This document shows, one piece after another, positions 1 through 64,000 of a DNA stretch of 64,000 nucleotides; the first letter of the stretch is position 1, and each line of letters begins with the position of its first letter. Under the pieces are notes generated by a model that saw only the letters and a list, made by a program, of their open reading frames with translations, searched no databases and was not told the DNA's origin. This stretch comes from Podarcis vaucheri (Eukaryota): NCBI GenBank assembly GCA_965113315.1, contig OZ220377.1; one strand, given 5' to 3'. Both the position numbers and the translations under genes were made by a program.

Positions 1-3000
1 CTGCTTTTTGGTAATCTCTTTGATTTTGTTTTCTGCTTGCTGCTCATAAAAATGTAGAAAAAAAAATAAATCGGTAAAACCAGGAAATGAAACATGAACT
101 CTCTGGCTGCAATTAGTTTGCATATCGTTTCTGTTAACAGATGACTGAGGCATGCAGACTTGGAGCCCTGCTGGTGGATGATTTGAACTTGGAGCCAGGA
201 GAGGATTCCTAGAGGCTTGCCTATCCAAAAGACAACCCTTTTCCTCCTTGAATGTTTTCAGGCCCTTGCAGAACAGTTCAGCAGTACACGGGAGAGGAGG
301 AGACCCGTTTTTGTTTGCTGGATCACGGCCTGGCAAGCTTTAGCATAGAATTCCTTCAGCATCACTGCCATTGTATTTCCTGGAGTCCATATCCACCAAA
401 GGGGAAGAGGGCATTTAGGCATTGCAGCGACTGAGGACTGTTGAACCCTGCTGGATGCGATTCCTATCAAAATGGGGTGGGTGCAGATTGGCCTTTTTTG
501 ATTTTCAAATGTAGTTGGCATTACAATTTTCATAGAGACCTCAAATTGCCAATAGCTGATGGCATTTTTGTTCAAGAGCCATCTCTGTAGCCAGTAAGCA
601 GCATACAAACTACATAAGCAACACCAGATCTCTGAGCACCCAGGCACTGCAATGTACTCAGACTCAACAAGTCACAACCTTGTTCTCCTTGCCTGACAGT
701 GTGCAAGTTGTTAAGCATATCCACCATTCCAGACATGCACACACTCTTACTTCCCTCAAGTAAGGGAAGGGAAGTTCATACTGCTGAACCTACTGAATAC
801 AAATCCTTTGTCAGAGGTCACATACAGAATTTGGCAGAGACAGGACTTGAACACAGGACTCCTAAAATCCATGTCCAGTTCTTGTTTTCTATGCCCTCGC
901 AACTCATAAATCTTGTGATCTGAAGCATTTATAAAAGTTGAATTTACTTCCATTACTACCATACTTGTGGCTCTTGATTTCCTTTGCAACTCTAGGTCAT
1001 GAGGCCTATGTATTGGAGGTCCTAAATAATTGTATTTAAAGCATTTCATAAAGGACAGTGCCATGCACCGGAATTTCATCATGTCACAAGGACCAAGTAC
1101 TTCCTCTTCCACAGCTGTGGTCATTTAGCTTAGGAACTAGTCCGTTGAAAATAGTACAGCATCTGAATTAAGTAAAAATCACTGGGGCCCTAAAACGACA
1201 TATTTTGAAAAGCTGCACAATTCAAAGACTTGGGAAAATGCTCTAAAAGGGCTCTTAATGAGCTGTGCCATTGGACTCTTGAGATCGCATTCACATTCCC
1301 ACGGTGCTAAATCACCCTTTCTGGCAATCCTTTTTCACACTTTGCAAGCCATGACTCCTGCAAAAATGAGCAATGGCTTAATTCCTAGTGACTTCTGCAC
1401 GTGTTTACTGGATGAATTACACCCCCTCCCCCTTGGTTCTTGCTTAACGTATGGGCTCCATGTCAATTTAATAGCTTTACTGCTGAGGAACTGAGTGCAA
1501 TGCAGGGACACCTGACCTTAGTTCTGAAAAGTGTGTGATGTTCTGTAACACTGCTTGCACCCTTGAATTCTGTTTCAAAGATCCAAAGAACCCTTGACTG
1601 CAGAAAACCACCTTACACTGAGGTCAGACCAATGGTCCATGTAGCTCAGTATTGTTTGGCTCGCCAAGATTGAAGGCCGGCTTCTCTCCCCATCTTATTT
1701 AGAGATACTGGCAACTGAAGCAGGGGTGTCTCTGCAAAGCAGATGGTTGTCACTGAGCTACGCCCCTGCCCCTAACATCACAACCAGTTTCTTGCGCCCC
1801 AAGCAAACGTTCCTCGATGGGTCTTCAACGGCACATATGGAAACCACGTTCGGAACAAGAGGGGTGTTTTTTAAGGGCGGTTTGTTAGAGTCACCAAGTT
1901 ATGCTAGACTTGTGCAAATGTCTCAAAAGCCACAGTACCCGCTTTTCCTGGAAAGCCTTTCATTATTGTTTACAACAAACCAGTTGAAGATCTGCTTCTC
2001 TGTTAGGCCTTCAGTCTGTCTGCAACTCTGGGCTCATGCTAGGGATGGATGAATCCCATCTTACTGCAAGTCCTTCACTCTCACAAGTGTTTGCTCTTAA
2101 GTCCATATTAAAAACAACCAAAAGTTTTCGTTTCATTTTTTAGAGCTGTTTTATCCCAAAAGATGCATTAAAAATGCTTTATTCTTTATGCTGAGGACTG
2201 GTTCAACATTGGGAGTATTGTATGAACCTACGAAAATACTGCAGATAACCTGCTTTTGCAGCAGGGCAGGCTGAGCCACAACCTTTATCCCTGATGTGCT
2301 AGCCTTCCTACTTGCAGGGACGTTTCTGGGGAGGCACCACTTTAAAGTGGTGTAGACAAGATGATACTTTCCAATTGCAAAGAAGTATGCTGCAGCTGCA
2401 TTTTGGCATGGTTATCTTGGAACATGAGCCAGAAGGTAAGACAATGATTGTACCGCTGTCTGCTGGAAAGCAGACAAGACTACTCTGCCTCCCCAGGCAG
2501 GTTCCAGGACTCCCTCCCCAGTAGGTTCAAGACTGATGCTGTCCTTTAAACTGTGATCTGGTAAATTCCCCCTAAGAACAAACATAGCATTGCTCAGGGC
2601 ATTGTTGTGAATTTTAAAACTGCTCCACTAACTTGCTGCTACCTCTTGCTTGCATTCTAAGAAGAGACCAGGGGCACACTGATGTAGCAAGGAGGGCATT
2701 TGTGTGGGTTCCTTCAAATCCTGGGCCAAGCCTTGTGCATGTGTGCACACATGCATGCTAAGATGCATATATTGTGTGTGGATTTCAGTGGAAGTTGCTT
2801 TTGGGTCTTAGAAAAAGCAAGTTTTAAAAACAAGTCCACATTTGCTTGCATTCTTACTCTTCTACCTCTGCTTCCAACTTAGGAATATAGGAACTGCTCT
2901 TTAGATTCCATCCTGGTTTTTTCTTGTTTTTTCTTTTAAGGTCTGTCGGGGCCATTTCCCCACCCACCCACCCACCATTGTTCCTTCATAAGTCACTCTG

Positions 3001-3981
3001 TTTATGCTTTTAGATTTCTGAGCAAATGCCTGTTTTCTATTGGAGCGGCCTACACATATTGCTTGATTCTGACAATGGTAGGCCCTTTTCAAACAGGCCC
3101 TTTTTCTTTCCAAGAACTCTTCAGGCACTCGCAGAGCATGCAGACTGGAATCCCGTTGCGTCTCGGGCTGCAGTGTGGCGATGTGCCATCATCCCTTCCT
3201 GCTGAACGTGCTGTGGGGAGCACTGGAGGTGGACGGCATGAAATAAATATGGGAAATCTGTGTACCCACAGAAGAGGCAGCCTGCTGCCTCTCAGAACAG
3301 TGGGTGGCTCTCCCATTTCTCTAGATTCATGGAATTCTGGAGAGAGAAAACCCTCTGGCGCACAGGGGATTGGATCACTCAGTTGCTCTTGCAGAGGCAC
3401 ACAGCAGAATTGGCTCTTGCCTAGAACTGGAAGTAACTTTCCAGAGTTTCAGGCAAGGATGCTTTCTAACTACAGAGAAATGTTACCTCCATCATTAAAA
3501 GTAAGCCCCTTTCAGTCCTCTCTTGACTACAAGCTGCCTGTTATTAGGAACAGAACTAATTCATTGTTATTATTATTAGGATTAGGATTGATTGATTGAA
3601 TTTATATACCACCCTATACCGGTGGTTCACAGAATAAAATCAAAATATAGAACCACGAAAGACATAATCAAAATAAAACAACCCAATAACCCCCACCCAA
3701 AGAAACCCGTCCACATTTTAAAAGGGCATAGGATGTCAGTCAAATCAACAAAAGACCTGGTTAAAAAGGAACATTTTTGAGTGGCGCCTAAAGGTGTATA
3801 ATGAAGGCGCCAGGCAAACTTCCCTGGGGAGAGCATTCCACAGAGGGGGAGCCACTGCAGAGAAGGCCCCGTTCTCGTGTTGCACCCTCTGGACCTTTCA
3901 AGGAGTAGGCACATGAAGAAGGGCCTCAGAAGATGATCTCAGGGTCCAGGTCGGTTCATATGAAAAGAGGCAGTCCTTGAG

Positions 3982-4418
3982 TGTCAGGGAACTGCCATCA
4001 GAGGCACGGGAGAAGGAGAGGGTCTCTGATTCTGCAGGGGAAGGTCCAAGCACTAGAGGGAGACGCAGCCGGGTAGAAGGGGAAGAGAATGAGGGTAACA
4101 CCAGGGATTCAGGAGAGCAATGGGACAGGGAGGTGCAGGGGCTCCAGGACTCTTCGTTGGAAGTTAGCGAGGAGAGCCCAAGCACCCCGCTGCCCACGCC
4201 CACCCTGCGCAGGAGACTCCCGCGCAGTGAGAGGCAGAAACGATTGGGCGTCAAACAACTCTTATGTTGGCAACACTTTAAGAAACGCCCACAGACAGAT
4301 TCTACAAGTGACTAAGGGCAGCCACGCAAATATGGGCTGCGCAGTCCGGAGGGTTTAACCAGGCAATCCGATGCTCAAACGGAGCAGGATTACGCACGAG
4401 TAACTCCCAGCCACTACA
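3982..4418 (+). mobile_element. Solo LTR (Gypsy-like)
   Basis: TG...CA termini; perfect 5-bp TSD TTGAG (3977-3981, 4419-4423); cleanly splits the L2. Confidence 0.8.
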
Positions 4419-5041
4419 TTGAGGTATTGTGGTCCTGAGCTGTTTAAGGCTTTATAAGTAAAAAACCAGCACTTTGATTTGGACCAGGTAACCAATTGGC
4501 ATCCAGTGCAGTTGGACCAGGATTGGTTTAATAGGCTCAAAGTGTCTTGCTCCGGTAAGTAACCTGGCCACTGAATTCTGCACTAGCTGAAGTTTCCAAA
4601 CCGTCTTCAGAGGCAGCCCAATGTATCACACATTACAGTAATCTAACCTTGAAGTTCCCAGAGCAAAGATAACAAAAGTTAGGCTATCCTTGTCCAGATA
4701 GGGACGTAACTGGGCCACCAGCCAAAGCTAATGAAAGGCACTCCAGACCACTGAGGCCGCCTGAGCTTCGAGCAACAGCAAAGGATCCAGGAGTACCCCC
4801 AAGCTATGAACCTGCTCCTTCAGTGTACGTAACCCCATCAAGAGCAGGCAATCTCCCACCCATCCAGTCTAGGGAATCATCCAGGAACGGGGCTTCAGTC
4901 TTTCTGGATTGAGTTTCAGTTTGTTGGCTCCCATCCAGTCCATTGCCAAGGCAAGACACTGGTCCAGCACTTCCACGGCCTCACCTGCAGATGTAAAGCA
5001 GAAATAGAGCCAAGTGTCATCAGCATACTGCTGACAATGTA

Positions 5042-5250
5042 CAGTGGTACCTCAGGTTAAGTACTTAATTCGTTCCGGAGGTCCATTCTTAACCTGAAAC
5101 ACCACTTTAGCTAATGGGGCCTCCCGCTGCCACTGCGCCGCCGGAGCACGATTTCTGTTCTCATCCTGAAGCAAAGTTCTTAACCTGAAGCACTATTTCT
5201 GGGTTAGCAGAGTCTGTAACCTGAAGCGTATGTAACCCGAGGTAACACTG
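5042..5250. mobile_element. Tc1/mariner (Tigger/pogo-like) MITE
   Basis: TIRs CAGTGGTACCTC / GAGGTAACACTG; TA target duplication. Confidence 0.85.
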
Positions 5251-6211
5251 TACTCCAAACCTCAGGATAACCCCACCTAGTGGTTTCATGTAGATGTTTA
5301 ACAACGTTGGGTATAGTATTGAGCCCTACGGAACCCCACATTGAAGGTTCCACAATTGTCCTTACTGGTAGTGGTCTCCCAGGGCCTCATGCAGAGGTAT
5401 TTCCCCATTGGCTGGGGGCCGATTTTGGTAATCTGTCTCCCTGAGTAAGGACAAAATTTGGGGCCACCCCTCCCCCCATATTTCTTATTTTCACAATACA
5501 GACAACTTCCAATTTATGTAGGAGTTACATTTTAAAGCACTGTGTGTTTAAGTGAAATCACAGATATTTGAAACACAGCTGGAAAAACCTGCAAACACCC
5601 CGTTCTACCCACATTCCATTGGGTCAATTCCAGGTTTGGTGCAATACACATATGCGTGGTCACGCACATACTGAACGTGTGCAAATGAGGGGATGCCTGT
5701 AACTGAGTAGGTACCTGTATAAATATAGCTGTTTTTAATTTTGCATCTCCTCGGCTCAGCGCCCTGTGCAGGGGATCCACTCACACTGCCCTGTCTTGTG
5801 CTCCAACAGCTGTTTCAGGCATCTTTTAACCTGGAGGTTTCCAGGATCCCGCCCCCCCCTGCAACGCATGTGCTCTGCTCCTAAGCTACATTCTCTGCTC
5901 ATTGCTCAGGCTGGGGTCCAGTTTAAAGGAAAATAATCTCCAGGCATGATTTTGGCACTCCTCATGCCTTTTGCTTTTAAAATCAGACATGCGCACCCCA
6001 GCCGCTCTTTTGTAAATGATTGGAGCAGGCATCCAGATGTTGCTTCTCATTTGTACCCAGATTTAAAGTGGTTTTATTTAACATTAAGCAACAACAACGA
6101 CAAAGTGTTGGATTGCTTTACTAGAGGAGTGCTGTTTTCTTGACTAGATACAAGGAAGTAGGAACTGTGCAGAAAGAAACCTGATCTGTCCCAAATTCAC
6201 TCTGGCTACAT

Positions 6212-6472
6212 CAGGGGTCAGCAAACTTTTTCAGCAGGGGGCCGGTCCACTGTCCCTCAGACCTTGTGCAGGGGCCGGACTACATTTTTTTTTGGGTGGG
6301 TGGGTGGGGAATGAACAAATTCCTATGCCCCACAAATAACCCAGAGATGCATTTTAAATAAAAGCACACATTCTACTCATGTAAACATGCTGATTCCCAG
6401 ACCATCCCAGGGCCGGATTTAGACTGCGATTGGGCCGGATCCAGCCCCCGGGCCTTAGTTTGCCTACCCATG
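6212..6472. mobile_element. hAT (Charlie-like) non-autonomous DNA transposon
   Basis: TIRs CAGGGGTCAGCAAACT / AGTTTGCCTACCCATG; 8-bp TSD GGCTACAT/GACTACAT. Confidence 0.8.
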
Positions 6473-7444
6473 GACTACATCTTTGCTGGTTCAAATAGGA
6501 AAGGATCCATTTCCTAGGGTTACTGTCGGATGGCGGAAGAGTCAAGCGTGTGCCTCGTTAAGATGTTGGTCACGTATATCATCTTCCTATTGCTAAAGCC
6601 ACTTAGGAGGGAGGCTGTAAAATCGCTTCCCCAAAAACCGTGGCTTGCTGAAGCCATCTAGTGGGGGAAACTGAAAATGCCGTTTGGGTTTGCGATGGTC
6701 TTCCCTCTGCCTGATCAGATGCATTGTGCCATCTGTTTGACTGCTTCAACACATGTAAAGCACAAGTTAATAGATGAAAGACAAGGATAAAGTTCTCCAG
6801 GTCATGCAAGTCCTTTGTGAACTTAAACAAGAAAGTGAAGGCAAAGGGGCAGAGTGTTTCCAATAACCACATTCTCATGCACATCAGAGTTCTTTGGAAA
6901 CTTACAGAATGCTAATCACCAGAAGGCGAGCGTCACTGAAAGCGCATTGAGGAGAAACCTGCTGGATCAGGCCCAAAGTCCAGCATCTAGTTTCCTACAG
7001 TGGCAAATCAGATGTCCCCGGAAGACCCACAAGCGAGGAATAAAGTTGATAGCCCTCTTCCTGTTGCTACTTTCTCCACAACATCTCATAGACTACTACC
7101 ATGGGTGGGACATTCTATGGCACGCTTTCAGTTCAAATACAGTGACAGAAGAGCCCAGTAGACCACACCTGTGGGCCATGTCAAAAGGGTATGAGCTCTG
7201 TGATAGCATCCCTAGGTTCTTTGGCAGACACGGCAGAGAATACGATGTTCCTGGAAGGTAAAAAGTTAGAAAAGGACACGGAAATGTGCGATGCCACAAA
7301 TAAGGCAGACAGCTGCTGTCTAAAATAAAGTTGCATTCTTAAAGCATGGCTATTTGGGAGCATGGAGATTACTCATGAGTAAACAAGCATAGCACGGCGC
7401 TGCTAAGTGTGCTGTACTATAACTACAGCAGGAATGTGTTGTCA

Positions 7445-7595
7445 CCTCGGGGAACAATGGGTCAGTGCTTCTGGCTGTTAATCAGCAAGATGCTGGTTCA
7501 AGCCTGCCCAGGGACAGCTGTGGGCAAGATTCCTGCATTGCAGGGCGTTGGACTGGATTACCCTTGGGATCTCCTCCAGCTCTATGATTCTATGA
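7445..7595 (+). mobile_element. tRNA-Asn-derived SINE with CR1 3' tail
   Basis: Head resembles tRNA-Asn(GTT) (...GGCTGTTAA...GGTTCAAGCC..CCCAGGGAC); followed by ATTCCTGCATTGCAGGG...TGATTCTATGA. Confidence 0.65.
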
Positions 7596-8191
7596 GACCA
7601 CCTAAACTGGAATGCTGCTAGTGTTTCAAGCACTATAAACTGGGCAGAGAAGCTGTGCCCCTCCAGATATCTCTAGACCACAACTCCCATCATCTCTGTT
7701 CCATTGGCCATGCTGACTGGAGCTGATGGGAGTTGGAGTCCAACAACATCTGGACAGCCACAGGTCTTCCCCTCCCCTGTGTTCAAGCATTGCCCTGGTT
7801 TGCCATTCTTTCCCAGCTGACACTCGACCAGCTGTGGTTACTGAGCGTGCTCAGGCTTTATATTTGGCCTTGTTTGCCTAATTAGCTAAGCAAGTCTCTG
7901 GGTTCCCCTAAGAGTAGACCTCCCTCATTTTTGCCCTGTTAGTGGTCCCTGTCTGCCAGCACCCACTACCTTCTTTCACTCAGCATCTCCAGCCCTCAGC
8001 ATCTCCAGCTAGGGCTGTCTAAGGCTCCCTTCTTGAACCCCTGGAGAGCCACTGTCCTAGAGAGCCACTGGACAAGACTCAGCCATATGGACCCAGGATC
8101 TATAAGCGAGGCAGCTTCCTATGTTAATAGTCAAATCAACCCTTTAATTCAGACTCATGAGGACTAGAACCATGTTCTGTTTTTAGGAGAA

Positions 8192-8330
8192 CAGCTGTAG
8201 CTCAATGGCAGAGTGCCTGCCTTGCTTCCAGAAGGTCCCAGGTGGAATCTTTGGCATCTCCAGGTAGGGCTGGGAAAACACTCCTTGCATAAAACCGTGG
8301 AGAGCTGCTTCCAGTCAGCGTAGACCAGCC
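8192..8330 (+). mobile_element. tRNA-Ala-headed SINE (probably Squam2-type)
   Basis: GCTGTAGCTCA...GAAGGTCCCAGGT...GGCATCTCCAGGTAGGGCTGGGA; related copies near 1612-1768(-), 25195-25337(+), 36612-36745(-), 62720-62865(+). Confidence 0.7.
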
Positions 8331-8691
8331 TGTGGATCGGGACCTGCATGAACCTTATGGAATCGGATTGCAGGCTTTATCACATTTACTTGCATGCCTC
8401 AAGCTAGTGTTTATCAAATAGGCAAAGGTGCAGTTAAAATGCATTAAACTGGTGGTAGCTGAAGATCTGAGGTCCAAAATTTGGGAGATGATAAACCGAT
8501 GGGGCCAAGTAAATTTGGGTTTGTGGGTCAACATACCCAAAAAGTTAGTATGAAGTAAGAACGTACAGTAGGCTTCCTGTACGTCAGGGAAATGTCCTGT
8601 TTTCCGGGTGTAAAAATGGCGTCAGGGGGGGATTTTGCCAAAGTGGCAAAATGTCAGGGAAAACCTGGATGGATGGAAAAAGCAGAAGAAA

Positions 8692-9110
8692 CGGTCGGTG
8701 GAAGAAGACTGGAAGAAATTTAAAGACTCTTTACAGAAATACTGCCAAATTAATGAATGTTAGAATGATGTCAGAATGAAGTTAAGTGGTTTTAGCAGCA
8801 CTGCTACAAAGGAGTATGTAAAAATGGTTTGTTAACAGGTGAGAATCCAAAGCTACAATATATTAAGTTAAAGGGTTAGGATAAAAACAAAGAGGGAAAG
8901 GATTTGCTGAATTAACTAACTGAACTGGAATACAAAAAAGGGAGGTGTGAGGAGGTCAGGGAAACAAGTAAATGAAAGACAAGACATGGAAAGATTGGTT
9001 TGTTTTTAAATGTTTTTATTTTTCTGTATTTTGTATTTGTTCCTTTTTTCCTTTTTCTTATTTTTGTAACCTTTTTTGAAACTTTAATAAATATCTTTTT
9101 TATAAAAAAA
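8692..9110 (+). mobile_element. 5'-truncated L1 (ORF2 C-terminus, 3' UTR, polyA)
   Basis: 17-bp perfect TSD GGAAAAAGCAGAAGAAA (8675-8691, 9111-9127); EEDWKKFKDSLQKYC...*; AATAAA plus A tail. Confidence 0.85.
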
Positions 9111-10705
9111 GGAAAAAGCAGAAGAAAGGGCTCCAAAGAATTTCACTATTTTGAGGGAAGGTTTTCCCCCAAAACTCTCCAAAAATATGGCAACCCGAAC
9201 GTAAAGAGAGGGCCGTCTAGTCCAGCATCTGATCCACTCAGCAGCCAGTTAAATAGATCTAGGAAACTGGCAAGCAGGAGCTGAGTTCATCTCTCCTCCC
9301 GTGGCTTCCAGCACCTGGTATTCAGAAGCATTTCTGTGCAGAGAGGCCGACAGCTAGATGGACCTCATGGCCTGACTCAGCCAAAGGGAGCTTCCTGCGT
9401 TCCTCTGTCCTGCAGACGAGGCCCTGTCCTCCACAGCAAGCCTGGCATGGGCCCGTGCAGCTGGCCTGCCTGTGTCTAATGAAAGAGGCAGGAGGGGGTT
9501 TTAAGCAGGCAGTTTTTATGGACTGCCTCGAGAGTCTTTCATGCTTCCCCCTGGTTTTCGTGGGTTTGGGGCAGCCTGCGACTGCCGAGAGAGAGCCAGC
9601 CCCCATTGTCTGGCAGCTGCTGCGAGGAGCGTTTCTTGTTTCCAGCGGAATTCTAGACATCCCTCTAAGCTTTCCCCCGCCTTTGATGTGGCCGTGAATC
9701 TCTGCCTTTGTCCTCTTGGACTCTAGGGGCCTCCTTTGCCGGAGAAATATTTCGGCCGTCTTCCCACTTCGCTTCGCGAGGTTCCTTCCGCAGAAAAGCA
9801 AAACCGAATGGGCAGGTCGCTTTGCTATCCGTCCTTATTTGTAATTACTATTTTTTCCCCTTTTGTATTACTATTTTTTTTTGCGCGCAAACACATACAG
9901 GCACAACGAACACCAAAGACGTCGCACAAATTCAGATTTTAAGTGCCATCAAGAGCAGCAGGTGACAAAGATCTGTAGCAGGAAGCAGAGCCTCAGGGCT
10001 CAATCATATAACATCATTTTATTTTATTATGCTTTTAAAAAGCATGCTGCTGTGTTTTAGGCTTTATTTCCTAAATTTATATACCACTTGATTTAAAAAA
10101 AAGATTGATTTGCAAAAAGAATAAAACAATATTATTATTAGCAAAAACAAAATCCAAACAATTAAAACCAGAAATAAACTAATCAGCTGTCTAGATATCT
10201 GGGTAGGCTTGTCTAAACAAAAATGTTTTTAGCAGGTGCCAAAAAGAGTCCACTGAAGGCGCCTGTCTGATATCGACAGGCAGGGAGTTGTGGAATAGTT
10301 ATGGATACCTGTAAAAGTGCCAGTTCCGCAAATCGAAGTGGTGGGAGAGGGTATATAGATTGGGTGACGTGGTCTCGCAGGTAAACTGGTCCCAAGTTGG
10401 TCAGGGCTGGAATTCCTGCATCGCAGAGGCTTGGATTGATGACTCTTGGAGATCCCTTCTAACTCTACAGCTCTTTGATTCCGTGACTGACTGTTGCTGC
10501 CTGCATATTTCAAGCCACTTTGCTTTGCTTTTCAAGTTGGAGTGCTCTAGTGTGGTGTTTACTCAAGTCATTAGCTTTGTCTTCGGGTGAGGACTTGGAA
10601 TGCGGAAGGAGAACATTGCCAGCTAGAGGACCCTGACCCAGCCCACCTTCATGCCCCCTATCACATGCCCTCCAACATTACAATGAAAATAGGGACATCC
10701 TATTC

Positions 10706-10750
<45 letters not shown>
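10706..10750. repeat. (AAT)15 microsatellite, probably the tail of an adjacent LINE remnant
   Basis: Seen directly. Confidence 0.9.
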
Positions 10751-10751
<1 letters not shown>

Positions 10752-11132
10752 GTGTTATTTATACCCCACCCATCTGACCAGGTTGGGTGGCTTCCAACAT
10801 ATATGAAAACATAATAAAACATTAAATAATAAACTTCTCTATACAGAGCTACCTTCAGATGTCTTCTAAAGGTTGTATAGTTACTTATCTCCTTGGCTTT
10901 GGGGGGGTGTCACATAACTCCATACCTTCCAACATTTCTCAGATAAAAATAATGGCATCCTAAGGAAAAGTGGGCCATTCTGGGATCAAATCAAAAACCG
11001 GGATGGCTTCTGTAAATCCAGGACTGTCCTTGGAAAATAGGGACAGTTGGAGGGTCTGCTATCACTTCCTTGGCACTCTATGTACCAGGGATGGAGAACC
11101 TGCAGCCCTCAATTTATTGTTAGGTTCCCATC

Positions 11133-11472
11133 CATTGCTGTCAAGTGTCCCTTATTTGGCGGGACAGTCCCTTATCCCAGCACCATGTCCCGCTGCTGTC
11201 CCTTATTGATGATGTCCCTTAGATAAGCTACTGAAGGTAATGGGGCCCTTTCTATGTCCAGCTGTCCTTTGTCAACAACAAATTGTTGCTGTTTTTTGTG
11301 TTGAATATATGCTATATGGTAATTTATGGGCCTAATAGGTATCTAAAGCCATTTGAATGCAACAAAATATGTATTTTATCAAAGTAATTGTTCATCCCCT
11401 ATTTTGGCTGCTGATCCCTTATTTTCGAGGCTGCTGGTCCCTTATTTTCAAATCTGTAAGTTGACAGCTATG
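11133..11472. mobile_element. Non-autonomous DNA transposon with TCCCTTAT subterminal repeats, nested in a hairpin MITE
   Basis: TIRs CATTGCTGTCAAG / GTTGACAGCTATG; 8-bp TSD TTCCCATC/CTCCCATC. Confidence 0.65.
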
Positions 11473-11860
11473 CTCCCATCACCCCTGGCAATTCACCATC
11501 TGGAGCCACAGATTCCCCACACAGATACAGCTTAGGCCCAGGCTCTCTGAAGGGCTGGATTCTTCCACACAAACTTGCCCAGGCTCTGATATCTTCGGAG
11601 GAGACCCTGGCTACTTCAGCAGCCAGCCTCATTCCAAAATCAGACCATTGGTCCATCTAGCTTAGTATTGTCTACCCTGACTGGCAGCAGCTCTCCAGGG
11701 GATGCTCCCAAGCCCTACCTGCAGATGTCATTGGGGACTGAAGCTGAGACCTTCTGCCTGCAAAGTACTACTGAGCTATTGTCTGCTACAAAGGGGGGCG
11801 GTCTAGTTCCCATGGCTTTAAATAAAGGACTGAGTTAAGAATGTAGGAAGCTGTTGCATT

Positions 11861-11972
11861 CCTGCGATAGCTCAGTCAGTAGAGTACCAGACTCTTAATC
11901 TCTGGGTTGTGGGTTCGAGCCCCATGTTGGGCAAAATTCCCCCACGTTGCAGGGGGTTGGGCTATATGACTC
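11861..11972 (+). mobile_element. tRNA-Lys(CTT)-derived SINE with partial CR1 tail
   Basis: TAGCTCAGTC.GTAGAG...AGACTCTTAATCTC.GGGT.GTGGGTTCGAGCCCCA.GTTGGGC, then GTTGCAGGGGGTTGG. Confidence 0.7.
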
Positions 11973-11992
11973 TCGCTTGGACCGTTGGTCCA

Positions 11993-12498
11993 CTAGCTCA
12001 ATATTGTCTCCTCTGACTGGCAGCAGCTCTCCTAGCTCAATATTGTCTCCTCTGACTGGCAGAAGCTCTCCTACCTCAATATTGTCTCCTCTAACTGGCA
12101 GCAGCTCTCCTACCTCAATATTGTCTCCTCTGACTGGCAGCAGCCCTCCTAGCTCAATATTGTCTCCTCTGACTGGCAGCAGCTCTCCTAGCTCAATATT
12201 GTCTCCTCTGACTGGCAGCCGCTCTCCTGGCTCAATATTGTCTCCTCTGACTGGCAACAGCTCTCCTAGCTCAATATTGTCTCCTCTGACTGGCAACAGC
12301 TCTCCTACTCAATATTGTCTCCTCTGACAGGCAGCAGCTCTCCTAGCTAAACATTGTCTCCTCTGACTGGCAGCAGCTCTCCTAGCTCAATATTGTCTCC
12401 TCTGACTGGCAGAAGCTCTCCTAGCTCAATATTGTCTCCTCTGACTGGCAGAAGCTCTCCTAGCTCAATATTGTCTCTTCTGACTGGCAGCAGCTCTC
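11993..12498. repeat. Minisatellite, 13 x 39 bp (CTAGCTCAATATTGTCTCCTCTGACTGGCAGCAGCTCTC)
   Basis: Thirteen units counted; unit 9 has a 1-nt deletion. Confidence 0.97.
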
Positions 12499-12829
12499 CG
12501 TGGTTTCAGGCAGAGGGCACTCCCAGCCTTGCCTGGAGAATGAACCTGGGATGTTCTACACGCAAGACAGCTGCTCTATTACTGAGCTACAGCCTTTACT
12601 GCGCTTCCAATAGGCCTCACTACCTGCATCAGGGCAGCAGACCTCAGTCCCCAAGGCTTGTTTGTTTTTGTGCAAGCAGGGAAGAGTTTTGCTGCATACA
12701 TTGGCAGCCTGCCCAGTATGCAGAAGGCCCTCCTTTGCCCCTCTGATCCCCATGTTTCCCGGCCCGGCACATATTCTCATAGGAATCCCTCTTTCGCCAT
12801 ACAGTATTAACACAGCCTTGTATCAAGTC

Positions 12830-13153
12830 AATGGGTTAAACCACAGAGCCTAGGACTTGCCGATCAGAAGGTCAGCGGTTCAAATCCCCGCGACGGGGTG
12901 AGCTCCCGTTGCTTGGTTCCTGCTCCTGCCAACCTAGCAGTTCGAAAGCACGTCAAAGTGCAAGTAGATAAGTAGCGGGAAGGTAAACAGCGCTTCCGTG
13001 CGCTGCTCTGGTTTGCCAGAAGCAGCTTAGTCATGCTGGCCACATGACCCGGAAGCTGTACACCGGCTCCCTCGGCCAATAAAGCGAGATGAGCGCCGCA
13101 ACCCCAGAGTCATCCACGACTGGACCTAATGGTCAGGGGTCCCTTTACCTTTA
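12830..13153 (+). mobile_element. Sauria SINE (Squam1/POM type), slightly 5'-truncated
   Basis: CTTGCCGATCAGAAGGTC...AACCTAGCAGTTCGAAAGC...GCTGGCCACATGACCCGGAAG...CCTTTACCTTTA tail. Confidence 0.9.
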
Positions 13154-13750
13154 TCTATATCAAATCAGGCCATTGGTCCATCAAGCTCTGTATTGTCTAC
13201 ACTGAATGGCAGCAGCTCTCCAAGGTTTCAGGTAGAGATCCTTCCAACCCCTGCTTGGAAATGCTGGGGACTGGGCTGGACTGGGGGCCTTTTGCATGCA
13301 AATGAAAGTACACAACCGCTGAGCTAGAGTTCCTTTCTGCAAATAGAATATAGGAAGCTCCCGTATACTAAGTCGCTTCACTGGTCCACGTAGCTCAGTA
13401 CTGTCTACACTGACTGGCAGTAGCTCTCCAGGGGGTTCCAGACAGGACCCTTTCCCAGCCCTGTTTGGAGATTCAAGGGATTGGATCTTGGAACTTACAC
13501 ATGCAAAGTAAATAAAAAGCAAGGTCCCAGTCCTCATTATTCTAAACAAGGAGCTGATTTAAACAGGAGAATAGGGAGGGCAATCCCAGCCCAGTATTGC
13601 CTACTCTGACTGTCAGTGTCTCTAAAGAGTTTCAGGGCAGATTCCTAGCTCTACCTGAAGATGCCAGGGATCAAACGTGGGACTTTCTGCATGCGAAACA
13701 GGTGCTTTGTCACCGTAGATGATGCTCCCCTTGAAAGCTTCTTGAAGCTT

Positions 13751-14191
13751 TAACTGTGACTTTAAGGATAAATGGGAACCCTTTACAAAGTATCTGAAGA
13801 TGCAACAAAGCGAACTGGACTCCTTGGCAGGTTTTGAATAAACATTCACAAACTTTTTATTGATAATAATCAGCTAAATAGTTTGAGGATCTATACAACT
13901 TTGTAACATGCAGAAAACAGCATTCTTAGAGAAACCAAAGACTGGAACTGAGGGAAGTCGGGGGTGGGGTGGGGTGGGGGTTCTGGGTGGGAGGGGGTTG
14001 GGAAGAAAAATGGGGGAGGACAAGGATGATATGTTTTTGGATAATATGTCTTGTTATAATTTTGAATTTTAAAAAAGTATTTATCTGGCAATTGGAAAAA
14101 AACTTTAAACCTTAGTGCTTAACTAAATCTAAATCTGTAATGTGTGTAATTATGTCAAAATAAAACAGATTTTATCTGTAAAAGAAAGAAA
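13751..14191 (+). mobile_element. 5'-truncated L1
   Basis: 18-bp TSD GAAAGCTTCTTGA(A/T)GCTT; FKDKWEPFTKYLK...* ORF2 end; AATAAA plus A-rich tail. Confidence 0.85.
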
Positions 14192-14484
14192 GAAAGCTTC
14201 TTGATGCTTATGCAAAACCGGCTCGCCCCGTGACCTAGGGAATTCTCTCTCTGCATGGTCTTCTGTCCATTTAAAACGACTACTGCTCCACTTTTAAACT
14301 AAATTAAATACATCTTTCCCCCCACCTCCAACTTGAGCTGCAGTTTTGGCACTTTCCCCGAAAAAGACCAAAGTTTCACACAGATGTATTGGGGATGTGG
14401 GCGGATGGAAACATGAACAGGCCGGCCGGAGGTGCGAGACTGTTTATGAGTAGCCAGAAACAAGGTGAGGTGTTTGCCTGATTT

Positions 14485-14546
14485 ATGACTCAGCGCCGAG
14501 GACTTCCCAAGCATGTGTTCTCGCTTTCTCCGAGGATGACTCAGCA
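14485..14546 (+). promoter_or_regulatory. Paired AP-1/ARE (NRF2/BACH-sMAF) motifs
   Basis: ATGACTCAGCG at 14485 and ATGACTCAGCA at 14536, in non-repetitive CpG-retaining sequence. Confidence 0.5.
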
Positions 14547-14874
14547 GAAAACTCCAGTTCCATAAGCCAAGTTGCTAGCATTTAAAGTTGACGGACTTCT
14601 CTGCCGGGCAAGTCAAGGCTTATTTAAGTTATATTCAGCTTGCACCTTCCCTGTGGGCAAGTTTCCGTGACAGACTTATAGAGGCACCAATAACCCTTGC
14701 ATGAATTACTTCTTCTTCTTTTCTTTTTTTTAAAACAGATGATCTGTTTATTGAGAGCGTTCGCTCTGATTTGCTAACTTCTGGGACAAAGTTAGATCAT
14801 ATCCGGAATTTACTAAGCATTTGGTTTGATTTGGTTGCGGGGAAAGTATATGACAATGAGCATCCATCTTGATT

Positions 14875-15020
14875 TAGAATAATAGAATTGTAGAGTTGGA
14901 AGGGACCCTGAGAATCATCTAGTCCAAAGGCCTTGCAATGTGGGAATATGCAGGTATCCCACACTGGGATCGAACCTGCAATCGTGGCGTCATCAGCACC
15001 ACGCTCTAACCAACTGAACA
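14875..15020 (-). mobile_element. tRNA-Ile-derived SINE with CR1 tail
   Basis: Reverse complement TCAGTTGGTTAGAGCGTGGTGCTGATGACGCC...GGTTCGATCCC plus CR1 tail; other copies at 22648-22750 and 62083-62225. Confidence 0.75.
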
Positions 15021-15429
15021 ATCTAAGCTGACTTGATTGTGGGGTGTTTTTACAATCTTCCAACTTGTTAAATCTCACACTTTTAATTGCATTTACCCAT
15101 AATTTTCCTACCCACAGAAGTCCATTTCTTTTCTTTTTAAAAAAACAAAAAGTGGTTTTGTTTAGAGCCCTTTAATCCACTGAAAATGTACAAACCTAAG
15201 CTTCCCTCCTGCAAAGGACTGGCTCTGTGGACACTGGGGAGGTTAGCTGGTCCATAGGGCAATTGGGGTATTGCCCCACTAATATCAGTTGGCTTAGTCT
15301 CAGTGCTGCTCTTGAGGAATTCAGCAGGGAGGCGGATGGGGACAAAACTGGTTGGTTCTGCCTTAACTTCTGGCTCCCTACCAGCCCTTATGGGCACCAG
15401 TCACCACTAACTCTGGAGGCACCTTATAC

Positions 15430-16030
15430 AGCAGGTGCTTTTTCTAGATTGAAACTATGGACCAAATTACAGCTGTTACTGCCGGATAAACAACTCTTCT
15501 TCCTTATTAAAGCTCTGTACAGTGATAGCAATTTGCAGGTTAGATGTGGGTTGCGGGGCCAACTTTCGGACTGTGCTGAGATGACATGGGGAGTGAGACA
15601 GGGCTGTATTTTGTCTCTCACATTGTTTAGCCTTTTCCTAAATGATTTAGAGGAAAGTCTAATGGACTCAGATGATCATCTCCCAGAAATAGGAACCAGA
15701 AATACCTCTCTTTTGGTATATGTGGATAATGTGACCATCCTCTCTTGTTCCAGACCTGGCTTGAAATACGAACTAAGGAAGCTCTCAGATTACTGTTCTG
15801 ACAACGGGTTATCCATCAACCATGAGAAATCCAAAATTTTGGTCTTTGATAAAAGATATTCCCCTTGTAAATGGGTACTAGATGGCCATAATCTAGAGCA
15901 GAATAAATGCTTCCGGTACCTAGGGCTGTTGTTTCACCACAGAAAGCCCAGGAATTGCCACCGGCAGACTATCTGTCAGAAGGCGGAGATGAGCAAACTT
16001 GCAATACTCCGTTTCTTTTTATCAAAGGTG
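15430..16030 (+). pseudogene. Degenerate non-LTR reverse transcriptase fragment (RTE-X-like)
   Basis: GVRQGCILS.TLFSLFLNDL, LLVYVDN (decayed YADD), LSINHEKSKILVF, FRYLG. Confidence 0.85.
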
Positions 16031-16270
16031 TCATAGACTTTGAAGATGTTTGAATTCAGGACAAAAGGGGGAACATGCTAAGAGGGAGACATGTTTGGCA
16101 AACCCTCACCATGATCAACTCCCGCCCAGAAACCTCTGTCGCCACTGTGGAAGGATGTGTGGATCCAGAATTGGCCTCCACAGTCACCTATGGACACACC
16201 GCTAAGACTTGTCATGGAAGACAAACTTGCTTGGATACGAGCGATCGCCAAAAAGAAGACTACACTGTGA
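16031..16270 (+). mobile_element. RTE-clade LINE 3' end
   Basis: C-terminal zinc knuckle CRHCGRMCGSRIGLHSHL followed by a short 3' UTR. Confidence 0.7.
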
Positions 16271-17534
16271 GCAGTTCAAACAAGTCAGGGATCAATTAAT
16301 TAAACCCCCACTGGTAAATTTAACTGGAAAATCCAAAACATTCCACCTCAAGTACCTCCTTGGAGAAAATGTCAAATGATACTACCCTGGTCGTGGCTAA
16401 GTTCCTCACGGAAGTATTAAGAAACAGAAACCTGCATACTCCGGATAAAACATAGCAACCACTTTGGTACCCTTTCCCAGTATTTCTGTTTTATTTTGCT
16501 TTTGAAAATGTTTTTGTGGGTCTTTGAACTGAAATGAATTTTATATAGACACACATACCACACACACATATATAGCAAGTGTAGGGCCCTGATCCAGATT
16601 GGGACCCTGGCATGGATAGGAGACAGGCTTTAATACTCCCTATTTTGGATTCCTGGTGCCCACAATTTCTTTTTGAAAAACCATTCACAGTTCCCACAAG
16701 GGTTGATTGGTAGAAAGGTGTTTCATCGGCTTGGTCATTTAACCACAATGGGTTAATTACTACCTTAAAATTCATTTTAAATATTAGTTACTACAGTTGA
16801 GGAAAAGCAATTTGAACAACCTTTGTAATTCCTTTAAAATCATTAGATACTTCCAGCTGCTTTTTAAGTATCTGCTTCCACATGCTGTCTCTCTGCCACC
16901 TATTCCCAGCTGATTTTTTTAATAAACGAATGTTCCTTCATACGTACAGCATGCCCTATCAAGGCCCAGAATAATGCTAATCAAAGCAATGTGATAATTT
17001 AACCATTCAGAAGAGAAATTACTTTTTCCCTACTTTCGTTTTGAAGAGATTTCTAATTAACAGTACAATCCTTTGCATGCTAACTTCTGTGTAGAGGATT
17101 GCAGTCAATGGCTCTATAGACACTCAATGGCTCTATAGACACTCTATAGACACTTTTTCTACGCCACTGTGGGAATGTGCCCGATTTTCAATGGGTCTTA
17201 CCCCCAGTATACTCTCTGTGGCTGCATATATGTGTGAAAGCACATGAACCCACCTAAAAGCATCCTGGGGCATCTTAGTACCCTTAGAAAACTACAGTTC
17301 CCAGGATTCTTTGGGGGAAGTCCTATTCTTTCTGTGTATGGTGTGAGTACAGTCTATGGAATTTGCCGCCTGTGGCTGCAACCCAGTACACCAGGTGTGG
17401 GGAACCTTTGGCCCACCAGACGTTGCTGAACTACAACTCCCAGAAACATGGGCAATGGTTGTGGCTGCTGGGAGTTGTCATTCAGCAACATCTGGCAGGC
17501 CAAAAGTTCCCCACACCTTGCTGCACACCAAAGA

Positions 17535-17773
17535 GCCAGCATGGTGTAGTGGTTAAGAGCGGTGGACTCGTAATCTGGTGAACCGGGTTCGCTTCCCCAC
17601 TCCTCCACATGCAACTGCTGGGTGACCTTGGGCTAGTCACACTTCTCTGAAGTCTCTCAGCCCCACTCACCTCACAGAGTGTTTGTTGTGGGGGACGAAG
17701 GGAAAGGAGAATGTTAGCCGCTTTGAGACTCCTTCGGGTAGTGTTAAAGCGGGATATCAAATCCAAACTCTTC
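17535..17773 (+). mobile_element. Squam3B-like (MIR/Ther1-derived) SINE
   Basis: tRNA head GTGTAGTGGTTAAGAGC; core GCTGGGTGACCTTGGGCTAGTCAC; ends ATCCAAACTCTTC. Confidence 0.85.
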
Positions 17774-18739
17774 AAAGCATGCACACAGAGCATGCATTCA
17801 TTGCAGAGCCGGCTTGCTCATTTGGCGGGGTGAAGCATCTGCCTCAGGCGGCAGAAACACAAGCACCCTGCCCGACGACTTCTGCCACCACTGGAACCCC
17901 TTTTCTCTTTAACTTTTTGGTGAAAGGGGAACTTTCCAGCATGTGGCATTGCTGTTTGTCTTCCTCACCACTGGGGTAGAGAAGATGTCATGGACTGGCT
18001 GCATGCAGAGACGTGGTGGGAGGCACCAGCTGGGGACCCCCAAGGGCACCCCTGGGGAAGAAGACTCCGAGCCGGTGGTGGGATGACGATGAGTGGTCAC
18101 AGGGAGAAGAAGGAGCAGACTGGGAGGAGCAGGTCAGAAACAGAAGAGGTAACAGGCTTTGGTGAGCAGGAAGAGGCTATGGCAGAGAGCAGTTCAGACT
18201 CTGAGGCAGAAGTGGAGGCTGGAGTGGTGTGGGGCCAGGAGACAGAGATGAGGCTGGCTGCTGAAGTAGCCAGGGAGTCTCCTCTTCCTGCTGTGACCAG
18301 CTCCCTTCTCCCCCCGTTCTCCTGGAACCTGCAGAGTTATGAAGAGGGCAGAGCAGAAGCGGGTTCTGTGCAGGCTCAGTCTATGACTGCTTGGGAAAGA
18401 CCCTGGAGAGGAGACAACTTAGGAATAGGGCAGGGCAATGTACATCGTCCAAAACCAGTTTCAAGTCCACATTGTGGTAACAGCTTCATAATACTCAACA
18501 TGGCGATATATCAGGAATCACAATGTGTGCGCGTGCTATGGAAAAAAAAGGGATGTGGGAAAAACCGTGGGCCCAGTCACCACTTCTTTCATGATTCCTG
18601 CCGCCCCTTTTGCTCTGTATTATAGAATAACACTTGTAACAATATAACATAAGTAAAACATATAAGGTAAGTTAAAATACTGTATATCAGTATTAGACCC
18701 CTAAGTAGCTGATGTTATCACCAGCTAAATATTGCAATA

Positions 18740-18943
18740 TAGTCGTACCTTGGTTTTCAAACAGCTTAGTTCTCAAATGTTTTGGCTCCCAGACGCTGCA
18801 AACCCGAAAGTGACGGTTCTGGTTTGTGAACTATTTTCAGAAGCCGAACGTCCGGTGCAGCTTCTGCAGCTTTGGTTTCTGAATGTTTTGGAAGTCAAAC
18901 AGACTTCCAGAACGGATTCCGTTCGGCTGCCAAGGTATGACTG
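18740..18943. mobile_element. Tigger-like MITE (CAGTCGTACC-type TIR)
   Basis: TIRs and TA TSD; homologous copy at 38575-38815. Confidence 0.75.
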
Positions 18944-18953
18944 TACTCATATA

Positions 18954-19115
18954 CAGTGGTACTTTGAGTTAAGAACTTAATTCGTGCTGCCGCCACACGA
19001 TTTCTGTTCTCATCCTGAAGCGAAATTCTTAACCCGAGGTACTATTTCTGGGTTAGCGGAGTCTGTAACCTGAAGCATCTGTAACCTAAAGTGTCTGTAA
19101 CCCGAGGTACCACTG
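18954..19115. mobile_element. Tigger-like MITE (CAGTGGTAC-type TIR)
   Basis: Same family as 5042-5250; TA TSD. Confidence 0.8.
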
Positions 19116-19559
19116 TATCACAATGTCTAAATAAGGATGGCACTACATAGAGGCAAAAGGGGCAATGTCCTGGCAACTGCTACTACTTAGGGGTCTAAAA
19201 TGTTGAAAACCAGACATTGCTCAGAAGTGGTGGGAAGGCAGGGACCTTCAGTCCTTGCAACAGCCCCGTTGGAGCAAGATCTACTGGAAAGAGTTGATGG
19301 GATCCCTAGGCCTGCACTGTTTGGGTTCCTTGAATAAAGAGTTGAGTATTTTTCTTCGATTGTTGACTTATGCTTGACTCCATCTTCTGATGGAAGATGA
19401 GCATCAAGGCCTTGTGGAGTGCTCCCTCGTTTGCCATTTGGTGAGGGGTGGGTGTGTGCATTCCAGCAGTTGCGGGAGGAAAGCGACACTGTGGGGCAGG
19501 GGGTGGCACATTCCCGTTTCGCCTCAGGTGGCGGAATGGGACAGGCTCGTTCATTGCAA

Positions 19560-19970
19560 CAGACTTGACAAGCTGGAACGTGCGCAGAGGAGGGCAACCC
19601 AGATGATCAGGGGCCTTATGAGGAACGGTTGAAGGAGCTGCATGGAAAAGACTGAGAGGAGATATGGTAGCCATCTTCAAATATCTCAAGGGCTGTAACG
19701 TGGAAGAGGGAACAAGCTTGTTTCCTCCTGCTCTGGAGGGCAGGACCCGAACCAATGGCTTCAAGTTACAAGAGATTCCGACTAAACATCTGGAAGAGTT
19801 TTCTGACAGTAAGAGCTGTTCGGCCGTGAAACAGACTCCCTCGGGAGATTGTGGACTCTCCTTCCTCGGAGGCTTTTAAGCAGAGGTTGGAAGGCCACCT
19901 GTCATGGATGCTTCAGCTGAGATTCCTGCGTTGCTGGGGGCTGGACTAGATGACCCTCAGGGTCCCTTCT
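19560..19970 (+). mobile_element. CR1 LINE 3' fragment
   Basis: DKLERAQRRATQMIRGL, LRGDMVAIFKYLKG and GRTRTNGFKLQ are typical of the CR1 ORF2 end; CR1 3' UTR follows. Confidence 0.9.
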
Positions 19971-22900
19971 GTGATATTTATGAGTAGGCCTGTACTGTAT
20001 GTCCCTGGTCTGTGTGAGTCGGAGACGGAGAAAACCCAGGCTCTTCCCATTATTGTTAGACTACAACTCCCATCTTCCCTGACCACAAGGGTTGGGCCCC
20101 AGGAGAGCTGGAGTCCATCAACATCTGCAGATCCACAAGTTCTCCTCGCCTGTGTGTTTCTCGAAGAGACTCCGACACATTTCTACATTTCCCTTTCTGA
20201 TCGGGGCTGGGACGTCTGTGTCTAATCAGCCGCCTGGTTTCTTCGCCTCCCGCTGCTTATGTGGCTTTCTAATGCGTCTCGATTTCTGAATTTCATCCAG
20301 GTGGTGTCACGGATTTCTTCCTTCTTCTTTTTTGCGGTTGGCCTCCTTTCTCGCCTTGCGTTTCCTGGAGGTTTGTTTTTAATTACTCGCCGAAGCGAGC
20401 CTGTGCCAAACACACACTCTTTCTCTCCCTGTATTTAAACACGTATGCCGTATATAGGCCAGATAGGTAAATCCAACTATGAAAGGAGCGGGGCGGCGGA
20501 AGGAGGGGGGGAGGGGAGGTGTTTGGAAGAGCCGAGTGACCCTTTGCAAAGGGATCAATAGCCACCATCCCACCCTTTGGCCTTCTTTTGAGCTGTGTTG
20601 TGCAGCCTCCGCTGTCAGCTCGTCCGTAGCTGCAGTCGATTCCTCACACCCCACCCCTTCCTTTTCGATGGAAGTAGCACGTCCCTGGTGGATTGCCACA
20701 AGCAAGGAGCTCCGGTTTAATGGGGCATCTCCTGCTCAGAGTAGCATCATCAGCATATTTCCGGGGGTATGGGAATGTGGATCTGAGTGCCTGTATCAGT
20801 AGGGGGTGGGGGGAATAAAAGGACGCCACCCGTCTCAAATCTGCAAGGCAGATTGCAAAACAAGGAAAATGTATGTGCCAGCCTCCTTCTGCATTTTTTT
20901 TTTTGGCTCCGCGCTGCCATTTCAAGTCGATTTTGTAGCGTTTGTTTTAAGACTCTGCTTCTCCTTCCCACCTCCCACAGAGGTGAAGTCGGTACACTGC
21001 AGTCGTAGGAAAGATGCCACCAGAGAATACAGAACTGGCACTGTGTGGAAGGGAATCCTTTCAAGAAGCGCTGCTGAAATGCATCCACAATGCAGCAGAA
21101 AAGCTGCAAACGGGGGGAAAAACAATGGAAAGCTTTGCAGATCAGTGGCTTAGCTGCTGGGGTTTTTTTTTGTTTTTTTTTGTTAAGAAAAGGTATTGCA
21201 GAGAAAAATATAAGTTGCAGGAGCACGGTGGGGGAAATTAGATGGTTGTGATGGTTACCGTTGCCAACTTTTTAATTGCCCCTGCTCCTGTGTCTTCCAT
21301 AGTGGACTGACCAAAAAAACAAACAAACCGTTAACAGGCAAAGCGTTTCCTGACAGGGGATCTAGGGATAAAGCGATGTGAGGAACCTTCACCTGCTTAA
21401 TGTTTGCACAATAGCCTCCCCATCTCTCTCCCCCCCCCACCTCTTCCCCCTTTTCTTCCTAATGTCTCAACAAATGAAACTGATTTGCAGAAATGTTACA
21501 TGGGGGGGGGGATACATTGCACACACTTTTGTAAATCAAGAAAATATTTAATAATAATAATAAAAAGACACAAGAGGAAAAGGGGCAACTTTAGGTATCC
21601 CTTGAAATATTAGTAATTCCTGCAGGGTTTAACATGAATCTGTTCTCCAGCGCAGGGACTTCCTGCCCCCAACTCAGCCCACCCCAGCTAGGACTTCACT
21701 ATGAAATATGTGAAGAAATATTAAGATTGCCATTTTATTTATTGCCTGCTCCTTTCTTTATTGGCTTTAAAAACAACAATATTATGTGCATTAATTTGTC
21801 ACCTTGTATATTTATTTATTTGTTCCGGCGACATCAAGGTGACTTATAGTAAAATCAGTCAGTAAACGGTCAATATATGTACTTCAGTAAGAGCAATAAC
21901 GTTGTTTTCAGTGGACCAGTTCTACACAAATAGATCCTGTTAATAGATCCATTTATTTCAGGTGGTTGTATTCCCACTACGCCCTGCTTAGCACAGACCT
22001 GATGACATGAATGTACCAAAGTTGGCTGTGTCCATTAATTTCAATGGGTCTACTCCAAGTGTGACCCACACAGCATATGACTCAAAAGAGTCTACTTTGA
22101 ATAGGGCTGGCATTGCATACAAGCCAATAAATATAAAATACACATTCACAAAACTACAAACAAAACCTCTTTCTTTTATTTTTTTAAAGCCCCCATAGTA
22201 ACATCCCATACCCAAGATTTTCACTTCCACAAGACACGTAGAAGATATTCCAATATGCTAAATAATATGAATATGCTGCCCATCAGACTGGGTTTCCCCA
22301 GCCACTCTGGGTGGCTTCCAACAGAATATAAAAAAAACATTATGATATATTAGACAATGAAAGTTTCCCGAAGCAGGGCTGCCTTCAGGTGTCTTCTAAA
22401 AGTTGTATAATTGTTTCACTCTTTGACATCTGACGGGAGGATGTTCCACAGGGCGGGCACCTCTACCGAGAAGGCCATCTGCCTGGTTCCCTGTAACTTC
22501 ACTTCTCACATTGGACCAGTGTTATGTGGTCCCGGTGGTTGCTACCAAGCACCAGTCCGGCAGCCGCATTCTGGATTAACAGAATATGTAACAGAGTCAA
22601 TTCCCCCACTTCCCGATGAAACTGGGTTCTCCATCCTTCTCTTCTGTGCATCCAACCCCCTTGCAATGCAGGAATATGCAGCTGTCCCATACGGGGATCG
22701 AACCTGCAACCTTGGAATTATCAGCACCACGCTCTAACCAACTGGGCTATGCAGATACTGGTGACTTTTCTTCCCGAAGGAAGCTCTTGTGTGGAGGACA
22801 AATATATTGATTTCTGTATTTCTGTATTTATGTTAATTAGAATTCTGATGTTAAGCCAAACCGAGTGTGACCTGTATATATCACTGATGAGACATACCTT

Positions 22901-23305
22901 TGGCCCTCCAGATGTTGTTGGGCATGGACTCTTATTGGCCTCAACCAGCATGGCCAAGGATCACAGGGTGATAGAAGTTGAACATCTGGAGTGCTGCAGG
23001 CCCTCCACCCCAGGGAAATGATGCAAGGGGGTTAGCTAATCTCATGGGAGGGTAGGTTGCTCAATGGCTATGAGCTGTCATAACGAAATGGAACCTCCAG
23101 GTTCAGAAATAGTATACCATAAGGCGGGGGAAAGCAATCGGAAGAGGGCTGTGGGTTTTACATCCTGCTTGTGGTCTTCCTGAAAGGATCTGGTTAGCCA
23201 TTGTGGGGAAACGGGACCTTTGGTCTTACCCAGCAGGGCTCTAAAGTTATATATATATCTGCTCCGCGAAGGAGAACAGACTATGTATTGACTGCTTTGG
23301 TTTCT

Positions 23306-23590
23306 TTTTTCTTTTTTAAATAGTAAATGTTATTAGTATTTTCCACACAACAACAAAAAATGAAAAATAACAATACACAAAACACAAGCGTATAAAAAAA
23401 CCCAAATCCAAATCTTACAAATAATATAAACACTAAAAAGGAAAACGAACATTGACTTCCACCAATCCCACAGCACCTCATTTACCTCTCATTGTATCTT
23501 CCTGTTTTCCTTATCATCTCTAGCCTAACATCTAGATATAAATCCCTCTTTCTTATCCTTTCACTTCACAAGGTTTTTCCAGACTTAGCC
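23306..23590 (-). mobile_element. L1 3' UTR fragment
   Basis: 16-bp perfect TSD GACTGCTTTGGTTTCT (23290-23305, 23591-23606); T-rich tail on the left. Confidence 0.8.
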
Positions 23591-26500
23591 GACTGCTTTG
23601 GTTTCTGAAGTTTTCTTGAACATTGTCAACAGGTTTATTGAGCAAACTTTGCCCCTTTAAGGGTAGAGATATACCTTGCTGAATTCTTTTTCTGTGTTTT
23701 CAGGATCCCGTTTTTGCCTGTGAATAGGTGGTTGCATGGCTTTCATTACTGGAACAATGCGTGAAAATGCCACTGGTGCTTGGATAGAGACTAGCTGATG
23801 ATGCTTAACTTTGCAGTTCTTCTTAGGGGAACTGTGTATACTAGTCCAAGGCTTGTAAATACTGTTCTTAGGGTTTAAGGCTTTTTTTTTTTGAGGGGGC
23901 AGGGACAGGCAAGGACCTCTAAAAATGACATTTTTTGCACGTCCACAAATGGTTCAACTCCTTGCCCAGGCACAAACCTCACTGGGTGACGAAAAGCCTG
24001 TCACTGTCTCTTAGCCTAACCTACCATACTGGGGTTGTTGTGATGATGACATCAGGAGAGGAGTGAGTGAGCGATGTATGCCACTTGAGGCGCTTTGAAA
24101 GAAATGTGGGATATAAAAGTAATAATAAAATAAACTAGTGACTTTTGTTATGGGCTACTAACTTCAGCGAACTTATTTCATAGCCCATTGTGTGCCCCTT
24201 CTACAGTGTAGGTGATGGTACCTAGGGCAGAGATGGGGAACATGTGTCTCCCCCAGATGTTGCTAGCACAGCCCAAGTTTAGGGGTGATGCGAATAGTAT
24301 TCCAAGTAGAGTTTGGAGGGCCACAAGTTTTCCCACCCCTTGACATAGTTATATGGTGATAATGTATTCATCGTTTTCTTTGTTTGCCGCCTTTCCAAAG
24401 TTAAAACCACTCTCAAGGCGGCTTGTGCAACCCATAAAAATGTCATAACTACAAACCTAACAAAAACAGTCATAAACAATGAACAAAACATCAAAAAGTA
24501 CAAATCTAACAATTCCACACAACTAAGAAGATCCCAAATAAAGGCACATATTGTAATCAGGCTGCTGGAAACTTCCTTAAGAGGCTGACTTTGAGTTGCA
24601 GGATGAGAGTTTTCCATTCTATATCCTACATATTTTTTAAAGAAAACCTCTGGGAACTGTAGGTTACCCACCCACCACACAGAGCAGCCTTAACAAACTA
24701 TAGTTCCCAAGATTCTCTGGGGGAAGTCATGTGCCTTAAATGTATGGTGTGTACTGGGTACACAACCTGAGTGGCATTCGCCTAAAGAGTAGGGCTGTAA
24801 CTGTTTTGTTGATCTGTTAATCAGTTAAACACTATGTGACCAATTAAACAGTCATCTTGTCCCCTGGCTAATTGACCAGCAGATATTTTTAAAGACAACA
24901 GCAATCAACTGTTAATTGCTGCTTTTACTAGCAAACTCAGGTGGTGAGTACCACCAGCAGGATGGTAGCCCAAAAGTGGCTACTGTGATTGAAGCAAGAG
25001 GGAAGTGGAAACCTGCTCAGGGGATCCCCAAAGATTTGGAGTAGGGGAAATCTAACTGAGCTAAAAACAGCCCACAAAGGACTGATCATACTCTGTAGCA
25101 ACAGAATGCAGAGTTGGGGAGTAGATTTTCTGCTTGGAGGAAACAGCTGGCCAAGAAACCTGAACAGGAACATGTTTAGAAGGACAACATTTTGGCAGAG
25201 CAGGCCCCAGGTTCAATTCCAGGTAGAGCTGGAAGACTCCTTACCTGAAATGCTGGAGAGCCACTCCCAGTCAGTGCAAACAGTATTGGGCTAGAGGTAC
25301 CAAATGCTTTGACTCTGTCTAAGGCAGCTTCCCATGTAAGTAAGATGTCACGCAGGTGGGGGCTGTCCAAGGGCAGACAGAGTTTGGTGGGGCAGTGCCC
25401 AGCCACTATTGACTAGCTAACTTTTGACCAGATTCAGATGTTTTTGCTCTGGGGTGCGGGTGAATCTGTATTTTTCAACCACAATCCAGTACTACTTTCT
25501 GTTCCTTGGATTTCTGGGGCATTATAAAGAGTGAAACACAATGAGCAGTTAACTTCCGAGTGGGTCTTGATTGCGTGAACCATGCTTCCATTAGATGTTT
25601 AGAAGGGTTGCCAGATATTTCTTATTCTAGGATACCCGTTCGTATACTAAATAAACCTTAGAGAGTCTGTTGCTGTGGCATAACCTTTCACAGACAATGG
25701 CCTTGATTGTATGGATGGCTGGAGAATAGATGAAGTAAAGAGAATCAAATAAAGAAGCAAAAACTATACGAATACACACATGGTCGAGTTAATAGAATCA
25801 ATATACTGCATGCCATAGATTAAGACCATTGTTTATGAACAGTTAAAAAAAACAATATTGCCAAATAATTTGGCAATTATATGCAATCATTTATTAATAA
25901 CTTGGCACCACATATGTTGAATTGCTTTCTAGACTCTGTGTAATCCTAAACATCTTTTACTGAGTAGGAAGTTCCATTAATGTTACTTGAAGTTAACTTC
26001 CAAATTCATTTAGGATTGGATTGGCGTTGTCTGCCACAATCCTATGCAAGTCTGGGAGTACGTTTTTATGGTGGTTTGTTTTGTGCTGAAGAATGACGGA
26101 TAGGATATAAGTATCTTAATAAATAAATTGAACTTTCTTCAGAGGAAACATGCAGGATTCTGCTGTTGACCTGACAAATTGTACTTCAGATTAGAACAAG
26201 GAAACCCTATATTACTAAAGAAAGCTGTACAGGGTTCTGTATATGTAAGTTAGCTGTAAGTTGTATTGCGTTAGATCAGGCTCACACCCAAGTGCTATAC
26301 AGGGCAATCCTAAGCTTACTCAGAAGAAAGTCACATTATTTTAAATGGGACTTACTCCCATGTACCGTAAGTCCTTTTAGGATTGCAAGCTTAGATGGTG
26401 TAAATGGCAGGATTCTTTTTTTTGCAGGATGCAACTTTCTAAACTTCCCCAATGTTGCAGTTTTGAATTTTAGGCTGGGGATTTGGGTTTGACATGGAAG

Positions 26501-26869
26501 AGTTACCCTGCTCTGCCTGGTCTCATTATTTGTGAATGGTGACATTGATTTTAGAACACTGTAACAAGCCAATTATGTTTTGAAAGGCAAACGAGAAGCC
26601 AATTTGATAAAATAATTCATATTGTCATCTTCTTGTGTGTGTGGTTGGGGGTTTTTTGGGGGGGTATGCCTTTGTCTTTGGGGAGATTTCTCCCCGCTAA
26701 GCAATACCTATTATACGTATTTGTGTGAAGCAGATTTTTGTGGATTTTAATACTTCTCAGGGAAAAACGGAATTCCTCCGCTCCCAGATGCTGTTTTTGA
26801 CAGAAATTCCTCTTCCCTGCTTTTCAACCTCACAGGACACTCTGTGTTTGGCTTTATTTTTAAAAAAGT

Positions 26870-28200
26870 GAGGGCGGGACGGGGAATAGCCTTGGTGACC
26901 AGCCCGGGCCTTCACCCTCAGCCCTCTCTCCTCCATCTTCTCACAGCTCAAAAAAGGCTCAAACGCTTCTCTCTCTCCACCTCCCCCCCCCCACGCCCCG
27001 CGCTTCAGCAGCCTGAGGAGAGCGGGCCGTCCCATTCCGCGCCTCCGCGGGGGTGTCCCACTCACCACCCTCGCCTCGCGCCTCCCCCCCGGGCTCCCCT
27101 TCGCCCCTCTCTTCCCCGCACCGCACCGGAGCTCAGCCCCCCTGGGGCCAGGGCGCGGAGGAGCGGGGTCCCCGGCTCCCCATCCGGCCCCGCCCTCTCC
27201 CCTCTCCCCGCCGAACCCCCCTATTCGGGGCGATGGTACGGCCCGCGGGTTAGCGGAAGCGCGGCCGCTGTGGCGCTGCCATGTTGAGCAGCCTCCTCCT
27301 CTCCACCTCCTCCTCCTCCGCCGCCGCCGCCGCCGCAGCAGCCCCAGCCGCCGCCGCTTGTGCTTTGTTGTCGGCTCCATGTAGTTGGGGGCCCGGGGGA
27401 GGGAGGAGGGGAGGGGGGCGGGCGGGGGAGAGAGAGAGAGAGGAGAGAGAGAGAGGGAAAAAAAAGAGAGGGAGAGGGAGGCGAGCAGGCAGGAAGAGCG
27501 AGCGGGCGCTGTGAGGAGCCGCAAAAAGACCAGGCCGCCGGGCCTGAGGAGAGAGAGGGAGGCACCATTTATATATATATCTATATCTTATAACTCTTAT
27601 CTATCTATATACAGAAGGCACTATTTTTTATTTTTTTAAAAAACATATATATATATCTATATATATAACCTTCCGTATTCCCGGCTGCCGCCGCCGCTTC
27701 CAAAGCCATGGAAGCCAATTGGACCGCGTTCCTCTTTCAGGTGAGGGGAGAAAAGACGACCACCCTCTTCAAAAACCAACCCCCCCCCCCGCACCGCGCG
27801 CGCACTTCTGAATAGCCCCCCCCCTCCTTAAATGTCCCCGCCTCTCCCTCCCCCAACCCCCCCTCCCTCCCTCCCGCCCGCGCTTGCCTGCCTCCCCCCC
27901 CCCCCGCACAAGGCACCCCGCGCAACCCTCCCCGCCAGGCCCTGATTCTTCTTGCAAAGGGCCGGCTCGCTCTGTCAGCAGCAGCGGCGGCGGGCGACCC
28001 CCCCCCCGCTAGAATAGCCGCGCGCGAGGGGGGGCGGAATAGCGGGAGGGAGGAGAATGTAGCTGCTCTCTACGGCGCTGTGGGAGGCCGGCTATAGCGC
28101 GCTCGCTCTCCCTCTTTCTCTCTTTTCTCCTCTCTCCTCCCCCCACCCGCAGCCGCCTGCGTCCGAAACAGCAGCCCCGCCACTACCGAAAAACAAACAC
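26870..28200 (+). promoter_or_regulatory. VEZF1: CpG island: VEZF1 promoter, 5' UTR and start of intron 1
   Basis: Very high GC and CpG content; GC boxes; ETS-like AGCGGAAG near 27252; YY1-like GCCATGTT near 27278; (GCC)n and (GA)n tracts; surrounds exon 1. Confidence 0.9.
27708..27740 (+). CDS. VEZF1: VEZF1 coding exon 1 (MEANWTAFLFQ)
   Basis: Kozak gccATGg at 27708; translates to the VEZF1 N-terminus; donor CAG|GTGAGG at 27741; phase 0. Confidence 0.97.
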
Positions 28201-31200
28201 AAATCTGTTTTGTGGAGGTGGCTTTCCTCTCTCCCCCCCCCCCAATACTTTGCCTTCTGTAGCTGGTTGGGTTTTTTTGTGTGTGTGTCCATTTTTTCTT
28301 CCCAAAGAAGAAGGAATTCGAGCTCTCTCTCTCTTTAATTTGGGGAGTGGTGGCTGCCCTCCGCTCTCCCGTCTACTCATCGTATTTGCTCAGATATTGG
28401 TGGCCGACGTTTCTTTTTTTTAAGGGGGCCATCCAGTGTTTTCTCCTCCACCCATTGAGCTAGAGTCCCCCCCCCACCCCATCTTGGGCTCATATCGGTG
28501 GCTTTTAAGGGGAACAAAACCTGTTCCCATATATATTATTGTACTTCTTGGGGCTTCTGTGCTTTTTCTCATCTTGTGCTCAAGTATCCGTGCCCCTTTA
28601 TATGTTAAACTCCTTGACACATTAGTTTTTCTTTCTCCCCACCCCACCAGATTTTTCTACTGATATATGTGTGTGTGTGCTCTTAGTTCTTTTTTATGTT
28701 CTAATTGTTTACGATTTTAATTAAACTCCCCTCCCCTTGCATAGCCCTCTCTTAACTCGCATTTTCAGCTGCTGCATTCTTTGGCTCCCCCCAGTTCTTT
28801 AGGACTCATTTACTAATTTTCCCTCTTTCCTCCATGAGCTTCTCTGTGCACTCGCTCTTGCTCCTTCCCTTGCCACCACATTTTCTGCTGCATTCTTTAT
28901 TCCAACTCCCTCCAGTTCTCTAGGATGTTTAACCAACTGCCTGCTATGAGATTTTCTGTACACTCTACTTTCTTCTCTCCCCTCAACTCTTTTTGCATTT
29001 TTCATCTCGTCCCCTACCCAGTGTTTAATTGGGAATCTTAAATTATTTTTCTCTCCTCACTCCCACAATGGAAAATAGGATTTTCTGCATACTTTTCATT
29101 CACTTCAATCTCCTCTACATCTTGTGTTTTTGAGCTGCTTATTTTTCTCCCTCAATACCTCTGCTGCTTTGGGACTCCTTAACTAATCCTTACCATGTCC
29201 TCTCTACCCCCTCTAAAGATTCTCGACACCTTTTACTCCCCAGGCTCCTAGTAGTTTTTGGTCTGCATTATTTCTCTTGTCCCCAAGATACTTTTGCTGC
29301 CTTTTATTATTAAAAATAGGTGCTGGCTCCCTCCCCCTAGCCCTATTTATTTTGCTTTTATGTTTTCTTTGGTGCTTTATTTGCATTTATCCCCCCTTTT
29401 ACTCCCATCATCGGCACTTTCCCTTTAGTCTTTTAAGGTGCAATAGGGCCTTATGTGTGTATGTGTGTATTCTGAAACTAACGGCTACTCTGGAATTTCT
29501 TGCTTTGTAAGTTGCTGCTACTTTGGTCGCCCTTACCCCCAGCATGTTACCTTTAACTGTTCCCTCTCTTTTTTTAACCATGTTTTTGGTGGTGCCAATT
29601 TTACTGATTTTTCATTCTTTTTCTGTCCTGCAAATCATTGATCTTTTGCCCCTCCTTACTTTGGCTTGTGGAATTCTGTATTCCTCCCCTTCTTTGCCCT
29701 CTTCTGTTGTTTTCCAGTTTTGAACTGAGCTACTAATTCTTGTTCCCTAAACAATTATGCTCTTCCACCTTTTGCAACTTTGTCCTCCCATTTTTACTAC
29801 TTTTTTTGCCCTCATATTTTTCTATCTGCTGTGCCTCCTGGTTCCTTCTCCCTCTTTCTGTTCCCTCTACCTTTTTTCCTTTGTTTTTCCCCTCAGTTTT
29901 TATCATGTACCTTTAAAGCATATTTTTTCTTTAAAGATTTATCACTTTCTCCAGTTTGTCCTGCTTCTCTCCCTTTTTTCTAAAGATGTGTATTCACATG
30001 TTTCATTTCCTCTTAGCCCATTCTTCAAAAAATTGTCACTTTCTCTACCCTTTTGTTCTGCTCTCCTACTTTAAATTACTATTCTCTTCTCCCTTCTCCC
30101 TTATTCTGTTTTCTCTCTGTTACTTTGTCACATAAAGCCCTTCTACTTCCCCCCTGGGTTTTTACTATTCTTCTGTTGGAAAGTAGTCCACTGTCTCCTG
30201 AAAATTATTTGTAAGTGGTTCTTTGGACAAGTCTTAAGGACAAATTATATTTTAATTTCCACACCTAACCCTCTTTATTGGGATATAGGTCAGGAATCCC
30301 CTTACCTGCATGTGGAATCAAATACTGGGCTTCTTTCAGGAGAGAGCATGTTGATAATGTAGCTGGAATTTGTTGACTTAATAAGAAAATGTTGGGACAA
30401 ACCATCAGGGGTGGGGGCAGGATATGTTCAGGTCCTAATCAATTTACTAGTCTGCAGTTTTGATTTCAAGGAATACTTGCCCATGATAATTTTTGAGGGA
30501 TTGCTCTCTAAAACCAGGGCCTGAGTGAATGATGAACATGTCTTCTATTAAGCAGCTCTCCTTGCTTAAACCCCTTTGAAAAACAAAACTCCCATTAACT
30601 GCTTTTTCTTAAAAAGATGCCAGAATAATGTAGTCAAAATGATGCCATATAGCCTACAACTTGAGTCACTTAAAAGCATTAATATTCTGTAAGGAATGCA
30701 GCATGCCAAGCTACTTCCTCCTTAAATCTACAATCCAAGTGAGAACCTAGATTACAAACCATTTCCCCTTTTTAGCTTGGAAAAAGTAAACTAATTACAA
30801 TACCTCTTCTCCCCCTCTTTCTTGAAGGTAAAATAATCCTCTCTGCAAATTACAAGTCTGCGTCATTTTCCCACTGAGTCTTCTGTTCTCTTTAAAATAC
30901 AAAGCATGACTCCAGTTTGAAAACATGAAGCGAAGGAATAAATCTGAGGCAAATGCACTGCAGTCTTTCTCTTCTAAAGGAAACTAGTCACCCAAGTACA
31001 AAGATGAGTCATTCGCTTAGGTGCCCAGTCTTTGGATGCAGGCTTAAAAAATCCTCTTGAAAACAGAATCTGTTTGAGCTTATGATAACTAAGAGCTCTT
31101 GTGTGACTTTTATCTTTGAATACAAGGAATGAAATGTTTTACCATAGGCAGATTCTAGCAGTGATACATCTGCAGTCCAATGATGGGTTTGATTATTTTC

Positions 31201-34200
31201 CCTGTTTAGAGATTTGAACATTGTTAATCTCCTTAGTGAATCATAGGTTATAAGATACATTTTTCCTTCTCTTTACCAACCTCTACTCCCTTGGCTTCTT
31301 TCCATAATAACCACTTGAAGGAATGATTATTGTGAAAATATATGTTAGGACCTTAATGGCTGTCTCACAGTTATATTTGTACTTCACTTGGCTTTTACTT
31401 CTTAGCTAAATAATTTGGTACAGTATTTCAGAGTTGGGGTAAAAATTAATCTTATGAGGAGGTCAACTTCATAAAAATATGCTAATGTCAATTAGTATGC
31501 ATGATGGATTTCCCCCCACTTTTTAAAGGTTTTTGATCTTGTTCATGTGTTGAAAATGTCCTGCTCTGAAGCAAGGTGGAGGTTTTAAGCCTGAGTAACT
31601 TTTGCCTACACAACGGTTTCTGAGCTTATGTATATGTTAAAGCAGATTTTATAGCTGCCTAGGAAGTACACGTTGCATGTTTAATATTTGGGGAAAAGAT
31701 AACCCATCTAATAATGCAACCAAGGTATGACTCACTTATGCTAATTGGTTGCTCTGACATCAAGGCTTCAGTGCAAAAAAAACTTTGCTTCTGGCAATGA
31801 AAGTTCACAATGCCAATCCTTCTACCCTGGGTCTTGAAACTGTTTTGTTTTCTATCACAGAAATCACAAAAACTACACTGCAAGTGAATGAAAATGACTT
31901 AACAAAAGATAGTCAAATGCTCGTGCCCTCATTTACCATTTAGCCCCTGATCCTTTTTTAGAAGGCCTTAATGCAAGGGATCATTAGGAATCACAGAAAC
32001 CATTGCTTTTGGCAGAAAGGGGACATTGATTTAGCAGTTTCAGCAAACTCTTAGCAAGGTGAGATACCCAGGTCTTAAAGTAGATATCCTTGTTCAAATT
32101 ACTTTTATAGCAGAAACCTTTATGAGTATGTAGAGTTCAGCCATCTTAACAGTTATGTAGATTTTGTGTTAAAAGAATGAACCTAACCTCCCTCAGACTT
32201 TCACGTTCCCCCTTGCCTGGTGGGGCTGCAAGGAAGAGTTTGGAAGCTTCCACTTCAATTTCAGATAAACCACAGTTTAGTCTATTATCTGAACCCTAAA
32301 TCTTACTGGTGATTAGTGAAAGCATGGCAGCCTCTTTTAACTATGGTTTGAAATTAGATTGTTTCTATTAACCATAGTAAAATAATTCGGTTTTTCAAGA
32401 TGTAGATAAAATGGCAAGTTGCTGGTGATAAAAGAGGACTTAAATGTCTTCTCATGGTTGCATGGGGCTTGGGGAGAAGAGTGTGCAAGTCCAGAGAGAA
32501 ACTAAGCTTGTTCTAATGATGCTAAACCATAGTTTCCTGCTGGGTCCACACAACCCCAAAGCTTTAAAAGGTTCTTATTAAAGTGTGGTTTCTTGAATCT
32601 TGTCTGAAGGATTTGTGTTCCATTTTGAACTGATATATTTGTGCCTTGATAATGTGATTTAAGTTGGGTGCCTTGGGCCAAATCTTTCCCTTCCATTATT
32701 TTTTATTGGTGCCTCAGTTACCAACAGAGGTAAAGGGAAGGGCATGGAAGCAGATGTAGGAGCTGTGCTAATCACTAACAGGCTACTTTGATAGAGGTGG
32801 CTATGGCCCTGGCCCCCTGCTGAGAACTGCTTGCAGGCTGCCATCGTAGATAATGTGTGCAGTGTATTAAAATATGTAAAAACTTTGTATGAAGATAATT
32901 GGGCTCCGAATGCTTACTGTCTTCAGTTTTTTTTTGTGTAGAGCCTACAGGGAAATAAACATACAGTAAAAGAGTTAAAGCTTGTCCGAGTTGGGTTTCC
33001 AGTGGTTGCATCCTTGGCTGCAATTGTTTTACAGGATCATTATGATATTTTAGTTGAAATCTTGATGAAAAGTGGAACCTTGTGTTGGGTTCACGCTCTG
33101 GTCACCCAGCCTCCAATCCCTGCTATATTAAAGATGCCTGTGAGCTATTCTAACAGGCTCAAGAGCCTTTCTGGGGCAAAAAAGGTTCTGTGTAATTCAT
33201 ACAAAATTGGGCACTCACATTACCTATCCTTGGAAAGTACCTCCCCCCCCCCCAAGAACAACACAATGCCATTTATCTTCAGTGAGCAATCATTTCAAAG
33301 GTGGCGGTTGGAAAAAGGTTGCAGCCATTTTTGGTCTCAATAAACTCTCAGATGCTGCATCTGACAGACGTACTTGCACAGGCTTTTGTCTTTTTAGCTT
33401 TTGGAGGGATGTGCTACTGATTGTGAATTAGTAATTAGTGACTTGCATGTGCTGTTTTATGCTTTGCTGATTTTATTGTATTGTTGTGGGTGGCTTTTAT
33501 TGAATTTTGGGGTTCTAATATTTTAATTTGGTTTTTAATTCTATGTCGGCTACAAAAGTACATTTCCTAGGTAAATAAGTGAAATAAATAAATGTTAAAA
33601 ACAAACCTGACAGCAACAGCTAACTTCATAATAATGGGAGGCTGGACTCTCCTAAGCCCATCTTTTCAGCTTGGAATATAGTGGAGGACTCTGTAAGGAC
33701 AGAAATGTCTCCTCTTCCAGCCTTGCTGAAAGTGGCCAGAGGTGCTATCTAATTTCCAAACCATGTGGATATAGAGTAGAGAATGGCAGAAAGGTGGACA
33801 GAGATGCTGAAATATTTGGGAATTTCTCTTGTCACTTCCTGCACTCTGTGCCTGGTGGGATACTTGTAATGGCTTGTGGACCTGATGCAAAACCATGTTG
33901 TGGGTGACCCGCTGGCTGTTCCTTGTATATGAGGTGGGTTAGCTGGTTTAAGTCAGACTATCTCAAGTGAAAATATATGGTTGAAATTGTGCAACTCATG
34001 AGAGGGTTGCATGTTGTTTAGACTTTGTTTTCCTCTGAAATAAGCTATCCAGGTGTTTCAGAACCAGCCTGTGCTATCCAGAGAGCCCAGTTCTCACAAG
34101 GCTCGTGCAGGCCTCTAGTGTGAGCATAACATGGCCTGGATTTACTCACTCAGCATGCCTTGCAAGTCTCCTTAAGCTATTTCTAGTAGCAAAAGTTTGT

Positions 34201-36330
34201 GAAAGGCTTTGTTTTTCACTTTAGTACTTGATGGAGTGCCTCTAGACATGAACTGCAGAGGTTCTTTCAAAACATGGTTGTTTAACTCAGCTTCAATAAG
34301 GTCTGTCTTCAAATGAAGAACCATTTCAACGCTGGATTCTGATTCAGACTAAAAATGTATGACTAATTTTGGTTAATCCCAACTATCGAAAAGCAAATGA
34401 CAGTGCAGCTCATACAGCGTGAAAGGAAACAAGCCTCAGTTTTTTTCTTACCTCTATAGACAAAATTTAAATAAACTGTACTGGTAACAATTAATTTTGC
34501 CAGTTGAAGAGAACCTATAGGGTCTGATTCCAGTAGGAACAAGAGTACAGGCAAACTGTTCATTCCTGGGAAATGACATAGTGTGTACAGTTGTCTTTCT
34601 CTGCAGTCATTCAGGGTCAACTTGTACTCTGGCAAGTTTTAAGAAGTCTCTGCTTGAATTCTCCCCAGTCCTATACAGTGAGACCCATTTATGGTTTTAA
34701 AATACTTTTCTTTACTTTGAAAGCAAGCTTAGTACAATTTTGATTTGTTAAGGTTGCCAAATCTTACATAGTACCCCCAGATAACACTCGAGTATGGATG
34801 GAATCCACTCCACGCCCCTTCTTAAGCAGAGTCATAGAATACTTGGGCAACTGTACATGGGAACTCTTTTGTCTTCATGCTGGGCAAGTGAGTTTCAAAA
34901 CTGGGATACAGCTAGCACCTATTCTCACATCTCCCTTGGTTTATTGTTCTGTCTGATACAGAGCACTGTCAAAAGCTCTCATGAAATGCCGAGAAACAGG
35001 GCCATGCACACACTCCTTAAGCACAGGTTAGCATGTGTTTGAAAAGTTGCTCATCTAAGAATATTTCTCTTGTGAGCTCTTTTTAACATTGCAAAGTGAG
35101 AAATCCAACCAAATGTCATGTCCTCTCCTACCTTTGCTCCTTCTATAGAAGTGTGGTTTAGCTAGAACTATTCCCTTTGTCCTTGAGCCCAGCTTGTTTG
35201 TCCTCTCCATGGCATCCAGGTGATATGGCTTGCAGGCCATAGCCCCATTATGGATTTAGAAGTGAAGCCTCTTGGGTTGTCACCAGATCCTCTATATTTG
35301 CCCATCTAAAATCTGTTCCCCAAGGAGCTGCTGACAGAATAAGAATTACATCTCTTATTTTCACCTGTTTTCAGCCTGGAATGCCTTAGTCATTGTGTTA
35401 CTAAATATATACATGTCAGAAGGTGTGAGTTCCCAGTACATGCTCCTTGTGTTTAGTTCCATCACGGACAAGTTATTACAAGTACAACTGACTTGGTTGT
35501 ACTGTCTGTCTGGCGGGCTCATGGTTGGCTTTCAGAAGCAGCCTTCCTGTCAGTGGACTGGTGTCGACAGTTGTGTTATCCCCCATGTAATGTATCCACA
35601 ATCTAATAGAGCAGAGTGGGCATTATAATTGTATTTGTAACTTGTAGTTAACCAAATAGGCTGTCATTAAGATAGGGATCATGTAATATGTTGAGCAGCA
35701 TGGCATACACCCAGTCATTAGCTGCAAGAATTGCTCCCCTCAGGAATTAAAAAAATGGTTTGCTGAAATGTGCACCTTACTATATCCGCCTGACGAACGC
35801 CTGTATTTAGAAAGCAAGTGGCTTATCTTCCTTTTGGGGAAATTACTGTGGGTGGGATTATATAACTCTAATGTCCATTTACCTCAGTTCTTATGTTGAG
35901 GATTTGCTCTTGTGTTTATAGTGGGAAAGAATAGCATAGTAAAAAGGTGGAAACTTCAGTGGTTTTGCAGGTGACATTGCTATTTAAGTTGGCCAGCAAT
36001 TTACTTTAAGAACACACTCCTGGTGGTTCAACAATGGCAACAACAAAATATTTGCTCTCCCCATTATATGGCTGAAATGAAGAAAGCTAGGAGTAGGGGA
36101 GGGGATCTTTTTGTGGAAGAAGTGAAAGTTCTGTCAGTTGTACTGTATTAAAAACAAGTTATTGGGTTTAGAATGTTTTAATTCTAAGTGTGTCTTTTGT
36201 TCTGGAGGATTTGGGGTTTTAGTAAAAAAGAAAAGAAAAAGGAGATCCTGCATGTCTTAAGTCTGCCTACCTATATTCTAGGAGTATGCTTGGTTCAAGC
36301 AGGTTTAGTGATGAAGTCGAATAGTCAATA

Positions 36331-36556
36331 CAGTGGTACCTTGGGTTACAAACACTTTGGGTTATAGACTCTGCTAACCTGGAAGCAATACCTCGGGTTA
36401 AGAACTTTACCTCAGAGTGAGAACAGAAATCATGCAGTGGCCGCACAGTGGCAGTGGGAGGCCCCATTAGCTAAAGTGGTACCTCAGGTTAAGATTGGTT
36501 TCAGGTTACGAAAGGACTTACAGAACGAATTAAGTACGTAACCAGAGGTACCACTG
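36331..36556. mobile_element. Tigger-like MITE in VEZF1 intron 1
   Basis: CAGTGGTACC...GGTACCACTG; inverted relative to the 5042 copy. Confidence 0.85.
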
Positions 36557-37354
36557 GAGTGATAATAAACATAAGGCATAACCTCATAGTCCAAGTATTT
36601 GTCCCTCTAGCCCAGTGCAGTCTGCTCTAACGGGCAGCTGCTCTCCAGAAATTCAGGCAGACATCTTTCCCATCACTAGTTGCCTGAGATCTTACTTGGC
36701 AATGCTAGAAATTGAACTAGATACCCTCTGCAATGCAAAGCTTGTGGTCTGCAACTCTCTTTCTCTTTTCTGGGTTCCTTGGAAATTTCCCTGGAATCTT
36801 CTGCAAGATTCCTTAGCACTTCAGTCAAAATGGGAAAAGTCCACTGAAGAGAAAGAGTTTGAAAACCCTGTTGTTGTTGTTGTTTGTTTGTTTGTTATAT
36901 CACTTTTCATCACAAAAGAGTAACCCAAAGCAATTTACAAAAACTCTGGCAGTCTGAGTGCGCAGTCTACATGAGACTCTCTGGGTCAGACCAATTATAT
37001 GCAAATCTGTTCTCCTAATCTCAGTGGAACTTATTTTCAGTAAGTATTTGAGAACAGTGACCTAAAAAAATGTTTTTAGCCGCAATTTTCAATCCTTACT
37101 GCCTATTTTCTATTATTTAGGATGACTTGCTCTTTAAAAAAAGTTCAATTCATCAACAGTCAGTCTGTATAAATATACTTCCCAATAATCAGCAATAAGA
37201 GAAACTGTTTTATTAATATTTTGAAACATTTCAAGACGCGTCACAAAATAAAATGGGTTTTGTAGTGAATTTTACTACTGCTGAGTTGCATTGAGCTTGC
37301 CTTCTGCTTTAACTTTATTTCTAGCCTGAAGGATACTGCAAGTCCTAACTGCTG

Positions 37355-38150
37355 TACTCAATGCATTGGTAACCTCGATGCTGGATAACTGTAACACACA
37401 CTGTGTAGGGGCTGCCCTTGGGCCTGGTTGAGAAGCTTCAGCTGGTACAGAATACTATGACTACATTGCTGATGGAGGCATCTGGCTGACAGCATGTGAT
37501 ACCAATGTTAAAGTATATTCACTGGCTGCCCATCTACAGCCAAACCAGGTTCATTGTCTTTGTATTGATTTACAAAGTTCTGAACAACTTAGGTCCAGGC
37601 TACTTTAGGGACCACCTGAACCCTTATATCCCAGCTCAGTCACTTCAGTCATCTGCTGGAGTGATAGAATCATAGAATTGTAGAGTTGGAAGGGACCCCA
37701 AGGGTCATTAGTGCAACTGCTTGCAATGCAGGAATTTCAACTACAGCATCCATGACAGATGGCCATCCAACCTCTGCTTAAAAACCTCCAGTGAAGGAGA
37801 GTCCACAACCTCCTGAGGGAGTCTGTTCCACTGTAAAACAGCTCTTACTGTCAGGAAGATGTTCCTGATGTGTCACCAGCTATGTTGGTGAGGTTCATTT
37901 GACAAGAAACAAAGCCTTTAGTGGCACCAGCCCAGTATTCTGGAATGCTCTGCCAAAAGAGATTCAGCAGGCTCCTTCAATTTCAAACTTTAAATTCCTG
38001 CTGAAAACTTTCCTATTCCATCAGACTTATGTAGGCAGTTACGAATACATCTTTCCACAATAGTTAGATTTTAACTTTTTGTATGCTTTTTATTGTATTG
38101 TTTTACATGCAGTTGTTTTAAACAGCTCTGATATACTTTTATGAATAAAG
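37355..38150 (+). mobile_element. L2 3' fragment with a nested CR1 3' end (about 37665-37870, minus strand)
   Basis: ALVTS.LDNCN...LQLVQN...HWLP L2-type motifs; ATAGAATCATAGAATTGTAGAGTTGGAAGGGACC is a CR1 tail. Confidence 0.75.
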
Positions 38151-38574
38151 TAGAATATACCTGTTGGGAACAAAAGGATCAGTATTACTTTCCTTTCTCT
38201 TGGATAAGTTTGCCCCTTCAAGTGCTAGATGGACCAATACCCCACTTTCCAAGTAAGATTGGCTCCTACAATTAAAATTCATACAAAATCCACCCCCAGT
38301 TGATAACGTACAAAAATGTGGCTTTGGGCTGAGTAAGTACGGAGGACAGTTGTATTAAGTAACAGGTGAGGCAGACCAAACATTACTTGTTATTCCTGGC
38401 CTGTTAACCAGTTGAGGATCAACATTGGTGGCCATGTGGGTGGCTTTCTTAATGGAGCATGGATTAGGATTTTGATGTCTTGGGAGGTGTATTGGAAGAC
38501 TTTGGAATTTTGACATTCCCAGCACTTTCGGCAAATAATCATGAATTAGTCTGAAATGAAAGCGCACTACATTA

Positions 38575-38815
38575 TAGTCATACTTTGGATCTTGAACACC
38601 TTGGCTCCCGAACAAATTGGCTCCCTAACGTTTGAAACCCGGAAGTGAGTGTTCTGGTTTTTGAACGATTTTTAGAAGCCGAATGTCCAGCGTGGCTTCT
38701 GGTTGGCTGCAGAAGCTTCCTTCAACCAATCGGAAGCCACACTTTGGTTTCCAAATGTTTTGAAAGTTGAACAGACTTCTGGAACGGATTCTGTTCAACT
38801 TCCAAAGTACGACTG
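38575..38815. mobile_element. Tigger-like MITE
   Basis: TIRs and TA TSD; homologous to 18740-18943. Confidence 0.75.
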
Positions 38816-39896
38816 TATATAGTATACAGCCCTCCTGGCCTTCCTCTCAGGTGCAGAGCACAAGGGAGTTAGTCAGAAGTATAGCCCTGACTAGCTGTTT
38901 CTGTAGGCTCTCCTGCTCTATCTCCTGTGGTGGTTCATACTCTTAGCTTTCCCTCAAACAAGGAAGCTTGATACTGGTTGCTATTTAAAAGGCATACAGT
39001 AAACAAAAGCAAATGCCTAGACCAGTACTTAAACTGCACTCTTCCATTTATTAGCCTGCGGGTGGGGAACCTCTGGCCCATCTATAGGCAATTTTGACCA
39101 AGCCGCACGTACTTGTCAGTCACCTGTTTTGGTATTAAAAGCTCTATCAGCTGATCAGCAGAGCTTCAAAGCACTGCACAACACTTTGAAATCCTGATTA
39201 TCAGTACATATCTGTGCATCACAGCACTGCAGTGTCATTTGCAATGTCAGATGATTGATAGATGAGCAGCCCCCCACATGTCAAATTCAGCCCAGGGGGG
39301 TGGGTTGGGGAGCTAAGGATCCAGTTTCCCACTCCAGCACTAGCTATAGCAAGTTTCCAATACTTCATATCAGTATAAAGAAGATTTTATGAACTGCCTT
39401 CACCTGCTTCCTAAAAATAGAAAATGACGAGTTTAGGTGGATCTCCTGGCGGAGGTAATTCTATAAAAGGTGTGCCACAAACTGCTGGCTGGCTGTACAT
39501 GAGAACAAGATTCATTTGTTAAGACAGGTTTCTTGCTTACAGTGTCAAAAATTTGAAAGCACATTGACTGACTGATGACTTGAAAATGAAACAACTTTAG
39601 TCAGGCCTGTGATAAAACTTGGATGTCTTGCAGAGTTGCTTGTCCCTTCTGTTTGCTCAGTCTGTATAACTTGCATTCAATTCTTGTGTCAGGCTTCCTA
39701 ACTCTTGCTAATGTGTGTGGGGCAGGAGGGGAGAGGAAATAAAAAACCTGAATTTTGGTGGTAGTAGTATAAATTAGCAAGGTAAGATATGTACAGATTT
39801 GCTTTCAGCGTTCTCTGTGTGTAGCTTGAATCCTTTTGTTGCCTTGTGTGTGCACAGTCCTACACATTAAGTGCCATTTGAACATTAGGAGCTGGG

Positions 39897-40265
39897 TTAG
39901 TAGAAATGTTATAAGGAATTAAGTATAAACAGATTAATAGAATATTAAAGGAAAAAATAAGGTTAGAATGTGTTAAGATAATTATAGGATAGAAAACATA
40001 GGAAGATGGAAAGGAATTGCTGAAACAATTAACAGAAGTGGAATACAAAAAGGGAGGTGTGAGGAGGTCGTGGAAATAAGTGAATGAAAGATAAGATACT
40101 GAAATTGTTTGATGTGTTTTAAACTGTTTTTGTTTGGTTATGTTAGTTTAATGTGTCAGTGCTATGTAGTGTTTTTGTATTGTATTGTATTGTTCTTTTT
40201 TTTTGTAGCGTTGTGTTTAAATTGTTGGAAAAGTAATAAATATTATTTTCAAAAAAAAAAAAAAA
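39897..40265 (+). mobile_element. L1 3' UTR insertion in intron 1, sense to VEZF1
   Basis: 17-bp TSD GAACATTAGG(A/C)GCTGGG; AATAAA at 40235 plus A15; shares GGAATACAAAAAGGGAGGTGTGAGGAGGTC with the 8692 copy. Confidence 0.88.
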
Positions 40266-40449
40266 GAACATTAGGCGCTGGGCCCCCTCAAATCTGTTCC
40301 AGTGAAGGGCAGCTCTTGCCTTCCGAATTAAACCCTACGACATTAGGTAATGCGTGGAATTTACCATCTCAACAGGTTTCTGAGCAGTCTTCCCTTATCA
40401 AAGCTAAGTAGTGCGCTTGTAAGTTACAAATGAATATTTCTGTTTTTAG

Positions 40450-41147
40450 GCACACGAAGCATCACATCACCAACAGCAGGCAGCACAGAACAGTTTGCTG
40501 CCACTCCTGAGCTCTGCTGTTGAGCCCCCCGACCAGAAACCAATTTTACCATTACCAATAACACAGAAACCTCAGCCCCCACCGGAAACGCTAAAAGATA
40601 CCATAGTCGGGATTAAAAAGGAGAAACCGAAAACCTCCTTTGTGTGCACATACTGCAGCAAGGCCTTCAGGGACAGCTACCATTTGAGGCGCCATGAATC
40701 CTGCCACACAGGGATAAAGTTAGTGTCACGGCCAAAGAAAGCTCCTGCAACGATGGTGCCCCTAATCTCGACCATCGCAGGTGACAACAACCGGTCAACG
40801 CTGGTTTCGACCATCGCAGGTATCCTCTCAACAGTCACTACGTCTTCCTCCGCCACCAACCCAAGCAGCAGTGCTGGTGCCACAGCAATGCCGGTGACGC
40901 AGACGGCGAAGAAGCCCAGTAAGCCTGTCAAAAAGAACCACGCCTGTGAGATGTGTGGCAAGGCCTTCCGTGACGTCTACCACCTCAATAGGCACAAGCT
41001 GTCCCACTCAGATGAGAAGCCTTTTGAGTGCCCAATTTGCAACCAGCGTTTCAAAAGGAAGGACCGCATGACCTATCACGTGAGGTCTCATGAGGGTGGC
41101 ATCACCAAACCCTACACCTGTGGTGTTTGTGGAAAAGGCTTTTCGAG
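40450..41147 (+). CDS. VEZF1: VEZF1 coding exon 2 (AHEASHHQQQ... zinc fingers 1-3 and start of finger 4)
   Basis: Acceptor ttctgtttttag|G; C2H2 fingers CTYC, CEMC, CPIC, CGVC; near-identical to recalled human VEZF1; donor AG|GTACCA at 41148. Confidence 0.98.
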
Positions 41148-41571
41148 GTACCATGTAGAAAATCCCAGGCGAGCTCAAGTATTGGATTTTCATTCCGTGT
41201 TCGCGTGGGGGGTGGGGGTGGGAAGGGGCCGTAAGGAAAGTGAGTGTGGGAGGCGGGGTGGGGTGGGGTTGGGGACAGTGACCCTTCTTGGGTCTTGAAG
41301 TCTGAATCTAAAGGCAATTTTGCAAGTGATAGGACATGCTGCTTGTGAATTTAAAACAATAAATTATTTATGTTGGTCTGCATTGGACCTTGCATTAGCA
41401 GGCCATGGATGGAGATCTTAAAACAACTCTTTTTATACAGACCAGAAAGAGTACCAATCTAGCAGTATTGGGGAAGCAGAGATTCTGTTCTATTTGGATG
41501 ATCTCCAGTTCTAATAGCTAGTAGATCTTTCTCTTAAAAAGAGAATTATACCAATGGGGTATACCCCAATT

Positions 41572-41925
41572 GGGACGCGGGTGGCGCTGTGGGCTAAAGC
41601 CTCAGCGCCTAGGGCTTGCCGATCGAAAGGTCGGCGGTTCGAATCCCCGCGGCGGGGTGCGCTCCCGCTGCTCGGTCCCAGCGCCTGCCCACCTAGCAGT
41701 TCGAAAGCACCCCCGGGGGCAAGTAGATAAATAGGTACCGCTTACCAGCGGGAAGGTAAACGGCGTTCCGTGTGCGGCTCTGGCTCGCCAGAGCAGCGTT
41801 GTCACGCTGGCCACGTGACCCGGAAGTGTCTTCGGACAGCGCTGGCCCCCGGCCAATAGATGTGAGATGGGCGCACAAACCCCAGAGTCTGTCAAGACTG
41901 GCCCGTTCGGGCAGGGGTACCTTTT
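41572..41925 (+). mobile_element. Full-length, young Sauria SINE in intron 2
   Basis: Starts GGGACGCGGGTGGCGCTG; intact B box GGTTCGAATCC; CpG-rich; perfect 12-bp TSD TATACCCCAATT. Confidence 0.93.
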
Positions 41926-42174
41926 TATACCCCAATTATACCATTTGGGGGGGATTAATTTTTTTCTTTTCCCGCAAATAATCACAGGCAAGCCATGTGA
42001 CCTCTTTGAGGAATGCAGTTAGAATGCTGCTTATAGGGAAGTATGGATTTGAAAGATTTGGGTGGTTGGTTAATTGTTTATTGTGGAGGATGTTGGGTTT
42101 TATAAATGACCTACACTGTGTTATGTGTAACAATGTGTTCTCTTTGTGTCTCTACTTTTTTCTTTCTTATACAG

Positions 42175-42238
42175 GCCTGATCACTTAAGTTGTCATGTTA
42201 AACACGTTCATTCCACAGAGAGGCCCTTCAAATGCCAA
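42175..42238 (+). CDS. VEZF1: VEZF1 coding exon 3 (PDHLSCHVKHVHSTERPFKCQ)
   Basis: Long polypyrimidine tract then acag|; 64 nt restores phase 0; donor CAA|GTAAGG. Confidence 0.97.
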
Positions 42239-44309
42239 GTAAGGGGTTTGGTGATCTACAGTGCTAAATTTATATGCTGTCTGCTAAACTGCTTCACAAA
42301 GAGTTTGGATTTGCATGTCATAGGGGCTCTTTGAATTGGAAATATTGGGGCGTGAGAACCAGATTGGGTTGCATTATGGATCCTTGGAATCTTACCTTCA
42401 GGCTTCATCAGTAGAGCTTCACCTTGCTTTAGAGCATTCTTTCAGCTTATCTCCATGAGGCGACTTTGGCTAAGTGCTGAAATAGCCCAGAAGACTTTTT
42501 ACAGCATAGGTGAAAAAGCACAAGGGAGAGAGAAGCTCCCACTTATGGTAGCAGCTTCCTTGAACAGGGCTCTACAGATCTCGGGCTGACTTTGGTAGCC
42601 AGCCCAAAGTGGTTGGGTCATGTCTGTGCCATTATGCTAAGCTTGGCATGTCACAGAAGAGCACTGTAAGTTCAAGGTGAATCTCTTCCCCTTTCCCAGC
42701 TTCAGTGTGTAGCTATGTTTACTTGGCTGAATGTAAATGCTCCAGATGTTCTTGATAGAAGCATAAATGTATTTTTATCTCTGTATTTGAGCAGGACTGT
42801 ACACATGGATTACTTGAGTGTCTTGTTTTGCTGTCTTAAACATGTTAACTTCACTGTTTCCTCCAGTGGAATAGAAAATGTCCTCCATCCTGAGACCATA
42901 TCTAGTCTTAGTTCAGTAAGCACATTCTAAGGCATTTTCAGCAAATATTGCCAGTTCTAGCCCCAGTATTGAAAACAATTTCTTGTGACAAAAGTTAGCT
43001 AGGAACCAAAGACATACTTGCAAATATCTCTTTGCAAATAGGAATCTCCTTCAGCTGTGACTGCATAATTAAGCTTTTGTAAACTGAAGGAATAGTTGTG
43101 TTCTTTTTTTCCACTTGCAACTTGTCACTGTGCCATAAATGACAACCTGCATGCATATGTAGGCAGACTAGCAATTCTTTTTGTATTGGCTAATAACTTG
43201 TCAACTAGTTTATGAGGCTGAGCTTAAAGGCAAGCAAAATGGCTAAGTTGATTGAACAGTTGGCTGTTCTTCTATTTTGCTTCATCTGTGCAAGACTGAG
43301 CTTGTTCTCCGTGACTCAGCTATGGCCAGCTAGTGCTTTGAATTAAAAGGAATGACTCTTCATGCTTTGTGCTTAGTTTTTGTCTTGATTTTTATTTAAC
43401 TAAATGTAACTGAACAGTGGAAAAATCATAAGCAGGAGTGCTGGCAGAAAACAATACAAGAGACCACCTGTGTGTGTATTCCTAGCATTTATAAGCCCCA
43501 TGGCAGTTTGGTATGCGAGACTGTCTTGCTATCAAAACACAAAAGTTCCACTTTTGTCCTCTTTAAGCATTACTCAGCTCTATGACATGAGTGTGCTGCT
43601 CAGTGTTTGGATAATGGGTACATCAGTTAAGAGATGGTTGGAACCATAGTTGGTATCGAGTTCATAGAATCCCAGAATGTATTTAGATTGGTCTTTTATC
43701 AGCTGCATCTTCATACTGCCTTCATACTAGCCAGCTGCAAAAGCGTAGTTCGGTGGCTAAGCATGTTAGGCCTGGTAGACGTGCTAAAACTCCCAAACTA
43801 CTTCATGGTTCACATAGTTGAGCGGCACTATACGCACACACAGATTCTTTCCAGAAAGAAGGAGAGGAAGGATTCTAGCCTATATTGCAAATAATTCTTA
43901 TGCAGGAGGATTCAGTCATGATACTCTCCCCTGCTGTCTTCCCACTCTGGGCAGTCTAAAGTTGTACAGTCCAGATACAGGTTTACAATTTTACTTGTGT
44001 TTTAACAAATTAAGTGTTGTATCCCGTTTACACATACTCTGATGGATATGACTACTGGGGTGGGGTGGGGAGCAGCCATACTGGTTGGGCTACAAATGAA
44101 AGGGGTCTTCCTTCACTGTGTGTACTTACGGGGAGGAATACTGCTATGCTTTAATTGCACGTCAGAAGGGTTTGAACTAAATCTCAAATTTCAGTTCCTC
44201 CTTTGTGGGGTGTAAGGACTGATGGTGTATTGGCAGCATAATAAGAAGAATATACCTAAAATTAGCATTCATTGGAGTAAGGGTAAACCTTCTGTTTCCT
44301 TCCATGTAG

Positions 44310-44493
44310 ACTTGCACGGCTGCCTTTGCCACCAAAGACAGGCTGCGGACACACATGGTGCGCCATGAAGGAAAGGTGTCATGTAACATCTGTGGTAAAC
44401 TTCTGAGTGCGGCATATATTACCAGCCACTTAAAGACTCATGGGCAAAGCCAAAGTATCAACTGTAATACCTGTAAACAAGGCATCAATAAAA
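44310..44493 (+). CDS. VEZF1: VEZF1 coding exon 4 (TCTAAFATKDRLRTHMVRH...CKQGINK)
   Basis: Acceptor tccatgtag|; completes finger 5 and encodes finger 6; donor AAA|GTAAGT. Confidence 0.97.
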
Positions 44494-44602
44494 GTAAGTG
44501 GACACCCCCTTTTTTCAAAACAGTCTTTCAGCGTACTCTTTAGCATCAGCTATATGTAGTGTATGTGTGGCATGTTTAAAATATAAAATACATGATGTAG
44601 CT

Positions 44603-44738
44603 CAGGCATAGGCAAACTCGGCCCTCCAGATGTTTTGGGACTACAACTCCCATCATCCCTAGCTGACAGGACCAGTGATCAGGGATGATGGAAGTTGTAG
44701 TCCCAAAACATCTGGAGGGCCAAGTTTGCCTATGCCTG
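44603..44738. mobile_element. Palindromic hAT MITE in intron 4
   Basis: 58-bp inverted arms; 8-bp TSD ATGTAGCT/CTGTAGCT; older relatives near 7650, 17392, 20035, 22895, 24225 and 61728. Confidence 0.9.
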
Positions 44739-47700
44739 CTGTAGCTTATGTGAGAAATGATGGGGAATTGTAGTCAAACAGATGAGACTTGCAAGGAAAG
44801 GAATTTCTGTATTACAGTGGAGTTTGCACCAATTTTTCTTTCCTTACCCAGTCGATCTCAAATGTTGCCAGGCCTTACCCAAAGCCCTTTGAAGTCGGTG
44901 GAAAGTATCCCATTGATTTTAGCAGGCCCTGAATTGTCGCTTCAAAGTTCTTGGCATGCTAGAGCTGATGACTAAACAAGTTTTTTTAAACAAAGCATTC
45001 ATCCTGATTGAGTTTTTAGGGCACTGAAGATAAATCTTGGTTGTTGCAGCTGAAATGCCCAGTCATGTTTAGCAGTGCAGATAATGAAGACATTTCCTCC
45101 TCTAAAACAGCTACATAAGAATGGGATTTCAGTGGATCGTAAAGGAGTTAGGGGTCAAGCAGCTCACTTCAGTTCCTCCTTTGAAGGATTTCCATAACAC
45201 AACAAACGTTTTCATTTTTGTTCCTTCAGTTCTCTCTGAAAAAGCTTGAAGGCATGTATTAGCTATGAGGAAAGCAAGATAAGAAATTTATAGGATCGAA
45301 TTGTTCATCACATAATAGGTTTCGATGTTTTTGTCAGAATCTGCTAATCCAAACATAGGTTTATAAATAACAACTTGTGGTGAGTAAGGATGGACAGGAG
45401 TTGTTACGAATTTTAAGTCTTTTACAAGATTTGGCCTATACATGCAATAGAATGAGAAGGTAGAGATATGAAGTGGTACAGTAGGCTGTACCACCTCATT
45501 GAGTGGCATTTTTGAATGCTAGTTGATAATAAATAAACTTCAGGCAGAAAACTGGCACAAGGAGCAGACTGCAGTAGATCCATCTCCCTGATGTTCTTTG
45601 GTAGAGGGGGTTATTTGCAGAGAAAGTTTTACTTTCAGTACTAAAATACCTCCCATCTTTCACCTGTTGTCTAAAAGTAGTAAGTCCAGTCTACCAGCTC
45701 AGAAATCTTTTGCCTCATTCTATTGCATGTGTACATGAGACATGACTAATAAGATGTGGGCTAGTAACTTTCATAGGTTCATGAGTATGGCTGCCTAAGA
45801 ACTAATAAACCTACAAAATAAGTGATAACCTACCAAATTGAAGGAAAATAATTATGTGCGTTGTTGCCCAGTCTCCTCAAATACTAGAGGCAAGAGTCGG
45901 TCATGGATTAGCAGTCTGGAAGAAAGGTTTCTGTATTGCCCCTCCTCATAACTCCTGTTCTTCCCCAATAACTTCAAAAGGGTTGCTTCAGAATATATGT
46001 TTTTATTTGTGATACCATTGCAACAATCCAGTAAGGATCTATTCAGACTTAGCTAGTGGTCAGCTCCATGGCTTGGCAGGGGGACTTGAAGCAAGTTTTC
46101 CCATCTCCAAACTGTAGCCTGTACTCACCACATAGGCTCTGTTGCTTTCCCCTTGTACAGCAGCCTTCCTTTGCCTGTGTATCCCCCATTCTTTCACCTT
46201 CTCTGTTTGTCGCTTATCCCTTTCCACATTGTGCCTTTCCACATTGCGAGTGCAAAAGAAGTCTTTTGGTGGAGATAAATGGTGTCTTGTGTTAAATTAT
46301 GCAAAGTCGCTTCACTCACATTCCTCTTAATTGCAGAATTTGGGTTTTTCAAGCAAGAAAATCTGCACCTCCCTGCTTGTGAGTAGCAATTGTCTAAAAT
46401 TGATATTGTTAGTGGTATTAGGCTGGAAATGCATGATGCAGTAACTGATAACCTGCCTTTATTAAGATACTAAGTTTTTTATTGATATGGACTGCTTTGC
46501 ATGTTAAACTATGACTTAACACAAATGAGCAACCACTGTACAAATCAGAGCTGCGCCCCTCTTCTTTGCTGTGCCGGAAGGACACAAACCCAGTGTTGGC
46601 TTAAGTCTTATGTGCACCCAGGGCCCTTGATTGGTTCCTCTCCAAACAAGTCACAAGAATAAGCCAAAGAAGATATTCCTCATTCTTAGTCGTTTGGAAA
46701 GAAACAAGCCACAGTGGCTGATGTGCATGTAACACTAAACTAGTGTTTGTGTTTGTTTTCTTCTGGCTTTGCAAAAGAGAGGAGGTGGGACAGGTGCACT
46801 TTGAGCAGCATGCACTAGCACACCTGTTTATTCCTAGTAAGCCATAGTTGCTTAACTCTTGCTTGCCATTATGCATGAACCAGGCTACTGAGAGTTGTTG
46901 TATCTAATAAGGCCTACTCAGAGAGGACCCACTGAAACCGGTGCTCCTAAATTGGCCGTGTCCATTAACATCATTGGGTCTACTCTTGAGTAGGACTATC
47001 TTTGGATACCACCCTGAGCCCTTGTACAAGCCATGGTGGCATAGGTTTCCAGTTTCCCCCATAAATGATTCCCAGCCAATCCGTCCTGCAGTGCGGTCTG
47101 TCAATGCAGCTAGGCCACCTTCCATCCATCTGCTTTATCCACAACTGTGGTCACTGTATGAGGAAGCGCTGCACACACTTGGCCACTGTGCACACACTTT
47201 AGTCTGACTTAGAAGTGGTCGTTTTGACACAACTACATTATGGAACTCCCTGTTGGCAGAGACGGTATACCTGCAGTTGCTACATGTTCGGAAAGCAGCT
47301 GGGTCTCTTCCAGCAGGAAGGTCTGTTAAAACTCATTTGTTCTTGCTCTTAATCACAAGGACTTAAGGAGGGTAACATCCACTCTGTATAAGGTAGACAG
47401 GTCAGTGTCCCTTAAAGAACTCCTGATCTAAGATGAACAAATTGGACCCATGAAATGAGAGGCAGTGGGAGGCTATGTTTGTCCCAGTCATTTCAGCAGC
47501 ACACTTAAAGGCGAGGGTTTGGTCTCCTAGTTCTTCTCCAATCCATTAAATAGCTGGGTTTGAAGCTTTACACAGCTGTCCTAGCAGAGGTGATGTTGGA
47601 AGTGTTAAATTATTTGCACACAACTGCTTCTGTTCAAAATCATGAAGGGGTAGTTTTATGGAAAAGCGAATGCAAATCTTCCAAAACCCAAATCCACTTT

Positions 47701-47803
47701 CCTCAAGAGTTGCCAGACTTCAACAAAATTATTCCTTTTGATGAAAACTCTAACGTGCATCTGTATATATGTGTCTCTCTTATAAAAAATTTGGCTGGAA
47801 TAG

Positions 47804-47947
47804 CATGCATGAACGAAGAGAGTAACAACCAGAAGCAGCAGCAGCAGCAGCAACAGCAGCAGCCACAACAGCATGTCACAAATTGGCCTGGAAAACAGGT
47901 AGAGACCCTGAGATTATGGGAAGAAGCTGTTAAAGCAAGGAAGAAAG
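47804..47947 (+). CDS. VEZF1: VEZF1 coding exon 5 (polyQ; LRLWEEAVKARKK)
   Basis: TCMNEESNNQK-Q9-PQQHVTNWPGKQVETLRLWEEAVKARKK; 144 nt, phase 1-1; donor AAG|GTAAAA. Confidence 0.95.
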
Positions 47948-50900
47948 GTAAAAATCTATGCCCTTAGAATGTTGTTAAGTGATGCTGTTGGTGATAGATC
48001 AAATTCACAATAACACTTGTGTCGTGGCAGCAGCCACTAGATAATCTGGCATTCCCTCCTGCCATTGCCAATCAGACTCACAATAGGTCCTTACCGCTTA
48101 ATCACCTCAAGCAATTGCCCAATTATGAGAGCAGGCTGGGAGACATTAGTCCTGTTATGTGTTAGCAAGTCACCTGTCAGCGTGGTCTGCTGCTTAAATA
48201 AAAAATGTGAGCTCTTGCTCCAGTGTTAAGAATTGGGGACATATAGAAAACTTTGATTTAAAACCTTTTATGGCAATTTCTTTTGTAAAGCTATGAACTC
48301 TAGTGATAGAATTAAGACCAATCAGAGGCATACTAAAGAAAGAAAAGAAAAAAGAAGTTACAAGTCCTTCATCGGAGAACTAGTTTCTGGGTTCCCCTTG
48401 GAGAATTCTCAGCAACTTTGGAAAGCCAGAGAAGTTAAACTGGTATAAAGCCACAGTGTAGATATTCTCAATTTTGATGTCAGGTTGCTCTAAGTTGGCT
48501 AGGAAGGCATCTGGCCTAGGTTTCTTGACCTTGTTACCAATCTCATCCCACTTGCTTTTTATTCCCATCTTGTCTTTCACTTGACATTTTAACAACTTTC
48601 TGTTGCTTTCTTGTGTGACTAGTTGCAAAACAACAAAAAGTGGTATGTTCTCTTCTTGCCAGGGTGACTCCAAGACCTGCTGTAGGCTGAGCTGGTCACT
48701 CAGTTGCCTTTTTTGTAGCTCATTTTTGTCTTAACTTTATAACGCACACAAGTAAGCCAAGGAGGTGTTGGCTGACCATTGGAGGATAATGACATAACTC
48801 ATCTAATGGAGTCTAAGTTACTAATTCTTCTCCACACTTGAGCTTCTAATGGCGGTCCTTTTGTTTCAGATACGTTTTTTTCTTAAAATAGTATGAAAAG
48901 TACACTTGTCTTTCTATTACTATGTCTTGCGGTGGCTTCCATACAAGGAAGTAGCAGCGACCTAATGCAGTGAAAATCAGTGCCAGATTTAAAAAATCTT
49001 TGTTTAAATGCAGGTAATAGTGGCCTAGTTTGCACATATGTTAAGTCATGGCTTGTTAAACCATGATTTCTTGGCTTGTCTGATCCCCTGTCCAGCAGCT
49101 TAACTGTGGTTTGTTAATTGCCAAGAAACCACATATTGAAGCCATGGTTCGCTGGCTAAGTTTTGTTTTGACATTGCGTGCAAATCCAGTACCTTTCCTT
49201 AACCATGGTTTGTTCAGCCACTGCAACCTAGATGCTTGCCAAGCTACAAAGACAGAAGGCAAGCGTAGCTAGGGGAAAAAATCAAACTCTTGAGAAGGAA
49301 GCCATATTTTGTTAGATTGCCTGTGGAACAACTCTTGGTTTGTTAGCCAAACAAGGGTTTTGGGTTATGGGTGAAATAGGCCAGTATAATATATATGTGG
49401 TTTTTTTGTATGAATAGAAGCTACAGAACAACTCTTGGTTACAGGTCCACTTTGATATTTCTCCTTCCATCCACACTAACTTTTTCAGCTGTTGTTGAGC
49501 AGTGTACTTCCTTAAAGAAGATTACTGTAGTAGAAGTCTTGCAGATAATGATCATATGGCAATGTCCAGTTTTTATTAGGATTAATGAGTATATTGATAT
49601 CCTTATTATTTGGATTTTTGTGTTGTACACCAAAGAAATCTGGCAATTACAACAAACCATCCAGGTGTTCCTCTTGCGTTATTCTGCTTTCAGAGTTGAG
49701 ATTTTCAGGGCGAAGAATGATACAGCAGATTCCATAATTATAATTTCTGGGCCACTAGAACACACTCTGACACACACTAGTCTTGCCAAGCTTTCTTCTA
49801 ATTTCCCTTTGAAAAAGCTAAGACTTCTTGGGATGCTGAATCCTGAACACTAAATCCCATTCTTTCTAGTGAAAGATGTAGCAATATTTAATCTTATAAT
49901 CCTGTTCCTCCAATGGCAGCATGCACAGCTTCATGCTAATTTGGCTTCACAGATAAATTGAGAATGTAACTGGTTCAAGGTTATTACTCCATTTTATGAT
50001 TGACTAGGGATTTGAACGTGGGTTCCCCAATGCAAATCCAGGTTGCTTATGTATATGATCCTGGCATGCTCTTAATGCTTAATGCATAGAGTCTTCCTTA
50101 GGACCCAGAGTTTCCCTTCCTTCCCAGATAAAGGTGTGTTGAAGTGAACTCCAGTTCCTCAATAACTGACGTCATATTTTAGCCCCACTAAACACCTGCA
50201 TTTCTTTCTTGTGTTGCCATTTGCTCCTTCATCTTCCTCTGGTGCCTACGGTGGCTGCTGGCATCTTAATTGCATTGCCCTATTTTTTATGAACTGTGCA
50301 TGCACACAGAGCCAGGGAACTTGGGGATGGAGAGACTGTTAGAGTTGTAGCTGGGTGGGGACCGGTGGAATCCTGAACTCTCCATAGGGTGCAAAGACTG
50401 AACTGGGAGAGAAGCCCCCGCAACCTAGGAACAGGGATGGTTTGACAACTTGGTGGAAGCTGAGCCTGCAATTGCATGAATGGTCAACTTTCTTGGGCAA
50501 AAAGCAGAAGGCATTGGCCATTTCTTAAGGCAGTTTTAACCACTGATTTTTGGAAGACAGAGTTTTCAAACATGATGTAGACCGAGCATTTTTATACCTC
50601 AGAAGGCAAGAAAAGGGAATGTCAAGAAAAGAAACCATTCAAATAATTTTTGCCTGGTGTAACTAAAGGGCCGTGGAGGTAGCCTGAGAAAGGATGGCCA
50701 GAGTGCGAGTGGAAAGTACTTTAGCCTTAATTGATTCTGAATCACTTGCACAAAAGGAAAACAGTTGCATTCCATTGAGAAGTGGAACCCATTGGCTCTG
50801 CTGCAGAAACACCAGCCACAGCACAAAGCAGCCCAGTGCACAAACAGAAAGGTCTGACTTCAGGATGCATCCTGCCTTGGCTTCTTGGGACACAAGCCAG

Positions 50901-52158
50901 GATGTGCTCTCATCCCAGGGGTACCAGGAAGCCTGGATGCCCTACTTGTGCTTGCTTCTTTTTCTCTTGCACTGTTGAAGTCCCAAAATCTGCATTTTAA
51001 AGTCTGGGTGCTCCTTAACTCCTTTTCTCTTGTGATGGCAAGTCACGTTGGTGCACACTGAATTATTGGCACCTAGGTTCCAACAGTTATAAATGCAGGG
51101 CAGTATTGTGTATGCACAGTATCCTAAGGAATGTGATGGTCAGGACTGGAGTGCTGGCAGCTTCTGTATGCAATAGGTGGCAGATCAGGGCACGGTGAGA
51201 GGCTGTAGGTCAGTTGAAAAACCCCATGCTTCACAGGTGGCAGATGTCAGATTCAACTCATGGCATCTTATGTTTAAAAAATCTCAAATTTGCTGAGCTT
51301 GAAAAGTCCCCTGGTTCTCTGAAGACTTTGTATGCGGCTGCTAGTAAGAGTAGATAGTACTGGGATAGATTTTTGCCTCACAGTTTGAGAGCCTATGTTG
51401 CCTGGGAACACTTGGCTTTGGTTAGAAATTTTAAAGTTAGACATGACAGTTTCATGCTCGTGTGTAAATGCAGCCACCTCGGTTATACTAGAGAGTAGGG
51501 GGAAACTAGAGAAATGTCATTGAATGGCTTAATTGCAACACCTTTCCTCCACCTCCAATTTTGATTGCAGAAAGTCAACAGACACTGAGGCCAACTTCAG
51601 TCAAGCAAGGTAGGGTCAGATATATTTATATAGCTTGTATGGTAAGACCAGACCCTTGGGTCTCTTAGAATCTGATTCCCCAGATACAATTCCTCCACGT
51701 TTGTGGGTTACAAGGTGGCAGTTTCCAGACTCTGACAATAACACTAGCTGCCTGTCACTAAGAACTAAACACCCTGGGGAATTGTATAGGGGCTAGAACC
51801 CTGTCTACCCAACCACCTTTTGCCCCTGCCAGTCTTTTCTTAATCTCACCCTCCCTATTTGTGCAGTGTGAGGCCCACCTTTTGAAGGGTGGGGTACAGT
51901 CTGTCTGTTGTGCAGCAGAGCAATAGCATGGCACAACCAAGGCTTCACACAAGTTGCAACCTGAAAGAGATTCTGGCTATATGGCTTTGATGCACTAGCA
52001 AGTATGTGAACAACTTTATGCCTTGGCTTTATGCCTGGAGCTTGCCTAAGTTAAGGTTTCCAAGAGGAGCTAGCTGTTTGTTTTCATGCCATAACTAGAG
52101 GAGTTAGTCGCACATCCTTTTCTTTCCCCCCTATATGTGAGCATAAGTATTCTATGGC

Positions 52159-52177
52159 TAGCCAGCAGGTGGTGCTG
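52159..52177 (+). promoter_or_regulatory. Candidate CTCF site in intron 5
   Basis: TAGCCAGCAGGTGGTGCTG resembles the CTCF core motif; motif match only. Confidence 0.4.
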
Positions 52178-53227
52178 ATATACTAGAGGTATTTACCTCT
52201 ACCATGTACACTTCCTGCTTATTCTCCCCACACGGTTAGCCCCAAGGGTCCTTCTGGTGTACATTATAAGCCTAACTCTTTCTCAAAATTCTAAAGGAAA
52301 CACTGGTGTGTAACTTTTAGCCAACCTGAAAAGCTATGTGACCAGTGGGGTTTGATGCACACACCTTACTGACTGGGGTGTTGTAGTAATTTAGTAAGAA
52401 GTTACACTTACTAAATTATTCCGCCAACTGTGGTTTAAATTGATCTTAAGCAGGTAAATAGTGAAACCAGCTTTATGTATTGGTCCCTAATAATGACTTT
52501 TTAAAACCTTCACAGAATGTCAGTACAACTTTGAGAAGGCTATAGAGTACGTACCATTCGGTATGTACACTCTCCTCTACTTATAATGTTCCTCATGAGA
52601 GGATTTTCTGCTAATACTGTGCTGTTTTTATGAACAAATCCCCCTTTTATATTTTAAAAAACAACTTTCGAAGGAAATGTATTTAATTCAGATGAATTGC
52701 ATGATTGAAGTTAACCTAGGCTGTAGAATTAATTGTATTTAATGATCTTATTCCCAAATTGATGCTGTTTGAGGATACTTAACTGTTGCAGAGAGAGAAC
52801 AGAGAATTTGTTGACTGCCATTAGTTTTCTTTAAAAAAAAATCCAGTGGTTTTGCCAAATTACCAGGAAACCTGAGAATAGCTGCAGGTTGATGGTTAAT
52901 TTGTTGGCCTGCAAGCACTCTGTAGCCATTGGCTGAGCTGCTGTGAGTGAACTGTCAGCAATGAGGGACAGGAGCTGGAAGGGACCATGTGTTGCAGTGG
53001 GAAGGGATACTTAGAGATGGAGGGCTGGCTTTGCAAGAGTACAGGTATGAACCCACAAAAAAATGCAGTAAGGTTTATGTAATGGACTCGTCGTCCATTA
53101 TTTAATGGACCCTTCTAAGGACTGCCATGCCAGGGGTTCAAAGTCTTCTCTGGGGTGTCTTTTAATTTTAATGTTTAGGAAAAAAACAACCTTTGGTCTC
53201 TTTTTATATCTCTTTCTTGTTTTTTAG

Positions 53228-53655
53228 AAGCTGCTAACCTGTGCCAAACGTCCACTGCTGCCACTACGCCTGTGACTCTTTCTACTCCCTTCAATATAAC
53301 TTCCTCAGTGGCATCTGGGACCATCACCAACCCAGTCACAGTGGCTGCTGCAATGAACATGAGAAGCCCAGTCAATGTATCAAGCGCAGTTAACATCTCC
53401 AGCCCGATGAGCCTAGGCCACCCTGTCACCATTACCAGTCCGTTGTCTATGACCTCTCCGTTAACACTCACCACACCTGTTAATTTACCAACTTCAGTAA
53501 CTGCTCCAGTGAACATAGCACATCCGGTCACTATAACCTCACCCATGAACCTCCCGACGCCAATGACATTAGCTGGTCCATTAAATATAGCAATGAGGCC
53601 AGTGGAGAGCATGCCTTTCCTTCCCCAGGCATTGCCAACCTCTCCCCCATGGTAA
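53228..53655 (+). CDS. VEZF1: VEZF1 coding exon 6 (P/T/S-rich C-terminus ending ...ALPTSPPW*)
   Basis: Acceptor ttttttag|AAG; EAANLCQTSTAATTP...; TAA at 53653-53655; joined CDS is 1551 nt = 516 aa. Confidence 0.97.
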
Positions 53656-55700
53656 AAACAAGCAAACAAAAACTCACAGCAGTATTAAAAAGAGGAATGA
53701 AAAGCAAGTCCTTACCAGCAATTATATTTTTGTTTCGTTTGTTTTTGTTTCGTTTTAGTTAACAGCGGTAATGAAGCCAGGCTAATTCAGCTGGGGCAAA
53801 AATAATAATAATCATGCACCGTTTTTAAAAATGGAAAACTATTATAGTGTCTCTGTTTAGTTAGCTGGCTGTTGATCTATATTACTGGACCACATTTGTT
53901 TCCTTCAAGCTGGCAGTGATGTTGGAAGAGGAACAGATTGTAGTTGAACCCAGTCATTTTTTAAAAAAATAAATCAGCATTGCTGATAGCCCTGGAAATT
54001 GCGAATGAAGAAACAGTTTTAATCTAATGAAGAAACGGTTTTAACCTGAACACAAGAAGGCTTAAGAAAGGCCCTCCATATTATCATAGGATGGAGATGG
54101 ATCACTTGCCAGCTCTGTGTCCCTCTGATTCAGAACGTAGTGTTTGTAGTGTTGTTTTTTTAAGTAAATGCATTACATGGTCCTTTTTTTGTTTTGTTTA
54201 AGAAAATGCATTTTGAGTAATTATGCATTTTACCTTTTGGGAATATGATAATTTCAGGCCGAATTCCCTATGGGAAAAGTGATACCAGCTCTGATATGCA
54301 AAGCATATGGTAACTTATCATTCTACCTGCAACATATACATAACTAGGGATTGTGACCTGATATTTGGAGATGTAAATACTACGAGACATATTACCCTAA
54401 GGGAATATAACATCATATTCAACATTAAAAAGGAGGAAAAAAAACTGTTCAATGTTTGGCAAGGAACAGCTGTGGCTGGTGGAAGAGGATTTGAAACCTA
54501 CACAAGCATGGTCTCTGCTCAAAACCCAGTTGGGACTCTTTCGGAAGAGCAAATAATGGGCTTTGGAACACAGAAAAACAATGCTTTAAGCTAGAAGACT
54601 GTGGAGATGCTGGGGTATGATGTATGTATGCCCCCCATTCTCCCAATCAGAACCTGCTGGCTGTGTTGACAAAGGAGAGCAGGTGGTGTTCACTAGAAGT
54701 TTTTTGTCTTATATTATAAAATGATATACAGTTTTTATTCTAACCACTAACTAGTTAGGATGCCCCTTCAGGACAAGCCAAGTGTGCATCTTATTGTTTT
54801 GTGTTCTTTTCTTTTTTTAAAGCCCCTTTCTTCCCTTCTCCTTAATCAAGTGTTGTGCAGATCTCTTCAACTTTGTAAATATTTGCAGGAGAAACCCCCC
54901 CCCCCAATCATTTTTACTTTTAGTTAATTGTGTTAACCCATAGTTATCAATTTGTGGGGGGTTTCCCAGTAACTATCTGACCTATCCAGTGAAGGAGAAA
55001 TGCCCCTTTCCCCCACCCGATGGTCTCATTTTTTTTTTTTTTTAAAATACAGCTACACCTTTCTTTCAACTTTTTTTATCTGTACTTAAAAAGTAGGATG
55101 GAAAATCTAGGGAAGAGGTTACTTTTTTAGGCTATCATGTCACAAACATTTTTTAAGCTTCATTAAGACCTGTCCTATAAACAAGATGTTGTGAGAAATA
55201 ATTGGAGGAGCAGCCAGGTGGCTATTGATTGGAACCAGGGGCCTCACGACAAAGTGACTATCAATACTTTGATTTTAATGGGATGCAGGCAAGCCTGTGA
55301 GAGTCAAGCCCACTGGTGTGGTTTTTTTTTGTGTTAATACCCATCGTGTCGTTGTAAAAGCAACATATTCCGTACTTTTGAGGCATACGTCTGGGGTCAA
55401 GAGACGGATGCCCAGATTATGTGAAAACAATTCTAGGGGCTTGGACTACATAGTAAAAAAAAAGGGGGGGAATAATAGAACTTAGTGTAAAATAATTTTA
55501 TAAATGATCTTTTGTACCTTAGGACATCAAATTGTACAACTTTTGTATATATAAAAGCTTAGGAACTTCCTGTGTAGCAGAAAGAGAACACATTCCTACA
55601 CTTTTAATGTATATGTTTGTTATAATGTCATGTAAACATATGCCCCATGTTTGTGCCTTTTAATTAGTTTGTCTCAATAAACAGAAATGTAGAGACGTCG
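53656..55700 (+). other. VEZF1: VEZF1 3' UTR with polyadenylation signal AATAAA at 55676-55681
   Basis: TE-free AU-rich sequence; several TGTA elements upstream of the hexamer and GT-rich sequence downstream; cleavage site not directly visible. Confidence 0.7.
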
Positions 55701-57067
55701 TAGTTATGTGTGCATTGCCGTACAGTATTTGTATTTATGCACTGTTCCTTTTTCTATTTTTGTCAAGATCAGTGCATGAGGCAGCTTGCAAACCTTGCGA
55801 TCACTTGCAAAAGTGCATTGTTCCAGGGATGCATATGTGCTCATTTAAAGATTTTGATCTGTATGTCTTGCCTGTTCTATACAGAAGAGGTAACCATTGA
55901 TTGGAGCGAAACCATCAAAAAACCCTCTTCCATTAGTGGGAATGCCTCCCTGCCCTGGAAGAACTGTTTCCTGTTTTACAGAAGAATGAAAGACTACACA
56001 CAAGCTCTTTTCATGAACTCCCCCACCCAGCCACAAGTTTCCTTGCATCAACGTATGTTATTACTGTACTCCTGATGTATAGTGGCTCTGTGCAGAGGAG
56101 ATAAGTCATTCTCTGTTAGCTCTTGCACGATAATTCATGGAATGTTACCAATCCATTTTATCCTCCTTCACTCACAGTTCTTTGCACCCAATCCATTGTC
56201 TGGATATGTGATTTGGTAAGGTGGTGAATCAAACCACAGCTGCTTGCAGTTTGCTTAAACATAACACCCCATACATACATAGATGTAGAAAGGGGGAGGG
56301 CTCCAGAGTTGGCGATCACCCAGTAAGAACACTTGTGTAGGTGTTCCTGGTCAATGGTCCTGTCAAGAGCCTTTCCTACACATTGTAGGTAATGAATACA
56401 TATAGAAGGTTGTATATAAGGACCAACCAGGTTGATGTGTTGGTTTTAATGGATGAATTACGTATGGAATTCTGCAGCACCGTGCTCCTACAAACTTAAT
56501 GCATCCCAAATAGTTTGTGTGTATGTAACTCTTAAAGAGTTCACTGCCTGTGTTTTGCAAGCTCAAAGTAGTCATTCATCCACCTAGAAAGCAGGAAGCA
56601 TCCTCAGCAGGTAAGTTCTACTGCCACTGTTTCAGGTGTTTTTTTTATTGTAAACCACCTTGTGATCCACATATGAGTGGTGGTGTAGAAATTTAATTAA
56701 TAATAATAAAGTGGGCCACCCAGAGACAGTTCCTGTTTCCTGTTGCTCCAAACAGCAGTACTACAACAGATGGTTGGAAATTGCAGGTTGGGTGAGGCAA
56801 GGTTTTTTAAAATAATATTTCTTCTGTCCAGCTGGCTGTCAGGAGAGGGTCAGAGCTCTTTCCAGAAGTCTGAACTGATCTCTTGCAGAGGGCTTCCTTC
56901 CCATTCCATTGCTTCCTCTGTTTGGCTCCCCACACCTACATTAATTGAGCTGGCACACATCCAGCACTCTCATGTCACTTTAAACAGTCGTAGTTTCCCC
57001 CCAAAGTACCCTGGCATGTGGTTAGGTAAAGGTGCTGAGAGTTGCTAGGAAACCCCTATCACCCTTA

Positions 57068-57322
57068 TGAAGAAGAAGAAGAAGAAGAGTTTGGATTTGA
57101 TATCCCGCCTTTCACTCCCCTTCAGGAGTCTCAAAGCGGCTAACATTCTCCTTTCCCTTCCTCCCCCACAACAAACACTCTGTGAGGTGAGTGGGGCTGA
57201 GAGACTTCACAGAAGTGTGACTGGCCCAAGGTCACCCAGCAGCTGCATGTGGAGGAGCGCAGACACGAACCCGGTTTCCCAGATTACGTGACTACCGCTC
57301 TTAACCACTACACCACACTGGC
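57068..57322 (-). mobile_element. Squam3B-like SINE with (CTT)n tail
   Basis: Reverse complement of the 17535 element; (GAA)n at the left end. Confidence 0.88.
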
Positions 57323-57489
57323 ACACTGAGTTAGAATTTCCAGAGTTCCCTGAGAAGACAAATGGATAAACCATTCTGGGAATTGTATCTGTGAAGGAAG
57401 TCAGGGTTTCACAGCTACCGTACCATTGGCACCCTTAACCAGTTCTTTTGGAGAAGCTGTGACTTAATGGTACAAGTGTCCTTTAAATA

Positions 57490-57731
57490 CAGTGGTACTT
57501 CAGTTTACGGACTTAATCCATTCCGGTAGTCCATCCTTAAACCAAAACCGTTCTTAAACGGAGGAGCGCTTTCCCTAATGAGGCCTCCCGCCGCCAGTGC
57601 CCTTCCACTGTTTGGATTCTGTTCTTAGGCCAAGGTAAAGTTCTCAAACCAAGACAATATTTCCGGTTTTGCGGAGTTTGTAAACTAAATTGTTCTTAAA
57701 ACCAGACTGTTCTTAAACCGAGGTACCACTG
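57490..57731. mobile_element. Tigger-like MITE
   Basis: TA-CAGTGGTACTTC...GAGGTACCACTG-TA. Confidence 0.8.
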
Positions 57732-58324
57732 TATGTATGATATGGATGTATGTCTGACTGCCAACCTCATTCACCAGAGGAGCATTTTGAAATGTTTGTG
57801 GTCTTGTAGTCGTGACTTCCTTGGGTTACTGTTTTTGGGGGAAATGTAGGGGTGGAGGAAATCTCTTTGATAAGCTGGACCCAGGCCATTTTGGGGATTG
57901 TAGGTAATTACAGCCACCTTAAATTTAATCTGGGAGGCTCATTTTTTAAATTTTAAGTCTATGCAAAGACCTGATGCCTGTAGGCTTAATTAAAATACTG
58001 GTTGGTTGATAAACTTAAGTTTATTTTTTAAGCATTATTTACTGAAATGTGTGAAAGCTCAAGAAAATAATAAATATTTTGTGTCAAGACTGGATGCAGT
58101 TGGCTGTCATAGAGATGTATAACTTAGCAGTTGAGTGCCAGCAGGATTGGAGTCAAAAGTGGGTGTTCCTCTGAAACAGGAATCTGCTTACTCAAGATTT
58201 ATTATTTACAGACTTTATTAATTGCTTTATATTAGAAATACCAAACAGTGTATAAAAATTATTTTTTTAAAATTCTTTGCTTTTAGCAAACAAACTCCAT
58301 GAACAATTTTACCAAGCTTTTGGC

Positions 58325-59045
58325 TGTAATACTTGAAGCTAGTCGACCCAAAGCTAAGGCAAACTCTCACTGCAGTTTGGGCCTGTCACACCAAATTGGG
58401 TGAAGTCACACCAAAGTCATGTTTTGGTGTGCCATGTTTATTCAAATTGGCACCCTGCATGCAAACTTGGACGAAGAGCGCTGCCTCCACTTCGGGGACA
58501 CTCATGTTGAGTTTGGTGGTGATACAGTGAGAGGTGGACAAGCCTATCGCCAAAAATGAGTGAAGTCACCCCATAGTGTCAGTTCAGTCTTCCATCTTGA
58601 TTCAAAATGGTGTCTGCCATACCAGTATCGACTGCTGCCACGACCTCGGGAACTCTCCTGCTGAGTTTAGCGATGATAACCAGCATCAGGACCCACAGAG
58701 TGGACAGACCAAAGAACAAATGGCTTTCCAAAATAGATAGTACACAAGTGGGGAGTGCCTGATGCTGCCAGGCAATTCTTTAAAAAGCAAAAATATATTG
58801 TGATTTATAAATGGATAGTGTAATACGTGAGTTTGGACCCGGCAAGCCAATGTTACGAAGTTTTGCCAAAGTCATGTTTTGGTCCATCTTGATTCAAAAT
58901 GGTCTTGGCATCCAAACATCAGCAAAGATTGCCCCTGCCTCCTCAGGAACCCTTGTTCTGAGATGGTGATAGATTGAGTGGTGTCAGAACACATAGGAGG
59001 CAAACAGGACAGACAAGCAATAAACTTTCCCAAATACATAAGAGT
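58325..59045. repeat. Two tandem degenerate related repeats, possibly non-autonomous Helitron/Helentron-like
   Basis: Duplicated blocks CCAAAGTCATGTTTTGGT and TCCATCTTGATTCAAAATGGT; similar GGACAGAC...CTTTCC.AAATA.ATAG ends; family assignment uncertain. Confidence 0.4.
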
Positions 59046-60293
59046 CTCAAGTATGGAGCGGCTGGCTGGCTGGCTGACAGTCTGAACACGAGCACTTCTG
59101 TTATGGGATGAGGATACAGTGCAATGTTTTGTTTCAGGCCCGGCTCATCTGATCTAAAACTCTTGTCAATAGTCCTGTTGATGTCTAGTTTTTTTTAAAA
59201 TTCTGGGTTTTGTATTGTTAGCTGTGTTGTCAATTCACTTTACTACAGTTCTATCAAGCTCCATGCCTTCTCTCTGACCTACGCTTTGAAACAAGACTGG
59301 ATGATTAATATTTTAGCAATCATTTGCTGGCTGTACTTCAAAGCCAGCTTGAAATGATAAAAAGTCATTGGCGCTAGGCAAATAGCAGTGTTGGTTTTTA
59401 AAAAACAAAAAAACCCCTGCCTGATTGTAAAAGTGCACTTTGCCCTCCTCCCATTTATAATAAAATGGCTTGAAAGCCAGACAAAAATCCACAAATGCAA
59501 AACGTGGAATATTCTGCATGTCAGACAGAAAATGACATGCACAGCACTCCAGAGGATGGATCACTGGGTGAGTGAACATTTGAGTAATTATAGCTGGCCA
59601 CAGGCTAACCATGATTCATAGGAATAACTGTTCTTTAAAAAGAAAAACAAAGGAAGTACCTTTTGGGCATTTGACAGTCATATCCTAAAGATGAGTAATA
59701 GCTCTTTATTTCGGTTCCAGACTTCAGCTCCATTTCCCCCCATCATTAAAGTTGTGTTGATCCTGCAGACGATATAAATACAGTAACAGGCACTTGTTTT
59801 TTATTTTTTTATTTGGTCCGATTTATTTGTCTAGCAGTGCAATCCTGGGTATATGAGCCACTGTTTCACAGTGCTTAATCCCTAGTACAGGGTGGGGGTG
59901 GAGATTTCAGCCCAATTTCCCTAATGGGCACAAACCAATGGTGAGTGTGGCCCACTGGGACAGGTGGGCTGGAATGCAGGGAGGCCAACAGTAGGTGGAG
60001 TCAGAGCCAACGGCGGGTAGAGTTGGAGCCAGTGAATTTTGCCTCCACTCTCCTTGCCGAGTTCTCCAAAGGCAACACTGCTACTGAGGAGAAGTTGGCA
60101 CTGCCACCCCCTCGACTGGTTTGCAGCAGGTAGGCAGGTGAGGTCTGGCTGAGGGCACGCTGAGCTTGGCGGAACAGTGCCCCAATTTGCCCTGATGGAC
60201 CAGGTGGGGCACTGGATGTGATTGTTGCCCTTGTACAGTAGGCTACAGCCTAGCTACATACATGTACATCTCTCTCCAGACAAGCAAGAAGCA

Positions 60294-60540
60294 TGAAGAA
60301 TAAGAAGAGTTTGGATTTGATATGCCGCTTTATCACTACCCGAAGGAGTCTCAAAGCGGCTAACGTTCTCCTTTCCCTTCCTCCCCCACAACAAACACTC
60401 TGTGAGGTGAGTGGGGCTGAGAGACTTCAGAGAAGTATGACTAGCCCAAGGTCACCCAGCAGCTGCATGTGGAGGAGCGGGGAAGCAAACCCAGTTCACC
60501 AGATTACGAGTCTATTGCTCTTAACCACTACACCACACTG
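60294..60540 (-). mobile_element. Squam3B-like SINE
   Basis: High identity to the 57068 and 17535 copies. Confidence 0.88.
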
Positions 60541-60624
60541 AATGTAATTGAAGGACACAAATAAACCCAGAGGAGGAGGAGGAAGCTGACAACCAGTGCC
60601 ACCCCCTTGGCTGGTTTTAGTGTC

Positions 60625-61010
60625 TCAGCTTTGTCTATGCTGGCTTCGTCATGTCCACAGTATGGAAGATGGCAGAATCCCCAAGGACGTGGTCTATGGG
60701 CAGCTGGCTTTCAGCACCAGGCCAGTTGGCAGACCAACCGTGTTACAAAGATGTCTGCAGCTGGCACATGATGTGGCAGCTAGCAACACCAACTCTGCCA
60801 TCTGGGAATCCCTTGCAGACAACCACAGTGCCTGGAGATAGGCAGTCAGGTTGTGAGCAGAGGAGAAATGACTGCTGGGAGGAAGGCAGAGAGGGGAAAC
60901 GCCCTGGTGCATCTGCAGCAGCACAACTGGATGCCTTCATCTGCCCCAGCTGCAACAAAACATGTCTCTCCCGTATCAGTCTCTGCGACCACAGCGGGTG
61001 CTGCAACCTT
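60625..61010 (+). mobile_element. RTE-clade LINE 3' fragment
   Basis: WLRHVHSMEDGRIPKDVVYGQL...RPVGRP and C-terminal FICPSCNKTCLSRISL; frameshifted. Confidence 0.85.
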
Positions 61011-63124
61011 CCAAAAGCTTGGCCTCACCCCCAATGGCGTATTTAGCTAGGTGGGGTGCTGGCTGAGGGTAGACTGAACCTGGGGCAACCCCCTCCCCCC
61101 AGTTCAGATTGCAAAGCACTTGAGAGGAACCTGAGGTTTAATATGTGTTAATAAAGGATAGTAACTGAGTTTTTTTGTTTGTTTCTTTGGGGCAGATGAG
61201 ATGGTGCTCTATTTATGGATGCTACCTTGCAAAGTGTGCTATTGGATGCTAAAAATACCAGCCCAGGTGACACAAGTAGGGCTTTGCCCGTCTAGAATGG
61301 TTGGGTACCTAGTGATGAATGGGAGGAAGGCGAGACTGACTAGGCCTGACTCATCAATCCTAGTTTGCATGAGATTGCCTTATACAGGATCAGACGGTTG
61401 ATCATTTTAGCTTGGTATAAGACAGCTTCCTATGTCCTTAAAAATCACACCTATCACACGTGATCTGAAAGGTGGGTATGTTGGACCTGAAGCCCTGCAG
61501 ATGCTCTGGACTACAATTTCCATCAGCCTGAGCTGGCAATGCTAGTCTTCTCTGGTTTTGTCATGCTCATTATGTTCTGTGGACTGGTTGTTTTGGAGAA
61601 GGGGGAAAGCACCTGTCTCTACAGGAGGCAGACTGGAGTTTGGGGGAAGTGTCATCACTGTTCTGGTGACCCACAGCTCTGCTTCTCCAGAACATCTCAG
61701 TCAGGAGAGGCTGTGCACCATCGGGACCAGTGTTTCACAAACTTGGGTGTCCAGATTTTTTGGACTACAATTCCTGTCACCCCAGCTAGCAGAACCAGTG
61801 GTCAGGGATGATGGGAACCGTAGTTCAAAAGCAGCTGGAGACCCAAGTTTGGGAAACACTGATCTGGACCATGGTCTGGGCAAAGTGGCAGACTGGATGG
61901 GGCCCAGTAAACTGATCCTGAACCCTGGGAAGACTGAAGTGCTATAGATTGGAGGTTCCCGAGTCGGTGTTCTCCTGAATTTTTGTCACTAGAGGCCCAG
62001 TGGCTAGGATTGCCTTTTACCTACCACAGCTGGTGTATCAATTATGGCCATTCTTGGACAAGGATAGTTGAGGCCACGGTGATTCATAGAATCAGGAAGG
62101 GACCCAGCAGATCATCTAAGTTCAATCGGCTGCAATGCAGGAATATGCATCTGTCCCCTACGGGGATCGAACCTGCAACCTTGGCGTCATCAGCACCATG
62201 CTCTAACCAACTGAACTATCCAGGCTGAGCACTGATAGCCTCAAGACTCCATTATTGCAGTGCAATGGGGCTACCCTTGAGTGCCTGGTCTAGAGGCTCC
62301 AACTGGTGTCGTCTTCTGCATTTGCAGCACCAAAGTGACCTCTCCGGGGTGCAAGCCTGGACAGAGTGTCTGGAGGTCCTGGGCTGCCCAGATAACAAGA
62401 GACCTCTCTTGGCCTTGCTGATGTGGTCCAAAGGAAAGCAGAGAAAGTCATTTAGGACCAGGAGTTGCCAGAAGCAGGAGGACAAGGCACCACCCAACCG
62501 TCTTAGGGACTCCATTCCAGATTTACTCCTGGAGGGTTTACTCCTTAGCCTTTTCTTCTCCTGAAGATGTCCCGCAACACACTGGGCACAGATTTGCCCT
62601 CCCCCTGAATCAACAGGCACCTCATTACTGCATTTAATGTTACTGCCTTGGTCTTCTAAGCCAACTAGGCCCACTAGGAGGGTTGGGTGGACCCGACATC
62701 TTATTGGGAGGGACATCTCTCAGAGGTGGAGCATCTGCTTTGCTTGCAAAAGGTCCCAGGTTCAATCCCCAGCCTCTCCAGGTCAGGCTGTTAATGTCCC
62801 TTCCCTGAAACCCTGGGAAACCACTGTCAGTCAGTGAGCTGCGTGCACTAAGGGCCTGACTCTGTGGCAGGAGCTTAAACCAGTTGCTACCTCGGGGGAG
62901 GTCTCGGTATTTTAATGTTGCTTGTTAGTAAAAACACATGGGAAATGAGTTTTTTTATTTTTTTCAAAATGTTGGGTTATGGGTTGTAGCCAATGCCAGT
63001 TTGCTACATCACTCTACTGAAAATAATGAACACGAGTCACTTGGGTCTATTAATTTTAATGGGTCTACGCAGAGTAACACTGAGTTTTGCCCACCTACCA
63101 ATTACTTGCAGCACTGTCTGAAAC

Positions 63125-63170
63125 GTTGTTGTTGTTGTTATTATTATTATTGTTATTATTATTATTATTA
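63125..63170. repeat. Compound (GTT)/(ATT) microsatellite
   Basis: Seen directly. Confidence 0.85.
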
Positions 63171-63199
63171 TATTGGTCGTATACTTGTTGAGCTTGTCT

Positions 63200-64000
63200 C
63201 TTAGCCCGGGAGCGCAATACTGAGGAGTCGCAATTTGATATAATGTGCTGCTCGGGTCCTCATGCCATGTGGACCCGCGCGTGACGGACCGGGGCCACCA
63301 CGTCTTGGGTCTGAAGAACCCCAATAGCAAGGGAAATTAGGGGGAAAGCAAACTCCCGGCCAAATTTGGGAGCTGCTCTTGTCCTTTGTGAGCCCCTCCT
63401 CTTTCTCTCTCCCCCCCCCCCCGCCGTGTTCTCGACACCCTCGGTCTCCCCCCCCCCCGCTTTCCTCCTCAAATCTGTGCCACTTGTGGCGAGGCGGCCT
63501 TCCTACGGGGAGGAGGGGTGTGTTACACAGCTGCGTTTCAAACAACCGGCCGCTAGGCTTGGGGAGGGGAAAAGGTGGGGGGGCTAAGGGAGGCAGAGAG
63601 AAAGGCAGCTTCGCCCGCCGTTACGTTGCCCTCCTGTGTTTGCAATGGATCGGTGTGACCATCGGGGAGGGAGAGGCGATCCAGCGAGCGGCCACACCAG
63701 CATACATTAAAAGGAGCGACCAACCTGCCCCCCCCCTCTCCAAGGTCTTGGATACGGAGGAGGAACAACTGCGAGGGAACTAACGTAGGTAGACCGGGGG
63801 AGCGAGCGGGGAGGGAGAAGCGGGCGTAGCTCTTCTCCTACAGGGGAGGGGTCGGCGGCGGCAGGAGGATCCTTGCAACACCCAGCGCGCTCTCCCTACC
63901 CATATCTTCGGCTAGCCCTATCCTGCTTCTTTCCCCGGCAGCCCAGCGGTGTCGCGCGTCTCCCTTCCGAGCCCTCCTCGAGTGGCGCGGGTAAGCTTTG
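63200..64000 (+). promoter_or_regulatory. CpG island with a probable non-coding first exon ending at donor CGG|GTAAGC (63991); probably the CUEDC1 promoter
   Basis: CpG-rich; CCAAT at 63321; poly-C tracts; strong donor. Gene identity is inferred only from recalled human synteny. Confidence 0.6.

Follow-up and report, generated by a model that had tools for sequence, protein, structure and literature searches.

A solo LTR from the lizard Podarcis vaucheri contains 109 open codons that are, with high confidence, the tail of a retrotransposon pol gene under protein-level selection. As this selected 3' end of pol, the codons probably encode a disordered integrase tail for nuclear entry and chromatin tethering of the integration complex. 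The pol-tail reading is supported by continuity with pol, selection on the amino acids, indels that keep the frame, and the same layout in distant families. If correct, the U3 of a vertebrate retrotransposon serves both as promoter and as selected coding sequence, a layout that we found described only for plant chromoviruses, and the thousands of protein-coding-looking LTR-like copies in the P. vaucheri genome are accounted for.

The LTR lies in a window of 64,000 nt (the whole stretch of DNA analyzed) from contig OZ220377.1. The 437-bp element (positions 3982-4418; this and the features within it are on the plus strand) has TG..CA ends and is flanked by a 5-bp target-site duplication (TSD), TTGAG, at 3977-3981 and 4419-4423, as the preliminary description had stated. 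The 110-codon frame reported there from LTR base 5 was also confirmed, as 109 sense codons and a TAA (4313-4315) at 3986-4315. In the window this pol end is orphaned: it opens at LTR nt 5 with AGG and has neither a start codon nor any Met. The peptide is as described, although its N-half is only mildly acidic (17 D/E vs 10 K/R in 62 residues). In 2000 dinucleotide shuffles, a frame of at least 109 codons occurred in 28% (six frames) or 17% (three frames), and in 2.7% when required to begin exactly at nt 5. The opposite strand across the LTR region is likewise open, for 137 codons. Thus, set against shuffled sequence, a comparison named in the preliminary description, the frame of this single copy is within chance; it is the comparative data that go beyond it.

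This one LTR is located between genes and outside any gene body. The gene on its 5' side is presumably SRSF1-like, with a stop codon ~9 kb before the LTR and an end ~5.4 kb before the start of the window (L190, L191 region). We take a zinc-finger gene at 27000-54000 to be VEZF1-like, with a CpG island at 27-28 kb, ~23 kb past the solo LTR. Exaptation of the LTR by the host was considered and rejected, given ~97% identity to many copies and the lack of a start codon. Elsewhere in the window, a minisatellite-like tandem repeat (11899-12743) carries Ser/Pro-rich open frames on both strands.

A genome search returned 2985 LTR candidates. The best 40 of these scored 96-100% identical to the window LTR and are spread over many contigs (family A). 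We fetched the 30 best-scoring candidates, a choice biased towards intact copies; exactly 109 open codons are present in 27, and 94, 114 and 123 in the other three. Exact TSDs flank 16 of the 30 and a near-TSD one; seven are 5' LTRs, and six, preceded by a PPT, are 3' LTRs. We identified four paired elements (5.1-5.6 kb), all with TSDs and with LTR-LTR identities of 96.8-99.5%. Each is disrupted at some point, and two (L031 and L032), whose flanks are the same, go back to a single insertion that was multiplied together with its flanks in a segmental array (C29, 71.4-71.75 Mb). Pfam searches of the L032 frames identified Retrotrans_gag, zf-CCHC, protease, RVT_1, RT_RNaseH, rve, SH3_Tf2-1 and Chromo, and the sequence GGGAAAC is found at the end of gag in all six elements checked. 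Based on domain order, LTR ends and predicted self-primer, we assign family A to the Ty3/gypsy chromoviruses of Tf1/sushi type; its near-identical copies, and paired copies flanking gag-PR-RT-RH-IN-chromo, indicate that the solo LTR belongs to a young element.

Reading of pol into the LTR is clearest in L032. Here, a stop-free frame of 1256 codons encodes RT, RNase H, integrase, SH3 and a chromodomain (ending at residue 1052), crosses the PPT (translated ..REVDV), enters the nt-5 frame and finishes at the LTR stop. L033 is continuous from SH3, L034 is in the same frame with a stop just before the PPT, and L031 is frameshifted; thus only two of the four paired elements are continuous from SH3 into the LTR frame. 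Of 30 SH3-bearing loci, 10 are open all the way into the nt-5 frame; in another 15 the frame ends before the LTR is reached, and the remaining 5 arrive there out of frame. The preliminary description had proposed looking for an internal ORF that reads through the PPT into the LTR frame, and such ORFs exist. The distance from SH3 to nt 5 is divisible by three in 16 of 28 loci (p=0.008 vs 1/3; counted by hand, leaving out L065 and L092), and in only 4 of 11 loci of clade D. The entire tail also ends the Podarcis muralis UniRef proteins P0008 and P0015 (gene models) and the Logan proteins P0003 and P0018. With a profile, five matches were obtained among 1.84 billion representatives; these are P0003, three proteins from Podarcis and a repeat protein that is unrelated. 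Because of the continuity in L032 and the other SH3-bearing loci, and because Podarcis proteins end in the whole tail, we conclude that the LTR frame is the end of pol. Raw RNA from three runs yielded just 24-40 reads each, mostly 90-95% alike and without start or end sites, and the element is covered in one contig set of guessed RNA origin, neither of which is informative.

The same genome contains a chromovirus of plain layout (L065), whose pol ends directly behind the chromodomain and leaves 41 nt up to the LTR; thus, the tail is not required by all chromoviruses. Contig C41 (41 of 1615 Mb) carries 20 of the 30 fetched SH3-bearing loci, and is possibly the W chromosome or another non-recombining region.

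Five subfamilies, with LTRs 68-94% identical, retain the open frame. The preliminary description had suggested dN/dS between subfamilies and indel lengths as checks, and both point to a protein-coding frame. Using a maximum likelihood codon model with fitted kappa, dN/dS was 0.27-0.49 in six of six subfamily pairs (p from 3e-5 to 0.03), compared with 0.89-5.7 in shifted frames; the pairs share lineages and are non-independent. Constraint is strongest in the last 45 codons (0.16-0.32) and weaker in the first 60 (0.34-0.67, with p<=0.05 in three of six pairs). Values by the NG86 method are similar (0.28-0.47 for the whole frame in 10 subfamily pairs, and 0.15-0.29 over the final 45 codons, where dS is 0.27-1.3 and dN 0.05-0.21). 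Indels before the stop are of 3, 6 or 9 nt or occur as compensated pairs, and those after it, where the frame is lost, are mostly of 1-2 nt. Within family A, singletons have an uncorrected pN/pS of 0.54 and shared variants one of 0.60, and the two classes are not separated. Of the original proposal, that of a family-wide, coding, selected and mostly disordered peptide is upheld and that of a separate accessory protein is not.

The LTR-encoded tail can be divided into three parts. Codons 1-62 (3986-4171) form a variable, mildly acidic spacer rich in E, S, G and R, predicted to be disordered (low pLDDT) and with the weaker dN/dS constraint. Codons 63-74 (4172-4207) encode an S/T-P block, ESPSTPLPTPTL, with candidate proline-directed phosphosites; an SP or TP site ahead of the basic block is found in families A-C and E and in the Podarcis proteins. 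Codons 75-109 (4208-4312), the best conserved by dN/dS, encode a basic block, a short predicted helix (VKQLLCWQ) and a second basic cluster. The order of basic block, hydrophobic residues, Cys-Trp and second basic cluster ends the tails of clades A-E, including clade D, where LTRs are only ~56-65% identical to those of A and unbroken copies have frames of 68-91 codons. The Cys-Trp codons (TGT TGG, 4265-4270, at -26 to -21 of the predicted R start) are kept in clades A-E. They occur in 31 of 59 LTR frames, and the absences are mostly broken copies or belong to an amplified insertion on C18. This insertion was multiplied with its flanks in a segmental array at 7.07-7.51 Mb (L167, L169-L176, L179, L180), and its copies have a common loss of the cysteine codon or frameshifts. 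In A and D the Cys-Trp codons keep a near-fixed spacing, 21-26 nt upstream of the predicted R start, and so a DNA element could account for the motif. An AlphaFold2 model of the 204-residue tail has a mean pLDDT of 54 and two short helices, one in a motif upstream of the LTR (motif 1, below) and one at VKQLLCWQ (H184-191). Searches of Pfam and the ESM Atlas with the 109 residues gave no match. The basic/Cys-Trp end may resemble the CENP-C motif, and RRSxRL strings may resemble the nucleosome motif of HMGN.

The 11 nt behind the 5' LTRs are complementary to LTR nt 310-320 (window 4291-4301, plus strand). In subfamilies A, B and D, this predicted self-primer in the LTR changes in step with the PBS; it would mark the U3/R border. 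The complement is exact over 11 nt in L032, L033, L034, L100 and L107 and extends over 7 nt in L031 and L108; no complement was found by exact match in L101, L102 or L105. Self-priming of the Tf1 type involves pairing between the PBS and the RNA's 5' end (excerpt of PMC4600332), a predicted mechanism that the self-complement fits. RNA would then start at or near LTR nt 310, and the frame would fill the predicted U3 and end just inside R. Because of this predicted start, U3 should be transcribed only at the 3' end of the full-length RNA, and the solo LTR's own promoter would not yield the peptide. The stop is found shortly past the self-primer start in clades with U3 of both 309 and 210 nt.

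Similar frames are present in other LTR families. Family E (L160-L189), with a Pol 47% identical to P0008, has the layout of A (acidic spacer, S/T-P, basic block, Cys-Trp), and GGGDV leads into a ~113-codon LTR frame, with read-through in L161, L162 and L163. Its dN/dS is 0.30-0.38 in four of six pairs and 0.52 (p=0.08) and 0.92 in the others, and its in-frame indels (3, 12, 51 and 54 nt) are all multiples of three. A second LTR in the window (17986-19343, plus strand) belongs to a different, old family and is split by ~810 bp (~18414-19223); no TSD was found for it. It does read TGTC-ATG at 17986, as had been noted, with the ATG (17990) where the solo LTR has AGG. However, the two LTRs align only over ~85 purine-rich bases, and the ATG of this different family has no bearing on the solo LTR. 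The frame from this ATG is open for at least 163 codons, partly through frameshifts. Copies of the second family (75-83% identical, ~600 bp) have a similar order of acidic, SP and basic segments with many frameshifts, and none with internal sequence was found in two pattern searches and 60 fetched loci, some of them repeated. Another, related LTR family (L099, L148-L159) also has a TGTC-ATG start and an acidic, SP, basic frame; its L099 copy, which is frameshifted, follows a chromodomain and PPT. Cys-Trp is missing from this layout in the old TGTC-ATG families. A further repeat (L096, ~600-1100) has an acidic, proline-rich frame ending in SPRRSARLKAR, an end that we take to resemble the HMGN nucleosome-binding motif.

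Upstream of the PPT, between it and the chromodomain, we identified two conserved motifs, each with a candidate helix, an acidic linker and FxGF, in clades A-D and the Podarcis proteins (L085:1909-2190 and equivalents). Examples are FWEEQF-GTTEEEES-FEGF and WEEVF-TPTDEEDSS-FRGF, with acidic linkers of 8-9 residues. In a TIM, a helix is followed by 8-16 residues of acidic linker and then by FxGF, which every known LEDGF/HRP2 partner requires (excerpt of PMC9987994). The motifs align with human ones (JPO2, VADIF-NAPSDDEE-FVGF; POGZ, LHQLF-EGESETES-FYGF) in P0032, P0034 and P0041. A TIM pattern, composed after the motifs were seen and recovering three of four human TIMs, was run on 29 loci (leaving out L070, a duplicate of L069), of which 18 have two matches, 7 a single match and 4 none. 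It has no match in the 127,996 six-frame residues of the window, and matches 0.07% of shuffled tails. The first F of motif 1 is replaced by L or M in P0002, P0008, P0015 and P0018, and family E lacks the TIM-like motifs. The low-confidence AlphaFold2 model has a helix at motif 1 (H9-16) and none at motif 2. Exons of LEDGF type and HRP2 type are present in the host genome. Complex prediction for the lizard LEDGF domain (P0021, 361-460) with motif 1 scored 0.15 and 0.16 against a mark of 0.34; alignments were unused and controls unfolded, making this evidence neither way. By their sequence the motifs resemble LEDGF-binding TIMs, and are candidates for such binding. No retrotransposon TIM was found among the open-access full-text matches listed. 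If the motifs bind LEDGF/HRP2, LEDGF-guided integration would have had an independent origin through motif mimicry.

We propose that full-length RNA is the sole template for the tail, which would be made as the last part of Gag-Pol via a -1 frameshift at GGGAAAC. Protease cleavage would leave the tail on integrase, and the freed integrase would comprise the chromodomain, the two TIM-like motifs, the spacer and the basic end. The basic/Cys-Trp end may mediate nuclear import and chromatin binding, tuned by the S/T-P sites, and the TIM-like motifs may bind the LEDGF/HRP2 domain for added tethering. The solo LTR in the window would be a passive copy of coding DNA, left by LTR-LTR recombination, as its TSD suggests, and likely gives rise to no protein. 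An integrase C-terminus that serves in import and targeting is known from Ty1, where the targeting domain is in the C-terminal NLS region (excerpt of PMC7459421). On balance, we favor nuclear import or chromatin tethering as the job of the tail. The fully modular version, in which one integrase tail combines a chromodomain, two LEDGF/HRP2-binding TIMs and a basic Cys-Trp segment that is encoded by the LTR, regulated by phosphorylation and used to enter the nucleus and bind chromatin, is put forward only tentatively. If true, a retrotransposon reaches the integration cofactor of HIV by mimicking cellular ligands, and every LTR copy carries a selected, protein-coding U3.

The preliminary description had envisaged a small accessory protein encoded in U3, conceptually like nef or sag. 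Such a stand-alone product could be made from a spliced RNA or with a start of its own. The frame does open directly behind TGTC, other old LTR families have an ATG at that position, and protease might free the tail as a peptide. However, codon 1 is AGG, and not the ATG anticipated for a consensus, in 29 of 29 aligned family-A copies (L010, with a 1-nt deletion, left out), and 27 of the 29 lack any in-frame ATG. An ATG at the PPT/LTR junction opens another frame, which neither the window copy nor subfamilies B-D keep open. Together with the continuity with pol and the predicted RNA start near nt 310, this makes such a protein highly improbable. There is also a slim chance that U3 is conserved as DNA (promoter and att signals), with pol merely running through T-poor sequence and the peptide tolerated, given that long frames are common at such composition, constraint on the first 60 codons is weak and the Cys-Trp codons keep their distance from the predicted R start. 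This idea is largely refuted for the final 45 codons, as synonymous change is high where amino acids are kept; moreover, shifted frames are unconstrained and indels respect the frame only as far as the stop.

Selection could instead act on the RNA, if reading up to the R start leaves a very short 3' UTR that protects from nonsense-mediated decay while the residues matter little. The position of the stop, just past the self-primer start despite the different U3 lengths, is as this idea would have it. Yet it explains the keeping of the frame and not the low dN/dS or the kept motif, and most ribosomes would presumably already stop at the gag stop ~4 kb upstream; we consider it very unlikely. Somewhat less unlikely, but still doubtful, is a signal for membrane or particle trafficking, in which a lipidated Cys in the basic-hydrophobic helix steers Gag-Pol or the integration complex, for example to the nuclear envelope. 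The hydrophobic-Cys-Trp-basic pattern is retained from family A to E, a short helix is predicted there, and we presume the Cys to resemble palmitoylation sites. However, long Arg/Lys blocks and S/T-P sites seem a better fit to nuclear import, and in the old TGTC-ATG families the acidic/SP/basic layout lacks Cys-Trp.

Like HIV nef and MMTV sag, the lizard pol tail is coding sequence that overlaps the U3 of the 3' LTR. Nef and sag are separate genes, each having a start codon and RNA of its own, whereas the lizard frame has no start and is fused to pol. Lentiviral integrases bind LEDGF via a folded core dimer and are not known to use a TIM for this. In their acidic linker and FxGF, the two lizard motifs match the definition of the TIM/IBM of JPO2, POGZ and MLL1 (excerpt of PMC9987994); compared with these cellular TIMs, they are located upstream of a PPT, outside the LTR.

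The element shares the gag-PR-RT-RH-IN-SH3-chromo order of the Tf1/sushi group (Tf1, Tj1, sushi-ichi; relatives of PEG10/RTL1). Its TGTCA..TACA ends are close to the att motifs of Sushi (PMC3601003, in part), its 11-nt self-priming complement fits the mechanism of Tf1 (section of PMC4600332), and GGGAAAC at the end of gag is shared with PEG10 (passage of PMC10570562). Unlike that group, it has a tail of ~200 residues behind the chromodomain, half of it encoded by the LTR, and its U3 is purine-rich, whereas that of fish Sushi is T-rich (PMC3601003, in part).

The closest parallel in layout is in plants. In the CRM group A (e.g., Beetle) and some elements of the Galadriel clade (Bingo), pol passes through the PPT into the 3' LTR, and the LTR-encoded part is the integrase C-terminus, a proposed targeting domain (excerpts of PMC3059260 and PMC3605345). 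Among the open-access full-text matches listed, we found no vertebrate case of pol entering the 3' LTR. In the lizard element, pol likewise runs through the PPT and the 3' LTR encodes the integrase C-terminus. Unlike CRM group A, in which a CR motif downstream of the PPT stands in for a chromodomain, it has a canonical Pfam chromodomain upstream of the PPT, ~95 codons before the LTR. It also differs from CRM and Bingo in its vertebrate host, its predicted self-priming (rather than tRNA-Met) and a frame that fills the whole predicted U3. The lizard element thus works like CRM group A without being a member of it.

What the first reader, a model, noticed from the sequence alone, without database searches (positions are those of the whole stretch)
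17986..18420. A second, sequence-dissimilar LTR with the same ORF architecture and register
Seen: TGTC-ATG starts MDWLHAETWWEAPAG. Correcting a few single-base frameshifts by eye gives ...EEDSEP-WWDDDEWSQGEEGADWEEQV-ETEEVTGFGEQEEAMAESSSDSEAE...ESPLPAVTSS..SPGTCRVMKRAEQKRVLCRLSL*LLGK. The TGC and TGA codons look like CpG-decayed Arg codons, implying an ancestral SP-x-TRR...RRxSLRL. Trp-studded acidic tracts resemble activation domains, and RRSxRL resembles nucleosome acidic-patch binding motifs such as HMGN RRSARL. Inference: two different LTR families share an acidic-SP-basic protein starting at base 5, which suggests a conserved LTR-encoded transactivator or chromatin tether.
Basis: partly seen in the sequence, partly recalled or inferred. 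Interest (0 to 1): 0.72.

Follow-up and report, generated by a model that had tools for sequence, protein, structure and literature searches.

The report
Integrase tail fossil in lizard LTR
This is a broken, lone end-repeat of an old lizard jumping gene whose protein-coding trace is likely the tail of the element's integrase rather than a separate gene, and such tails would plausibly help tether the element to chromatin.

Summary
It belongs to an old, high-copy family (mean pairwise identity 76%). The acidic-SP-basic frame is real: unbroken natural copies exist, and variants shared between copies favour third codon positions (p=0.0014) and in-frame indels. It is probably not a gene starting at base 5. 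The window's other LTR (3982-4418) has AGG there, and its peptide is the last 110 residues of a 1256-aa chromovirus Pol frame that crosses the PPT into the 3' LTR. A third family starts TGTG-ATG, carries RRSARL and is fused the same way. Two sister families with related peptides have no ATG (0/23, 0/29). The frame is therefore most likely an integrase C-terminal tail encoded in U3, as in plant CRM elements. This family's own internal region was not found (0 of 158 loci), so fusion is inferred. Chromatin tethering is untested. The scan's earlier notes showed nothing on this DNA.

The parts
17981..17985 (+). 5' target-site duplication GAAGA
17986..18425 (+). 5' part (inferred U3) of the solo LTR, family 2; starts TGTC
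   Evidence: blastn match to other copies ends at 18413, by eye about 18425
17987..18420 (+). decayed acidic-SP-basic reading frame in register from LTR base 2 (four frame changes, one stop); inferred integrase C-terminal tail
   Evidence: unbroken natural copies; selection tests
18426..19222 (.). later insertion(s) of about 800 bp splitting the LTR, including a nested common repeat at about 18950-19118; boundaries approximate
   Evidence: contigs joining 18413/18423 to 19230/19231
19223..19392 (+). 3' part (inferred R-U5) of the same LTR with AATAAA at 19333-19338; last two bases decayed in this genome, canonical CA end in orthologous copies of organisms F and G
19393..19397 (+). 3' target-site duplication GAAGA
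3982..4418 (+). the window's other LTR (family 1): young 437-bp solo LTR of a chromodomain Gypsy element, TSD TTGAG, starts TGTC-AGG
3983..4315 (+). open frame in the family-1 LTR, equal to the last ~110 residues of Pol (91% identical to P0001 1145-1256)

Best explanation
The stretch is the 5' part of a decayed solo LTR of an old lizard retrotransposon family, and its acidic-SP-basic frame is likely the C-terminal tail of the element's Pol/integrase, which in the full element would read across the polypurine tract into the 3' LTR. Shown: LTR structure; past purifying selection on the frame; Pol-into-LTR fusion in two other lizard chromodomain-Gypsy families with the same register and architecture. 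Inferred: the same fusion for this family (about 0.75); the ATG is an internal Val-Met codon pair created by the terminal TGTC/TGTG sequence. Function, inferred (about 0.4): a disordered tail after the chromodomain whose basic SP/RR..RL end gives nuclear import and nucleosome binding to the integration complex, with the acidic Trp-rich part contacting host chromatin factors. This copy has no upstream Pol and a broken frame, so it is a fossil.
For: Family 1: 2 of 4 full elements read unbroken from integrase into the 3' LTR, one is in register with a stop just upstream, and one is frameshifted. P0001 is 1256 aa, RT-RH-IN-SH3-Chromo-tail. 16 of 23 junctions are in register (p=0.0004) and 9 are open >=50 codons into the LTR. 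A UniRef Podarcis muralis Pol carries the same tail fused (P0016). Family 3 (TGTG-ATG start): IN-SH3-Chromo then VMAW...SP...RRSARL in one frame in 9 of 23 loci, 11 of 23 in register, with open frames up to 1558 aa. A further family reads chromodomain, then a Trp-studded acidic tract, GGGD|V and SPKTRRR (L244, L246; LTR edge inferred from the junction only). Sister family L272 encodes a true homologue of the family-2 peptide (43.8 bits, 0 of 1000 shuffles) with ATG in 0 of 23 copies. Weaker relative L273 (10 bits): ATG in 0 of 29. Family-2 selection over 82 copies: pairwise dN/dS 0.50 in register vs 0.80 and 0.79 in the other frames. Non-CpG transversion rate is 0.107 at 4-fold vs 0.056 at 0-fold sites; the other frames give 0.058/0.073 and 0.076/0.074. 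Shared alleles fall at 28 of 118 third positions vs 25 of 239 others, p=0.0014; this holds across thresholds, with no periodicity after the stop (small n). Shared length changes are +12 (12 copies), -3 (4), -3 (10), +3 (21), -3 (7) vs -1 (4, 4, 7). [quoted passage not shown]
Against: No internal region was found beside any of 158 family-2 loci or 58 sister-family loci, so fusion is not shown for this family. The family-2 profile has no significant similarity to any Pol-fused tail: best 2 of 300 shuffles among 7 tests. ATG is common in family 2 (58 of 82; 31 of 45). In family 3, 12 of 23 copies are out of register through length changes in a G-run after the chromodomain (binomial p=0.11). One chromodomain family (L160 type) stops before the PPT, so read-through is not universal. 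The exact HMGN motif is absent from family 2 (0 of 82). Pairwise dN/dS values are not independent.
Confidence: 0.75

Rival explanations
1. The frame is a stand-alone accessory gene in U3, initiated at the base-5 ATG from a spliced or subgenomic RNA, and works as a transactivator or chromatin tether.
For: ATG in 58 of 82 and 31 of 45 family-2 copies. Purifying selection on the frame. Trp-studded acidic tract (37% D/E in the first two thirds and 9 Trp in L028). Family 3 also has ATG and 12 of 23 copies uncouple the tail.
Against: Homologous sister-family peptides have no ATG (0 of 23, 0 of 29). Family 1 has AGG and is Pol-fused. The ATG-bearing family 3 is Pol-fused in its commonest class. By standard LTR biology base 5 lies in U3, upstream of the transcription start; in family 1 the self-priming-like complement points to a start near LTR nt 310.
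Confidence: 0.12
2. The LTR belongs to another kind of element (a non-chromodomain Gypsy, an endogenous retrovirus, or a non-autonomous element that kept a parent's LTR), and the frame is the end of a different gene such as env or an extra ORF.
For: No internal region in 158 loci. No detectable homology to the Pol-fused tails.
Against: TGTCA start, register, 5-bp TSD and acidic-SP-RR architecture match the chromodomain families. Three L273-family copies retain a PPT-like GGGGTGA|TGTC junction read in frame as GGD|V, like the fused families.
Confidence: 0.08
3. The peptide is a by-product of purine-rich U3 DNA and was never translated.
For: The stretch is 37% G, which favours Glu/Gly/Trp codons. 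Most copies carry stops or frameshifts. No Pfam or Atlas match.
Against: Third-position excess of shared variants, 4-fold vs 0-fold contrast, in-frame shared indels, and no such signal after the stop or in the other frames. Peptide-level homology to a DNA-divergent sister family.
Confidence: 0.05

Closest known systems
Plant CRM-clade chromoviruses, group A (CR motif; PMC3059260 and PMC3605345, passages read)
   Same: The Pol reading frame extends into the 3' LTR, so the LTR encodes the integrase C-terminus, which there serves as a putative targeting domain.
   Different: In CRM the CR motif replaces the chromodomain. In the lizard families a chromodomain lies upstream of the PPT and the LTR adds a further acidic-SP-basic tail. 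No sequence comparison with CR was made, and the fusion is only inferred for the family of this finding.
Chromodomain Ty3/Gypsy elements of lizards (families 1 and 3 here; UniRef 'Gypsy retrotransposon integrase-like protein 1' of Podarcis muralis, P0016); the Sushi/Tf1-like grouping is recalled
   Same: TG...CA ends, 5-bp TSD, AATAAA near the 3' end, same codon register from base 2, acidic then SP then Arg-rich architecture.
   Different: No detectable sequence similarity of LTR or peptide; family 2 is old and was found only as solo LTRs; its tail is richer in Trp.
HMGN / Dsup nucleosome-binding motif (RRSARLSA, PPRRSSRLT; PMC12487698, passages read)
   Same: Family 3 tails contain PRRSARL exactly; family 2 has a looser R..SLRL segment after SPR.
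   Different: Family 2 has RRSARL in 0 of 82 copies and RRSxRL in 4 of 82; no binding was tested.
TND-interacting motifs (acidic linker with FxGF; PMC9987994, passages read)
   Same: Family-1-clade tails carry acidic-FxGF in 14 of 16 loci, upstream of the PPT.
   Different: Family 2 has only EEVTGF, lacking the first Phe; the obligate helix was not assessed; no binding was tested.

Membership tests
LTR (solo) | TG...CA termini | tested here: met
   TG start in the window. Other copies end in TGACA. The window end is decayed, but orthologous copies in organisms F and G end in CA.
LTR (solo) | reproducible 4-6 bp target-site duplication | tested here: met
   GAAGA in the window. Of 39 copies with both ends called automatically, 9 have an exact TSD and 18 have <=1 mismatch; about 0.04 exact expected by arithmetic.
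LTR (solo) | polyadenylation signal near the 3' end | tested here: met
   AATAAA at 19333 and in many copies
LTR (solo) | paired copies flanking gag-pol | tested here: inconclusive
   None in 158 family-2 loci with 1.3-3 kb flanks, out of thousands of first-look candidates. One nearby gag-pol belonged to another element.
Chromodomain Ty3/Gypsy (chromovirus) | PR-RT-RH-IN order with C-terminal chromodomain | tested here: inconclusive
   Met for families 1 and 3; no internal region found for family 2
Chromodomain Ty3/Gypsy (chromovirus) | RT phylogeny within chromoviruses | not tested
   no family-2 RT available; no tree built
CRM-like Pol extension into 3' LTR | integrase frame continuous across the PPT into the LTR | tested here: inconclusive
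   Met in family 1 (16 of 23 in register) and in the commonest class of family 3 (11 of 23); untestable in family 2 without its internal region
Stand-alone LTR-encoded gene | conserved start codon at base 5 across homologous LTRs | tested here: not met
   ATG in 0 of 23 and 0 of 29 copies of sister families; AGG in family 1
HMGN nucleosome-binding motif | RRSARL core | tested here: not met
   0 of 82 family-2 copies; present in 9 of 23 family-3 open frames
HMGN nucleosome-binding motif | binding to the H2A-H2B acidic patch | not testable with these tools
   needs a binding assay

The most novel reading that the evidence does not exclude
Lizard chromodomain retrotransposons write a modular chromatin tether into U3: a disordered integrase tail that mimics host motifs (HMGN-type RRSARL for the nucleosome acidic patch, acidic-FxGF for LEDGF/HRP2-type domains, Trp-acidic tracts). 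It turns over with the LTR, so unrelated families converge on one architecture. This would be a vertebrate counterpart of the plant CR motif, and this copy would be its fossil.
Probability: 0.3. Interest if true: 0.75.

Novelty: new variant of a known kind. Interest (0 to 1): 0.42.

Why it matters
The locus itself is a dead solo LTR. What it points to is that thousands of lizard solo LTRs carry the fossil end of integrase, which explains recurring 'ORFs at LTR base 5' and warns against calling them new genes. If the tails bind nucleosomes or TND proteins, they give directly testable short motifs for how vertebrate Gypsy elements reach chromatin and choose sites. My paper searches (result listings only) showed no report of this in squamates or of HMGN-like motifs in retrotransposon integrases. 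The library lacks most subscription journals, and Repbase annotations could not be seen.

Tried and rejected
Finding the family-2 internal region failed by every route. PPT-plus-start patterns gave 1, 4 and 12 matches, none with an integrase or chromodomain flank (checked). A guessed self-priming pattern gave 168 matches; none of the 30 fetched was family 2. Flank screening covered 158 family-2 and 58 sister-family loci. Walking downstream from 30 SH3 loci and 50 chromodomain loci reached other families only. Apparent pairs at C36:20.34 Mb, C26:81.05 Mb and C34:22.0 Mb showed no gag-pol in the DNA fetched; the C34 interval was fetched only in part. Protein databases: no longer (250-2000 aa) relative of the family-2 peptide (weak evidence); 14 HMMER hits, all short predicted ORFs that look like solo-LTR translations; no Pfam or Atlas hit. 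Motif-level homology between family 2 (EEVTGFSE) and family 1 (ESFEGFSE) was considered and rejected as not above shuffles. Expression: no RNA holder was listed. Raw RNA reads of a related organism gave only low, two-strand depth from other family copies, which says nothing about this copy. Earlier scan notes by place and by sequence were blank. Supplements of the papers were not read.

Full report
What is there. The window lies in a 1.6-Gb genome (G000:C37) that is lizard-like by its repeats and nearest named protein. The element starts at 17986. The search had 3864 first-look candidates and scored 40; the 39 matches other than itself were 75-82% identical, most aligning from base 1. Other copies are about 600-620 bp and end in TGACA. 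The window copy matches them to about 18413-18425, resumes at about 19223 after an insertion of about 800 bp, has AATAAA at 19333 and ends at 19392. GAAGA flanks both ends. Of 39 copies with both ends called automatically, 9 have an exact 5-bp TSD and 18 have at most one mismatch. The same insertion is present in contigs from three organism labels. Mean pairwise identity of 82 aligned copies is 76%, maximum 87% (12 of 94 loci were dropped as too partial). So this is an old solo LTR.

The frame. In the window it is broken by four frame changes and a stop, but L028 and L115 carry it unbroken. It was coding while the family diversified. Pairwise dN/dS is 0.50 in register against 0.80 and 0.79 in the other frames. 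With CpG-prone columns removed, transversions are about twice as frequent at 4-fold as at 0-fold sites in register only. Shared alleles fall at 28 of 118 third positions against 25 of 239 others (p=0.0014); p is 0.0001-0.02 over other references and thresholds, with no periodicity after the stop. The larger shared length variants are multiples of three, alongside three shared -1 events.

What such frames are. The window's other LTR (3982-4418) is young, with paired copies about 5 kb apart. Four full elements have matching TSDs. In two, Pol runs unbroken over the polypurine tract into the 3' LTR; one has a stop just before the junction and one a frameshift. The 1256-aa frame has RT, RNase H, integrase, SH3 and chromodomain, and its last 110 residues are the window LTR's peptide. 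That LTR reads TGTC-AGG, without ATG. Over the clade, 16 of 23 junctions are in register and 9 are open well into the LTR; 7 of 30 loci had no junction match and were left out. A UniRef Podarcis muralis Pol has the same fused tail. A third, unrelated family starts TGTG-ATG and reads chromodomain, GRGDG|VMAW, acidic, SP, RRSARL in one frame in 9 of 23 loci. Eleven of 23 are in register; the other 12 differ in a G-run after the chromodomain, which may be slippage or assembly error. A fourth family shows a Trp-studded acidic tail ending in SPKTRRR. One family stops before the PPT.

Is the ATG a start? It is common in family 2 (58 of 82 and 31 of 45). But a sister LTR family with a clearly homologous peptide (43.8 bits, 0 of 1000 shuffles) has ATG in 0 of 23 copies, and a weaker relative in 0 of 29. 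The conserved thing is the register from base 2, as expected if ribosomes enter from upstream.

Limits. The internal region of family 2 was not found in 158 loci (161 examined, 3 belonging to other families), so its fusion to Pol and its chromovirus membership are inferred by analogy. The family-2 peptide shows no similarity above shuffles to the fused tails. Its basic end only loosely resembles the HMGN motif: RRSARL 0 of 82, RRSxRL 4 of 82.

Mechanism. Most likely (0.75) the full element made Gag-Pol whose integrase ended in chromodomain plus a disordered tail of about 135 residues encoded in U3 of the 3' LTR. Because U3 is copied to both ends (established LTR biology), every solo LTR carries the tail's codons without a way to translate them. 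A tether or nuclear-import role for the tail is inferred (about 0.4) from the exact HMGN core in family 3 (motif per PMC12487698, passages), the acidic-FxGF motifs in 14 of 16 family-1-clade loci (motif per PMC9987994, passages) and the plant CR-motif precedent (PMC3059260, PMC3605345, passages). General LTR features were checked against PMC3601003 (passages). Other papers were seen as search listings only.

Verdict. Observation partly confirmed, interpretation redirected: a new variant of a known arrangement, with an interesting but untested motif lead. Interest 0.42.

Noticed in passing
L161-L189, P0001 1070-1125, P0016: Family-1-clade integrase tails carry one or two acidic-FxGF motifs (e.g. 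DEEEFEGF type) between chromodomain and PPT in 14 of 16 loci, resembling LEDGF/HRP2-binding TND-interacting motifs.
   Followed up: partly
L220-L242 (family 3): Tail contains PRRSARL, the HMGN nucleosome-binding core; a G-run right after the chromodomain varies in length in 12 of 23 copies and shifts the tail out of frame.
   Followed up: partly
L061; window 4291-4301: The 11 nt just inside the family-1 5' LTR are complementary to LTR nt 310-320, suggesting Tf1-like self-priming (name recalled) and a transcription start near there.
   Followed up: partly
L273, L312, L329: Three copies of a sister LTR family begin with a 45-nt in-frame duplication of the LTR start that ends in a PPT-like GGGGTGA|TGTC junction.
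   Followed up: partly
G000:C41: This 41-Mb contig holds most top-scoring intact Gypsy internals; possibly a sex-limited chromosome (guess).
   Followed up: no
window 27000-28100, 40453-41145, 47830-47960, 53179-53655: GC-rich promoter-like region and exons of a C2H2 zinc-finger gene (Pfam), VEZF1-like by recall; the solo LTR lies about 8 kb upstream of it.
   Followed up: no
window 11993-12499: 13-copy 39-bp tandem array derived from a dispersed repeat also found at 11637, 13162, 13370 and 36587.
   Followed up: no
L264: Another TGTC-ATG repeat with a shorter acidic, SP, RR-type frame (VMDW start), not matching family 2 by blastn.
   Followed up: no
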